A stretch of 64,000 nucleotides of DNA from Octopus vulgaris (taxonomy: Eukaryota): contig OX597823.1 in the NCBI GenBank assembly GCA_951406725.2, positions 108,872,001-108,936,000 of the forward strand, written 5' to 3'. Below are positions 1-64,000 of this stretch, piece after piece. Numbering within the stretch: the stretch's first letter is position 1; each line of letters opens with the position of its first letter. The notes beneath the pieces were generated by a model. It ran no database searches and was not told the origin of the DNA. It worked only from the letters and a program-made list of their open reading frames with translations. A program made the translations under genes and the position numbers.

Positions 1-115
1 CAGAGAGGACAAACAAGGACAGACAAACGGATTAAGTCGATTACATCGACCCCAGTGCGTAACTGATACTTAATTTATCGACCCCGAAAGGATGAAAGGG
101 AAAGTCGACCTCGGT
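1..115 (-). mobile_element. SINE family A (tRNA-derived), partial copy cut by the window edge
   Basis: Reverse complement of the core CCGAGGTCGACTTT(G/C)CCTTTCATCCTTTCGGGGTCGATAAATTAAGTA seen in the full copy at 28587 and at 12357, 55693 and 63310. Confidence 0.85.
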
Positions 116-800
116 CTTTTTTCTTATATATATATATATGAAGGAATATTATAGGTGAAGTGTCGTTAACAATTAGGTTCCATGATACATTAATTCCTGA
201 GTTTTAGACTTTGGTAGAATTTATTATTAAGGATGACTGCGTTCGTATTTCTACATATTAGCTAACCACATCTCATTAAGTAGTTTTGCTGGTTATCAAG
301 TTTGCCAACGGGAACTTCACTGTAAGATTATTTCTATCAAAAACAACGTTCCGCTTTGTTGCTAATATGGGAAATCCGTATTTATTAAGGCTGCGAAATA
401 GACTCAAAGGGCGTATAAGTGATTCTCTAGTCGACTCGTTGATTTGTCGCAGATTACACATTTTTGCCAGCCGAATGAACTGGAACAACGTAAAATGAAG
501 TGTTTTGTTCAAGAACACAGCGCATCCAGGAATCGAAACCACGATCTTATGACCATGAATCCAACACTGTAAACAGCAAGTCACGAGCATCCACGAGAAA
601 CTTATAGCAAATATAAATTTAAATTATAGAAGAAATAGCGAGTTTAACAAGGAAATTGGGTTGCACCAGCTGGGTATTAGTAACTCATTTACCTATACCG
701 AAAGGTAAAGTTTCTTTCAGCGCGATTTGGACTGAACCACAGGGGAAAAAGCTACCAGAACCTCCAGCAATTCCGTCGATTTACAGCATGTGTCTTGTAT

Positions 801-985
801 CGCCATGATAGATCCTTAGCCAGTACACACACATTTTTTTCTCTCCTTGTTTTTTTTCGGTGTCACTTTCTGTAGAAGAGCGTAGGCTCGAAACGTAAAA
901 GACCTTTTCAATTCCTGAGCGTTATACTAATACATCTGTTTGTTTTGTACACCACCTGTCTTCGTGTTTTGTCAAATTTTCCATG
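801..985 (+). mobile_element. Short dispersed repeat (Penelope pLTR-like) with a variant hammerhead motif; second copy inverted at 51955-52137
   Basis: CGCCATGATAGATC...CTGTAGAAGAGCGTAGGCTCGAAACGTAAAA...ACCACCTGTCTTCGT matches the reverse complement of 51955-52137. The Penelope assignment is inferred from the motif. Confidence 0.6.
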
Positions 986-1271
986 TAAAAATAAAATCAA
1001 CAAATTTCATAGCTACTCAGAAAGTTCCTTCAATTAATGTTTCATACATTTTAGCTATGAACTTTTTTTTACTGCATTTGTGCATAAAAATATGTATATG
1101 TATGTGTGTGTATACATGTGTTCATATGTATATATATCTAAAGTATATGTATATATATATATATACATATACATACATACAAACAAACATATCTATATGT
1201 CAGACACATATACGTCTACATATATACATACATATGCATATATGTGTGTAAATGTATAGATATGTCTGTAC

Positions 1272-1302
<31 letters not shown>

Positions 1303-1770
1303 TTATATATTATATATATATGTATATACATATACCTACATATATTATGTAAGTATATATATATATATGTATATACATATACATACATATATATATATAT
1401 ATACATATAAGTATATATATACATACACTTATATTCAATAATTAATTATATTCACTCAGTGCGATAATACCTCTTCTATTAAGTTTTAATTACTTATTTG
1501 TTTTTACCGAAAGGTGAAAAAAAAACAAAAAAACAAAAGCAACAAAAAAAACAAGACAAAACAAAACACATTACATAAAGGAAGAATGTAAGTGCACATT
1601 ACTATAAACATGGCTTCCAGGCAAACAGTTATGTGATGCGAAAAAGTCACCGTAAGCATTCCTTTCACTTTACATCACTGTACACACACACACACACACA
1701 ACGAACACACGCACACGCATACACACACAAACAAACATACATGTAAACATTCACACACATACAGATATAT

Positions 1771-1861
<91 letters not shown>

Positions 1862-2671
1862 TATGTATGTGTGTGTGTGAATCTATACACAGACACATAT
1901 ATACGTGTGTGTATATATATAAATATGTGTGATACACTTTTACAAACACACTCACACATAAACATATGTATATACAAGTATACATACACAGACACACACA
2001 GACATACACATACACACAAACATTCACACACACACACTCACACACACACACACACACACACACATGAATATATGTATTTTTCCGATATAGGTTCATGTGC
2101 ACGGCATGTATGTACTGCAGGCTAAAAAAGGAAAAAAAGTAGATGAGAAACATAGAAATTTTTCGTTTAATGTATCGGCTAATGAATTGTAAGAGACATA
2201 CTTTTTAGCAAACATCACTAATCAACCAGAAAGTCTATCATAGTCAATTTATTTAATTTATCAATAGTAATAAAGTGGAAATATAAGATTCTTGCTGTGA
2301 AATATTTAGATATATTTTTCACAGAAATATTTTTGTTTTCATGTCGGGACTTTTAAGTAAGTTATTCCATACAGTGTATCGGAGGTTAGGAAATAGCTTA
2401 GGTGACTACAAGTATATAACCATGTATGTATGTATGTATGTATGTATGTATGTATGTATGTATGCATGTATGTATGTATGTATGTATATATGTAGGTATG
2501 GATGCATGTATGTATGTATGTATTTATGTATGTATGTGTGTGTGCGTGTGTTCATTAATGTAAGTATGTACTTACATATATATACAGAAATGTATATACA
2601 TAAATATATATTTTTGTGCAAGAGAGGAACCAAATGAAAACAAACCCTCGACGCTGTCCCCCCTCTTTCTC

Positions 2672-2717
<46 letters not shown>

Positions 2718-2997
2718 GAGGGAGAGAAAGAGAGACAGATAGACAGTGGCAGAGAGACAGAAAGAGATAAAAGTATTTGTGTGTATGTATGTGTTATATC
2801 ACGGTAAGTTTCCGGAACAGTGCTCCTCTAGAAAAATGGATTTCATTTTCGAATTCTACGTTCAAGGAGGTTTTCGATTATCATTAATCAATATAACTTA
2901 CTACAAGAAATAACTCAACTTTCAGATCGTCAACTCTACCTTTCTCTAATGACTTATCCTTCTGCCCATCTTTTACGCTCTTAGCCCTCACTCTATA

Positions 2998-4063
2998 TCT
3001 ATATATACAAGACCGAGTTTATGTGCGTATGTGTGTGTGTGTGTAATTGCTTTCATTTTATTTAAAACTTCGTCGTAATGTTTTTGCTTTCATTTTGTGA
3101 TATACTGAAACTGCTAGCTTCCAAATCTTGTTCTGTGATTGGGTAAAAATTATGAAAACCTTGTAACATTTTCCGAAAGTTTTTCTGGAATAAACGAATC
3201 ATAAAATTGTATTCAGCATAAAGACATATCAATATATCAAATTTGAAAAGTTTCACTTATAAAATTTCAAAATCTGTAAGAGCAGCACAAAAGACCGGTC
3301 TCTCTCTCTCTCTGTCTTTTACGCTTTCCTCGCGGTAAAATTTATCCTCTCTTAACCTCCTTTCTCTCTCTATATATATATTACTTACGCTGTGTGCGCG
3401 TATGTTTGTACGTGTGTGTGTGTGTTTGTGTACGTGTGTGTGTTTATGTGCGTGCGTGTCAGTGTATGTGCATGCATGTGTGTAAGGAATTTCATTAGGG
3501 TGAGAGAGTTGAGAGACTTTCACAAAGGATCAGCGGTGAAGTCAGAAGACATCCAAATAGAGAAGGAATAGACCTAATGATATTAGAACACGAGCCTTCG
3601 TCACACGGTCAGAGAAGAGACCCGTGCACAGAGTGCATTGATTAGATGATAAGAGCACAAGAGCTTTCATCGATATTCCTTTCATTTTCAAACGACTTCA
3701 ATTTCTTATGAGACTTAGTTTTGCCATGGCCATCAACAAATCGCAAAAGCAAACATTTTCAGGTGACGGTTTACACCTTGAAGAGCCCTGCATCATCCTT
3801 AGTCAGCTTTACGTTGGATGTTCGAGAGTAGGAAGTTGCAAAAATCGTTACATCTAGACAACAAATGGAAAAACAGCGTTCCCCCCACAAAAAAAAAAAA
3901 ATTGCTTTGCTTATCGAGACATTATAAATTGCTCCCAATAATGTCGAAATCCGTCCTGATGAAGAAGCTTCGCAGTCAGGGAAGACGTGGTCTAACATAA
4001 ATATATTGAAATAAAGATACTCTATTGTGAAAATTACCTGGCGACGTCGAGATATTTGGCTAG
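2998..4063 (+). mobile_element. Internally deleted Helitron retaining C-terminal PIF1-like helicase motifs
   Basis: 5' A|TCTATATATAC followed by a GT microsatellite; 3' GC-rich segment then GGCTAG|T. About 3670-3835 reads IPFIFKRLQFLMRLSFAMAINKSQKQTF then (frameshift) GLHLEEPCIILSQLYVGCSRVG, matching RepHel motifs RxQFPxRLAFAMTINKSQGQT and FSHGQLYVAxSRV. Confidence 0.8.
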
Positions 4064-4081
4064 TGTGCGTGTATACATACA

Positions 4082-4313
<232 letters not shown>

Positions 4314-4502
4314 TTTCTACACACACATATATATATATGTATGCTTGTGTATGTATACATGTATATATACTTACATATATGTATATATATATATATATGT
4401 ATATAATATATATATGATTAATATAATACATATAATATGTATGTATATGTATAATAAATGTGTGAGTGTGTATATATATTTATATATATATTATATACAT
4501 CA

Positions 4503-5176
4503 ACAGAGTGTCCAATACAATGTATAAATACGTTAACAGTTGATAACTCCCTTAATGTTTCATATTTCTTTCTAAATTTAACCATTAGAAATAATGAAGG
4601 CTGCCAATCTAAGCATTAAACAAAGAAAATTTATTCTAAAATGCTAATAGAATTTCGAAAACGTTCTCGAAGTGCAAAGACAGTTTAGGAAGGAGTTTCA
4701 AACAGATCACGCTACGCGAACATCATTGGAATTAGAGATAAGTTTGAAGCAAATGAAACTGTTCAGGGGTTTAGAGTTTTGATCGAAAACATTCCGGAAG
4801 ACTGCAGGTATGGACTTTGTGTACCAGACGAAAAGGGTCATTAGAATATCCTCCGCGTTTACCGGACATCACGCCAAAACAATTGTTAAAGGAGACAAAA
4901 GTCAATATTAAGTTTCAAAACCGACAATTGAAGGCAACATTTGAAGGAAAATGCGCACAAATACCGAACGAAATGTTGTTTTTATATTTGCAATCCCAGT
5001 GATTTGCGTTATCATTTGAGCTTAGACGAGAACGACCATTAATTTGAAAACTGGCGCTCGTAAATAAGTTGAACATTGTCTCTAGATTTTACTAAATTTT
5101 GAAAATGAAATATATTTAAATAGGCACTAACTTTATAATCGTTCAATGTGTGTATACATTTTGTTAGGACACTGTG
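4503..5176 (+). mobile_element. Decayed, internally deleted Tc1/mariner-superfamily element (DUF4817-type N-terminal HTH)
   Basis: Imperfect TIRs ACAGAGTGTCCAATACAA and TTGTTAGGACACTGTG. Residual peptides QRKFILKC**NFENVLEVQRQFRKEFQT..IRDKFEANETV and RRKGSLEYPPRLPDITP (compare WPPRSPDLTP). Confidence 0.65.
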
Positions 5177-5729
5177 CGTATATATTTATATATACACACA
5201 CACATATATGTATATGTGTGTTTGTGCGCATATGTAATAATTTCAACATTCTTTTGCATAGAATAGTCTCTATTAAAAGCAGAATCTCAGCGATTCGCTA
5301 CACTATGTTTCTCGTTGCCGACCCTCAGATGACACACATGCAAACCATAAATACACACGCATGCGCACATGTCATATCAAACACAATCGCGTATGAGCGC
5401 ACAGTTTATGTAAGAACAAAAGATGAGTTACGAAAAATTATTCTGAGTGGACAGTAGCATGAATTTGGACAAAAAAGGTGAATTCCAGTATACCAAATGC
5501 CAAAAGAGATTAATTTTGAATTTATTGAAATTGGTTTAGCTAGTAGAGAACTCAAACGAGCGCTTCGTGGAAATGCAGCCGTCTTTAAATGTGAATGAAA
5601 AACAGTCTCAAGAATTAACAATTCTCTAGTATTATACACATACCCGCATGTATGCTTGTATGTATGTATTTATATATGTATGTATCTATGTACTTATGCA
5701 GGCGCACGCACCAACTCACTCACGCGTAT

Positions 5730-5793
<64 letters not shown>

Positions 5794-5935
5794 GTGTGTG
5801 TGTGTGCGTGAGGATATATATTCTTATATTAATAGAATAACTAATACTGAATTCAAGATTTCAACTTTTCATAAGCAGCGATCTGATTCTTTTGTGAAAT
5901 ACATAATTACATAAACATACACATTCACATATACT

Positions 5936-6012
5936 GGTGGTGGTGATGGTGGTGGTGGTGGCGGTGGTGGGCTTTTGGTAGTGGCGGCAGCAGCAGCAGT
6001 AGCAGCAGCAGC

Positions 6013-6052
<40 letters not shown>

Positions 6053-6229
6053 ATGAAGATGATGATGATAACAGCAACCGCAATAATAATAATAATAATA
6101 ATAATAATAGTAATAATATTATTAATAATAATAATAATAATAATAGTAGTAGTAGTAATGATAATAATAATAATAATAGTAGTAGTAGTAGTAGTAATAA
6201 TAATAATAATAATAATAATAGTAGTAGTA

Positions 6230-6316
<87 letters not shown>

Positions 6317-6596
6317 TTAAAGATAACGGCAGAAATGAAAAAAATGATATAATTATTTAATATAAACGATGTAGCGATAAAACTGAAAAAAGGATATGAA
6401 AAGCATACACTCCACATCTGAAATGAAATATAAAGATACATAAAAACTATAAAAATATGGTGAAGGAATTTCAATATTGTAAAAATACGAATAACGAATA
6501 ACGTTAATGTTGAAGATTATGATGATAATAATAATAATGATGATTTTAACTATGGTGATGAGGATGGTGGTGGTGGTGGTGGCGGTGGTGATGCGG

Positions 6597-6677
<81 letters not shown>

Positions 6678-6790
6678 GTAATAATAATAATAGTAATAAT
6701 AATAATGATGATAATAATAATAATACGAAGAAGAAGAAGAAGAAGAAGAAGAAGAAGAAGAAGAAGAAGAAGAAGAAGAAGAAGAAGAAT
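5936..6790. repeat. Trinucleotide microsatellite complex (GGT/GCA/GTA/AAT/GAA)n
   Basis: Directly visible; source of the poly-I/T/V/R pseudo-ORFs. Confidence 0.95.
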
Positions 6791-7633
6791 CCATAATATT
6801 GCTAATATTATTATGACTACGAAATAAAAATAATAATTACTAACGCTGATGAAAAGCAGCTCTAATAATAATGACAATATTTGAAAAACAACAACAGCAA
6901 TAACAATAAAATAAACAATAAATATCATAAAAAACAACAACAACAATAGCTATTATTATTGTTATTTAAAGAGGAATGTGAAAGTGAAAGTAGAAAGAAA
7001 TTTTCAGCGAAATCTCACTGCAAATTATGAAGAAATTGGAAATATATTTAGTGCAAATAAATCAGTGATAAGTTTTCGAGCCGAAGATTTCCCTGGGGTA
7101 TAGGAATTGCAATGTCTAACTGCTTATGTTGATGTACATTAACTACTGATTAGGGGCTTCTAGAAATATGATTTTATTAAAGAAATAATTCTTTTTTAGA
7201 AATTCTGCCATAACATTGTAATGCGAAACGAATGGTACAATGTTGAAGTGAGGTGGCGGGGAATGGTGGGAGGAAAAACACGAAGAGAAGAACACGAGAA
7301 AGGAAAGAAGGAAAACATGGAACTGCCGAAGAATATATATATTTAATAGGTGATTAAATAAATGAAACTTAACCAAGCCACACACACACACATGCATGGG
7401 CATAAACGCGTATGCACATACATACATATACACACGATGGATGCAGAAATTCGTACGAAAGATACGTTTACGTTTATAGAAATAATATGGATATACACAC
7501 ACATATATACACTTCTCTGTTACTATTGCGTATATGCATTTATACATTTATAATTGTCTGATAAATATAGGCTTAATTATAGATGTCTCACTCTATCTCT
7601 CTCTCTCTCTCGATATATATATATATAATAAAA

Positions 7634-7670
<37 letters not shown>

Positions 7671-7705
7671 TATATAAATACATACATATATATTTATATA
7701 CATAC

Positions 7706-7744
<39 letters not shown>

Positions 7745-8415
7745 CACATATATATATAATAAAAACGTATATATATATGCGTGTGTGTGTGAGTGGATGT
7801 GTGTGTGTGCATATGTGTGCGTTTTATACTTTACATATGCAAATATATAAATATATAACTACATAAATACATACACGCACTCATGCAAAATAATACTAAC
7901 TTGTGATACAAAGTGTTGGACTAAAAATTAAAATACTACAGCAAGTATTGGAAAAAACAGAGTAATTTCAGAAATATTGTCTTCTTGCAGTTTCTGTCTT
8001 TTGAACATATCAAAAAGAGTATTTAAGCAAAATTTGCAGACTACTGTAGATACGAAAAGCATTTAGGCTTTGGAGGATACGAAGAAAGGAAGTTTCCTCC
8101 CACTTTCTACAATGATTCCTTGTGTTGGAATGTCAAGGGGATGTTACTTTCTCCAGTGCTGTTTGGTTTATAGTTCATATCTATAGGTATAAATTGTCTT
8201 TGAACCCATTTATGCAAACCGGAAACAGGTTTTTGCATTAAATATATTTGAAGCCATACTCAAGTCACAAATAATAAAACGGCATAAGTACAACAAGGTG
8301 ACTGGGCTAAATTTGACTGTTTGCATAAAAGAAAAAGAAAACACATCTCATTCAAAAATAAAAGTATTTAAAAAAATTTTAAATCTCAACTAGATTATGG
8401 GTGGGAAATAACATT

Positions 8416-9200
8416 TTACTCGAAATAGCATCCCACAGCTTCCACCACAGTCTCAAGACGGCTCCAGGACCTGGCGCATGCGTTCTTCTCTTTGTCTTTG
8501 GGAAGATCTTCGAACACCTTGTTGATATTGGCCCCCAGCTCGACCTTGGTGTTACAGGCAGCGCTGAGCGTGTCATTCTGAACCGCGTGTCATACATAGT
8601 AAAGTATGGGATTGCAATGTGAGGAATCAAAAGGCCAGAAATTGAAGTAGAAATTCTCGGTCAATCGTGTCTGACTCTTTCCGGGGATATGGCAAGGATT
8701 CCAATCCTGCTGCCATACATATGGCCACCCAAAAGCAATCCTCTCCAGCTAGGTTTTACCACAGTCTTTAGCAGCTTCACGTAGCCATGCCAACTGAGCC
8801 TAAGAGGCTCTGTTTAAAGATGTGGGGCGGCATGATGTTGCTCTCACTGGATACACATGCAAAGATCATCACAATTTAGGGGAATTTGGTTTTCATGATA
8901 CGTGAGACATGCCATGGATTGTAGATAAGCCACCAGTTGTCCTGGGTGTTGTAAATCTGGTCCTGGCAGAAGTTCTTTTCATCTACGAAGAACCAGATCA
9001 GCTCCGGCTGAACAGAATGCGTCAGTTTCTACAGAATCTTCTTTGCATTCGTCAAGCGCTTCTCTTTGGCTTTGGTTGTCAGAATTTCTCCCTTGTGCCT
9101 CTTTTACGAGTTGTAGCGAAGCTCCTCATTCAGAGCTAGCTTCGTGGTGGTGACTCCAACACCCATTTCTCTCTAACAAACCCCCAGATTCCCTTGCTCA
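8416..9200 (-). pseudogene. Decayed Tc1/mariner-superfamily transposase, most like the maT (DD37D) group
   Basis: Minus-strand translation with stops and frameshifts: LVREMGVGVTT..KRLTNAKKIL..IWFFVDEKNFCQDQIYNTQD..MKTKFP*IVMIFACVSS..MPPHIF..YVKLLKTVVKP..YVWQQDWNPCH..FWPFDSSHCNPILYYV..NACARSWSRLETVVEAVGCYFE*. The third catalytic Asp is mutated, so the DD spacing cannot be confirmed. Confidence 0.8.
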
Positions 9201-10114
9201 GAACACCTTGTATAATTTTCCGTGAAAATCAATTTTATACAATTTTCTTGCTTTGTAAAATATTTGTGCTGGTAAAAATGTTAATCTAATCAATATACTA
9301 TAGAATATTGATAAATATTCATCGAAACACTCGCAGACCTCAGCCCCTTTAAGGAACCATCGGGGTACCGTCATCATATACAGAGTATCTAGGACAATTT
9401 TAGACTTGGTAGGACCCGTTCCTCTTCGTGTCTAACTTTAATTGATTTCTTCCCAAGAGACAGGAAAGATGAGAGAGGAGGAAAGAAGGATGAGGAGGAG
9501 GAGGAAGAAGAGGAGAATAAAAACCAAATACATGACTGGTACTTTAATTATCGACCTCCAGACGGTGATAGAGAATTTGACCTCAGTGCAATTTCAAGCC
9601 AGAACACAGAGAGCTGGAACGATTACTGTAAACAATCTACCCGACGCTGTAATGACTCGGTCAATTATCCGCCTTCACGCACACACACACACACACACAC
9701 ACACAAACATACATACATATGTGCATACATATTATACACACTCACATATGCATACAGATGTAAAATGAAAATATATGCACAGACACGCACCCATACACAT
9801 AAACACCAATATACTCACCTATAAAAACATGTAAAAGAAATCAATAGATAAATTACTAGAAAAATACTTACACTAACCCAAAGACATTTATAATTTATAA
9901 TGAATAGTTACACGTACATCTTACTGATCAATGTTTAAATGGAAATCGATAGAAAATATGTGTAAAAGATTGACGTATGGTTTTGATTATGTCACATGAT
10001 GCATTATAGAATAATATAGAAATCGTAGTCTTTCATCTATTAATTCTTAGGAAATGGAAACAAAATATATACCTATTATATTTTATTTGAAAATACTGTT
10101 ATTATTTCCTCTGA

Positions 10115-10300
10115 AGGAATAAGGTCTGAAATTTTTTGGGGCGGGGGCCAGTCGATTGCGTTGACCTCGGTGCTCAACTGATGCTTATTTTATCGGTCTC
10201 AAAAAAATAAGCCGCAAAATCGACCTCGTGGGTATTTGAACTCAAAACGAAAAGACAATTGAAATACTGAGAGGCATTTTAACCAGCACGCTGATAATTC
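10115..10300 (-). mobile_element. SINE family A, diverged copy with the alternative tail
   Basis: GTCGATTGCGTTGACCTCGGTGCTCAACTG...CGACCTCGTGGGTATTTGAACTC matches the family A core; tail AAGGTCTGAAATTTT resembles the copy at 63310. Confidence 0.7.
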
Positions 10301-10333
10301 AATGAAATAATAATAATAACAGCAATAGCAAAT

Positions 10334-11006
10334 AGGTCACTAATTATAGTCGCTCAGGAACAAGCCATAGAAATGAATACGATAAAAGTAATGATTGATG
10401 AAACTCAGAGTGAAAACGTATTATCTGTGTAAAAAGGAGCGAAATTTTAAACTAATTTTCGTGAATGCTGTAAATTAGCACAAAAAATATAAAAAAGTGT
10501 CGTTAAATGAATGCAATAGGATGTTAATCTAGTGCATAAATTTAGAGTGTTAGAAAAGTGGTATGAATACGAGCCAAAAGCTGCGACGTTTAAAGGCAAT
10601 TAGATTTTATAGAATTTCTTCATAAAGACTGGTCATAGTATTGAAGCAAGGAGACCAGATATGATAAACAGGAGACAAAAACAAGTAAAGATAATAGACT
10701 TTGTAGTACCATATGGTAGTAGGATTGATACCCGGTAAATTGAGAGAAATAGCAAGACTTAACAAGAGATAAAGGGATTGTGGTAAGCAAGACTGACAAT
10801 TGTTGCTGTTAATTGGTACACTTGGCACAATATTCTAACTGCTGTCGAAGAGATCGATCGATCGATATTGGAACTGGGATACGAATTTCATACTGCAGAA
10901 AAGTGTCAGCTTGCATTCTTGAGATTGAGAAGACTTGTTATCACGAAACCTCAGGATAACATCCTTGTTTACTAGGATACCATGTAATAGCTTTAGGATA
11001 ATAATA
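10334..11006 (+). mobile_element. 5'-truncated, decayed R4/Dong-clade non-LTR retrotransposon (zinc knuckle and REL endonuclease region)
   Basis: Residual peptides SLIIVAQEQAIEMNTIKVMIDETQ, ECCKLAQK, EKWYEYEPK, IEARRPDMI, KIIDFVVPYGSRI, EIKGLW, IGTLGTI and LQKSV occur in the expected order. Short (TAA)n runs at both ends. Confidence 0.75.
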
Positions 11007-11211
11007 AATTTCAATTTAGGCACAAGGTCAAAGGGTATAATGAAAAAGGAATAGCTGAATGCATTTAGCCCAGTTCTTGACTTGTATCTTATCTATATAT
11101 CTAAAAGTGACATTCTGTGCGTGTTTGTGTTTTTTCGTTTATTTGCCCAACCCAAATGAAAGTAAATGGTTCAAGGGAAACTATTATGCGTTTTCTCATC
11201 TTATCTTATAT

Positions 11212-11261
<50 letters not shown>

Positions 11262-11784
11262 GTTCTGACCGTTTGTGTGTTTGTCCTCAAGAACGGCTGG
11301 ATCTAGAGTAGTTTCACCGACAATCTAGCAATAACATAGCCCTCCCCACCAAAAAAATTATGGGTCTGTGCCCTCTGTGCTGGGAATGAGGCACCCCTTA
11401 GATTTTTGTTAAAGCATACCGCTAGGAGAATGTCCCTCTGATATAAAGATATATATGCAGGGATTGACACTGAACATTTTTGCGACTTTTTGCTTACGTT
11501 TCAGAACATGGTGTTCTCATATTCCTGAGCCTGGGACACATATTGGTACTGGATATCTTGCCCCACCTTGTCTCTAGGCTCTGTCAATATTGCGGAGAGG
11601 GCCTGTGAGGTGCTGTGTAAGCCTTATTGGACCTAAAAGTTTAGGATGTGCAGTCACTGTGGAGGCAACTACCTGATATCCGATCCAGTAGGAGGCCGCC
11701 GCGTTAAGCATAGATGCAGTGGATATCTTCTATGGTCACGAGTAGACAATCATCATCATCATCATCATCATTATCAACTGTACA

Positions 11785-12190
11785 CACAGATGTAGCTGTG
11801 TGATAAGTAGCTTGCTTACCAACCATATGGTTCCGGGTTCTGTCCCACTGCGTGGCACCTTAAGCAATTGCCTTCTACTATAGCCTCTGGCCGACCAAAG
11901 CCTTGTGAGTGGATTTGGTAGACGGAAACTGAAAGAAATCCGTCGTATATATATGTGTGTGTGTATCTGTGTGTGCGTGCGTGTGTGTTTTTATGTGTCT
12001 GTGTTTGTCCCCCCACCATCGCTTGACAACCAATGTTGGCGTGTTTACGTCTCCGTAACTTAGCAGCTCAGCAAAACAAACCGATAGTATAAGTACTAGG
12101 CTTACAAACAATAAGTTCTGGGGTCGATTCGTTCGACTAAACGAGGTGCTCCAGCATGGCCACAGTCAAATGGCTAAAACAAGTAAAAGT
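11785..12190 (+). mobile_element. SINE family B (tRNA-derived, internal TA/GT microsatellite)
   Basis: A-box-like GCTGTGTG, B-box-like GGTTCTGTCCC, body GCCTTGTGAGTGGATTTGGTAGACGGAAACTGAAAG, tail GTGCTCCAGCATGGCCACAGTCAAATGG. The same sequence recurs about 10 times in the window. Confidence 0.85.
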
Positions 12191-12356
12191 ATACATATTA
12201 TGTTTGGGCTTTGTTTGGCTCGTGAGTGGACGGGAGACACGCTGGTGCACTGCCATGAAGATTGTAATTTAAGAGATGGAACCCGGTACCTATTTTCTTC
12301 AGGGTATATGTCTCTTGCCTCTTGTGAGGTTAGGGGATCTAACACAAACTTATATC

Positions 12357-12651
12357 TATTTCTTTACCACCTACAAGGGGCTAAACACAGAGGGGACAAA
12401 CAAGGACAGACATAGGTATTAAGTCGATTACATCGACCCCAGTTCGTAATTGGTACTTAATTTATCGACCCCGAAAGGATGAAAGGCAAAGTCGACCTCG
12501 GTGGAATTTGAACTCACAACGTAACGCAGACGAAATACCGCCAAGCATTTCGCCCGGCGTGCTAATGTTTCTGCCAGCTCGCCGCCTTGTCAGCTCGCCG
12601 CCTTGCCAGCTCGCCGCCTTGCCAGCTCGCCGCCTTGCCAGCTCGCCGCCT
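12357..12651 (-). mobile_element. SINE family A, full copy with Tx1-like tail and five tandem copies of its 5' 16 bp
   Basis: Colinear with 28587-28817 in reverse; (TGCCAGCTCGCCGCCT)x5 at 12572-12651. Confidence 0.9.
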
Positions 12652-12659
12652 AACTAATA

Positions 12660-12822
12660 CCGGTTATGAAGTGGCGTTGGTGACAAGCACAGGCATAAAA
12701 GCACACAAACATATAAGTATATATACGACGGCTTCCTACACAGTTTTCGTCTTCCAAATTCACTCACAAGGAATTGGTTAGTTCAGGGCTATAGTATAAG
12801 ATATTGACCAAAGGTGTCACAC
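12660..12822 (-). mobile_element. SINE family B, diverged fragment
   Basis: ATACGACGGCTTC...CCAAATTCACTCACAAGG...CCAAAGGTGTCACACAG. Confidence 0.65.
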
Positions 12823-13417
12823 AGCTAACTTTTTAATCACCGAGTCTTATGAGGTTAAATCTATAGATAGGAAAAGGAAACTCATTTTTGAGACCAATTT
12901 AGAAACATGTCTATTGAATGTATGAAACGCAATGTAGTTTGTGTGTTAGCAAACTAGCGACAAGAGAAACCCGAAAGCACTACAAGAACCATACAAAGCA
13001 CAACAGAATTTAGTTGAGTTAAGTATGTATGGGAATATATCATTGCTATTATGTTAAACTGTCGTATGTCCAAATTTGGCCAAATACGTTTTTTTCAATA
13101 TTTACTTTTGCCTGCAGTAGCCGGTTCTTTTGGACAAATATCGTATCTCCTGCTGCTTCAGATGAAAATTATCAAAGTGTAGTACAACAGTTAAGCATTT
13201 TTCAGAAACGTACTAAGTCCCACATACGACAGTTTTGCAAAAATATTTCTGACTGAAAATATCATACATGCAAGGAGTTACGATTTTATGCACCCAACAA
13301 AGTATCATTGTTAAGCTGAAACTGTTGCAAATGTAAAAAGAAATGGAATGGTGAAACTATTTTTTTTTTGCTGAAAAAGCAACGTTTTGTATTTACGACA
13401 CTTTTGCATAATAACAG

Positions 13418-13490
<73 letters not shown>

Positions 13491-13499
13491 CGTGTGTGT

Positions 13500-13772
13500 G
13501 TACGTGACTTCAATTCCTGACGTTGTCTCTTTGAGCAAGACACTTTATTTCACGTTGCTCCAGTCCACTCAGCTTGCAAAATTGAATAGTACCTGTTTTT
13601 AAAAGGGCCAGCCCTGTCACACTCTGTATCACGCTGAATCGCCCCGGGAACTACGTTAACGAGTACTCGTGTCTGTGGAGTGCTCAACCACTTGCATGTT
13701 AATTTCACAAGCAATCTGTTTCGTTGATTGTATCAGCTGGGACCCTCGTCGTCGTAACCAACGGAGTGCTCC
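13500..13772 (+). mobile_element. SINE family C (tRNA-derived)
   Basis: CTTTGAGCAAGACACTTTATTTCACGTTGCTCCAGTCCACTCAGC...GAACTACGTTAA...CCCTCGTCGTCGTAACCAACGGAGTGCT; the 3' half is shared with 23991-24346. Confidence 0.75.
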
Positions 13773-13787
13773 TCATATATGTATATA

Positions 13788-13847
<60 letters not shown>

Positions 13848-14000
13848 TAGTTGAATGAATTATCCTAGTATGGATAATTCGGCTAACCGATACCTGGGTA
13901 GCAAATTCACGTCAGAAAAACACGGTTGAAGCTACATGCCAAGGGCAGAGATCACATGCTTTCGTGTGGAAATTTGTGTGTTGTTTAATACAAATAAATG

Positions 14001-14373
14001 AAAGAATGGAGTTGAACGACGATTTAACAAAATTCCTTTATTCTCGACATATGTTTCGAAGGCTGCATATTCCTAATTTCGAAGGAATAAGGGGTGCATT
14101 ATGCTGCCTTCTCATCAGGAGAGACAAGGAACTTATGTCAGCATCAAGATGAACAAAAACTCTTAGATGACTGCCCACTCTATCGCATATGCGACTCCGA
14201 GTGGGCAGTCATCTAAGTGTTTTTGTTCATCTTGATGCTGACATAAGTTCCTTGTCTCTCCTGATGAGAAGGCAGCATAATGCACCCCTTATTCCTTCGA
14301 AATTAGGAATATGCAGCCTTCGAAACATATGTCGAGAATAAAGGAATTTTGTTAAATCGTCGTTCAACTCCAT

Positions 14374-14378
<5 letters not shown>
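14001..14378. repeat. Long inverted repeat (180-bp arms, 18-bp spacer), probably inverted Penelope-like pLTRs
   Basis: 14001-14180 is the reverse complement of 14199-14378 with one mismatch seen. The ORF track gives the same peptide on both strands. Confidence 0.95.
14257..14337 (+). ncRNA. Type I hammerhead ribozyme motif (mirror copy on the minus strand at 14042-14122)
   Basis: TCTC-CTGATGA-GAAGGC...GCCTTC-GAAA-C-ATAT-G-TC-GAGA: stem I TCTC/GAGA, intact CUGAUGA and GAAA core, stem II GAAGGC/GCCTTC, minimal palindromic stem III, GUC triplet ending at 14333. Confidence 0.8.
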
Positions 14379-14429
<51 letters not shown>

Positions 14430-14462
14430 TTACATATAAGAGAACAAAGTGTACGTACGCTG

Positions 14463-14528
<66 letters not shown>

Positions 14529-14532
<4 letters not shown>

Positions 14533-14870
14533 ACAAAATTGGACAAGAACGCAAAACATCCAAATAGACGATACAAAAACACGGACGGGTCATTCGAAGC
14601 CTTTAATCTTCAGTCAAGAACCGGATCATCCTCGCAATTTCAGCTGATTAATCTTGAGATTGCTCCAATCTGGCCAGCCTCAAGGAAAAACTAAGCTAAG
14701 AGCATTAGATTCCTTGGAAAAAGGATCGAATGTATACGAAACAAGGACAGAAAAACGGACGATGTTACACGAATATAAATACAAAAAGAACCCCAAAAAT
14801 AATACGAATATAAATACAAAAAAACAATAATAATAACAACAACAATAATAAGAATAAGAACAGGACGCGA
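14529..14870 (-). mobile_element. Companion repeat family F (unclassified); other copies at 19610-19737 and 34313-34585
   Basis: Shared TAATCAGC(C/T)GAAATT...TTGACTGA(A/G)GA...CTTCGAATG...TGTATCGTCT...TTGTCC among the three copies. The strand assignment is arbitrary. Confidence 0.7.
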
Positions 14871-15545
14871 TGGATTATCTTGTGACCGATAAATGTGGGT
14901 TCAGTAAAGTAAAGCGTTAATCATGTTGTATGGGTACGGATATGTCGCTTGGGGCCTGCTGGTGCCTTGCAAACCTTTTGAGGACTCAGTTTGCTTTAGT
15001 ACTTGTGGATCATTCACTACTTGTTTTCTTGAGTGTATGGCGTGACATGCTTTGCTTCGTACCACAATGACAGTTAAGGTTTCCATTTAGAGAAGTAGCG
15101 TTTTGCCAGCGCTCCTTCATGTTTGCACAAAGTTAGTCCTGATGTTGGAGTCGACTTTGCTCAAATCTTTGAACTGAAGAGAAGCAGGACGATCGCCAGG
15201 TTCTGCGTTCTGGGACGCTTTATGTGTATGTGTGTGTATGTTATTGTGTGTGTATAAGTAGATTAGTATGTATGTATGTATGTATGTATGTGAAGAGAGC
15301 TAAGGAGGAAGAGACACAGACACCTACACATATACCTTGTGTGTGAATGTGTGTATACGTGTACGTGCATATAAATATCTATTTCGATGGTTGTAGCGAA
15401 AAGACAAAAGTACTCACTATATGGTGTAGAACACAAATAGATTTATTCGACTACTGCCCGCTCCGTTCATTTATTTTTCGCGAATGCTTTTACTCCATAA
15501 CAGTTTAACTTACCCACACTTAAACGGCATAAAATATCGATTGAT

Positions 15546-15592
<47 letters not shown>

Positions 15593-15660
15593 CTGTGTGT
15601 GTGTATGTGTGTGTATATATATACATATATATATATATATACATGCATGAATGTATGTAA

Positions 15661-15701
<41 letters not shown>

Positions 15702-16623
15702 TGTACGTATATGTATATAAATATATATATGTATATGTGTGTGTATATATATGGATATATATAGATGTATATATATATAAATTTATATACATTTATATAT
15801 ATGTATACATATATTTGCACGGACACACACACACACACACATCCTGCAAGAAAATATTCATGTCTAAATGTTATGGTATGATGTTCTCAAAATTTTTTCT
15901 TACGTTCTCGTATTTATCGAATAATTACAATAACACTAATAGTAATAATACTGATAACGACAATATCATAACAACAACAACAACAACAATAGTAATACTG
16001 ATAATGATCTTATTCACAATAAAATCATAATAATAACATTGATAATATTGCAACTACATCTAGTGCTTGTACTACTAAGAGGCATAACAATAATATCAAT
16101 ATTAATAATGATGATGATGAGAAGAGGAATAAAAAGCAAAAGAAGAGGTAAGAGAAGAAGAAGAATCTGAAGGAGACAGAAAGAGTAAAGTAATCTATTG
16201 AGTTTTCGCCACCCTCCTGTCTACACAAATTTTATTATCGAGCTTTTCATTGAATCATAATATAATAAATTACATTTTCTTTAGTAGTTACAGGAGAATG
16301 GTAGAATGGTACTGCTTCAGTTTGGCAATATTTGGTGGATATTCTAGACTTTTCTTTCTGTCAGTTTTTGTCCTTATATGTGTTTGAGTATGTGCCTTCC
16401 TTTGTGTGTGTGTGTGTATGTGTGTGCGTGTGTGTGAGCATGTATGTATAGGTGGGCTTTTGTGTTTGTGTGTATGTCTATGTATATATTAGAGAAATGC
16501 TTTCATCAAATAATAAATGTTATTTAATATTCGGTGATATTAGTTATTAGAATAGACTGTATATAGTTTTACGACTCAATAGCTAATACTAGCAGAATTT
16601 GCTCCTCTCTCTCTCTCTCTCTC

Positions 16624-16673
<50 letters not shown>

Positions 16674-16769
16674 TATAAATATATACATACATGCATACAT
16701 ACATATATATACATGTATATATATATATATATGTCTCTGAGTAACTTTGCATTTATTGTATGATGTATG

Positions 16770-16800
<31 letters not shown>

Positions 16801-16889
16801 ATATGTATCTCTCTCTCTCTATATATATATATACACACACACACATATGTATATATATATGCGTATGTATGCTTGTAATTATGTGAGTG

Positions 16890-16926
<37 letters not shown>

Positions 16927-17919
16927 GTGTGTATGTAATGTGTATAGTAATATTTCGTTTGTTGTACTATAGGTTATTAGTATTCTTTATGTTTTAGTAT
17001 AGCTAAGTATTGAGTATATAATGTTATATCTATTTCAGTTTTTACTGTTCCCTGTAGCAAGCAAGTTAACGTTAACATAACTTAAATTTTTGTATCTTTC
17101 ATTTTCATAACTGTTGAATTACAAACACAGTTGTATTTCCGTACACCAGTACTTACGTGGTTTTGTGTGTGTGTGTGTTTTAAAACTGATTTATCATTAC
17201 TTGAGTAAATGAGGTATAAATGAGGTAATAACGAGGTAGTAATAAGAAGCGAACATATCAGTAGTTGTCTCCCATGTTCGCGAATACAAAAGAAATATTG
17301 TCAATGATTAATATTCTTTATTTTTCTTTATCTAATTCTGATAAATAATGAGGAAAGCCCTTCAGTATTAGAACATCATATTAAAATATACCAAGTTTGG
17401 TTTGGTTTACTTGTTTCATTGAAAGACATACAACCTATTCTCTATTCAAGAAAAATAGACGGAGAAATATTATTTCAAAACACACCAAGATGCATATAGA
17501 GCTAAGCAAAATACGTGGCTTTATTTTATTAGTGTTGTTCTTATAATCAGACATAGGATTATCGTGGAACTTATAGCAAGTTGGCAAAAATATAGAGCTT
17601 CAAATTTAAGTAGTTCTAGATGTACAATGGCTGTAAAGAAAATAAAGGAGAATGGCATGCCCAGGGTTAAACAGCACCAACACTTGAACCGATGATCAAC
17701 AACAGCAGGAACAACAGCATCAACATCCTCTTTATCAGTGTCACTTAAATTGGGCTGCGGCAGAATGTTGGTGAAGTTACCTCAGACCGGGGCGAAAATG
17801 GGGTGTAAAAATGCAGTTGAGAGTGAATTGATATTATTAATTTTGAATACATAAATATATACATCGATCGATCCATCCATCCAGCCATCAGTCCACCCCT
17901 CTTTCCTTCCATCCTTTCG

Positions 17920-17974
<55 letters not shown>

Positions 17975-17980
17975 GTCTAT

Positions 17981-18567
17981 GTTAGTTAGTTAGTTAATTT
18001 GGCTCAAAAGCAAATAGCAAGGCCATGTAGGGGGACATGGAGTTAAGTACAGAGTGGTGTTCATGTAAAGAGTTCAGGCCACTTGAGGTCAAGGGAGGCT
18101 TTGAACAAAGCGGTCGTCGGCATCTTCACCATCTCGTCTGGCAGCTTGTTCCACGGATCCGCAACCCGGACGGAGAAAGCTCCTCTCCTTCGATTGAGAT
18201 GAAATCGTCGCAGGTAGAGCTTTTCGGAATGACCCTGCAGCCGACGCTCTGGAGCAGGAGTGAAGAACAGCTCTTTCGAGAGGTTACACTTTCCGCTTAT
18301 GATGTTGTGGGCGAGAATGAGATCACCACGGCGGCGGCGTTTTTCAAGAGAATAAAGGTCGAGCGTCCTCAGCCTTTCTTCGTAGGACAAATTTTTGAGA
18401 CCATGAACCATGCGGGTAGCCAGCTTCTGGACTCTTTCGAGATGCTGTATGTCTTTGAGGAGATAAGGAGAAGAGGCTTGAATCCCATACTCCAATATGG
18501 GTCTCACCAGCGTGACATAGAGTGGTAGGAATATGGCTGCTGTGAGCATTCCGAATGACCGTCGAAT
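17981..18567 (-). mobile_element. 5'-truncated CR1-clade LINE (C-terminal part of ORF2, 3' UTR and (TAAC)n tail)
   Basis: Uninterrupted IRRSF..LPLYVTLVRPILEYG..LERVQKLATRMV..LSYEERLRTLDLYSLEKRRRRGDLI..FSVRVADPWNKLP..FKASLD in ORF 18061-18699; the upstream part of that ORF is only microsatellite. The minus strand ends AATTAACTAACTAACTAAC. Confidence 0.92.
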
Positions 18568-18639
18568 GTGTATGTGTATGTGTGTAAGAGTGAGTGCATC
18601 CATGTATGATTGTATGTCTGTGTGTGTGCCTGTGTGTTT

Positions 18640-18870
18640 GTGTGTGTATGTGTATTTGTGTGTGTGTGTCACTGTGCTTGTGTTTATCACCTTCCACACA
18701 TTGAAAACCGGTGTTGGCTTCTTTACGTCACTGTAAAACTGCGGTTCGGCAAAAAAGTGTCAAATAGAATAAGTACCAGGTTTTACAAAATCAATACTGG
18801 GGTACATTCGTTCGACTAAACCCTCCAAAGCGACACCCCAGCATGGGCGTAATCCAATCATTGAAGCAAA
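18640..18870 (+). mobile_element. SINE family B, 3' half
   Basis: GGTGTTGGCTTCTTTACGTCACTGTAA...GGTTCGGCAAAA...AGAATAAGTACCAGG...TTCGACTAAA...CCAGCATGG. Confidence 0.7.
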
Positions 18871-18920
18871 CAAAACCTATACACCCCACTACACATATAT
18901 ATATTTAGATATATACATAC

Positions 18921-18994
<74 letters not shown>

Positions 18995-19033
18995 AAGAGA
19001 TGAGGAATTATGTATATTATTTACATTATTTAT

Positions 19034-19235
19034 ATTTGACGGATGTTTGTCCTCATCTTGTTTGTTGTTAACACAACGTTTCGGCTGATATACCCCCCTG
19101 CCTTCATCAGGTGTCTTGGGGAAATTTCGAACCTGGGTACTTATTTCTAAGGTATTTTTCGATGTTATTATTATTATTATTATTATGGCGTAGTGGTTAA
19201 ACCCAAGATTCCGAATTCGATTCCAAGCAGTGACT

Positions 19236-19332
<97 letters not shown>

Positions 19333-19343
19333 TGATAATAATG

Positions 19344-19413
<70 letters not shown>

Positions 19414-19609
19414 TAATAATAATAATAATAATAATGATGATGATGATGATGATAATAATAATAATAATAATAACAACAACATCGAAGAATACCTGAGGAA
19501 TGAGAACCCAGGTTCGAAATTTCCCCAAGACACCGATGTAGGCTGGAGGGTATATCAGCCGAAACGTTGTGTTAACAACAAACAAGATGAGGACAAATAT
19601 CCGTCGAAT
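19034..19609. repeat. Inverted repeat (about 133-bp unique arms, 19034-19166 and 19477-19609) around a tRNA-like fragment and (AAT)n; arms carry a minimal hammerhead-like motif
   Basis: The arms are reverse complements with scattered mismatches. The minus strand of 19071-19114 reads ACAC-CTGATGA-A-GGCAG...CAGCC-GAAA-CG-TT-GTGT. Confidence 0.85.
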
Positions 19610-19737
19610 TAATCAGCCGAAATTGCTACGATGATCCGGTTCTTGACTGAAGATTGAGGGCTTCGAATGTCCCGTCCGTGTTTTTTGTATCGTCTTCTAA
19701 GTGTTTTGCGTTCTTGTCCCATTTTGTATTTTTCTAC
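19610..19737 (+). mobile_element. Companion repeat family F fragment, directly abutting the inverted repeat
   Basis: Reverse complement of about 14529-14651. Confidence 0.75.
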
Positions 19738-19762
19738 ATATAATAATAATAAAAATAATAAT

Positions 19763-19816
<54 letters not shown>

Positions 19817-20126
19817 AAATAGGGGGTGTATTTCCACGCAGGAAAAAGTATAGGCAAATTTGTTGTTGAAAATGCAGCAAAATTTGAAAAACTTGTAATT
19901 TTTTTAAAATGAATTTATTTACACATATACCAAACTAGTTTCGACAATATTATTTGTTTATCAATGGTAAACATTTAGAATTATAAATTAGAAAAGCATG
20001 TTTAAAAGTTTCAATGTTGACAAGTTTAAAGGTTTATAACAGACAATAATATAAAAACCTGTTAATCAACTTGTTTAAATGTACAAAATACGCACACACA
20101 CACGCACACATACACACACACACACA

Positions 20127-20165
<39 letters not shown>

Positions 20166-20714
20166 GTCTGTATGGAAAGAGGTAGTTCTTTCCTAGGGAT
20201 AAATTTTATCCAAGTGTACACCAGTTTAGCACTACATCGATTAACGATATTGGAAATTCTATATGTGTGTAATTTACTAGTGTTTATCGTTGAGTCTTCT
20301 TCGTTATTAATACCTTACACCTCTGAAATTCCAGGTTTCCATCGTTTTCGATACAGGAGGAGAAAATTTTTTAATGCAACATTTCAATTGGAATAAACTC
20401 ACCATCCGATAGAAAGTGAAAAATTTTAGTTTTATACTCTTTTCAACTTAATAAAGCACATTGGATGTATAAATATGGATGGGAGAAATCAACCGAAACG
20501 CCGCGTAGGCAATATGAATGGATTATGATAGTAAATAAATTGATCATCCTATGTATGCATTCTCCATTTACTTTAAATATGTGTGTGGATGGGAGAAGGA
20601 TAAAAAGAATAAAAGAATATATATATGTGTGTGTGCGTGTGTGTGTGTGTGTGTGTGTATTTATGGATAGATAGACAGACAGGCAGACAGACAGATAGAT
20701 AGATAGGTAGATCA

Positions 20715-20930
20715 TGAGGTGATGCATGGCCCAGTGGTTACAGCGTTGAATTGGACCGGGCGATGCTTTGTTTTCTTAGGCAAAACACTTCATTTCACGT
20801 TGTTCCTGTTCATTCAACTATCAAAAGTGAGTAACCCTGCAACGAGCTGGCGTCCTGTCCAGGAGGTAATATACATGAGCCGCAGAAATCAGGAAACCGG
20901 TACAATGAGCCTATATGACTTGAGTAGGAA
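20715..20930 (+). mobile_element. SINE family C variant
   Basis: TGGCCCAGTGGTTA head, GGACCGGGCGATG and GGCGTCCTGTCCAGG...GGAAACCGG shared with 50465-50770. Confidence 0.65.
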
Positions 20931-21364
20931 TCGCTCTCCTTTATATTTATCCTATACATATATATGCATAACCAAACTATATAAAAGGCAACGTGTATAT
21001 AATAAAATGCTTATAAACATCTATGCATGCGTGTGTATATAAAAGTGTGTGTGTATGTATATATGCATCTGTGTGTCTGTCTGTATACGTACGTGTGTTT
21101 GTGTGTGTGTATTCTTGTGTGTTTTATTCGGGTATTAACCATATCATAGGCTCCAAATATATTTGTGTGTAGTTATACATACATATATACATGTGTATAT
21201 GCGCATCAATATTTATCTGCGTATATAGAAACATACACATACATACACACTTCCATACTAACCTACATACACACACATCTACACACAGACAGATATTGGT
21301 ATTATCTGATTCTCTAATTATTGTCTCATTTATTTCTTAACAGATTCTTAGACAAATATTCTCT

Positions 21365-21418
21365 TGTTGTTGTCATCGTCGTTGCCATTGTTGCTGTTGT
21401 TGTTGTTGTTGTTGTTGC

Positions 21419-21452
<34 letters not shown>

Positions 21453-21890
21453 GTTCTTCTTCTTCTTCTTCTTCTTCTTCTTCTTCTTCTTCGTCTCCTT
21501 CTCCTTCTCCGTCTTCTTCTCCTCCTCCTCCTCCTCCTCCTCCTCCTCTTCTTCTCCATCTTCTTCTCCTCCTCCTCTCCTCCTCCTCCTCCTCCTCCTT
21601 CTTCTTCTCCATCTTCTTCTTCTCCTCCTCCTCCTCCTCCTCCTTCTTCTTCTTCTTCTTCTTCTTCTTCTTCTTCTCCTTCTTCTTCTTCTTCTTCTTC
21701 TTCTTCTTCTTCTTCTTCTTCTTCTCCTTCTTCTCCTCCTCCTCCTCCTCCTCCTCCTCCTTCTTCTTCTTCTTCTTCTTCTTCTTCTTCTTCTTCTTCT
21801 TCTTCTTCTTCTTCTTCTTCTTCTTCTTCTTCGTCACTCTTTTCCTTTCTTTTATTTCTTTTGGTTTTTCTCTTTTTTTTTTTTTTTTTT
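21365..21890. repeat. (GTT)n followed by a long (CTT/CCT)n polypyrimidine microsatellite
   Basis: Directly visible. Confidence 0.95.
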
Positions 21891-22019
21891 TAAAGACAGA
21901 AATCAAGAAATGATTATTTTATTTTTCTATTTCTGTTCGTTGAGCTTATTCTCTTCTTAGTCTTAACAAAAAAATAACAAGAGTGACAACAACAACAACA
22001 ACAACAACAACAACACACC

Positions 22020-22080
<61 letters not shown>

Positions 22081-22597
22081 GAATTACAAGAGCAGCCAAA
22101 AAGAAAAAAAAAAAACAACATAGATATAAATTGAAAATGATAAAAAAAAAAAAAAACCCAGAAAACTAAAATAAATAATCCTCTTGAAAATCAGCGTGGC
22201 AAAGTATTATAGTTTTACAGGAAGATGTAAATCAATTGAGAAGACAGTTATTAAACAGAATGTAATTTCAATCAATTTTGTTTTTCTACATTTGATTTAC
22301 AATAAAGTAGATATATTTAATTGTTTTTCTACAATGTTATTTCATTCATTCATTCTTTCATTTATTTATTCCTTCCATCGTTTATCCATTTATTCGTTTT
22401 GTATTTATTTAGTATTTTAGTCATTTATTCTTCTGTTCACTTATCCTTTCTCATTCGAACATTTATATATATATATATATACAATTATTCAATCATTCAG
22501 TCAAACGTTTATTCGTTTAACCATTCCTCCAATCATTCGTTCATTCAGCCATTCATATATGAAGAGCAAATTTCACTAAAATATTTTCATTATAATG

Positions 22598-22815
22598 ATG
22601 GTCCCGAGGGTGATGGATTAGTCGCATCATTAGAGCATCGGGGGAAAAAAAAAAATATTTTGCGGCATTTATACCAACGTTCTCAGTTCAAAATTGTCCA
22701 AAGCCAACTTAGCATTTCATTCCTTCGGGATCGATAAAATGAAGTAACAGTAAAGTTCTGGGAATAGATATACTAGGCTGATCCTTCGAAAAATCCTAAA
22801 CTTATGCTTTAATTA
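22598..22815 (+). mobile_element. SINE family A, old diverged copy
   Basis: ACGTTCTCAGTTCAAAATTGTCCAAAGCCAACTTAGCATTTCATTCCTTCGGGATCGATAAAATGAAGTAACAG. Confidence 0.6.
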
Positions 22816-22895
22816 GAAACAGATGTAATAATGACTCTACCGCTTTTGCGCAAATCCCTTATAACGGAGTCTGCTCATTATAGAGTGAGAGGGGA

Positions 22896-22941
<46 letters not shown>

Positions 22942-23795
22942 AGGGAGGATAGTGTGCGCTTACAGTATGGTGTGTTATAAAAAACAATATTGTGTTAGGG
23001 AGGACAAAACGTATCCCGTTTATTATATTGAGGTATATTTTATTAAATCACTATTTGTTGAATCATAGTTCCTGGTAGAATAAATACATAATACAATATC
23101 GGTGAGGTTTGAAATCAGAATATATTACACTGCGGCTAAATACTTTAAAATATTTAGTCCAGTAACTCTATTACTAACCAAGTTATCAGACCTATGTCGA
23201 ACACCTCGTGGAGTGTAAATTGCACCATCGAAATTATCTTGTCACTTAACAGGGAACGCATCAAAAATAAAATCATGTATTAAGCTATTATCCGGAGACG
23301 GTATTATATATTTTCAAGAAAATAAATTTTAGAGAAGGTATTTATATGTCTTCTTGAGAATGAAAAAAACCAGCCTATTTCACTTCTCTCATTAATTGCA
23401 TGTAGAAACTGAAGACCGTATCAAACAATAATAAATCCATAAGATGGTCAAAGTTGAATACGCAAAGCTTTACTTTAGCAGTTAGGCGACTTTTGCTTGT
23501 CTTAGGCGTATAATATGTCCTGCATTGTTCAACAAAGACAAGAGGTAATTGTGAAGTGTAGGCATAAGAAGGAATGTTTGTTACAGACGGGATAGAATTC
23601 CAATACACACAAACAATAATTATCTTATCAATTTCATGCAAGCAACTGAAATAGTACTGTACTCTAATCCCGTTCCAATCTCCTAAAAGGAACTGCAAAA
23701 GTAAAAAATACTCTGAGTAGTGAATGATCGAAAATTTCATGCTACTTGAAAGGAAGAATATACTTATACATACACACACATACACGTGTGTGTCC

Positions 23796-23874
<79 letters not shown>

Positions 23875-23934
23875 CATCCATCCGTCCGTCCGTCCGTCTC
23901 TCTGTCTGTCTGTCTGTCTATCTCTCTCTGTCTC

Positions 23935-23990
<56 letters not shown>

Positions 23991-24346
23991 ATGGAATGGA
24001 AGCACTCCGTCGGTTACGACGACGAGGGTTCCGGTTGATCCGAATCAACGGAACAGTCTGCTCGTGAAATTAACGTGTAAGTGGCTGAGCACTCCACAGA
24101 CACGTGTACCCTTAACGTAGTTCTCGGGGATATTCAGCGTGACACAGAGAGCGACAAGGCCGGCCCTCTGAAATATAGGTACAACAAATACAAGAAGTAA
24201 GAGTGAGAGAAAGTTGTGGTGAAAGAGTACAGCAGGGATCACCACCATCCCCTGCCGGAGCCTCGTTAGGTGTTTTCGCTCAATAAACACTCACAACGCC
24301 CGGTCTGGGAATCGAAACCGCGATCCTATGACCGCGAGTCCGCTGC
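23991..24346 (-). mobile_element. SINE family C, near-full copy between (TA)n tracts
   Basis: Minus strand GGCAGCGGACTCGCGGTCATAGGATCGCGGTTTCGATTCCCAGACCGGGCG (B-box GGTTTCGATTCC); body shared with 13500 and 50465. Confidence 0.85.
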
Positions 24347-24533
24347 CATATATATATATATATGTATAAAGAGGGACAGAGATACACACACACGCACACA
24401 TACACACACGCAAATACACACGCATATACAAAAATAAATACACACATATAGACATATTTATACATCAGTTTATAGATTGTATATATTGTTTTCGGGATAG
24501 GCAAATGTGGAAATGGATGAATTAGTGCTTAAA

Positions 24534-24599
<66 letters not shown>

Positions 24600-25565
24600 T
24601 GCACACACACACACACATATTTGTTGTGTTGAGATTTTGTTGGTGGTGAGCAAACGTGTGTGTCTGATAATTATGTGTGAGTGCGTGTATTTGTGTATGT
24701 GCGTAATTCTCTGTATACTTATACGTACACATATGTAATCATTTGTTTTGAATACATATTTATATCCAGCCACAAATGGGAGTGCAAATTTCTTTTACTA
24801 CACTCTACTCACCACCTATATAAATAGACTGACTGGGACCAATGATTTCCAGTAGATTAGGGGGCCAATAATAATTTTTTTTATTATTTAAAGTTGTTAT
24901 TCTTGCAATTGTTGTAATATTAGTTGTTGTTATTGCTGTTATTTTTTTTAATGAGGACATTATGATCATACATTAAGGAAAGAAATGGCCCAGACTGAAG
25001 AATTAATCATTTGTTTTTTTAAGAAAAGTAAAAACAAAACAAAAACAAAACTAAAATTAAACAAAACGCTCCACCTAAAAAAGTAAAAAAAAAAAAGAAG
25101 AAAAATATGAAGAAAAAATATATACGAAACCACAAATATTAGGAGAATGAAATGAAGCCAGAATATAAAAAGTGAAAGGTTTTTTTTTTTTAACGTAGGA
25201 TAAAAATGGAGAAAAAAAATATTAATATATAAAAGAAAGCCCAGATTTAAAGAATGTGGAACATCTCATGAAGTTGTTAGTTACGATGGTGCTGTGAGCT
25301 ATATTACGGTTTTGAACTTAAAATGGCGGTGTCAGGGATTCCTGGTTTGCTTTGATATTGCCTAGAACAACGTTAGCCTAGCATGAAGATGGAATGGGTG
25401 ATAAAATTTGTTTATGTAAACCCAACTAAAATTATGACAGTCAGTTCATCCAACCTAAACTTTTATTTCTAGAAAATTCATTTCACCTACTTTATCTTTT
25501 CTTTTCCTGCTCTTTTCTTGTTTTTGATGTTGTTGTTGTTGTTGCATTAATTTGTTCTGCTCTCT

Positions 25566-25617
<52 letters not shown>

Positions 25618-27831
25618 CATACAAGTTCACGTGTATGCTTTATGAATGTGTGTATGTGTGTATATAAGTATAATATATATATAATATCATTTTGTGGTGG
25701 AGTTGTGTGTGGTCCATACAATAACGTGTGAACCAAAGAGTTGTTGGTTCACATCCCGTCACCAGCGTTCTGTACAGCGTTCCCAGCCAGATCATTTAAC
25801 GCCGTCTGGCTCAGTTTGTGCGCATGATAATAGCAATCGTAGTTATTGATGATGGTGCTATTGTTGTTGTTGTTGTTGTTGTTGCTGCTGATGTGTAACT
25901 CCCGGTCAATGCTGATTGAGCAGACATATAGTCAAAGATAATCCGACCATAGTATAGACGTTTTTCTATACGTAGGGAAAACGGACATTATCAAACATGA
26001 TCTTTCAAAAGACAGTTGTATGAGTGTATGTTATTTGTGTGTAAATTAAGGAAAACATTTTATTAGTGTTTCTAGCAAATCAATCGACCTCGTAGAGGCT
26101 CACTCGATAGTTGGTCATATATTATGAAGCATATTGGTGTAAAAGAGCAGCAATGTTGTAGAATTGTTAAACTAGTTTGATAACTGAGTTTATAAACTCA
26201 CATCGTATTTAATACTATTTGGGGGTTAGCTATACGTACATTAAGTCTTTAAGTGCTCCTTTCTCAACTCATCATTGTCATCATAACGCCACCACTGTCC
26301 TCCTCCTCATCATCATCATCATCATCGACGACGACAACAACAGCAATAACAACAACAACAATAACAATAATAATAATAACAACGACGACAATAACCGTAA
26401 CAATACGATGTCACCATTATCTTCTTAAGTTCGCTTCTGCTTCTCAAACGTTATTATTTCTGGCTCCTAGTGTTGCTCTCGTTGTTGTTGAGGATGATTT
26501 TTAGGCCGAAATCAAGGTTAATAGATCAATTTAATGTCACAGATGACCCATCTGCAAATATTCCGTCTTTTCTCCCATCACAGATCACACTCATTGATCT
26601 CTTTATGATTAAGAGAATGTTGAGTGGTTTGAGGGAAAATGACAGCTATTTCTAACTGCTTAAGTAACCCTGTAGGAGCAGAATACAATAATCTTCGTGA
26701 TGTATCGCATGGTAGTTGGGGTGATATTCCTTTTAAGGCATATGTCCAGTCTGTTAAGACGACTACAGCATATCGAATACAAATGATATCTCATTGGTAT
26801 TATTGTTTAAATAACTTTACTTTTTTTTACTTGATAGGTGAAAAGGCAGTGCTTAGAATTCTCTTCAGAGCTGCTGACAATGGAAGAAGAACTGGAGGAT
26901 ATTTATTATTCCTGAATGCTTGCAACAGTGTGGGTCTCTCAGAAGGATCCCAAGGGCTATGTTATGGTGTTGAAGTGGGCTCTGGAGTAAACAATAACCA
27001 GGTAATAAGTGCGGTCCTTTTGACAAGTTTTCATACTTTTTTATCAAACACTTTTTTCAACTAAGACTGTGATTGAACTGAGGCCCTGGTGGGAGACCGT
27101 TGCCTAAAGTGCCAGCAGGCAATGTTGCTGAAGCGAAAACCACGTTGCTTCCAAGCAAACTTCTTACATGGGATTTCTGGATTGAACCTCTGTTGGAAAT
27201 TACTTTACACCAATGATGAAATTAGTTCGGGACGTCTAGATGCTCATCGGTTCACCATAGGAATTTTACTAAATTAATAAAAGTCCTTAAATGATGTTGC
27301 TGATGCTAACGGCTTATATACACTTTATCCGTCCGCGTTGTGAGTTCAAAATCTTGCCAAAATTATTATATCGCTTTTATGTCATCAATGTTAATGCAAC
27401 ATTAAGAAGCAGGCAAGCTACTATGAGATTGCTTGACACTCAAAACAGCAGCTAAACTTTCCTGAAATCATACTATATTGCTTTTAAAAAGAGAGGTCAC
27501 ATTGAATAATAGAGAAATAGAGATGGTCATAGCTGGAACTACTTTGATCACAGGTTTGTTTGATCGGAGCTTAGAGGGTACTAAACAATAACAAATAAGA
27601 ATAGACATATGGATGAATGACTCAAATAGAATAAAACTGCCGACAATAAAACAGTGGCCTTCAATCAGTGCGAGAAATAAACATATTTAAAGAGAAGGAC
27701 TTAGCAAAAGAGTAAAATTGTGGAAAGAGGCGAGAATTTACTGAGAGAATTATAGAAACGGAAGAGATGTAGAGTGAACGAGGGCGTGATTGAGAGTGAG
27801 GAAGTGAAACGGAGAGAGAGAAAGAGAGAGA

Positions 27832-27875
<44 letters not shown>

Positions 27876-28586
27876 ATGGAAAGAGTGAGTGAATATAAAG
27901 TGAAATCATTTTGTATATCTGAAATTTATATTGATTTTTTGTTTGTTGTTATTAAATGATTTTATTAAATGCAACAACAAACTCAACTGAAACTATAGGA
28001 AAAACAACAACAGCAATAATGAAAACAATAATAGCAATAACTGTAATTGACTACATCAATAACAGTTGAAATTGTTTGATATTGTTAGCTGCGATTAAGT
28101 TTTCTCTTAAACAAAATTTTATTTCAAAGGAAGAGGCAATTAGACGAAGGTGGAGAGTAAGAGTAAAGAGTAAGAGATTAATAGAAATAGAGAGAGAGAG
28201 AGAGAGAGAGTAAGGGAGAGAAGGGAGAGTTAAGGAGATAGAGACAAAGTAAAGGAGAGAGCGGAGCAAAGCGAGGGATCTGTAGTGAATAATTATGTTT
28301 CAAAAGAAGAAGCAATTAAAAAAGAGAGGAAATACACGGTAAGGGAGAAGGGGAAAAACAGAGAAAAAGAGTGTGTGTGTGTGTGAGAGAGAGTGTGTGG
28401 GTGGAGAAGAAGAGAAAGAGAGTGTATGAGACAGAGAGAAGGGGACTATTCCTTCCCTCTCTTTCCTACGAATTCGTCATTTCCATCCTTCTTTGGTGAA
28501 TGTAATAAATACCAAGCATGTGCTTGAGGAATACCAGCTCATGACACTCCATGCTTGCGTATATGTCAACACCGGAAGAGAATTAG

Positions 28587-29157
28587 GGCGGCGAGCTGGC
28601 AGAATCGTTAGCACACCGGGCGAAATGCTTAGCGTTATTTCGTCTGCCGTTACGTTCTGAGTTCAAATTCCGCCGAGGTCGACTTTGCCTTTCATCCTTT
28701 CGGAGTCGATTAAATAAGTACCAATTACGCACTGGGGTTGATGTAATCGACTTAATACGTTTGTTTGTCCTTGCTTGTCCCATCTGTGATTAACCCCTTG
28801 TGGGTAGTAAAGAAACAGGTATTTCATCTGCCGTTACATTCTGAGTTCAAATTGCGCCGAGGTTGACTTTGCCTTTCATCCTTTCGGGGTCGATTAGATA
28901 AGTACCGGTTACGCACTGGGGTTGATATAATCGACTTAATCCGTTTGTTTATCCTTGTTTGTCCTCTCTGTATTTATCCCCTTGTGGGTAGTAAAGAAAT
29001 AGGTATTTCGTCTGTCGTTACGTTCTGAGTTCAAATTCCGCCAAGGTAGATTTTGCCTTTCATCCTTTTGGGTTCGATTAAATAAGTACCAGTTATGCGC
29101 TGTCCTCGATTGTCCCCTCTATGTTTAGCACCCTCTGGGCAATAAAGAAATAAATAA
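28587..29157 (+). mobile_element. SINE family A trimer: one tRNA-like head plus three tandem body/tail units of about 184 bp
   Basis: GGCGGCGAGCTGGCAGAATCGTTAGC (A-box-like) and GAGTTCAAATTCC (B-box-like). Units restart at GGTATTTC(A/G)TCTG at about 28818 and 29002. The central block resembles the conserved Deu/Nin SINE domain (recalled, unverified). Confidence 0.9.
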
Positions 29158-29205
29158 CGAAAAATTTTTTAAAGGGAGTTTGTTTAAGAGATACTTTTAC
29201 AAGTA

Positions 29206-30122
29206 CGAGGGGATACCCAAAAGGAACCGTAATTTTGCAATGTTATTTTTTTCACTTAGTTTTACATGTTTACTCTTTTATCACTTTCAAAGTATTCTCC
29301 ATTTGAAGCAATGCATCAGACCAGACGCATTTTCCACTCTTCGTATCAGTGCAAACTGATGCCTTTTAACGCCGCCGTCGTTCTTCTCTTTACCACTTCC
29401 GCATCTGCAAATTCCATAGCCCCAGCTTTCATTACCAGTGATGACCTTCGGAAAAAGGTCCGGATCAACTTCCAACTGTTCTTTCAGTTCACAACACGCA
29501 TTCAGTCGTGACCTCTTTTGATCTTCTGTGAGCAAGCGAGGCACAAACTTGCAGCAACTCTTTTCATTTGCAATTCCTCGCTCAAAAGTAGTTGGCAGGA
29601 GCTCCAGGACACAGCAGTCATATCAAACAAGTTTGTCAATTGTTCAGTGACGGTCCTCCAGGATCAGTTCATGAATTATCCTGATGTTTTCATTCATTTG
29701 GGAAGTCGACGGTCACCCTGAACGAGGTTGGTCATCAAGCGACAACTGACCTTTTCTAAAGCGTGGGAAACACTCGTAAACTTCTGTTTTGCTCATGTCA
29801 GCGTAAGTTGTTTGAAGCATGACAACTGTTTCGGCCGTCGTTTTCCCCAGCAGTAAAACAGAATTTCACAGAAGCACATTCTCTCTTCGTTTCATCCATC
29901 GCAAAAATCGACAAACAGGGAGAAGTAGTGCAAAACAAAGACGCAGTACATGACAGTATGTCAGTCCACACCTGATGACGTCAGTCCACACCTGACGACG
30001 TCAGTCCGCAGTCTGATGCCTGAAGGATGCATAAAGTGGCTTCTGACGGCGGAAGCCTGAACTACAATGGACTTGTCCCACAGAGAACGTTTCCGGTTCC
30101 TTTTGGTTAACCCCCACCCCCA
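29206..30122 (-). mobile_element. Internally deleted mariner element
   Basis: TA|CGAGGGGATACCCAAAAGGAACCG and an inverted TTCCGGTTCCTTTTGG end. Minus-strand remnants GKTTAETVVML, DDQPRSG*PST, VPRLLTEDQKRSRLNAC, KVITGNESW, then CIASNGEYFESD; the central catalytic region is missing. Confidence 0.85.
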
Positions 30123-31692
30123 TATACCGTGTTATTGCTGTTATTCTTCCTGTTGTTTTCCCAGAGCAACTCTGACAGCCGACCTACATTCATTGACGTT
30201 ACAATCGTGACCACCCCGTCTTTTTTGGTGGGCATTACTACATTTGCATATCTAATAATCCTTTGCTGTATTTATGAGGGTTGAGCGTGAAAATTTGGCT
30301 GTTATGTTCAATAGAAAAAAGCGAGAAGGTAGAGACTCCATCTATGGCTTATATATTTCTGCGGTGGATATTTTAATGGGGTGGGGTTTTAATGCAATGA
30401 AAATTTTAATGCGGATATTTTATAGTGGTGAGAAATTTAATGAGATGGCGATTTTAATGTGATGGATATTTGAATATGCTGAGAATTTGAGTGTAATTGG
30501 ATTTGAATGAAATGTGGTTATTATCGAAGGCGGTTATTTTAATGTAGAGGAAAACACTGAAAGCATCACTTGCTGTTGGTTATGTATTATGAATAACATT
30601 ATGAAACAGAAGCTGTGACGAAGCTTAGATGAACAGTACTCATTCTCGACCGGTAGATTTTAATGCATCGTTTGGCCTAACACTGCCGTTTAATTCTTGA
30701 GCGTCTCTATCATAGCCCACTACATCTCAAACGTTCGGATCGTCTCCAGTCTTTGACTGTCAAGAGAATTTTCCTTTTGTGTCACCACATTTGAAAAACC
30801 TTCAAAAATGTCATGAATTCTACCATGAAAACTCCATACGAATGTCATTTTATACCAAAAATTGAATGCAAAACTCAGCAAGGTACGCACGCATGCATGC
30901 ACCCCGCCACCTATACACACGCGTGCGCAAGCACAACTATTAGCTAGATTTAGAGAAAGCGGAAGTATTAATAGCTTTCAGATGCTTCCAAAACCGCGAG
31001 ATTAATTTCTTAAACTTACTACTTAAACTGTTGAAATTGAAAAACTTCAAGAAAGACGCGTGCAGTGGGAGGTAGAATGCCAGACGAAGGACTGGGTTTA
31101 GCAGTCAGTACAGGCCCTGCAGGATTGTATGCATAATAAGTGAAAGGAGAAAGAGAGATCCGTGAATCGTTAGATTAGAAGAATGTGTGATTTCTTCTAC
31201 TTGGAGTTGTGAGAGTCTGCGTAGACGTGATTAGGTCGATCTAAGGAAAAGAAAAAAGACGATAGAGAAGCTATACGTTGTAGGGGTAGAAAAGGCATGT
31301 GGCTATAAAAACGAAGATATTAACGATATGTTTAGACTAGGTACAAGTCCATATTTCATAGAGTGGAGTTGAGGTTGTATTTTATACCGACGTATATCAC
31401 TGGTACAAATTTGTCGACTTCACACACATCAAAGGTATATTTAATGGTTACTTCTGTTACAGCATTACAATTGTACAATTATTAAGTACTGTACAATATC
31501 AACATTAACAACAACGGCAACCATGGGATATTTTTTTAGTAACCAAACTGTTAAAAATAGCAACCAAATCTCTCTGAAATCACACAGTTACCGTCTTTAC
31601 AAGGAGACAAAACTTTGGATAATGTAGTCATGAATTACGTTTATATATTTGTTTTGCAAGATTTTTGATGTGAAATCGTGTGTTGAAACAGA

Positions 31693-31943
31693 TATTGTTG
31701 TATTTAGGAATGGTCATTTTGCCAGTTTAGCCAATAAAAGTAAGGAGAGACACACAAATAAGAAAGAAGAAAGCAAAGGACCACTGATGAGGTCACAGGA
31801 GTGTGACGAAAGAGCTCTGGCCGAAATAAGATTAAGACTAATGTAAAAAATGAATAACGTTGAAGCAAAGTAACACCAAATATATAGTGCGTGTGTTTTT
31901 ATTGGCTAAACTGGCAAAATGACCATTCCGAAATACAACAATA
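31693..31943. repeat. 47-bp inverted repeat (one mismatch) enclosing a hammerhead motif
   Basis: 31693-31739 is the reverse complement of 31897-31943. Confidence 0.9.
31778..31822 (+). ncRNA. Minimal type I hammerhead ribozyme motif
   Basis: GGACCA-CTGATGA-G-GTCAC-AGGAGT-GTGAC-GAAA-GAGC-TC-TGGCC: stem I CCA/TGG, intact core with one extra purine, stem II GTCAC/GTGAC, palindromic GAGCTC stem III, CUC triplet. Confidence 0.7.
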
Positions 31944-33000
31944 ATAATAAATGTTGTCCAAAAATAGGCTTAATGAGTACAATATGTTAATTTATATCAG
32001 GGTAGGCGTAAATACAAAACATTACCAACTGGTACACGATTAATGATAGGATTAACACCAGTTTCAGTGATATTTGTGAGATTTAGCTTTTCTGGAAGAG
32101 ATGTGGTCGTCATTGGAAGATTTCAGTGTCGTGGTTTTTTGATGGACAAACGCAGTTTTAACGACACGTGGAGATATCTTTTACTGAACATTGAATATTT
32201 GAAGTTTAAAGAATATAAATGGGATAAAAGAAGTATTAAAGTTTAGACACGAATCGATATATCATGTGTTATATGGCAACAGCAAAGCAAATATATCTAA
32301 ACCATTGACAAACCACAGAGAAAGTTGATTTCCCAAGCAATTTACCAATGTAAGTGGTAATGAAGACTGTCTCAACATTGCTTAACAAGAGTAATCAAAT
32401 GAAAACTGCTGTTTCCCCAGTATGATATGGCAATAAACAATAAATACCAATTTCAGATAATCAAGTAGTTTAATATCAATATGCCAATATCTCCATATTC
32501 CTCTTTTGATTCATCATTATTCTAGAAATTCAATATTTCCAATAACCTAATATTTCAATATTGTGCAATGCCCAAAGGTTTCACACCAATAACTCTCCAT
32601 CAAACACTATATGTGATGAGGACATTTGAACCCGCTCTGGTAGAAAAGTTCATACAACTCCAGTGGTTTGATGCTCAGTCAGCTGTTTCAAACCGTGCAA
32701 CTGTTGATGCTCAATACATTTCACAAAATGCGAGCATAAGAATAAAAAAAGATTAAAAAAAACAAAATTCAAAAATGCTTGTGGCAAAAACCCTGTTAGC
32801 AGGATGGCTCTGATATGCGCGCGTGTGTATCCATACGTAATTGTATACGTACATATAACTCTCTCTATATATTTCATATATGTAAATGTGAGTGCGCGTG
32901 TGTGTGTATGTGTATGTGTATTTATATGCATACATAAAGGCAAATATACATGTATGAATGCATGTATACATGTAAATTATAATACACACACACACACACA

Positions 33001-33044
<44 letters not shown>

Positions 33045-33123
33045 TGTATATATGTAACTACTAGTTCCTTGTTCGTCAGTCTGTCAGTCTGTATATCTAA
33101 CTGCCGGTCTGTCTGCCTGTCTG

Positions 33124-33158
<35 letters not shown>

Positions 33159-33227
33159 ATATATCCATCTACCTGACTGTCTATCTATCTCTATCAATCT
33201 CTTTCTCTCTCTCTCTCTCTCTATCTC

Positions 33228-33291
<64 letters not shown>

Positions 33292-34019
33292 CACACGTAC
33301 ACATTTATATATATACATATACACACATATATATATGTGTATATTCATACGTACATATGCACATAGACACACATAAACGTACACATGAATACCAAAGTGA
33401 GGCCATTTAGCTTAAAGCAAGTTCAAAATTAACAACAATACATTTACTGACGATGGTGATTGGATCTCCATTCTTAGAAAAGAATCAAACTGGGACTTTA
33501 TAAACTTTAATACATGCATTTATATATTTATGTATATCTGTAGAAACCTATGTATATGTATGTAGTTACATACGTACACATACACATACGCACACACACA
33601 CATATACACACACACAAATGTACCTGTACGTAAGCATGAGTTTGCATGCATGCGTGTACGCATGTTTATATGTATGTATGTACGTATGCTTGTATGTATG
33701 GATCTTCACATGTATATATGCATGTGTGCATGTATGCAATTAAACATGTAAACCAAACAATGTTCGGGTTTTGTGTTTCTTATCCATGATTTTCCGTATT
33801 TCCTCGTTACTCCTTTCTATCGAACTTGAATCAATGACATTCCCAGGTGCATTAGTATTGCTAAACCAACTCGGTCTTATCTTCTGGATGAAGGAGTTGT
33901 AAGTTGGATTAGGTTATTGTAATTTTTCATAATACTAAGCAACATGAATAGTGGGAATGATATTCTGACTAGTGACACCTTGATTATCGGATCTTAAATT
34001 TTAATTCCTTTTTCTTCAT

Positions 34020-34240
34020 TTTATCTCTTAATCTGTTTCAGTCATTAGACTGCTGCTATGCTGGGACACCGCCTTGAAGAAAATTTTGTTGAATGATTCA
34101 ACTCCAACATCTATTATTTGTTTTTTTACGTCAGAAATTTATTATATCGGATCTCATTTAGCCGAACTGCTAAGTTACAGGGACGTAAGCAAACAAACAT
34201 TGGTTGTCAAGCGGTGGTGGGGACAAACACAGACTCAAGA
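34020..34240 (-). mobile_element. SINE family B, 3' half
   Basis: CTGTTTCAGTCATTAGACTGCTGCTATGCTGG...GCCGAACTGCTAAGTTACAGGGACGTAA...GGTTGTCAAGCGGTGGTGGGGACAAAC. Confidence 0.75.
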
Positions 34241-34312
34241 CTCCCCATATATATATATATACACTCATGTATATATATATATATATATACACATACATAT
34301 ATATATATACAT

Positions 34313-34583
34313 GTTTTTTCCGTCCTTGTTTTTGTATACATTCGCTGCTTTCTTCCAAGGAAATTAATGCTCTTAGCTTAGTTTTTACTTGAGGCTGACC
34401 AGATTGGAGAAATCTCAAGTATAATCAGCCGAAATTACAAAGATAATCTGGTATTTGACTGAGGAAAGAAAACTTCGAATGACCTGTCCTTGTTTTCGTT
34501 GTATCGTCTATCTGGATGTTTTGTTGTCCCATTTTTGTGTCATCTAACTGTCCGGATGTTTTCCGTTCTACTCTCATTTCGTA

Positions 34584-34585
<2 letters not shown>
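34313..34585 (+). mobile_element. Companion repeat family F
   Basis: Reverse complement of about 14529-14760 (TTCCAAGGAA..TAATGCTCTTAGCTTAGTTTTT..TTGAGGCTG..CCAGATTGGAG..ATCTCAAG). Confidence 0.75.
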
Positions 34586-34616
<31 letters not shown>

Positions 34617-34661
34617 TTGAATTTCTAAATCTCTCGTAGAGACATGTACGGTGGTGGGGCG

Positions 34662-35033
34662 ATAGAATGGCTGTATACTGTCAATCTAACAAGAACGTGG
34701 CAGTAGGTGGTACACCACCGCTGTATAGCCCTAGGAAGCATCGAACGCCTCCTGATGGCTTTGACACATTTTTCCCTGTGTCCTTATATACATATACGAA
34801 GGGGAGACAAACACCCCCGGCTGCCGGAACTGCATCTAGGGACACGTGTTTCAGGATCCTGAAACACGTGTCCCTAGATGCAGTTTCGGCAGCCGGGAGT
34901 GTTTGTCTCCCCTTCGTAGGGAAAAATGTGTCAAAGCCATCAGGAGGCGTTCGATGCTTCCTAGGGCTATACAGCGGTGGTGTACCCCCTACTGTCACGT
35001 TCTTGTTAGATTGACAGTATACAACCATTCTAT
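34662..35033. repeat. Spacer-less palindrome centred on GGA|TCC (34856/34857); 177-bp arm versus 195-bp arm with an 18-bp indel
   Basis: Near-perfect reverse-complement arms. The extra GTGTCCTTATATACATAT at 34778-34795 is present only in the left arm. The ORF track shows mirrored peptides. Confidence 0.95.
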
Positions 35034-35049
35034 ATATATATATATATAT

Positions 35050-35205
35050 TGGTCGGACTTCTTTCAGTTTCGGTCTACCAAATCCACGCACAATGTTTTG
35101 GTCGGCCCGAGGCTTTAGTAGAAGGCACTTGCCCAAGGTGACTCGCGGTGGGGCTGGGTCCCAGAACCATGTGGTTCGGAAGCAAGCTTCTTACCACACA
35201 GCCAC
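35050..35205 (-). mobile_element. SINE family B, 5' half
   Basis: CTTCTTTCAGTTTCGGTCTACCAAATCCAC...CACTTGCCCAAGGTG...AACCATGTGGTT...CTTACCACACAGCCAC. Confidence 0.8.
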
Positions 35206-36626
35206 GTCAATGTTCGTATATCACTTACCATTCTTATTGCGTTACCAAGTCGCTCTACGTCTGTTTATTTCGTGCTTGAAATTTTTTACAGAATCTTAAA
35301 TGCGATGGTTGTGTTATCAACTAATGTTTTTCTATTTATATTTGTCTATTTCATTCTACAATAGTGTTAATTTGCGAGTATTATATAGATTAGAGTATAT
35401 ATTTAATACAAAGCCATGCAAGCGTAGATTATTACATTTATTTTATATCAGTCAATATATGTGTGTGTATGTGTGTATATATGCATGTATTCATATATGT
35501 ATATTTGTAAATATACATGAGTGCGTATGTATACCATTTGTATGTAAGCAAGCTTTTTTTTTAATGTGTACATGTTGTTTCTACATACGTATGTATATAT
35601 GCCCATGCGCTTACGTTTCTACAAACCCATAGATATAACCAAAGGTATGCACATATGTCTATGCGTACAACTGTGTGTAGATGTATATGGATATAGATGC
35701 ATTTATGTATGTACGAATTTTTAAGTGCACAACTATATTTATACGTGCATACACTTGACACTGGTTCACATAAAACTAAGCTTATGGATATGAGCATGTT
35801 TGTGTATGTGTACGTATACTTACGTATATACAGTTATGATATTTATGTTCGCATGTATATACATACATACATACATACACACACACACATATATATATAT
35901 ATATGTATATATATACACACATATATATATATATGTTTATATATATATATATACATATATATATGTTTATATATGTATATATATGTATATATATACATGC
36001 ATAGATACATATGTATGTAAGTATACACACACATATATACAGACATGTCAATATGTAAATATATATATATACACACACACGTACGTACATACACTTGTAT
36101 GTGCGTGCATATCATGTGCGCATGGGATTTATAAACATATTACTCCGTGTGTTTGTGCTTGTGTGCGTGTGTGTATGTGTGTGTATGTGTGTGTGTATGG
36201 GTGTGTGTGCGTGTGCGTGTGTTTTTAACAGTGGGGAAGTGTTGAAAGGGGTGGGGTGCAAATATGTTACTCTTTTGTACTGAAATAGTAAGACATTAAA
36301 ATAAAGTTTGGCAGTATGGAAGCTTTTGATGTGGGGGAGAAAAATTTAATGTAGGGGCCATAAAGCTGTAGGGTTCCCTAATGGAGGAGAATAGTGGTGT
36401 TGATGGTGTGGGTGTTGGTCATGGTGGAGAATAGTGGCGATGGTAGTGATGATGGTACTGGTGTGAAACTGCAGAGCTGAAAGTGAAAGAACTCTGGAGG
36501 TGTATCAGGGAGGTGTAGAGACATGCGTACGTGCGTGCGAATATACATACACAAATACATACGTACATTCACATATATACATACCACAAATATATATACA
36601 TATACATATACATACATACGTGTACA

Positions 36627-36680
<54 letters not shown>

Positions 36681-36979
36681 CATATACACATATATGTATA
36701 TGTGTATATATATACACATATACATATATGTGCATACATGTGTAATCTCTCTCTGACTCTCTCTCCCTCCTGACTCCTCTCTCTCACTTTATCTCTCCCT
36801 CTACCTTTCTCTCTCTCTATGCATATACCTTTATATGTATACATATAATACATACACATGTATGTATATATATGTATATATATGTATATTATATGCAGAT
36901 GTATACATATACATACACAGACACACACATATATGCATATGTTTATAGTTATGTATATGCAAGCATAAGCATACAAGTA

Positions 36980-37030
<51 letters not shown>

Positions 37031-37239
37031 TACATATATACATACATGCATATACATATACACATATACATATGAATATACATGCATATACACACGCACA
37101 TACACATACACTGATATACATATAAGTGATGTATTCGTATATAATCGCTTACTTATTGAAACATCTGCGTATGTGGTGCATAATTAAATATGCACACACA
37201 CTTACACATACATGTATATATGTCTGTATGTGTATGTGT

Positions 37240-37289
<50 letters not shown>

Positions 37290-37845
37290 ATACATTTGAG
37301 AATTGTGTGCATGCATATGAGAATTCATGCTTACATTGTCTTAAACATACGTCTATATATATATATATACCTAATAAATATGTGCGTATGTATATTTCTG
37401 AAATTATGGAAGATAATGGTACTGGGAGGCTCGGTGAGTTTTCTAGCTGGGTTTCAAAACAGCTATTGTGTAACCAGCGGTACTGCCACACACTCTTCAG
37501 TGCCTATTTTTTGTTCATTCGTTATCTCGTATCTTCCTCTCTGCCCGTTCTGTACTATCCAGGCTCCTACGTGGATGTCAATACCCTACCATGCTCATCA
37601 CTTACCCTTTTGTCAAACTATCAGTGCAATGCATTGTTGCTAGAAAGCTTTAGTTGCATGTAAATAAATAGATGTGTAAAACGTGTGTATATCTTTCTAA
37701 TATACATGTGTATATGTACGTACGCTCATATAAATGGTTATTGACGTTGTGTCTATTTTCGGCATATTTTGGCATTAGAATTTTTTCTTTTGCCCTTACT
37801 TATAAACTGTTTATAAATTTAACCTTTAAAGATATTTTTAAATTT

Positions 37846-37898
<53 letters not shown>

Positions 37899-39380
37899 AT
37901 ATGTGTGTATGTCTGTGTATGTATCAGTGTGTGTGTGTGTGTGTTTATGATAAAAGTAAAGAGTGTTAGAAAACCATCTTCGTTTCCATCTGTACTGGAT
38001 TTCGCGAGTTATATATGGAAGGAAACGAAACTAGTTCCCCGTTACCAAGTTTTGTAATAAATACATGTACTCACTACGCGTGTATTGAATACTTAGCCTT
38101 AAATTGTTGTTCGCAATTAATTTTATATTTATTCTCTTCTTAGTGAAGGATAAAATGTTTGAAACATTAAATATTTCTTTTCACCATTCATTCAGCTTAA
38201 AACTAATATTACATTGTATTATATTACATAACTAATATATTATCATCATGCTATTTCATGATTGTACCATAGTTATTTGTCTATGCATACATACACCCAC
38301 ATATATGTACGTATAAGTATTTATGGATGTGCGTGAGTGTGTGTGTGTGTGTGTGTGTAACTGTAAATATATAAATATATGTCCGTTAATATATGTTTGT
38401 ATACCTGTATATATGCTTAAAAGCTTCTATACATATACATTTATAGTGCATGTCTATTCATGCGTTGATATGTCTGTAATATGAGTGAAATGTATCTATT
38501 TGTGTCTGTCTGCGTAGATGTATGTGTGCGAGTGTGCGCGCGCGCGCGCGTGTGCGTGTGTTTGACTCTGTGTAAGAGAAAGCGTGACAGAAAGTGTATA
38601 TGTATATATCTTTCGTCTTTGAATGTTTTTTGCACCTTCTCTTTTTTTTATATTTACTGTAGCTTTTAGGATTTATTTTTGAGGCAGTTGCGATTCTGGT
38701 CATGTTGTTGTTGTTGTTTCTGCTGCTGCCGCTGTTTTTGTTGTTGCTGTTGTTGTCCTCATTGCTTTTCATCTCATAATCATAATATAGATCCTAACAC
38801 ACTTGCAGTTATTAACGTAGTCAACATTTTCCTTATAATCCTCATCATCACCACAAGGCACGCTGTACTTCCACCGACATTATTCACTTGCGCTCATCAT
38901 TCTGCTTGATTAGTACTGCCATAGAGTTAAACATCAATAAAAACAAAGATATGGAAAATTTTGAAATTCGATCTTGTCGGAGTCATTTGACTACAGATTT
39001 ATTTTCGACTTCGGAACCCTTAACTTGTACTGTATTGTCAAACTCAGCTAGCAGCACCATTTCTTATTGAATGTTCATATCGGCAGAAAATCCATCTCTC
39101 TTAATTTCACAATGTTATACACAGATCTAGATATTAAACAACGACAAATAAGTTGATTGAATAACAATTCGCTTATATGAGAGTAAAGGAGAGAAATGCC
39201 AAATTACATAGGGCTATTTGGTATGTTGTTATTCAACCCCAGATTAGACTGAATTTATCTATGTATGTCATTATTTAGTTTTATTTCAAGATTCGTTACA
39301 AATAGAGAAGGAATCGGTTTCTAACCTAGATCTAACGCTCCTTCATTGGAATTTCAACAACATCAACAACATCAACAGGG

Positions 39381-40144
39381 TATGTATGTATGTATGTATG
39401 TATGTATGCATGCATGCATGCATGTATGTATGTATGTATGTATGTATTTATGTATGCATGCATGTATGTATGTATGTATGTATGTATGTATGCATGTATG
39501 TATGTATGTATGTACGTATGTATGCATGTATGTATGCATGTATGTATGTATGCATGTATGTATGTATGTATGTATGTATGTATGCATGTATGTATGTATG
39601 TATGTATGTATGTATGCATGTATGTATATATGTATGCATGTATGTAGGTATGTATGTATGTATGCATGTATGTTTCTATGTATGCATGTATGTATGTATG
39701 TATGTATGTATGCATGTATGTTTGTATGTATGAATGTATGTATGTATGCATGTATGTATGTATGTATGTATGTATGTATGTATGTATGCATGTATGTTTG
39801 TATGTATGAATGTATGTATGTATGCATGTATGTATGTATGTATGTATGTATGTATGTATGCATGTATGTATGTATGTATGTATGTATGTATGTATGTATG
39901 TATGTATGCATGTATGTTTGTATGTATGCATGTATGTATGTTTGTATGTATGTATGCATGTATGTATGCATGTATGTATGCATGTATGTATGTATGTATG
40001 TATGCATGTATGTTTGTATGTATGAATGTATGTATGTATGCATGTATGTATGTATGTATGCATGTATGTTTATATGTATGTATGTATGTATGCATGCATG
40101 TATGTATGTATGTATGTATGTATGTATGTATGTATGCATGTATG
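39381..40144. repeat. About 760-bp (TATG)n microsatellite with CATG/TTTG/AATG variant units
   Basis: Directly visible. Confidence 0.97.
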
Positions 40145-40596
40145 TGTGGGTATCCTGGTTATGGCTCTGAACTGCATCCTGTAGGGGAGCTCTAGTTTAA
40201 GCATTGCAAAGTCTTGAGGAGAGTAGAATCTTCCCTTAGATACTAGTATTACCAACTTTACTCTGACCCGGTGTAGCAGCACATTTAAGGACCCCAGCTA
40301 GGGGTTAACTAGCTTATGGACGACGGGACACACAAATACTTGGGTAGGTTTCCGAGGGCACAGTAAGCTCATTGGGAGTGAGGAATCCCTCTAGGTTGAC
40401 TCGTATAAAAAACCCGCTGTTCTACTGAGCCGGATATTTTGCACTTTGCTTGTCTGGGATTCTTGGTATTGCTAGTGACAGTCGTTGAGTTGCAGTACAA
40501 GCTGTACTCGACTTAGAATCCTTGCACAAGCATAGCAGACGTCTATCAACAATTCAACAATAGTCACGCTTGTCTAACGAGTAGACAACCCTTGAC

Positions 40597-40631
<35 letters not shown>

Positions 40632-40672
40632 ATGTATGTATGTATATATGTATGTATGCAGCTACGTATGTG

Positions 40673-40726
<54 letters not shown>

Positions 40727-40996
40727 TATACATATAACAGCATCGTAAATTTATCGACTGCTATTTCCAGTAAACGTTAGTGCCACTACTCTCTCTCTCT
40801 TTATATATATATATATATATATAACATATATATAAATATTGTTGTACAACTACTCTCTCTCTATATATATATATGTGTGTGTGTGTATGTACCTGTGTAT
40901 GTATGTGTATGTACCTGTGTATGTGTGTCTCTTGTATAGGGGAGCATCCTATCTTGCATTTCATGCACGATGTATATATTTTATCATTATCGAATG

Positions 40997-41019
40997 TTTT
41001 CTTCCTTTTTCAGGTGAGT
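40997..41019 (+). promoter_or_regulatory. Candidate recursive splice site (3' acceptor immediately followed by a 5' donor)
   Basis: TTTTCTTCCTTTTTCAG|GTGAGT. Motif only; no transcript evidence is available here. Confidence 0.35.
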
Positions 41020-42729
41020 AAATTCTGCTTTGAGGGATGTCTGTTATTTCTATCAAATCTAGAAACCATGTATAGACTCGTCTTTGACTCGCAGCAGTAC
41101 CTGCTACAGTGGTAGTAGTAGTAGTAGTGGTGTTGCATATAGAATTAGAGGTGCACATATTTTAACAAGCAAAGTTGGTGATTGATTAAGTTAACGCAAT
41201 AAGATAACCGTTTATTGTGACCTTTTGGAGCTTACTCGTATCTTGTCCAGGAATTGAGAAAAAGAGGTGGCACGAATCTGTTTCGTGATACAAAGAGTAG
41301 ACTACTTCTGAAACCATTTCCTCTTTTCCTGTTTGCGATATGGTCTTAGAATTTACAGAGTTTCAACAAAAAATATAAGATACATATTTCGTCGATATTC
41401 GCTTCACGGAACCTCCCTCAATCCCTGATTCTAAAATACTCGTTTTAGGATGTAGAATCTATAGAAATTCTTGGACGGTTAATAGATATTGGCAAACAAC
41501 ACTACGGATACATTCCATAACAGATGTGTCCGTACAATAAAAAAATAATTTTGATTATTTCCTTTATTATCAATATAAGAAATAACCACGAACAGAAACA
41601 TATCAAGGGCTAGCTTGCATTACTCCACGGTAGAAAGCAAAAGAAATAACTCCGAACGCTTCTGGTTTATTAGCTTTCGTCAGCAGAAGCACAGACTTCG
41701 CAAATGCTTCTGAACACTAATGTAATTAGCTTACTACGCAAACATACTCATAAAAAAATTGTTTTTGTAAAACGAATCCAGATGTTTAACCTATGTGATC
41801 ATCTCGCTGCTACACCTCCCACAATTTATTTCATTTGGCAAAAATGTCATGTAAAATTTCTATTTTTCACCAACGTGAACTTTTCACATGTTCAATAAAA
41901 TTCTCATGTATTTTTTCCCAATCATACACTTAAGTATTGTATATTTCTTTACATGCTGTTGTATTTATCTCAATTGTAATGCTTTTTGAAGTCGATATTT
42001 TATTGCTCCTGTCTCAAATAAAGAAATCACCATCATTGTAATTATTATTAAGTTGCTATTGTTGTTGTCCCTGCTAATGTTGTTATTTTATTCCCCTCTT
42101 TTACGTTTTATTCTCAATTTCATTTCAATTTTAATACTTTTTTCTTAATGCTATATTTTTTCCTTACTTTACAGTTTGGAACAACTTTTTTTCCTTTCAC
42201 AATTTTACTCTTTAATTTTATTTTATTCTTTTCCGTTCTGCTATTGTTGCTCTTGTTCTCCTTGATATTATTGTCGCTGGGTAAATAGCCTTAAAGTTGT
42301 TGTTGTAATTTTTCCTGTGATTTATTTTCCTACACGTTTCTTTGTTATTATTTATTTTTCACATTCTTTAATTTTGTTTTTCTTGATCAATTTAACTTTG
42401 TTATTTTTAATCTCATTGCCGTCATCAATATTACAATGAAGATATACGCCTAGTAGTAGTATTAGTAGTAGTAGTTTTATTAATAGTAGTATATATTTTT
42501 GTTTTTGTCTTTGTTGTTCGTTATGTTGCTGATGCTGTTCAACAACGTTTTGATTATTTTTTAGACCGCTTTTTTATTATATGTATTTTTCTGTATTTTG
42601 TTTTTCAATTTTGTTGTTATCATTGTTGTTGTTGTTAATATGTTATTGTATTTTTTTCTTTATCTTATTGCCATCATCAATATTTTCCCCATTGATGATA
42701 TTGTTGCCGTTATACTTTTTCCTCATTTT

Positions 42730-42731
42730 GC

Positions 42732-42812
<81 letters not shown>

Positions 42813-42856
42813 CATTATTATTATTATTATTGTTGTTGTTGTTGTTGTTGTTGTTA

Positions 42857-42923
<67 letters not shown>

Positions 42924-42957
42924 TACAGCTACTACTACTACTACTACTACTACTATT
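42730..42957. repeat. (ATT)n/(GTT)n/(ACT)n microsatellite
   Basis: Directly visible. Confidence 0.95.
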
Positions 42958-43551
42958 TTGCAGTGATTTATTGAGAGATTCTGCTTTTGTTTTATTTGAT
43001 TTTCGTTTTCTCTCTCCTTGTTTCATTATTTTTCCTGCCTCGTCAGATTTTGTTTTATTGTTTTTACTTTTTAAAAAAACAAACAAAATTTCTATTGATT
43101 CTTCAATTTTTATGTTTACTTTGTCAGATTGAACATCATTTTGTTTATTTTTGCATTCATTTTACTTAATTTCAAAACGTTTTTACAGCAATTAATTTAA
43201 AACGTAATTGCTTGTAACTAAATGTTAAGCTATGTTTACGTTCACAGACAAACAGACACCGCCGCCAACCCTCACGCGAACAGATATACGTGCACACATA
43301 ACATACGCAAATGCATACAAACACATCACATGCGCGTATACATACAAATATTGATGATATATGTAGATATGACTTCGGCATTGTATATAGATGTATCATT
43401 AATGTATCTTTATGTTCATGCAAATACACATAAACACATACCTAAATAAACACATATATACATATATTCATATTCATATACATTTATATATGTGAGTTTA
43501 CATATGTGTGCATATGCATACATATCTATGTATATGTGTATATATGATATA

Positions 43552-43714
43552 GACGCAGCAGTGGCTGTGTGGTAAGAAGCTTGATTCCCAACTTCGTGGT
43601 TCTGGGTTCAGTCTCACTGCGTGGCACCTTGGGCAAGTGACTTTTACTATACCCTCAGGCCGACCAGAGCCTTGTGAGTGGATTTGGTAGATGGAAACTG
43701 AAAAGGCCCAGCTG

Positions 43715-43755
<41 letters not shown>

Positions 43756-43756
43756 T

Positions 43757-43799
<43 letters not shown>

Positions 43800-44003
43800 C
43801 TGTCTCTGTCTATTCCCGGCCATCGCTTGACAACCCATGTTTGTATGTTTTCGTCCCCCGTAACTTAGCAGTTCAGCAAAAGATATCGATAGTATAAGTA
43901 TTAGGCTTACAAAGAATAAGCCCTGCAGTTTATTTGTTCGACTAAAGGCAGTGCTCCAGCATGGTTGCAGTCAAGTAACTGGAACAAATAAATGAATAAA
44001 AGA
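43552..44003 (+). mobile_element. SINE family B, full copy with an expanded internal microsatellite
   Basis: GACGCAGCAGTGGCTGTGTGGTAAGAAGCTTG...GGTTCAGTCTCACTGCGTGGCACCTTGGGCAAGTG...GTGCTCCAGCATGGTTGCAGTCAAG. Confidence 0.9.
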
Positions 44004-44035
44004 ATATATACATATATATACATACATACATACAT

Positions 44036-44105
<70 letters not shown>

Positions 44106-44777
44106 TTAAGAACTTTTGCTCCTAAAACAGAAAGATGAAACATAGGAGGCAGGCATTCTCCAAAAACACGAATAAAAAGACGATAAGAATTTGCAAATAC
44201 AGCCGTAAGTCGTTTTAATCTTGATGTTGCATGCAAATTAAAGTATTTGTATAGAAAGAGATAAAGGCAGTTTCTGTGCGTTCGTATTCATATACAAGAT
44301 GTGGTTATGTTTGACCGTTACATCACTTGGAATCGCTGCAGGAAGAAAATACGTCTAATCACTTAGGTCGCGCCGTCCGAAAGCTATAGATTTAATTCTC
44401 CCACAATGCAACACCACGACGTCCGCCATCCAGTGACCAATGGATGGGACAACTGGCTTCAAGGGAGGTAACTCTCTACATGCCTCCCTCCCACCACCCC
44501 TGCAAGACTTGTTGTCGGAAATAATAAACGACTACAAGTTAAGGGAAATACAAAGTCAAGGGAATGTAAATTGCACAGAGATTGCAAAGAGGCAACAGTG
44601 GGAGAAATGTGTACAATGTGAAAAAGAAAAAAAAAACTTGAGAAAAAATCTGCGTTCACAAAGAACAAATGTAAATGCAACAGGCATACAAAAGGAAAAC
44701 AACTGTGTGTGGTGCTTATGGACATACATACGACTGTATGGATGTGTGTGATGCAAGGAAATAGCGTGCCTGTTATA

Positions 44778-45174
44778 TCTTATATATAAAAGTGAGGTTG
44801 TGTGCTGTCTGTCTCCTACGATTTAGATTCCTAACTACTCCCACATTTTGCGGTGCAGTTTAACCAAAACCGGGTATCTTATAGTTGTGATTCATATCGA
44901 GCCCTTCTGGGTATTAGCGCGCGCCTATGATGAGTCTACGATTTAAAAAAAAAATGTACCATCAATTCTTCCCATTTTTAATGCATTTTTGGCATATATA
45001 AGGGAAGTAGCTCTCTAAAAATTTATTATTAAATCTCAGAACGTAAAAAGCTACAGTAACACCCCCCCTTTGTGGTTAGCCATATTGAGATGGCTATTAT
45101 ACTTTACATCTCTAAAAATCCTTATATAGTTATTTCCCTTACAAACCCGAGCAACGCCGGGCGATATACTGCTA

Positions 45175-45175
<1 letters not shown>
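44778..45175 (+). mobile_element. Non-autonomous Helitron
   Basis: A|TCTTATATATAAAAG 5' end; 3' hairpin CCCGAGCAACGCCGGG then ATACTGCTAG|T; no target-site duplication. Confidence 0.85.
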
Positions 45176-45207
<32 letters not shown>

Positions 45208-45208
<1 letters not shown>

Positions 45209-45503
45209 TCTTTACTCTTTTACTTGTTTCAGTCATTTGACTGCGGTCATGCTGGAGCACCACCTTTAGTCGAGCAGGACTAGTCGACCCCAGGACTTAT
45301 TCTTTGTAAGCCTAGTACTTATTCTATCGGTCTCTTCTGCCGAACAGCTAAGTTACGGGGACGTAAACACACCAGCACCGGTTGACAAACGATGTTGTGG
45401 GGGACAAACACAGACACACAAAAACACACGCATATATAGATATACATATGCATATATACGACGGGTTTCTTTCAGTTTCCGTCTACCAAATCCACTCACA
45501 AGG
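45208..45503 (-). mobile_element. SINE family B, 5'-truncated
   Basis: CTCTTTTACTTGTTTCAGTCATTTGACTGCGGTCATGCTGGAGCACC...CTACCAAATCCACTCACAAGGC. Confidence 0.85.
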
Positions 45504-45770
45504 CAACCGTAAATGTAGATTATGGTATATTTCTATGAAAGACATTATACATGTGATTAGAAGCTGCCTATATCCGAATTACAAATTTACATTCATTCCA
45601 ATAATAACTGGAGCACTTGAGTTTGTAAGTAAATGCCTGTCAGTCTGGAAAATCTTGGATTTTCAGAAAAAGAAATCAACCAACAGATTCGTACATTACA
45701 GATACATTCTGTAAGCGGAACAGTAAAATTCTACAAGACTTTTCTCAAGTTTAAAATGCAACGTTGCTTT
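45504..45770 (+). mobile_element. REL-endonuclease (R4/NeSL-like) LINE 3' remnant with an internal deletion
   Basis: NRKCRLWYISMKDIIHVIRSC (decayed CCHC knuckle) fused to LYPNYKFTFIPIITGALEFVSKCL..LENLGFSEKEINQQIRTLQIHSVSGTVKFYKTFLKF. Confidence 0.6.
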
Positions 45771-45889
45771 CGTTATCTACATTTCAAAGAGGAGGCTTTG
45801 TATCTTTGTTACAAAACCAGCACCTTCAGAGGAAAGAATTTAAATGATTAAATACAGAAGACACAGACAGACAGACACACGCACACACA

Positions 45890-45928
45890 TATAGATTGAT
45901 AGATAGATAGATAGATAGATAGATAGAC

Positions 45929-45987
<59 letters not shown>

Positions 45988-45996
45988 CAGACAGAT

Positions 45997-46038
<42 letters not shown>

Positions 46039-46048
46039 ATTGATAGAT

Positions 46049-46094
<46 letters not shown>

Positions 46095-46170
46095 CTTGAT
46101 AGATAGATCGATAGATCGATAGATCGATAGATAGATAGATATATAAATTGATAGATAGATAGATAGATAT
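45890..46170. repeat. (GATA)n tract, continuing at 46589-46688 on the other side of a LINE insertion
   Basis: Directly visible. Confidence 0.95.
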
Positions 46171-46688
<518 letters not shown>

Positions 46689-47402
46689 TAAACATGTATA
46701 AGCTCTACTCCATTCATATTATATTACTCAAAGATTCATGACCGAAAGTGATTCATGGAGAGGAATAGCTCGCAGCTGTGAAATGATGGTCTATTCGGAT
46801 GATAAAACAGAAATGTCTCAACGTGCCGTGGACTTCTCCATAGCTTCATCGGGATTAGACATTTAGGGTATGCAGGGATTTATATTTGGCGATTCGAAAG
46901 CTCTCATGTCTGTTGCTTTCGTTAATATTTACACTTTTTTCTCATTGGAATCCCTTCCATTACTTTATTTACAGCTGAGGGCTAAAACAAACCATGAGAT
47001 TTTAGAATCTCACGGGTTTCTTCTTTAGTTACAATACATAGAATATAAGAGTTAATATCAAAATGTTGTCATGAAAATAAATTATATTTTTCAATTACAA
47101 AAGAACACTATTTTCCGAAGTAATACGGCAGGCAATGCTCATTGCCTGGCCTCTCACAAAACGGGAGAAGTCAACCAGAAGCATGGACATCATTCTCTGG
47201 TTAATGAAATATGAATTGACCTGAGCTAATACAAAAGTAATATCTTCAACCTAAACATTGAGTAATTTTTCAGTTCATCCGTAAAATTATTTTGTGAGTT
47301 GAAATATCTGCACATGTATAATCCAGAGATGGTAGCACACACATACACGCTCACACAAATACATGTTGTGTACTTAAACATAAGTTTAAGTACACATTGT
47401 TA

Positions 47403-47442
47403 AGCGATGTTGGGGGAAGGACAAACACAGACACACAAACAT

Positions 47443-47487
<45 letters not shown>

Positions 47488-47656
47488 CATATATACGACG
47501 GGCTTCTCTCAGTTTCCGTCTACCAAATCTACTCACAAGGCTTTGGCCGACCCGAGGCTACAGTAGAAGACACTTGCCCAAGGTGCCACGCAGTGGGACT
47601 GAACCTAGAACCATGTGGTTGGTAAACAAGCTACTTACCACACAGCCACTCCTACG

Positions 47657-47660
<4 letters not shown>
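47403..47660 (-). mobile_element. SINE family B, 5' two-thirds
   Basis: ATACGACGGGCTTCT...CCAAGGTGCCACGCAGTGGGACTGAAC...CTACTTACCACACAGCCACTCCTACGCC. Confidence 0.88.
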
Positions 47661-47702
<42 letters not shown>

Positions 47703-47718
47703 AGTGGGTGTGTGTATG

Positions 47719-47797
<79 letters not shown>

Positions 47798-47849
47798 ATA
47801 TACACCCGCACACTCACACACATATCTCTATATATTCTTCAGAAAACCC

Positions 47850-48110
47850 TTGAAACCAAGTGAGATCGTGTCCGATGCCAGTGCTACATAATTGGCACCC
47901 GTGCCGGTGGCACTTAAAAAGCACCCACTACACTCTTGGGAAGGTTGGTGTTAGGAAGGGCATGGAGCCGTAGAAACCATGCCAAATCAGATTAGAACGT
48001 GGTGCAACTCCCAAGTTTACCAGATTTCAGTGAAACCGTCTAATCCATGCCAGCATTGAAAGCGGACATTAAATGATGTTGATGTTGATGATGATGATGA
48101 TGATGATGGG
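47850..48110 (+). mobile_element. SINE family D 3' part (RTE-type tail) ending in (GAT)n
   Basis: GTGCCGGTGGCAC..AAAAAGCACCC..GGTTGGTGTTAGGAAGGGCAT..GCCGTAGAAACC..CCATGCCAGCAT..GGACATTAAATGATG(GAT)n. The classification is recalled and unverified. Confidence 0.55.
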
Positions 48111-49069
48111 GAGGAGGAGGAGGATATATATACACACTTTAGCCATAACTGATTTCTATCATGTTTTCTATTAGCTTAATTCCTAAGTCCTTTGGCTGTT
48201 GGAGATGAAGTCGGACAAATTTCGTGCTGATGAAGACTATTGAGCCAGGAGCATGTACCCACGAATGTTCTCACTATGTCTAGACAATAAGGTGTCTCTT
48301 TCCTTAACAGCATGTCAGTTTTGGAGAAATTCTTGAATCTCGAGATTATCTCCCCTTCTGAAGTAGAGCTAGTAATAACAGTGATTTGGTAATTATGATT
48401 ATATCTTGGGCAGACGGATATAGTAAATCAAGAATTTACATTGTATGGTATTCGACATATCAATATTTTCCTCGGTACGGTACCCACATCAGTGGCAGAC
48501 AATAAAAGGGAGAGTTAGCCGCCTATTCCGTCTGTAGACTGGGGTTATAGCCCTTAGCCTCCCGAACCAGGCATAAGATGAAGGCATTGCTAGCTGGACA
48601 ATGAATAATCGATAGGGCGGACGAGTCCTAAACTAATGGCTTGAAGGTTCTTGCGGTTAAGCGGAAGATCTGTCCCAACAGACAACGGTTGGGCATCAAC
48701 TAGCAAGTGAGTTGCTCGTGTGGATCAGCCTCAACATCAATTATGTTCGTTGCACTCTGTTACATCAGATTGTACCTGGTGTGAAGTCCAGTCTGCTGGA
48801 CGGCATCAACCGCTTTACTCTCCATCCAAAGTGTTTTGTTTAGAGAAGTGAGAAGCCCTGTGTCGACGGAGTGAATGTGACAACAGCAGGTTTAAGTAAC
48901 TAGAAGCTGCTAGCAAGAACTCTGCACACAGACGGCTCGCTGCAGTTGGTCGCAGTCACTGTCGAACCCTCAGCACTAGTAGACTGAGGGAGTGATACCA
49001 GTGTGCAAGCAGCCTTTTTCAGGGACCAATGCGCACCCCAGAAGGGGAAGCTCCAAGAAGACATGGGCA

Positions 49070-49345
49070 TTTGAGACTAGCCCTTTCATTCCTGTGTGAA
49101 ACTGCTTGATGATGTTAACAAGCTTTTCAGGGCATCCATCAACCCTATCACTTTCAAAAGAATTTCCTGGCCCACCGCTTCGTGCCGTGAAAAAGTCTAC
49201 GAACACCACGAAGAGGCGAAGGTGTTGCTCCGCTGCTTTTTCCTGTAGCTGTCGCAGTGTGAAGATCATGTCTATGGTTGTTCGCCCTCATCTGAAACCA
49301 CACTGACTCACTGGTAAGAACTGCTCTGACACGTTTTACAACTGG
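49070..49345 (-). mobile_element. RTE-clade LINE reverse transcriptase fragment
   Basis: SQCGFR*GRTTIDMIFTLRQLQEKAAEQHLRLFVVFVDF...GCPEKLVNIIKQFHTGMKGLV. The GC-richer 48500-49070 may be associated LINE sequence. Confidence 0.85.
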
Positions 49346-49460
49346 CAAATGTATGTATTGTGCATCGCCACACAGACACACACTTACAGAAGACAAACAT
49401 ACGCACTTATATTGTGTGGTAGTTGTAACCGCTGTAAAACATCATTTTATTATCATTATC

Positions 49461-49534
<74 letters not shown>

Positions 49535-50356
49535 CAGCAGCAGCAGAAGCAGAAGCTCGAGCGTTTCCTCTCCTCCCACTTGCAATTGTGTTCCCGTCAC
49601 AACTTTTATTGTGTGCGCATATGTATGTGTATACGTTTGTGAATATGTACATGTATGAGTGTGTGAGTGTGTATGCGAGTGGGTGTGTGGATATGTGTGT
49701 ACACACATACACAGCATATATATCATACATATACTTCTCAATGTTTTTATGCGGGCGTGGGAGCTCGCAGCCCACGCGTTCCTTTATGATTTCAATTTTA
49801 TGAAATTTTGTTTTTATAGCTTTTACGAAATCTATACTTTTAATCACTTCATTATCTTTAAGATTTGGTTTCAAGATTTGCTTAAAGAAATTGTCAGCTC
49901 CGTGTCTTTACAATCTTCACCTTAATTGCTGAAAAGATTAAACTTGGCTAATTTGTGAAGCTGGATGTGAATTAGCGTTTACATACAGATGTTTCAACCG
50001 TGAAACCGTGAGCCAGCCACTCATTTTCTCGAGAAAGATGTTTCGAGCAGTTATATTACTGCATCTCTCTTTTCGAACTTTGTAGCTTGAAGAGTAGAGA
50101 ATAGTTTGTGAGAGATTTGGCAGCTCTTCTTATCAGGATGAATGACTATGTAAAGGTTTCTTCGTTGATACTCATTAAAACACTTTTTTATTATGGGCAA
50201 TGTTTGATATTATTGAGTGAAATTAATTCGCACAGTTACTTTTATTGTTTTATTGTTTGTTACTGAAATATTTCTGAATACTGTTAGCATGCTGACGCAG
50301 CTCTTACTTCTGGGTTTTCTTGGCTTATATTCTATGTTATGTATGAAGACATTTGA

Positions 50357-50770
50357 TGGTGGTGAGCTGGCGGAATCGTCAGCAAACCGGGCTAAACACC
50401 TGCCTGCATTTCGCCCGTCCTTACGTTCTAGACTCAAGTTCTGCTGAGGTCAACTTCGCGTTCGTGGAGGCACATGACCTAGTGGTTAGAGAAGCGGACT
50501 CGCGGTCGAGGGATCCCGGTATCAGATCTCAGACCGGGCGATGTGTTTGTTTATGAGCGAAACACCTAAGCTCTACGCGGCTCCGGCAGAAGGTAAAGGC
50601 GAACCTCTGGTGACTTTTTCGCCACAACTTTCTCTCACTCTTTCTTCCTGCATCTTGCAGCTCACCTGCGACGGACCGGCGTCCTGTCCAGGTGTGGAAC
50701 CTATACGCCAAGGAAACCGGGAAACCGGCCCTTATGAGCCGGGCGTGGCTCGAGAAGGAACAAACAACGA
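50357..50770 (+). mobile_element. SINE family A head (50357-50460) joined to a family C copy (50465-50770)
   Basis: GGTGGTGAGCTGGCGGAATCGTCAGC...GAGGTCAACTTCGC, then GGAGGCACATGACCTAGTGGTTAGAGAAGCGGACTCGCGGTCG. Confidence 0.8.
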
Positions 50771-51954
50771 AGACATTTGAATGAAGTTTAATAATTCATT
50801 ACGTTATCATTTTTAGTGGATTAGAAATATCAAAAATGTCAACCTGCACTTTGGGAAAACATTAAGTTTAATATAGAAAAAAAAGAACAATACCGAAATT
50901 CCCAGGTGTTGGCAAATAAGTCAGATTACTGGTTTGGTGCAGGTACTTGTCACATCTACGTTGGAGCGTGATGGGGGGGGGGTATATGCAGGTGTATGAT
51001 TGGGAAGTGCATGAGGATATATATTCATATACGTGTTTAGTGTGAGAAAAAGGGTGTTTATATATGTAATATGTGGGATTGAGTGCATATGCATTTGAAT
51101 GTGGGATGCATGTGAGCAAGGTTGTCAGCATGTGTATGTGTAAATGATTATATACGTGAGCATGTGTGTGTAGAGTGTTTGTGGATGTATATCTGTATGT
51201 TCTGGTGTGTGTTCGTATGAGAATATTTATGTATGTGATTTGCAAAAGAAGAGAAGTGCTGGTCTGCAGTTGTTCACAGCCTTTTGTCTTGGGTCAAGCT
51301 GGTTTACGTTTGAATTTATTCTGACATATTTTTGTCTTTTTTGGCATATTGTGTATGGAGGATTACTTTTCTGGGTGTGTTCTATTTCCAAAGCAGCTTG
51401 TGTGTAATTGGAGACAGATTTAGCTGCTATTTCTAGCAGGTCGAGTAATTCTTTACAAACGTTGTTGTTAAGCGTGTCTTAGGTTTAATGTTTACAATTA
51501 ATCTTACAGAAAGTATAATTACCACTATACTTACTAGCACTTAAACTTGATATAGAATTAAATCGTCAACAAGTAAACTCTTCATTAGTGCTTGACTATA
51601 TCCCAATATTTCTTCAACTTACCAAAATTTTACCTCGCCTTACATTAACGTTACCTTACCTGACCCTAGCATTGTATCACCTAGCTTTAATATTACCCCC
51701 ATCATCAATATCTCTTCACATCATCCCAACAAGACTTCACCGTACCCCAGTTTCACTTCACGCCAATATCACCCAGTCTTGTAATATTACTTCACCTCTC
51801 GTGCGTGTCCCCTATCTTACCTCAGTATCATCTCATCTTACTATGTATCACCTCACCATATTCCACTATTACCCCTACTTTGTTCACTATCGCCTAACCA
51901 TACCCCACTATAATCTCAATCTGTATCCCCTCAATTTATTCTTATATTAGAAGA

Positions 51955-52137
51955 GTTTACGAAAAAAAAACAAAAGACGAAGACAGGTGGTGCACAAAAC
52001 AAACAGATGTATTAGTATAACGCTCAGGAATAGAAAAAGTATTTTACGTTTCGAGCCTACGCTCTTCTACAGAAAGGGACACAGAAAAAACAAGGAGAGA
52101 AAAAAATGTGTGTAGTGGCTAACGATCTATCATGGCG
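51955..52137 (-). mobile_element. Second copy of the 801-985 repeat with the variant hammerhead motif
   Basis: TTTTACGTTTCGAGCCTACGCTCTTCTACAGAAAG is the reverse complement of 866-900. Confidence 0.65.
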
Positions 52138-52651
52138 ATTTATCTCAATGTCACTTCACTTTAGCCGAGTGTTACCTCACTTCCCATAAAATTTCTTCAG
52201 CTTAACCCTAATCTATAATAATAAACAAACCAATGACAAAATCTTCACGAGAGTAGCTTGACCTGCAACAAATAGCAACCAAATGTCCTTTAAATCATAT
52301 TCTTATATCTTGAAATAGGAATAGATATATTGGATAATATAGGCGAATATGCACAATGCTTTTAAAAGGCGGAATGGTAACAAATGGTAAAATTTTAATC
52401 CTAACTCTGCTCGATCAGAGCCGATATGTGGGTTACACAATATAGCATAATATTCAGTTTTTGCTTTTCTTCCCAATGGAAAGAAGTGTCACAAGAAGAG
52501 AACCATTTCTGAAGAGCCGTTTTATCAGATGACTGTTTTATTTTTTTTACCCTGATAAACCATACTGGATAGAAACGCTATTTTCCAAACAATGAAATTC
52601 TCAAGTTTAAAGCAAATTACAGTCTCATATTTCACTGTTCAGTATAATATA

Positions 52652-52691
<40 letters not shown>

Positions 52692-52727
52692 CACATACAT
52701 ACACATACATATGTATATATGTGTATG

Positions 52728-52803
<76 letters not shown>

Positions 52804-52829
52804 TATATATATATACATACATATATACG

Positions 52830-52879
<50 letters not shown>

Positions 52880-53615
52880 AAATCAATTACACGTGCATAA
52901 CATGGCATACATGATGTAGAAGTTTGTTTTATAGCCTTGTAGGTCTGGGTTAAAAAAAAACCTGTAGATATTCTTTTGTAAATATGAATAGTTTTCTGCA
53001 TTTTTCAGTTTGCATAGAAACTATCAGAAGTCTCTTTCAGGCCTGTTATCGTTTACTGCTCTGTTGTCCGATACAAGTATATCTTAGCAATTCATTTAAC
53101 GACGTAAAAATTGAGTTCTGTTCCTTTACATGTATTTAGATTCTAAATTTACATTTCAAATCAATGCACATCTTACGTCTTCACAACTCTTAGTTTCACT
53201 AAACCATAACAAGAAAAAAAAAAAGAAGATATCTGAAAGGCAATAAATGGAATAAGTTATTCTTGCTGTTCTTCTCTTTCGTGCAGATCAATCAGCCATA
53301 TAACGGTTCTTCCAGTTGTACGTATCGTTACAGTTGACTGGTTTTGTTATGTTTTGTTAAAATTAATAATAATTTGATTTCGAATAAAAAGCGCAAAATG
53401 TTATTTCAGAATGTAAGCAGAACTGTAGAGGTTCTCGTGTCATTTCATTATCTTACTATAACAGTGTGTGTCCGTCCTGAAAACACTTGCTGGTACTTTT
53501 TGAATACATTTTATAGCAGTAATTATTGTGGGTGTCGGCCGCCCTCATAAAAAAGCTAGGATCACGAACTGACCCTTATTGAAACTACTCACAGTTAATA
53601 TTCTAAGGGTATGTA

Positions 53616-53848
53616 CGAGGGAATGCTGAAAAGTTCCTGGATATAAGGGTATCAAGAAAGGGTGGAGCTGTTAATTTTACAGAGGAGGTAGGACAACTAT
53701 TTAGGAGAAGATATGCAAAAAGCATGAGGGAATACAATATATATTCTTTTTGGCAGATTTAACGCATGACGACAGCTTCTACAATGGAGTTTGGTAAAAC
53801 TGAAGCACAGGCAGTCATGAACTTATTATTATTATTATTATTATTATA

Positions 53849-53881
<33 letters not shown>

Positions 53882-54125
53882 GTTATTATTATTATTATTA
53901 TTGTTATTATTGTTATTGTAATAATAATAACAATTATTGTTATTATTGTTATTATTATTATTATTATTTTTATTATTATTATTGTTATTATTATTATTAT
54001 TGTTATTATTATTTTTATTATTGTTATTATTATTATTATTATTGTTATTATTATTATTATTATTGTTATTATTATTATTATTATTATTATTGTTATTATT
54101 GTTATTATTATTATTATTATTATTA

Positions 54126-54193
<68 letters not shown>

Positions 54194-54348
54194 GTTATTA
54201 TTATTATTATTATTGTTATTATTGTTATTATTGTTATTATTATTATTATTATTATTGTTATTATTGTTATTATTATTGTTATTATTGTTATTATTGTTAT
54301 TATTATTATTATTATTGTTATTATTATTATTATCATTATTATTATTGC

Positions 54349-54406
<58 letters not shown>

Positions 54407-55470
54407 GATTTTCAAGGCAAAACAGCAGCCGAAATTCATGGCGAAAAAAGAAGGAAGTCTTGAAGGATTGCTCCTCTTCAAATTCGAAATGGACAATCTG
54501 GGTGCCAATGATTCGGACTGGTCGTTTTGAGGTCTTAGATGAACCCCGGTCAGTACGGCTAACTTCCGCGTCTACATAGGACAAAGCCGGTTGTGCACGC
54601 CATGATTCTCGAGGATCGCCGAATTTCAGCTACAGTCATAGGTGAGACTCTGGGAATCTCCCGCGAAAGAGTTGGCCACAACATCCACAACATTCTGGAC
54701 GTGAGAAAACTTTCCGCGAAATGGGTGCCGAAATGCCGGAACGCAGATCGGAAGCGCATCAGAGTGACGATATCAAAGGCGATTTTGGACCTGTTTGCAG
54801 GAGGAGAGGCTGATTTTATGGCTCGTTTAGTCACCATGGAATTTGGCTTCGTGATCATGATCCCCAAACCAAACAGCAATCAATCAAGTGGGGCCACAAC
54901 GATTCATCGCGTCCCAAAAAATTTCGGACCCAGAAGTCAGCTCGAAAGATTCAAGCCTCAGTGTTCAAGGGCAAAGACGGAGTACTTCTCATAAAATACC
55001 AGCCAAAGAGTCACACCATCAACATAGAATACTACATGTCTCTGTTGAACATGCTACATGAGGCTTTGAAGCAGAAACGCTGTGGAAAGCTGAGTTGTGG
55101 TGTTCTGCTTTTGCAGGACAATGCACCAGCCCACACAGCACATGAAACTACGCGACTTTGGTTTCGAATTGGTAGAACATCCAGCTTACGCACCTGACTT
55201 GCCTACCTCCGACTATCACCTTTTTCCACAACTGAAGGGACATCTACAGGGAACGAAATTTTACTCCGATTCGGAAGTAATCGCTGCTACAGAGGCCTGG
55301 CGGGAGGCCCAACTTTCCGAGTTCTTTTTACAGGTTTTAGGAAAACTGAAGAACCACTGCAATAATTGTGTGAATCTGAGAGCGGAATATAGGTTGAATA
55401 AAAATCATACTTAACTGATCTTGCTGTATTTTCTTTTACCCAAAGGCAGAAATATTTCAGCACCCTCTCG
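53616..55470 (+). mobile_element. Near full-length decayed mariner (DD34D) element interrupted by a microsatellite
   Basis: TA|CGAGGGAATGCTGAAAAGTTCC and an inverted TATTTCAGCACCCTCTCG end. ATG at 53784 gives MEFGKTEAQAVMN; after the repeat come QGKTAAEIHGE, LEDRRISATVIGETLGISRERV, RKLSAKWVPK, RLVTM, LLLQDNAPAH and HPAYAPDLPTSDYHLFPQLK, with several frameshifts. Confidence 0.92.
53824..54406. repeat. About 580-bp (ATT/GTT)n microsatellite inside the mariner coding region
   Basis: Directly visible. Confidence 0.97.
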
Positions 55471-55692
55471 CATAAACGTCACTTAATCATACGACCATTT
55501 TTAGTTAATGTATAAATTCCTGTTATTTTCACTGAATTCGAACTACTTAATTATATTCAATGTTTGTTAACCTAGTTAATTTAACATGATCTCTCAGATG
55601 AAGTTATTTGCTTCTCTTTCTTTGTCAAACTTTCACAAATTGTTTTTTTATTCAATGGCCAATTATTGGTTTCAGATTTGGACAACAACTTC

Positions 55693-55982
55693 CGTGCTCA
55701 ACTGGTACTTATTTTTTTGTCCCCAAAAGGATAAAAGGCGAAGTCGACCTCGGACGAAATGCCTATTTCTTTACTAACCACAAGGGGCTAAACACAGAGG
55801 GGACAAACAGATTAAGTCGATTACATCGACCCCAGTGCGTAACTGGTGCTTAATTTATCGACCTCGAAAGGATGAAAGGCAAAGTCGACCTCGGCGGAAT
55901 TTGAACTCAGAACGTAACGGCTGACGAAATGCCGCTAATCATTTCTCCCAGCGTGCTAACGATTCTGCCACGGCGCCGCCTT
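55693..55982 (-). mobile_element. SINE family A, full unit plus a partial second unit
   Basis: The core is present twice (55693-55753 and 55820-55900); minus-strand junction GTAAAGAAATAGGCATTTCGTC. Confidence 0.85.
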
Positions 55983-56153
55983 CAATGTCCAGCATGTTGT
56001 AGGTGGTTTCTTAATTATTAATATGTTTCTGCGGTTTCTTCGATCGATTTTGTCTGGCTGAAAGTTCGCTTCGAAGAACGTAGTTTCATGCTCGATCTCA
56101 CAGCACAGTAACCTGAGTGAATATCATTTCTCATCACCTCGGATCAACCAATG

Positions 56154-56215
<62 letters not shown>

Positions 56216-56221
56216 TTACTG

Positions 56222-56302
<81 letters not shown>

Positions 56303-58300
56303 GTTCTTTCTTTACTGGCCACCATGGCCGAATACAAACATAGAGGACGATACACAAACAAGGGACAGTGAGATTAAACGTGTAAACAGCAAACAAACAC
56401 AACGATTCACAGAGAGATTATATTAACAATATGCTTCCTCAATAGGAGGGAGAAGGTGACAAAAGAAACCTCTCCCACTTTGGACCCCTTAACACTAATA
56501 GCCCCCCAGGAAGGCACCGTCTCTACTACCTTCCATCTGGCCTACAGGCGCACACTTAGAGCAGGCCTATTCACGCGGGCTAGTCTTGCCACATTCTCCC
56601 ATCTTTCAACGAACTTACTGGGTGACAGTAGCTCCCTCTCCAGTCTCACTTTCCCATTCAAGTGCAACCTGAAAAAGTTACTGCGGCCTTGGCCACAGAA
56701 GGTATCCGTCTTCAACTTTTTCAATCGCGTCCACCAAGCCGGATCCGTCATACACGTGACAATAGCTGTTAACAAAGCTCCACAAGTCAGCAATATGCGA
56801 ACACTGTACAAGGGTATGCAGAACAGTTTTATTGCTCCGCATGCATCTCAAACATGCCTGACTGACAGCACACCCGTGCCTGTAGACCTTATCTCGAACC
56901 GGCAGCGCCCCCTGGTAGCACTGCTAGGCCAGGGATTCCTGGAAATTATCCATAGTTCCGGGCCAAAAATGCTCAGGGAGAACCTGTTGATTCCCTATCG
57001 ACGCTCAGGACCTCTCCGAATACGTCGTCGCTCTTGCCCTCCACTAATCCCCTATAGAGCTCCAAGGTGGAACTTGGATCGCATTACCGACCGCATTTCT
57101 CGACTGGCTGTGGAATGTGAGCGTTTGGAGTCACTCTAGGTGCAAAGTGCCGTCTCAGTCTACGCCTGATCCATGACTGTAGGTCCGTCAATATGATGAG
57201 CTGCGGAAAAGTGCATTCAACAAACGGCGACCACACTTGCCCCATTAAGGTATCGCTGGAGATGTCGCAGCCTCAGCGCATGTCTGTGCATCCTCAGCCT
57301 CGGCATGCCCAGTCCTCCAAGCAACGAGTGCTGACTGAAAATATACCGTCTCACAAGCGATACCTGTCCCTTTCACAGGAAGCGGAAGAACAAACGCACC
57401 AGCCTGTTCAGCCACGAAGAGGGGCAGGGGACCACAGTCAGCCAGTTGCATATGAAGGACCGAATTTTCAGGGACAGCTTCCTCTCGGCCCATTTCTGGG
57501 TGAGACTGGCGATCCTGTCTATCACTTCACCCCAGTTATTGTCCACTTAGATATCCGGACCGAACCATACCCCTAGCAACTTAAGAGATCCTTCCGTTCA
57601 GAGCCCCACCACACTGTCAGTTGGAATGGGCCTGCTTCTCCAGGTGCCGAGCTGTAGGCCTGCTGACTTCTGGTTGATCATTACTCCTGTCACCGCTTCA
57701 TATTCCCTTAGTGAAGTGCGGCCATCTCGATTTTTGAGATGTCCGACACTATCACAGTGACGCCGTCAGCATACGTCAACACGAACCATCCGCATCCCAG
57801 TTCACGGGGGATGCTCCTCGAAAACTCCAGCTTCCGCAGTAACGCCTCGAGTACCAGTATGTAGAGACGGTGTGAGAATGGGCATCCTTGACTGACCGAA
57901 CGTGCGATACTAAACGATTCCGAGAGGTGGCCATTTACTTTGTCCACCGAACAGATGTCGCTGCAGATTGCAGCGATCCAGCTTCTGGAAACAGGACCGA
58001 AATCAGCCGTCCTGAGGACAGCCTCCAAGTACAGATGGTCGACCCTATCAAAAGTTTTCAATTGATCAAAATGGATCAGGGACCTACCCATGCCAGGTTC
58101 TTTACCAACCCTCTCTATGATGTATTGCGTGAGATAGAGGTTGTCGTGTATAGTTCTGCTGGTAATAGCGCAAGTCTGCGCACCACCCACCAGTCGGTCA
58201 ACGACAAGCGCCAGCCTCTTTGCTAACATCTTGGCCAAAATTATATAATCTGTATTTAGCAGAGTTATGGCCTAAAGTTATCAACAATGTCCCCCTTGTT
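56303..58300 (-). mobile_element. 5'-truncated decayed Tx1-clade (L1 group) LINE: RT, C-terminal zinc-binding region and 3' UTR
   Basis: DNFRP..AKMLAKRLALVVDRLVGGAQTCAITSRTIHDNL..DQLKTFDRVDHLYL..VNGHLSESFSIARSVSQGCPFS..YADGVTV; a Cys/His remnant near 56800-56860; end of ORF at 56542; the 3' end GGCCAGTAAAGAAAGAAC abuts (TAT)n. Confidence 0.88.
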
Positions 58301-60341
58301 CGGATCCAGGAAATCCAGTCTGAACCTGTCTGCAAGCTGGAAACGACTGAGCAGGTTTGTGAGCGTTCCAATCGCCCACTAACACTAAAGGGAGAGACGT
58401 TTGCTCTGTTATCAGCAAATGATCATGTCTCTATTTTGAAGATAACGCTCTTTTCTCCATCCACCAGTCATGAGGTCTCTGAAAATTGTCACGGACGGTA
58501 CTATTCCTCCTTTAATAAGACGTTGAATAAGGTTTTTGTAAAATTCTAAGAACTCGCACTTAATTGTCATTCTTGTTGCAGAAATTTGATGAGGAAAATA
58601 TCTACTGAATTTAAAGATAATTTTGGCAGCAAGCATGATCGTGTATACAAATTGAGGTGAGGGAATCCCATCGGATGGATTGAACAAAATGAATTATGGT
58701 ATATATTTCCTTTTGCCTCACCGGTCCAAAATTGGCTCCAACCAATGTAAATGACTCATAAAAATAAATATGTTTTAGGTAATTCTTTCAGAAGTTGTCT
58801 TCCTTAATATTTCAATCATAATAGGCGTAAAAAGTAAGTAAAATTTTAATTTTACTCCTTTTGCGATAGCCCTTCTGGAAACATGAATTCTGAATTTACT
58901 GATACTTGGACGGTTTGACATAGAATCTAAGCCATAAAATACCAAAAAGCAATAGTACATCAGACTCAATGGTAACAAATCAGTGGAATAATAGAAAATA
59001 TATGGCCCAAATCAATGGAACCATTATTTCGTTTTCTATCTAATGACTAAGAAACCATGTTCATAATTCCAACATTTCTTTATACATATTGACACAAGTT
59101 AAGTGAATTAGCTGGTGAATTCTTTTGATCTTTCAAATCTCCTGCTCTGACACTGTTACCTTGATTTTCATCATCAGATTCAGTCCGCTTTACCTTTACT
59201 CTGGTTACTGTTAACAATATATGTTCACTGTATTGAATTGTTATCTATCATTTTTGCAGACTGACTTATCTAAATTGTATCCGTTTCGATAATCTCTTAC
59301 TAGCTCGGAAACAGATCCATCCCCTTCATTTATAATAAGAATTAATATGGTCAGTGTCTTTCTCTCTTCACCATATTTATTACCATCAAATACAGTTGTT
59401 GGAAATAGCAAAATGAAAAGCATGGAGGAATAAAGTACCTCCTTTCCTCTTTTCTCTGTCTTTCTCTCTCACTCTCTCCTCGTCTCTCTCTCCCTCTTTC
59501 ATTCTCACCATCATGGTCTCCGTCTCCATATTTCTATATCCTAATGATTTATATTTACATTCATATGATGGTATACATACTACAATAGCAACACCTATAT
59601 ATAGAGTATATATTTTCTCTCTGTCTCTATCACTTTCTCTGTATACGTGCAGAATCTCTTTCTCTCTATACATACATGTATAACGCACATAAACACTCAC
59701 TTATACACTCACGTTCATGCACAACAACAAGAAGGACACCAGATACATTGACATCTGATTTAAAATAAAATATGACACATGGCTCCAACAATAATAATTA
59801 GTTTTATCATTGGATCCATCCACGATCTCCTAACATAGATTACTTGATCAAATGGAATAATATAGAAAATGAAAAGTTCCAGTGTTGTCAAAGGAGACAG
59901 GACTATAGTTGATGCAGCTATTATCTTATGATGTGGATTTTCTCCAGGATAACACTCCTGACGGCACTAGAAATTATCAGGAACAATGACGTTAGAGAAA
60001 GAAGATACTCTAAATATCTTGTGGCGATAGTAAGAAGTGCTAAATTACGATGCAATCATGGCTGTGTAACGAAAGTTGTTCGTTTAACTGCACCGAGATC
60101 TATCGTGGAAGGGGTATTGCTAAATGGCTAAGAAGTTCACTCCGAAACCACTACCTCTCCTGTTCGATTCCACAGCATGGTATTTTGAGGGTCTTTTATC
60201 GTTTCGAGTTCAATCAAAGACTTGTGAGTGAAATTAAATAGATGTAAGCTATTCTGAGATGGTTTCTGTCTGTAATTCAAAGGTATAGCTTTGTCACGTA
60301 GATTCTGTTTGAGAATTATGCAAAGTGCGACGTTGATTAAA

Positions 60342-60707
60342 TCTCTCTATATATAAACGGCAAAATGTGTGTGTGTGTGTATCCTTTATACAAATCCACA
60401 ATTTTTCAGTTAGAGGGCTCGCACTTTCTATGGTTATTCAAAACCGTCCAAGGGTGGTCGTGCACATCTTTACATTTCCCCAGCCCCCCACAAAGCCATT
60501 AAAAAAATCAATAGCAGTGACATTTTTGTGAATTTTCTATCCAAAACCCAATCAAAATGCCAGAAACATGATACGCCAATTGAAAGCTTGCTAGCTGTAT
60601 GTGATTGGTCGGAGATTTGGACAGTACTCGCGTATATGTGCTCACGCACGCAGCTGTATATGCATGCAATAGCACTATGACCCGGTGTTGCTGGGTCATA
60701 GTGCTAC
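60342..60707 (+). mobile_element. Non-autonomous Helitron-like insertion in a decayed SINE
   Basis: A|TCTCTCTATATATAAA plus GT microsatellite at the 5' end; 3' hairpin and GCTAC|T end (CTAG variant). The flanks join into a family C-like sequence. Confidence 0.65.
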
Positions 60708-61724
60708 TGAGTAAACAATTCAGTTGTTCGAACAACTGAACCCTCCTCATCAAACGTGACGGAGATCCATTTACTTATTGACTCCTAATTATATCTTCTT
60801 GTATCTTTATATCTTTGTTAAATGCGTTCTATTCTATCCTGACTTCGACGTGACCAATGCCTTGTCAGTGACATTTGATTGACAGTAATTATGTGGAAGC
60901 CCCTCAGATGGACTGTGCGTGCTCTTTGGTGACAGACATAACCTTTTCCCTGTTTATCACCATAACATGGTGGTTACATGTCTTTTGCGGTCTCAGCTAT
61001 ATTGCTAGCATTTGGATAAGGTCTCTGACTGAGAATATAAATATATTTCTCAATTTCTAGCACCAGATTTAAGAGTCCTCCCCAAAAGATCATGAAACAT
61101 ATTCTTCAGTCTCTGACTAAACCATAAAACCAAAAGAATAAAATTAATTGAATGATTTAACTCCCTGATTTCAGCAAGTGTGCTGTGACCCTCTGGTGCT
61201 GGCTTAGAGTCGATGCAATTAGTTCCACAACCTAGAGCAAATTCCAGTTTCGCCAAAACAGTTTACAAATGAAGACAAGCTAGTTAGGAATAACAAGCAT
61301 ACTCTATACATCAGTCATTCACAATTTATGAATTTCCTGGTGAATTGTAGTTAATTTGTCAGGAGATTAAGTATATCCCAAACAAACCATACAGATGACA
61401 ACTAGAGATACTGCAGTTGAAATGGCCCATACAGTATTAGCTAGTACAACACTATACAGATATACTCCAGTAGTTAGAGAAGGGAAACACTGAAGAAGCA
61501 AAATAAAGATGCTTCTGAATGTATTAGATTATGTGTAAGGTCCTTTAACTTATTTCATTTTTGTCATACAGGTATGAGAAAGTTCTCATCGACATCAGTG
61601 ACCTAGTGTCTTTCTAGAGACGAATTTATCGCTAAAGATAATCTACGCGAATATAAAAGCAAAGCAAAGTTGATGAAAATCCGAATTTGTGTCCGATCAG
61701 TGAACAAAAAAATCGAAAGACAGA

Positions 61725-61778
61725 ACTCGTAACCATGTGGTTCGTACGCAAGTTACTAACTACACAGCCACTCCTACG
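61725..61778 (-). mobile_element. SINE family B head fragment
   Basis: AACCATGTGGTTCG...TACACAGCCACTCCTACG. Confidence 0.7.
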
Positions 61779-61796
61779 TGTATATATATATATATG

Positions 61797-61879
<83 letters not shown>

Positions 61880-61889
<10 letters not shown>

Positions 61890-62584
61890 CTGAACTTGTG
61901 TGCCTGTGTGTGTATCTGTGTGTGTGTCTGTGTGTTTAACTTCCCGGCACATCTCCTCCTAGTCAACAAATCGTAGAACCACCAAAAATGGGTCACTTAA
62001 AGTTTAGGCGAATGAAAATTGAACTGCGCTAGTTCTGTTCCGAAATTCATCTCGCAAGCGCAAAAATCGATAATGTGTTTGTTTAGGCCTTATCCCATGC
62101 ATTGAATAGTGAACTTTACTCAGTCAGCTGTTTGACGTGAACTGTGTTCACCACGCGTGCAAGCATGCGTAAATTGCATGAAAAATAAAAAAATCAAGAT
62201 ATAAAAACGAATCGCGGTAAACATTGTAGAAATTCGGCAAAGAAATGAATTTTCGGGATGTAGCCTGGAGGGTTTTTTCGTATTAATCGTTTGGACTTTG
62301 TGAACACATACCAATTGTTTTCATAACATTTTTAACGCTTTGAATTAAATGTGACCATTTTGCGTTGAGTCTGCAGTTTGAATCACTTTAACCAAATTTT
62401 AGCAGGCCGGATTTTTGATCATCACGATACATCGCCAGCGACTCCCTGAAACTCTCCCCTGAAATCCCCGTTGAAAAATCTCTATATATAAAACTCAACT
62501 TGTGTGTCTGTGTGTGTATCTGTGTGTTTAACCTTTGGATCTACCAAGTTTCATTATTAAGGATGGAAAGTAGTGTGTAGCAAA
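61880..62584 (+). mobile_element. Two related Helitron-like 5' segments in tandem (about 61880 and 62479)
   Basis: TATATAACTGAACTTGTGTGCCTGTGTGTGTATCTGTG..TTTAAC and A|TCTCTATATATAAAACTCAACTTGTGTGTCTGTGTGTGTATCTGTGTGTTTAAC. Confidence 0.55.
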
Positions 62585-62973
62585 TCTATATATATAAAGC
62601 TGAAGTTGTCTGTGTGTGGCAGGTTTGGTAGCCTTCAACTAACACTATCTCCTCCGAGACTCTGCAGTGCAAGGTGACCAAAATTGAGAGTATGATAGAA
62701 GAAGGCTTGCTCTTTATTCTGTAGCAGATAAAATTCAAATCGGACCATGTTAACACGAAAAATTATTTACATCAAAAGGGTGCTTTTTTTTAATGAAAAT
62801 CCTTATTTTTTACGATTTTTGACTGCTGTGTCACCAATTTTCGGTGTATTTCAACTGCAAAAATGTTCACTTGAAGAGAATAACAAGTTGCATAATGCAA
62901 AATTTTTACTTTTCAAAAATTCCAATTCTAAAGGGTCGAAACAAACCCAAGCAACACCGGGTGATACTGCTAG
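62585..62973 (+). mobile_element. Non-autonomous Helitron
   Basis: A|TCTATATATATAAAGCTGAAGTTG 5' end; 3' ACCCAAGCAACACCGGGTGATACTGCTAG|T, nearly the same end as 44778-45175. Confidence 0.85.
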
Positions 62974-62975
62974 TA

Positions 62976-63030
<55 letters not shown>

Positions 63031-63061
63031 TTATATTTATTTATATGTATGTATATGTATG

Positions 63062-63134
<73 letters not shown>

Positions 63135-63135
63135 G

Positions 63136-63173
<38 letters not shown>

Positions 63174-63309
63174 TTTATATGTATGTATATGTATGTACTC
63201 GTATGTACGTATGTATAAAGACATACACAAAAATAAAGTTTTATATAGGTCGGTTAATACAAAGATAAAAATTTAAACTCAAAACGCCATATATATTTTA
63301 ATATTATTC

Positions 63310-63500
63310 TTTTCTGCTCTAGGCACAAGGCCTGAAATTTTGGGGGAGGTGGCCAGTCGATTAGATCAAGCCCAGTTCGCAACTGGTACTTAATTTATCG
63401 ATCCCGAATGAATTAAAGGCAAAGTCAACACGGCGGAATTTGAACTCAGAACATAAAGCATTTCGCCCGTCGTGCTAATGTTTCTGTCAGCTCGCCGTCT
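63310..63500 (-). mobile_element. SINE family A with the alternative tail
   Basis: Core and head (CAGCTCGCCG) of family A; tail AGGCACAAGGCCTGAAATTTTGGGGGAGG instead of the Tx1-like tail. Confidence 0.8.
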
Positions 63501-63749
63501 TCTATCTTAATATTAAATGGCAGAAGTCACAAAGAGATTCCAGGGCCAAGAGTTCCTGGCACCTGTGAGTGTCATTGATGAAGCCGTGGGTCCTTCAGCC
63601 ACTTTGTGCTTCGTGCCAATTAAAAATATGAAAAAAACGTAACAAAATATCTTAACTTTCACACCCAGATGATATGTACGTAAGTATAAAGGAACTGATA
63701 CCCATATGTACTAACGCAGACAAACGATTATAAATGCATACTCACACAC

Positions 63750-63844
<95 letters not shown>

Positions 63845-63891
63845 TATGTATGTATATGTATGTGTGTGTGTGTGAGTGTGTCTGTAATTTA

Positions 63892-63922
<31 letters not shown>

Positions 63923-63940
63923 TACATATATGTATATATA

Positions 63941-63980
<40 letters not shown>

Positions 63981-64000
63981 TATATATATATACTCATATA

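Follow-up and report, generated by a model that had tools for sequence, protein, structure and literature searches.

The fold-back at positions 14001 to 14378 of the 64,000-nucleotide stretch of Octopus vulgaris DNA analysed here (the window) is a head-to-head pair of 5′-truncated pseudo-LTR (pLTR) copies of an abundant Hydra-like Penelope retrotransposon, one with a reverse transcriptase (RT) and a GIY-YIG domain, lodged in a (TA)n microsatellite. Our overall account, i.e., a short head-to-head pLTR pair in (TA)n that likely arose by priming from both cut ends of the target at two internal sites on the element's RNA, and whose hammerheads are predicted to be inactive, is one that we hold with good confidence. 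The sequence-only reading had overlooked that the fold-back is one of thousands of pLTR copies of a Penelope-like retrotransposon; the locus is not special, and is ordinary transposon debris.

Much of the structure originally described at the locus was borne out. The 180-bp inverted repeat is real, its arms (14001-14180 and 14199-14378) being complementary save for the single mismatch reported, a T/T at 14161/14218 in which T14218 is the derived base. The 18-nt spacer between them (14181-14198) indeed contains a palindrome of its own, TCGCATATGCGA, and a hammerhead core is present in both arms. The left arm extends past 14001 as element sequence, and since it is pLTR sequence down to 13846, the insert is 13846-14378, with (TA)n adjoining it at both ends (Table 1). 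The longer arm (B) matches the 3′ pLTR of copies bearing RT and GIY-YIG at 89-97%, and the 3′ end of the shorter arm (A) falls a few bases short of site A, one of two arm ends defined below.

Table 1. Features of the insertion and its flanks, in window coordinates.
Feature	Positions	Strand	Remarks
(TA)n microsatellite, left insertion flank	13775..13845	.	
B arm: pLTR copy, family positions 1-335, ending at 3′ site B	13846..14180	-	
Type I hammerhead, left arm; core start 14118, predicted cut after C14046	14033..14131	-	mirrors right-arm motif
Spacer: element 5′ end near the 5′-truncation hotspot plus two extra bases, giving TCGCATATGCGA	14181..14198	+	
A arm: pLTR copy, family positions 1-180	14199..14378	+	
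Type I hammerhead, right arm, with branched stem II extension; predicted cut after C14333	14248..14346	+	
Palindromic stem III (ACATATGT)	14325..14332	+	2 bp in the monomer, 7-8 bp between two molecules
(TA)n microsatellite, right insertion flank	14379..14428	.	

The family to which the arms belong was traced through the 2.8-Gb assembly (227 contigs, the window lying on contig C10). A search with the arm produced 1,649 candidate matches, the 40 that were scored yielding 58 matches at 95-100%, and an exact 21-mer of the arm occurs 1,494 times in the genome. Upstream, sister copies run on through a 3′ UTR and into an ORF whose end is GIY-YIG-like; the genome has 16,608 candidates for it, and the match of this end to PF01541 is weak (E 0.004, below the Pfam cut-off). 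In six copies that were examined, stretches of 591-833 aa are open and contain GLYRDD. Both the RT region with this motif and the FFYIG domain are to be found in sister copies, outside the window. One copy (L054), about 3.8 kb in length, retains the whole layout of inverted piece, 5′ pLTR, ORF and 3′ pLTR. Pfam gave no useful match for three long ORFs and no RT match, and PDB none for the one long ORF searched; the RT region has 431 homologues, with a named one from Argonauta among the 120 listed. Judged from the sequence, the family thus shows the features of an EN+ Penelope-like element (PLE), namely RT plus GIY-YIG, a partial tandem of pLTRs with an inverted 5′-truncated copy, and a pLTR hammerhead. 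The ORF is under purifying selection, dN/dS lying between 0.05 and 0.43 in all 21 pairwise comparisons of its copies, and this in an ORF that lacks the linker cysteines discussed next.

Assignment of the family within the PLEs turned on these cysteines. The Hydra clade is defined in PMC8557442 by a DKT motif, a C-terminal CxxC plus CxH and the absence of CCHH, and the octopus family has SDKT in the two copies L054 and L055 and, by eye, CGVC...CMH and CCIC...CKH at its C-terminus and no CCHH. The linker motif CxCX5C was found in none of 27 family translations, about 20 of which are in frame through the linker, where an Asn-rich tract replaces the cysteines. Among the 120 listed of the 431 homologues, all 84 with a detected YIG motif have a cysteine linker of Hydra type. 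At the N-terminal RWK position L054, the only aligned copy covering the region, has RWL and the homologues RWR. Our first label, Neptune, was rejected when the supplement alignment showed the homologue linkers to be of Hydra type: they match the Hydra rows of Fig. S2 and not those of Neptune or Nematis, and neither the CX2-5CxxC linker nor the CCHH of those two clades was seen. The family is therefore Hydra-like and is not filed as a member of Hydra, because the defining linker motif fails. Asn-rich ORF inserts are known from rotifer PLEs (PMC3846280). Despite its lost linker cysteines the family still targets (TA)n, on which 124 of 132 arm 3′ ends abut against a background of 9%, and in this respect it runs counter to the suggestion that linker cysteines and microsatellite targeting go together. 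A short way upstream of the linker-less element lies L054:665-1072, a fragment of another PLE with a CxC...CP..C linker, and linker-bearing families therefore coexist in the genome; mobilisation in trans by them is possible.

The architecture of insertions was examined on one chromosome, using all 98 matches of the exact 21-mer on contig C1, which represent 81 sites. At 55 of these the arms form head-to-head pairs, at 26 there is a single arm, and at none do arms lie tail to tail. Arm 3′ ends fall at two fixed places in arm coordinates, site A at about 186-193 and site B at about 336, which are about 143 nt apart and both upstream of the ATG (in L054). Once two likely duplicated sites (L113 and L140) were dropped, 53 pairs were left, and 50 of them join an A arm to a B arm (in one, L085, the B arm is split), the others being three A+A pairs, with no B+B (p 3e-12 where 50% would be expected). 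An anchor on the B side found, by eye, one head-to-head B+B and one tail-to-tail pair among the 100 matches listed; the 21-mer anchor found 17 pairs among its 98 matches on C1. Older subfamilies (65-78% identity) show A+B in several cases, and the window locus is itself an A+B pair. The fold-back, in short, is the family's normal product.

Of the 50 A+B pairs, 31 have arms that each reach beyond the other, nine have near-symmetric 5′ ends (within 12 nt), against 3.4 by permutation (p 0.005), and ten are nested. The arms overlap in 34 or 35 pairs, and in 16 of 51 the B arm stops at or beyond position 190. The junctions of the 53 pairs comprise 26 with alignment overlap, which we read as microhomology, five blunt ones, 19 with short inserts and three with long gaps. 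At the 5′ side, the ends of 14 among 56 truncated copies (a mixed sample) cluster at -18 to -16, a hotspot that falls on the A of CTCATT, a sequence that we take to resemble the initiator consensus; this hotspot, beside the spacer at the locus, is likely the transcription start. An internal promoter is described for Penelope (PMC2377424). A role of hammerhead cleavage in setting copy ends gained no support, the cut site not being enriched among arm 5′ ends (three of 136 at 131-141, where about four are expected), and the region between sites A and B has no strong structure (z -1.6).

These regularities suggest a route of insertion. The GIY-YIG domain would cut both strands of (TA)n, after which one target end would prime at A and the other at B, within the 5′ UTR of an RNA starting at about -17. 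Both cDNAs would be extended toward the RNA 5′ end, through an uncut hammerhead, and their far ends would then be joined, with a small loss of sequence or by way of microhomology; in the locus copy the A arm would have extended to about -15 and the B arm to +1. The A+B pattern agrees with twin priming of this kind, from a pair of internal RT starts, and a PLE protein has been described in vitro that cleaves and extends both strands and has two internal RT starts, with the hammerhead dispensable for insertion (PMC11167929). As most A+B arms overlap, a single shared RNA would need strand displacement, and otherwise two RNAs would be used. Paired arms might be expected to resemble each other more than they resemble other copies, but the 23 pairs compared did not show this: an arm usually had a copy elsewhere at least as close to it as its partner, and this counts against a single shared template.

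Of the other explanations, the one that survives best concedes the same element and has the fold-back formed by self-priming (snap-back), with either an antisense template or the first cDNA being copied, which is how PMC3846280 explains the head-to-head repeats with junction palindromes of rotifer Penelope elements. The nine near-symmetric pairs and the ten in which A is nested in B are what snap-back would give, and the locus itself is almost nested, the 18-nt spacer being all that its A arm has in addition. In the 31 pairs of 50 in which the A arm runs more than 12 nt further 5′ and the B arm 143 nt further 3′, however, neither arm could have been copied from the other, and simple snap-back copying is therefore excluded for those. 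Nor does it suit the 16 of 51 A+B pairs that overlap barely or not at all, and alone it does not predict A+B in 50 of 53; we regard it as unlikely for the locus. Since the arms are mostly non-nested, the A+B rule speaks more for priming at both ends of the target than for self-priming, and it ties the two RT start sites seen in vitro in PMC11167929 to a genomic structure, where PMC8557442 and PMC3846280 describe the formation of inverted PLE ends as open. Extended to the family as a whole, our proposal is that each insertion is primed from both cut ends at two fixed RNA sites 143 nt apart, with A+B as the default and not a chance by-product of snap-back, by a Hydra-like enzyme that still hits (TA)n though it has lost the linker zinc-finger motif proposed to direct it there, a generalisation toward which we lean somewhat. 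If it is true, the genome holds a large natural record of Penelope-type insertion chemistry. Judged by title and abstract, no paper was found with a count of an A+B rule or a linker-less Hydra family, within a search to which Repbase, Dfam and subscription journals were outside scope.

The pair had been called very young, and for its family it is: its arms differ at 1/180 positions (0.6%, 95% interval 0.01-3%), against a median of 3.1% in 23 sister pairs on C1, of which only one is lower (0/76), and the nearest other copies are 98.9% identical. The word "young" is fair, with the proviso that polishing of the assembly could have blurred the arms. The spacer is not foreign, consisting of the family 5′ end, TATCGCTATGGACTCC, and two extra bases. 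These create the palindrome, and they correspond exactly to a union of that family sequence with its reverse complement. The exact 18-mer occurs once in the genome. Positions 14187-14192 are uncovered by the contigs of the four top-ranked sequencing runs (three guessed to be DNA and one of unrecorded kind, all used as contigs; among the runs listed, none is on record as RNA), and these contigs neither bridge nor refute the locus junction, a coverage hole that proves nothing. Being unique and uncovered by the four runs, the spacer reflects either a template switch at this place or an error of the consensus.

Just such a two-base union would result if the consensus had been drawn from reads in both orientations, and on this argument assembly or polishing might have produced, if not the whole fold-back, then its palindromic centre and near-perfect arms. 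The uniqueness of the 18-mer, the uncovered positions and the restriction of the two-base union to this locus among 40 tight junctions (by eye) all speak for it. A chimera, however, would not obey the A+B rule or end at family-specific sites beside (TA)n, sister pairs exist whose arms have diverged by up to 5.6%, and short-read contigs of two runs (X1 and X2) hold the same type of inverted-to-sense junction in a related copy; taken in this broad form, the artefact is very improbable. An artefact confined to the two spacer bases is more plausible than a false fold-back: the former has a real chance, if somewhat short of even, and the latter hardly any. The tight junction geometry is common to 40 fold-backs in the genome. 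Identical fold-back junctions were also observed at C1:6844048, C1:182894668, C5:46678614, C19:38737774 and C20:50963146, i.e., on different contigs, and may reflect the copying of a fold-back master or, alternatively, joining by microhomology that has recurred at the RNA 5′ end.

The hammerheads were the reason for interest in the locus, and their identity, with the predicted cut after C14333, stands. On the plus strand the right arm has CUGAUGA at 14261-14267, GAAA at 14322 and a GUC ending at C14333, an intact core that the left arm mirrors on the minus strand. Stem I (14257-60/14334-37, with a distal part at 14248-53/14341-46) is fully Watson-Crick at the locus, and stem II (14268-73/14316-21) has 6 bp and a branched extension, so that on sequence grounds the features of a putative type I hammerhead (a CUGANGA, GAAA and NUH core with stems I-III) are present. 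Stem II, its extension and the sub-hairpin noted within it can all pair; the suggestion that extension and sub-hairpin are alternatives did not hold, stem II, most of the extension and the sub-hairpin core being predicted to form together. The ribozyme region folds far better than its shuffles (z -3.9, 0/200). "Fully canonical", as the motif had been described, is right for the core and wrong for the rest, stem III being 2 bp closing a palindromic loop, and Rfam giving no hammerhead at either threshold; weak Rfam miRNA matches reflect only the hairpin shape and were set aside.

Folding calculations, whose energies leave aside tertiary contacts, Mg2+ and help from proteins, place stem III of the monomer at P 0.01 and the whole active fold at about 0.004. 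Only as a two-molecule dimer is the active fold predicted: two molecules form by default a double hammerhead through the palindromic stem III, with an MFE of -65.8 against 2 x -29.5 kcal/mol. The hammerhead would thus need a second sense copy, and as the arms are head to head, no single transcript of the pair carries two. For the same reason an antisense arm precedes the ribozyme on both strands. That this arm, said to be transcribed first on the plus strand, could sequester the ribozyme agrees with the modelling, in which the constrained active fold has P of about 1e-88 in the full fold-back; in any read-through transcript a 180-bp duplex would enclose the hammerhead. The most that could expose it is transcription of the A arm from a residual internal promoter. 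The fold-back had been put forward as the best candidate for an active ribozyme here, a claim that finds no support in view of the low monomer probability, the dependence on a dimer and the leading antisense arm on either strand, and the hammerheads at the locus are predicted from these models to be inactive.

The family's hammerheads are nonetheless numerous, a pattern with the long stem II having 2,655 matches in the genome, and both arms carry a full hammerhead in 12 of the 53 pairs on C1. In an alignment of 30 distinct copies, which were selected on the core and are related, 91% of stem cells are paired and 18 are two-sided, a result that 0/500 shuffles reach; the pairing and some compensatory changes lend modest support to conserved stems. 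The sub-hairpin register proposed earlier is kept in 77% of cells, and a shorter one common to the subfamilies in 87%. Single PLE hammerheads showed no cleavage in vitro in the account of PMC4209133, where opposite-strand pairs 100-700 bp apart were also described (Cervera and de la Pena 2014), and the PAc hammerhead was cleaved after addition of its own protein (PMC11167929). The reading in which an active, regulated ribozyme, or a hairpin RNA of use to the host, is made from the locus draws on the intact core with its fully Watson-Crick stem I, on stems retained across subfamilies with some compensatory changes and on an A arm that begins near the putative transcription start, where a short sense transcript could avoid the antisense arm. 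It is nevertheless a weak case and highly improbable, given a monomer that hardly reaches the active fold, a conservation that is a property of the transposon family, not of this young copy (and was measured in an alignment selected on the core), and the two full hammerheads of those 12 other sampled pairs on one chromosome. The locus is a poor place to search for an active ribozyme; the family is of more use, its insertion pattern and missing linker motif being of modest added value.

Other repeats were observed in the window. A second, unrelated hammerhead-like motif lies on the plus strand between 47-bp inverted repeats at 31693-31943, with its core at 31784, a 6-bp stem II and a GAGCTC palindrome after GAAA, and is probably another PLE pLTR. 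A high-copy repeat beside (TA)n (4,715 candidates) occurs at 14531-14760 on the minus strand, 150 nt from the fold-back, and again at 19608-19731 and 34315-34540; it has a core-like CTGAAGA...GAA motif and is possibly the end of a different PLE. There is an older fold-back of a different family at 34662-35030, with a self-match of about 88%, a small indel, a spacer-free centre and an end at (TA)n. A dispersed repeat forms a 184-bp tandem at 28636-29102 and is found too at 1-115, 12352-12588, 55753-55982 and 63355-63501. The segments 18064-18759 (-), 57711-58271 (-) and 54563-54991 (+) are, we presume from inspection by eye, decayed fragments resembling LINE reverse transcriptases and a mariner-type transposase.

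Comparison with known systems places the family among familiar relatives. With the PLE pLTR hammerheads of PMC4209133 the octopus motif shares type I topology, a long helix II, a short palindromic helix III, dependence on a dimer and the occurrence of opposite-strand pairs, and it differs in a stem II extended by a sub-hairpin, with which it escapes the Rfam models. Non-LTR retrozymes (bioRxiv 10.64898/2026.07.22.740005) are likewise short, non-coding and PLE-derived, with a type I hammerhead, but are described as direct tandem arrays, whereas the pair at the locus is inverted and dispersed; with an inverted pair and no tandem array at the locus, this identity was rejected. The Hydra-clade PLEs of Craig et al. 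2021 (PMC8557442), including Hydra-1_Obim of Octopus bimaculoides, have in common with the family a C-terminal GIY-YIG, DKT, CxxC/CxH, a GIY-YIG core without CCHH-type cysteines, a pLTR hammerhead and (TA)n targeting. The octopus family departs from them in its Asn-rich tract in place of linker cysteines and its RWL for RWK, and the hammerhead listed for Hydra-1_oBim is of another sequence, the family having a 40-nt branched loop II. In L1 twin priming, both ends of the target prime on the element's RNA, with an inverted 5′ segment as the result; the octopus family, in contrast, would prime internally at two fixed sites, and its cDNAs often overlap. The inverted pLTR with "tail" of Penelope, Poseidon and the Adineta elements (PMC3846280, PMC8557442, PMC11167929) resembles the octopus insertions in its inverted 5′-truncated copy, its junction palindromes, the extension on one end only, the Asn-rich ORF inserts and the two RT start sites. 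The end-to-end distance is given as 30-40 nt in those elements and is about 143 nt in the octopus family, in which both sites lie upstream of the ATG and the A+B pairing could be counted, at 50 of 53.
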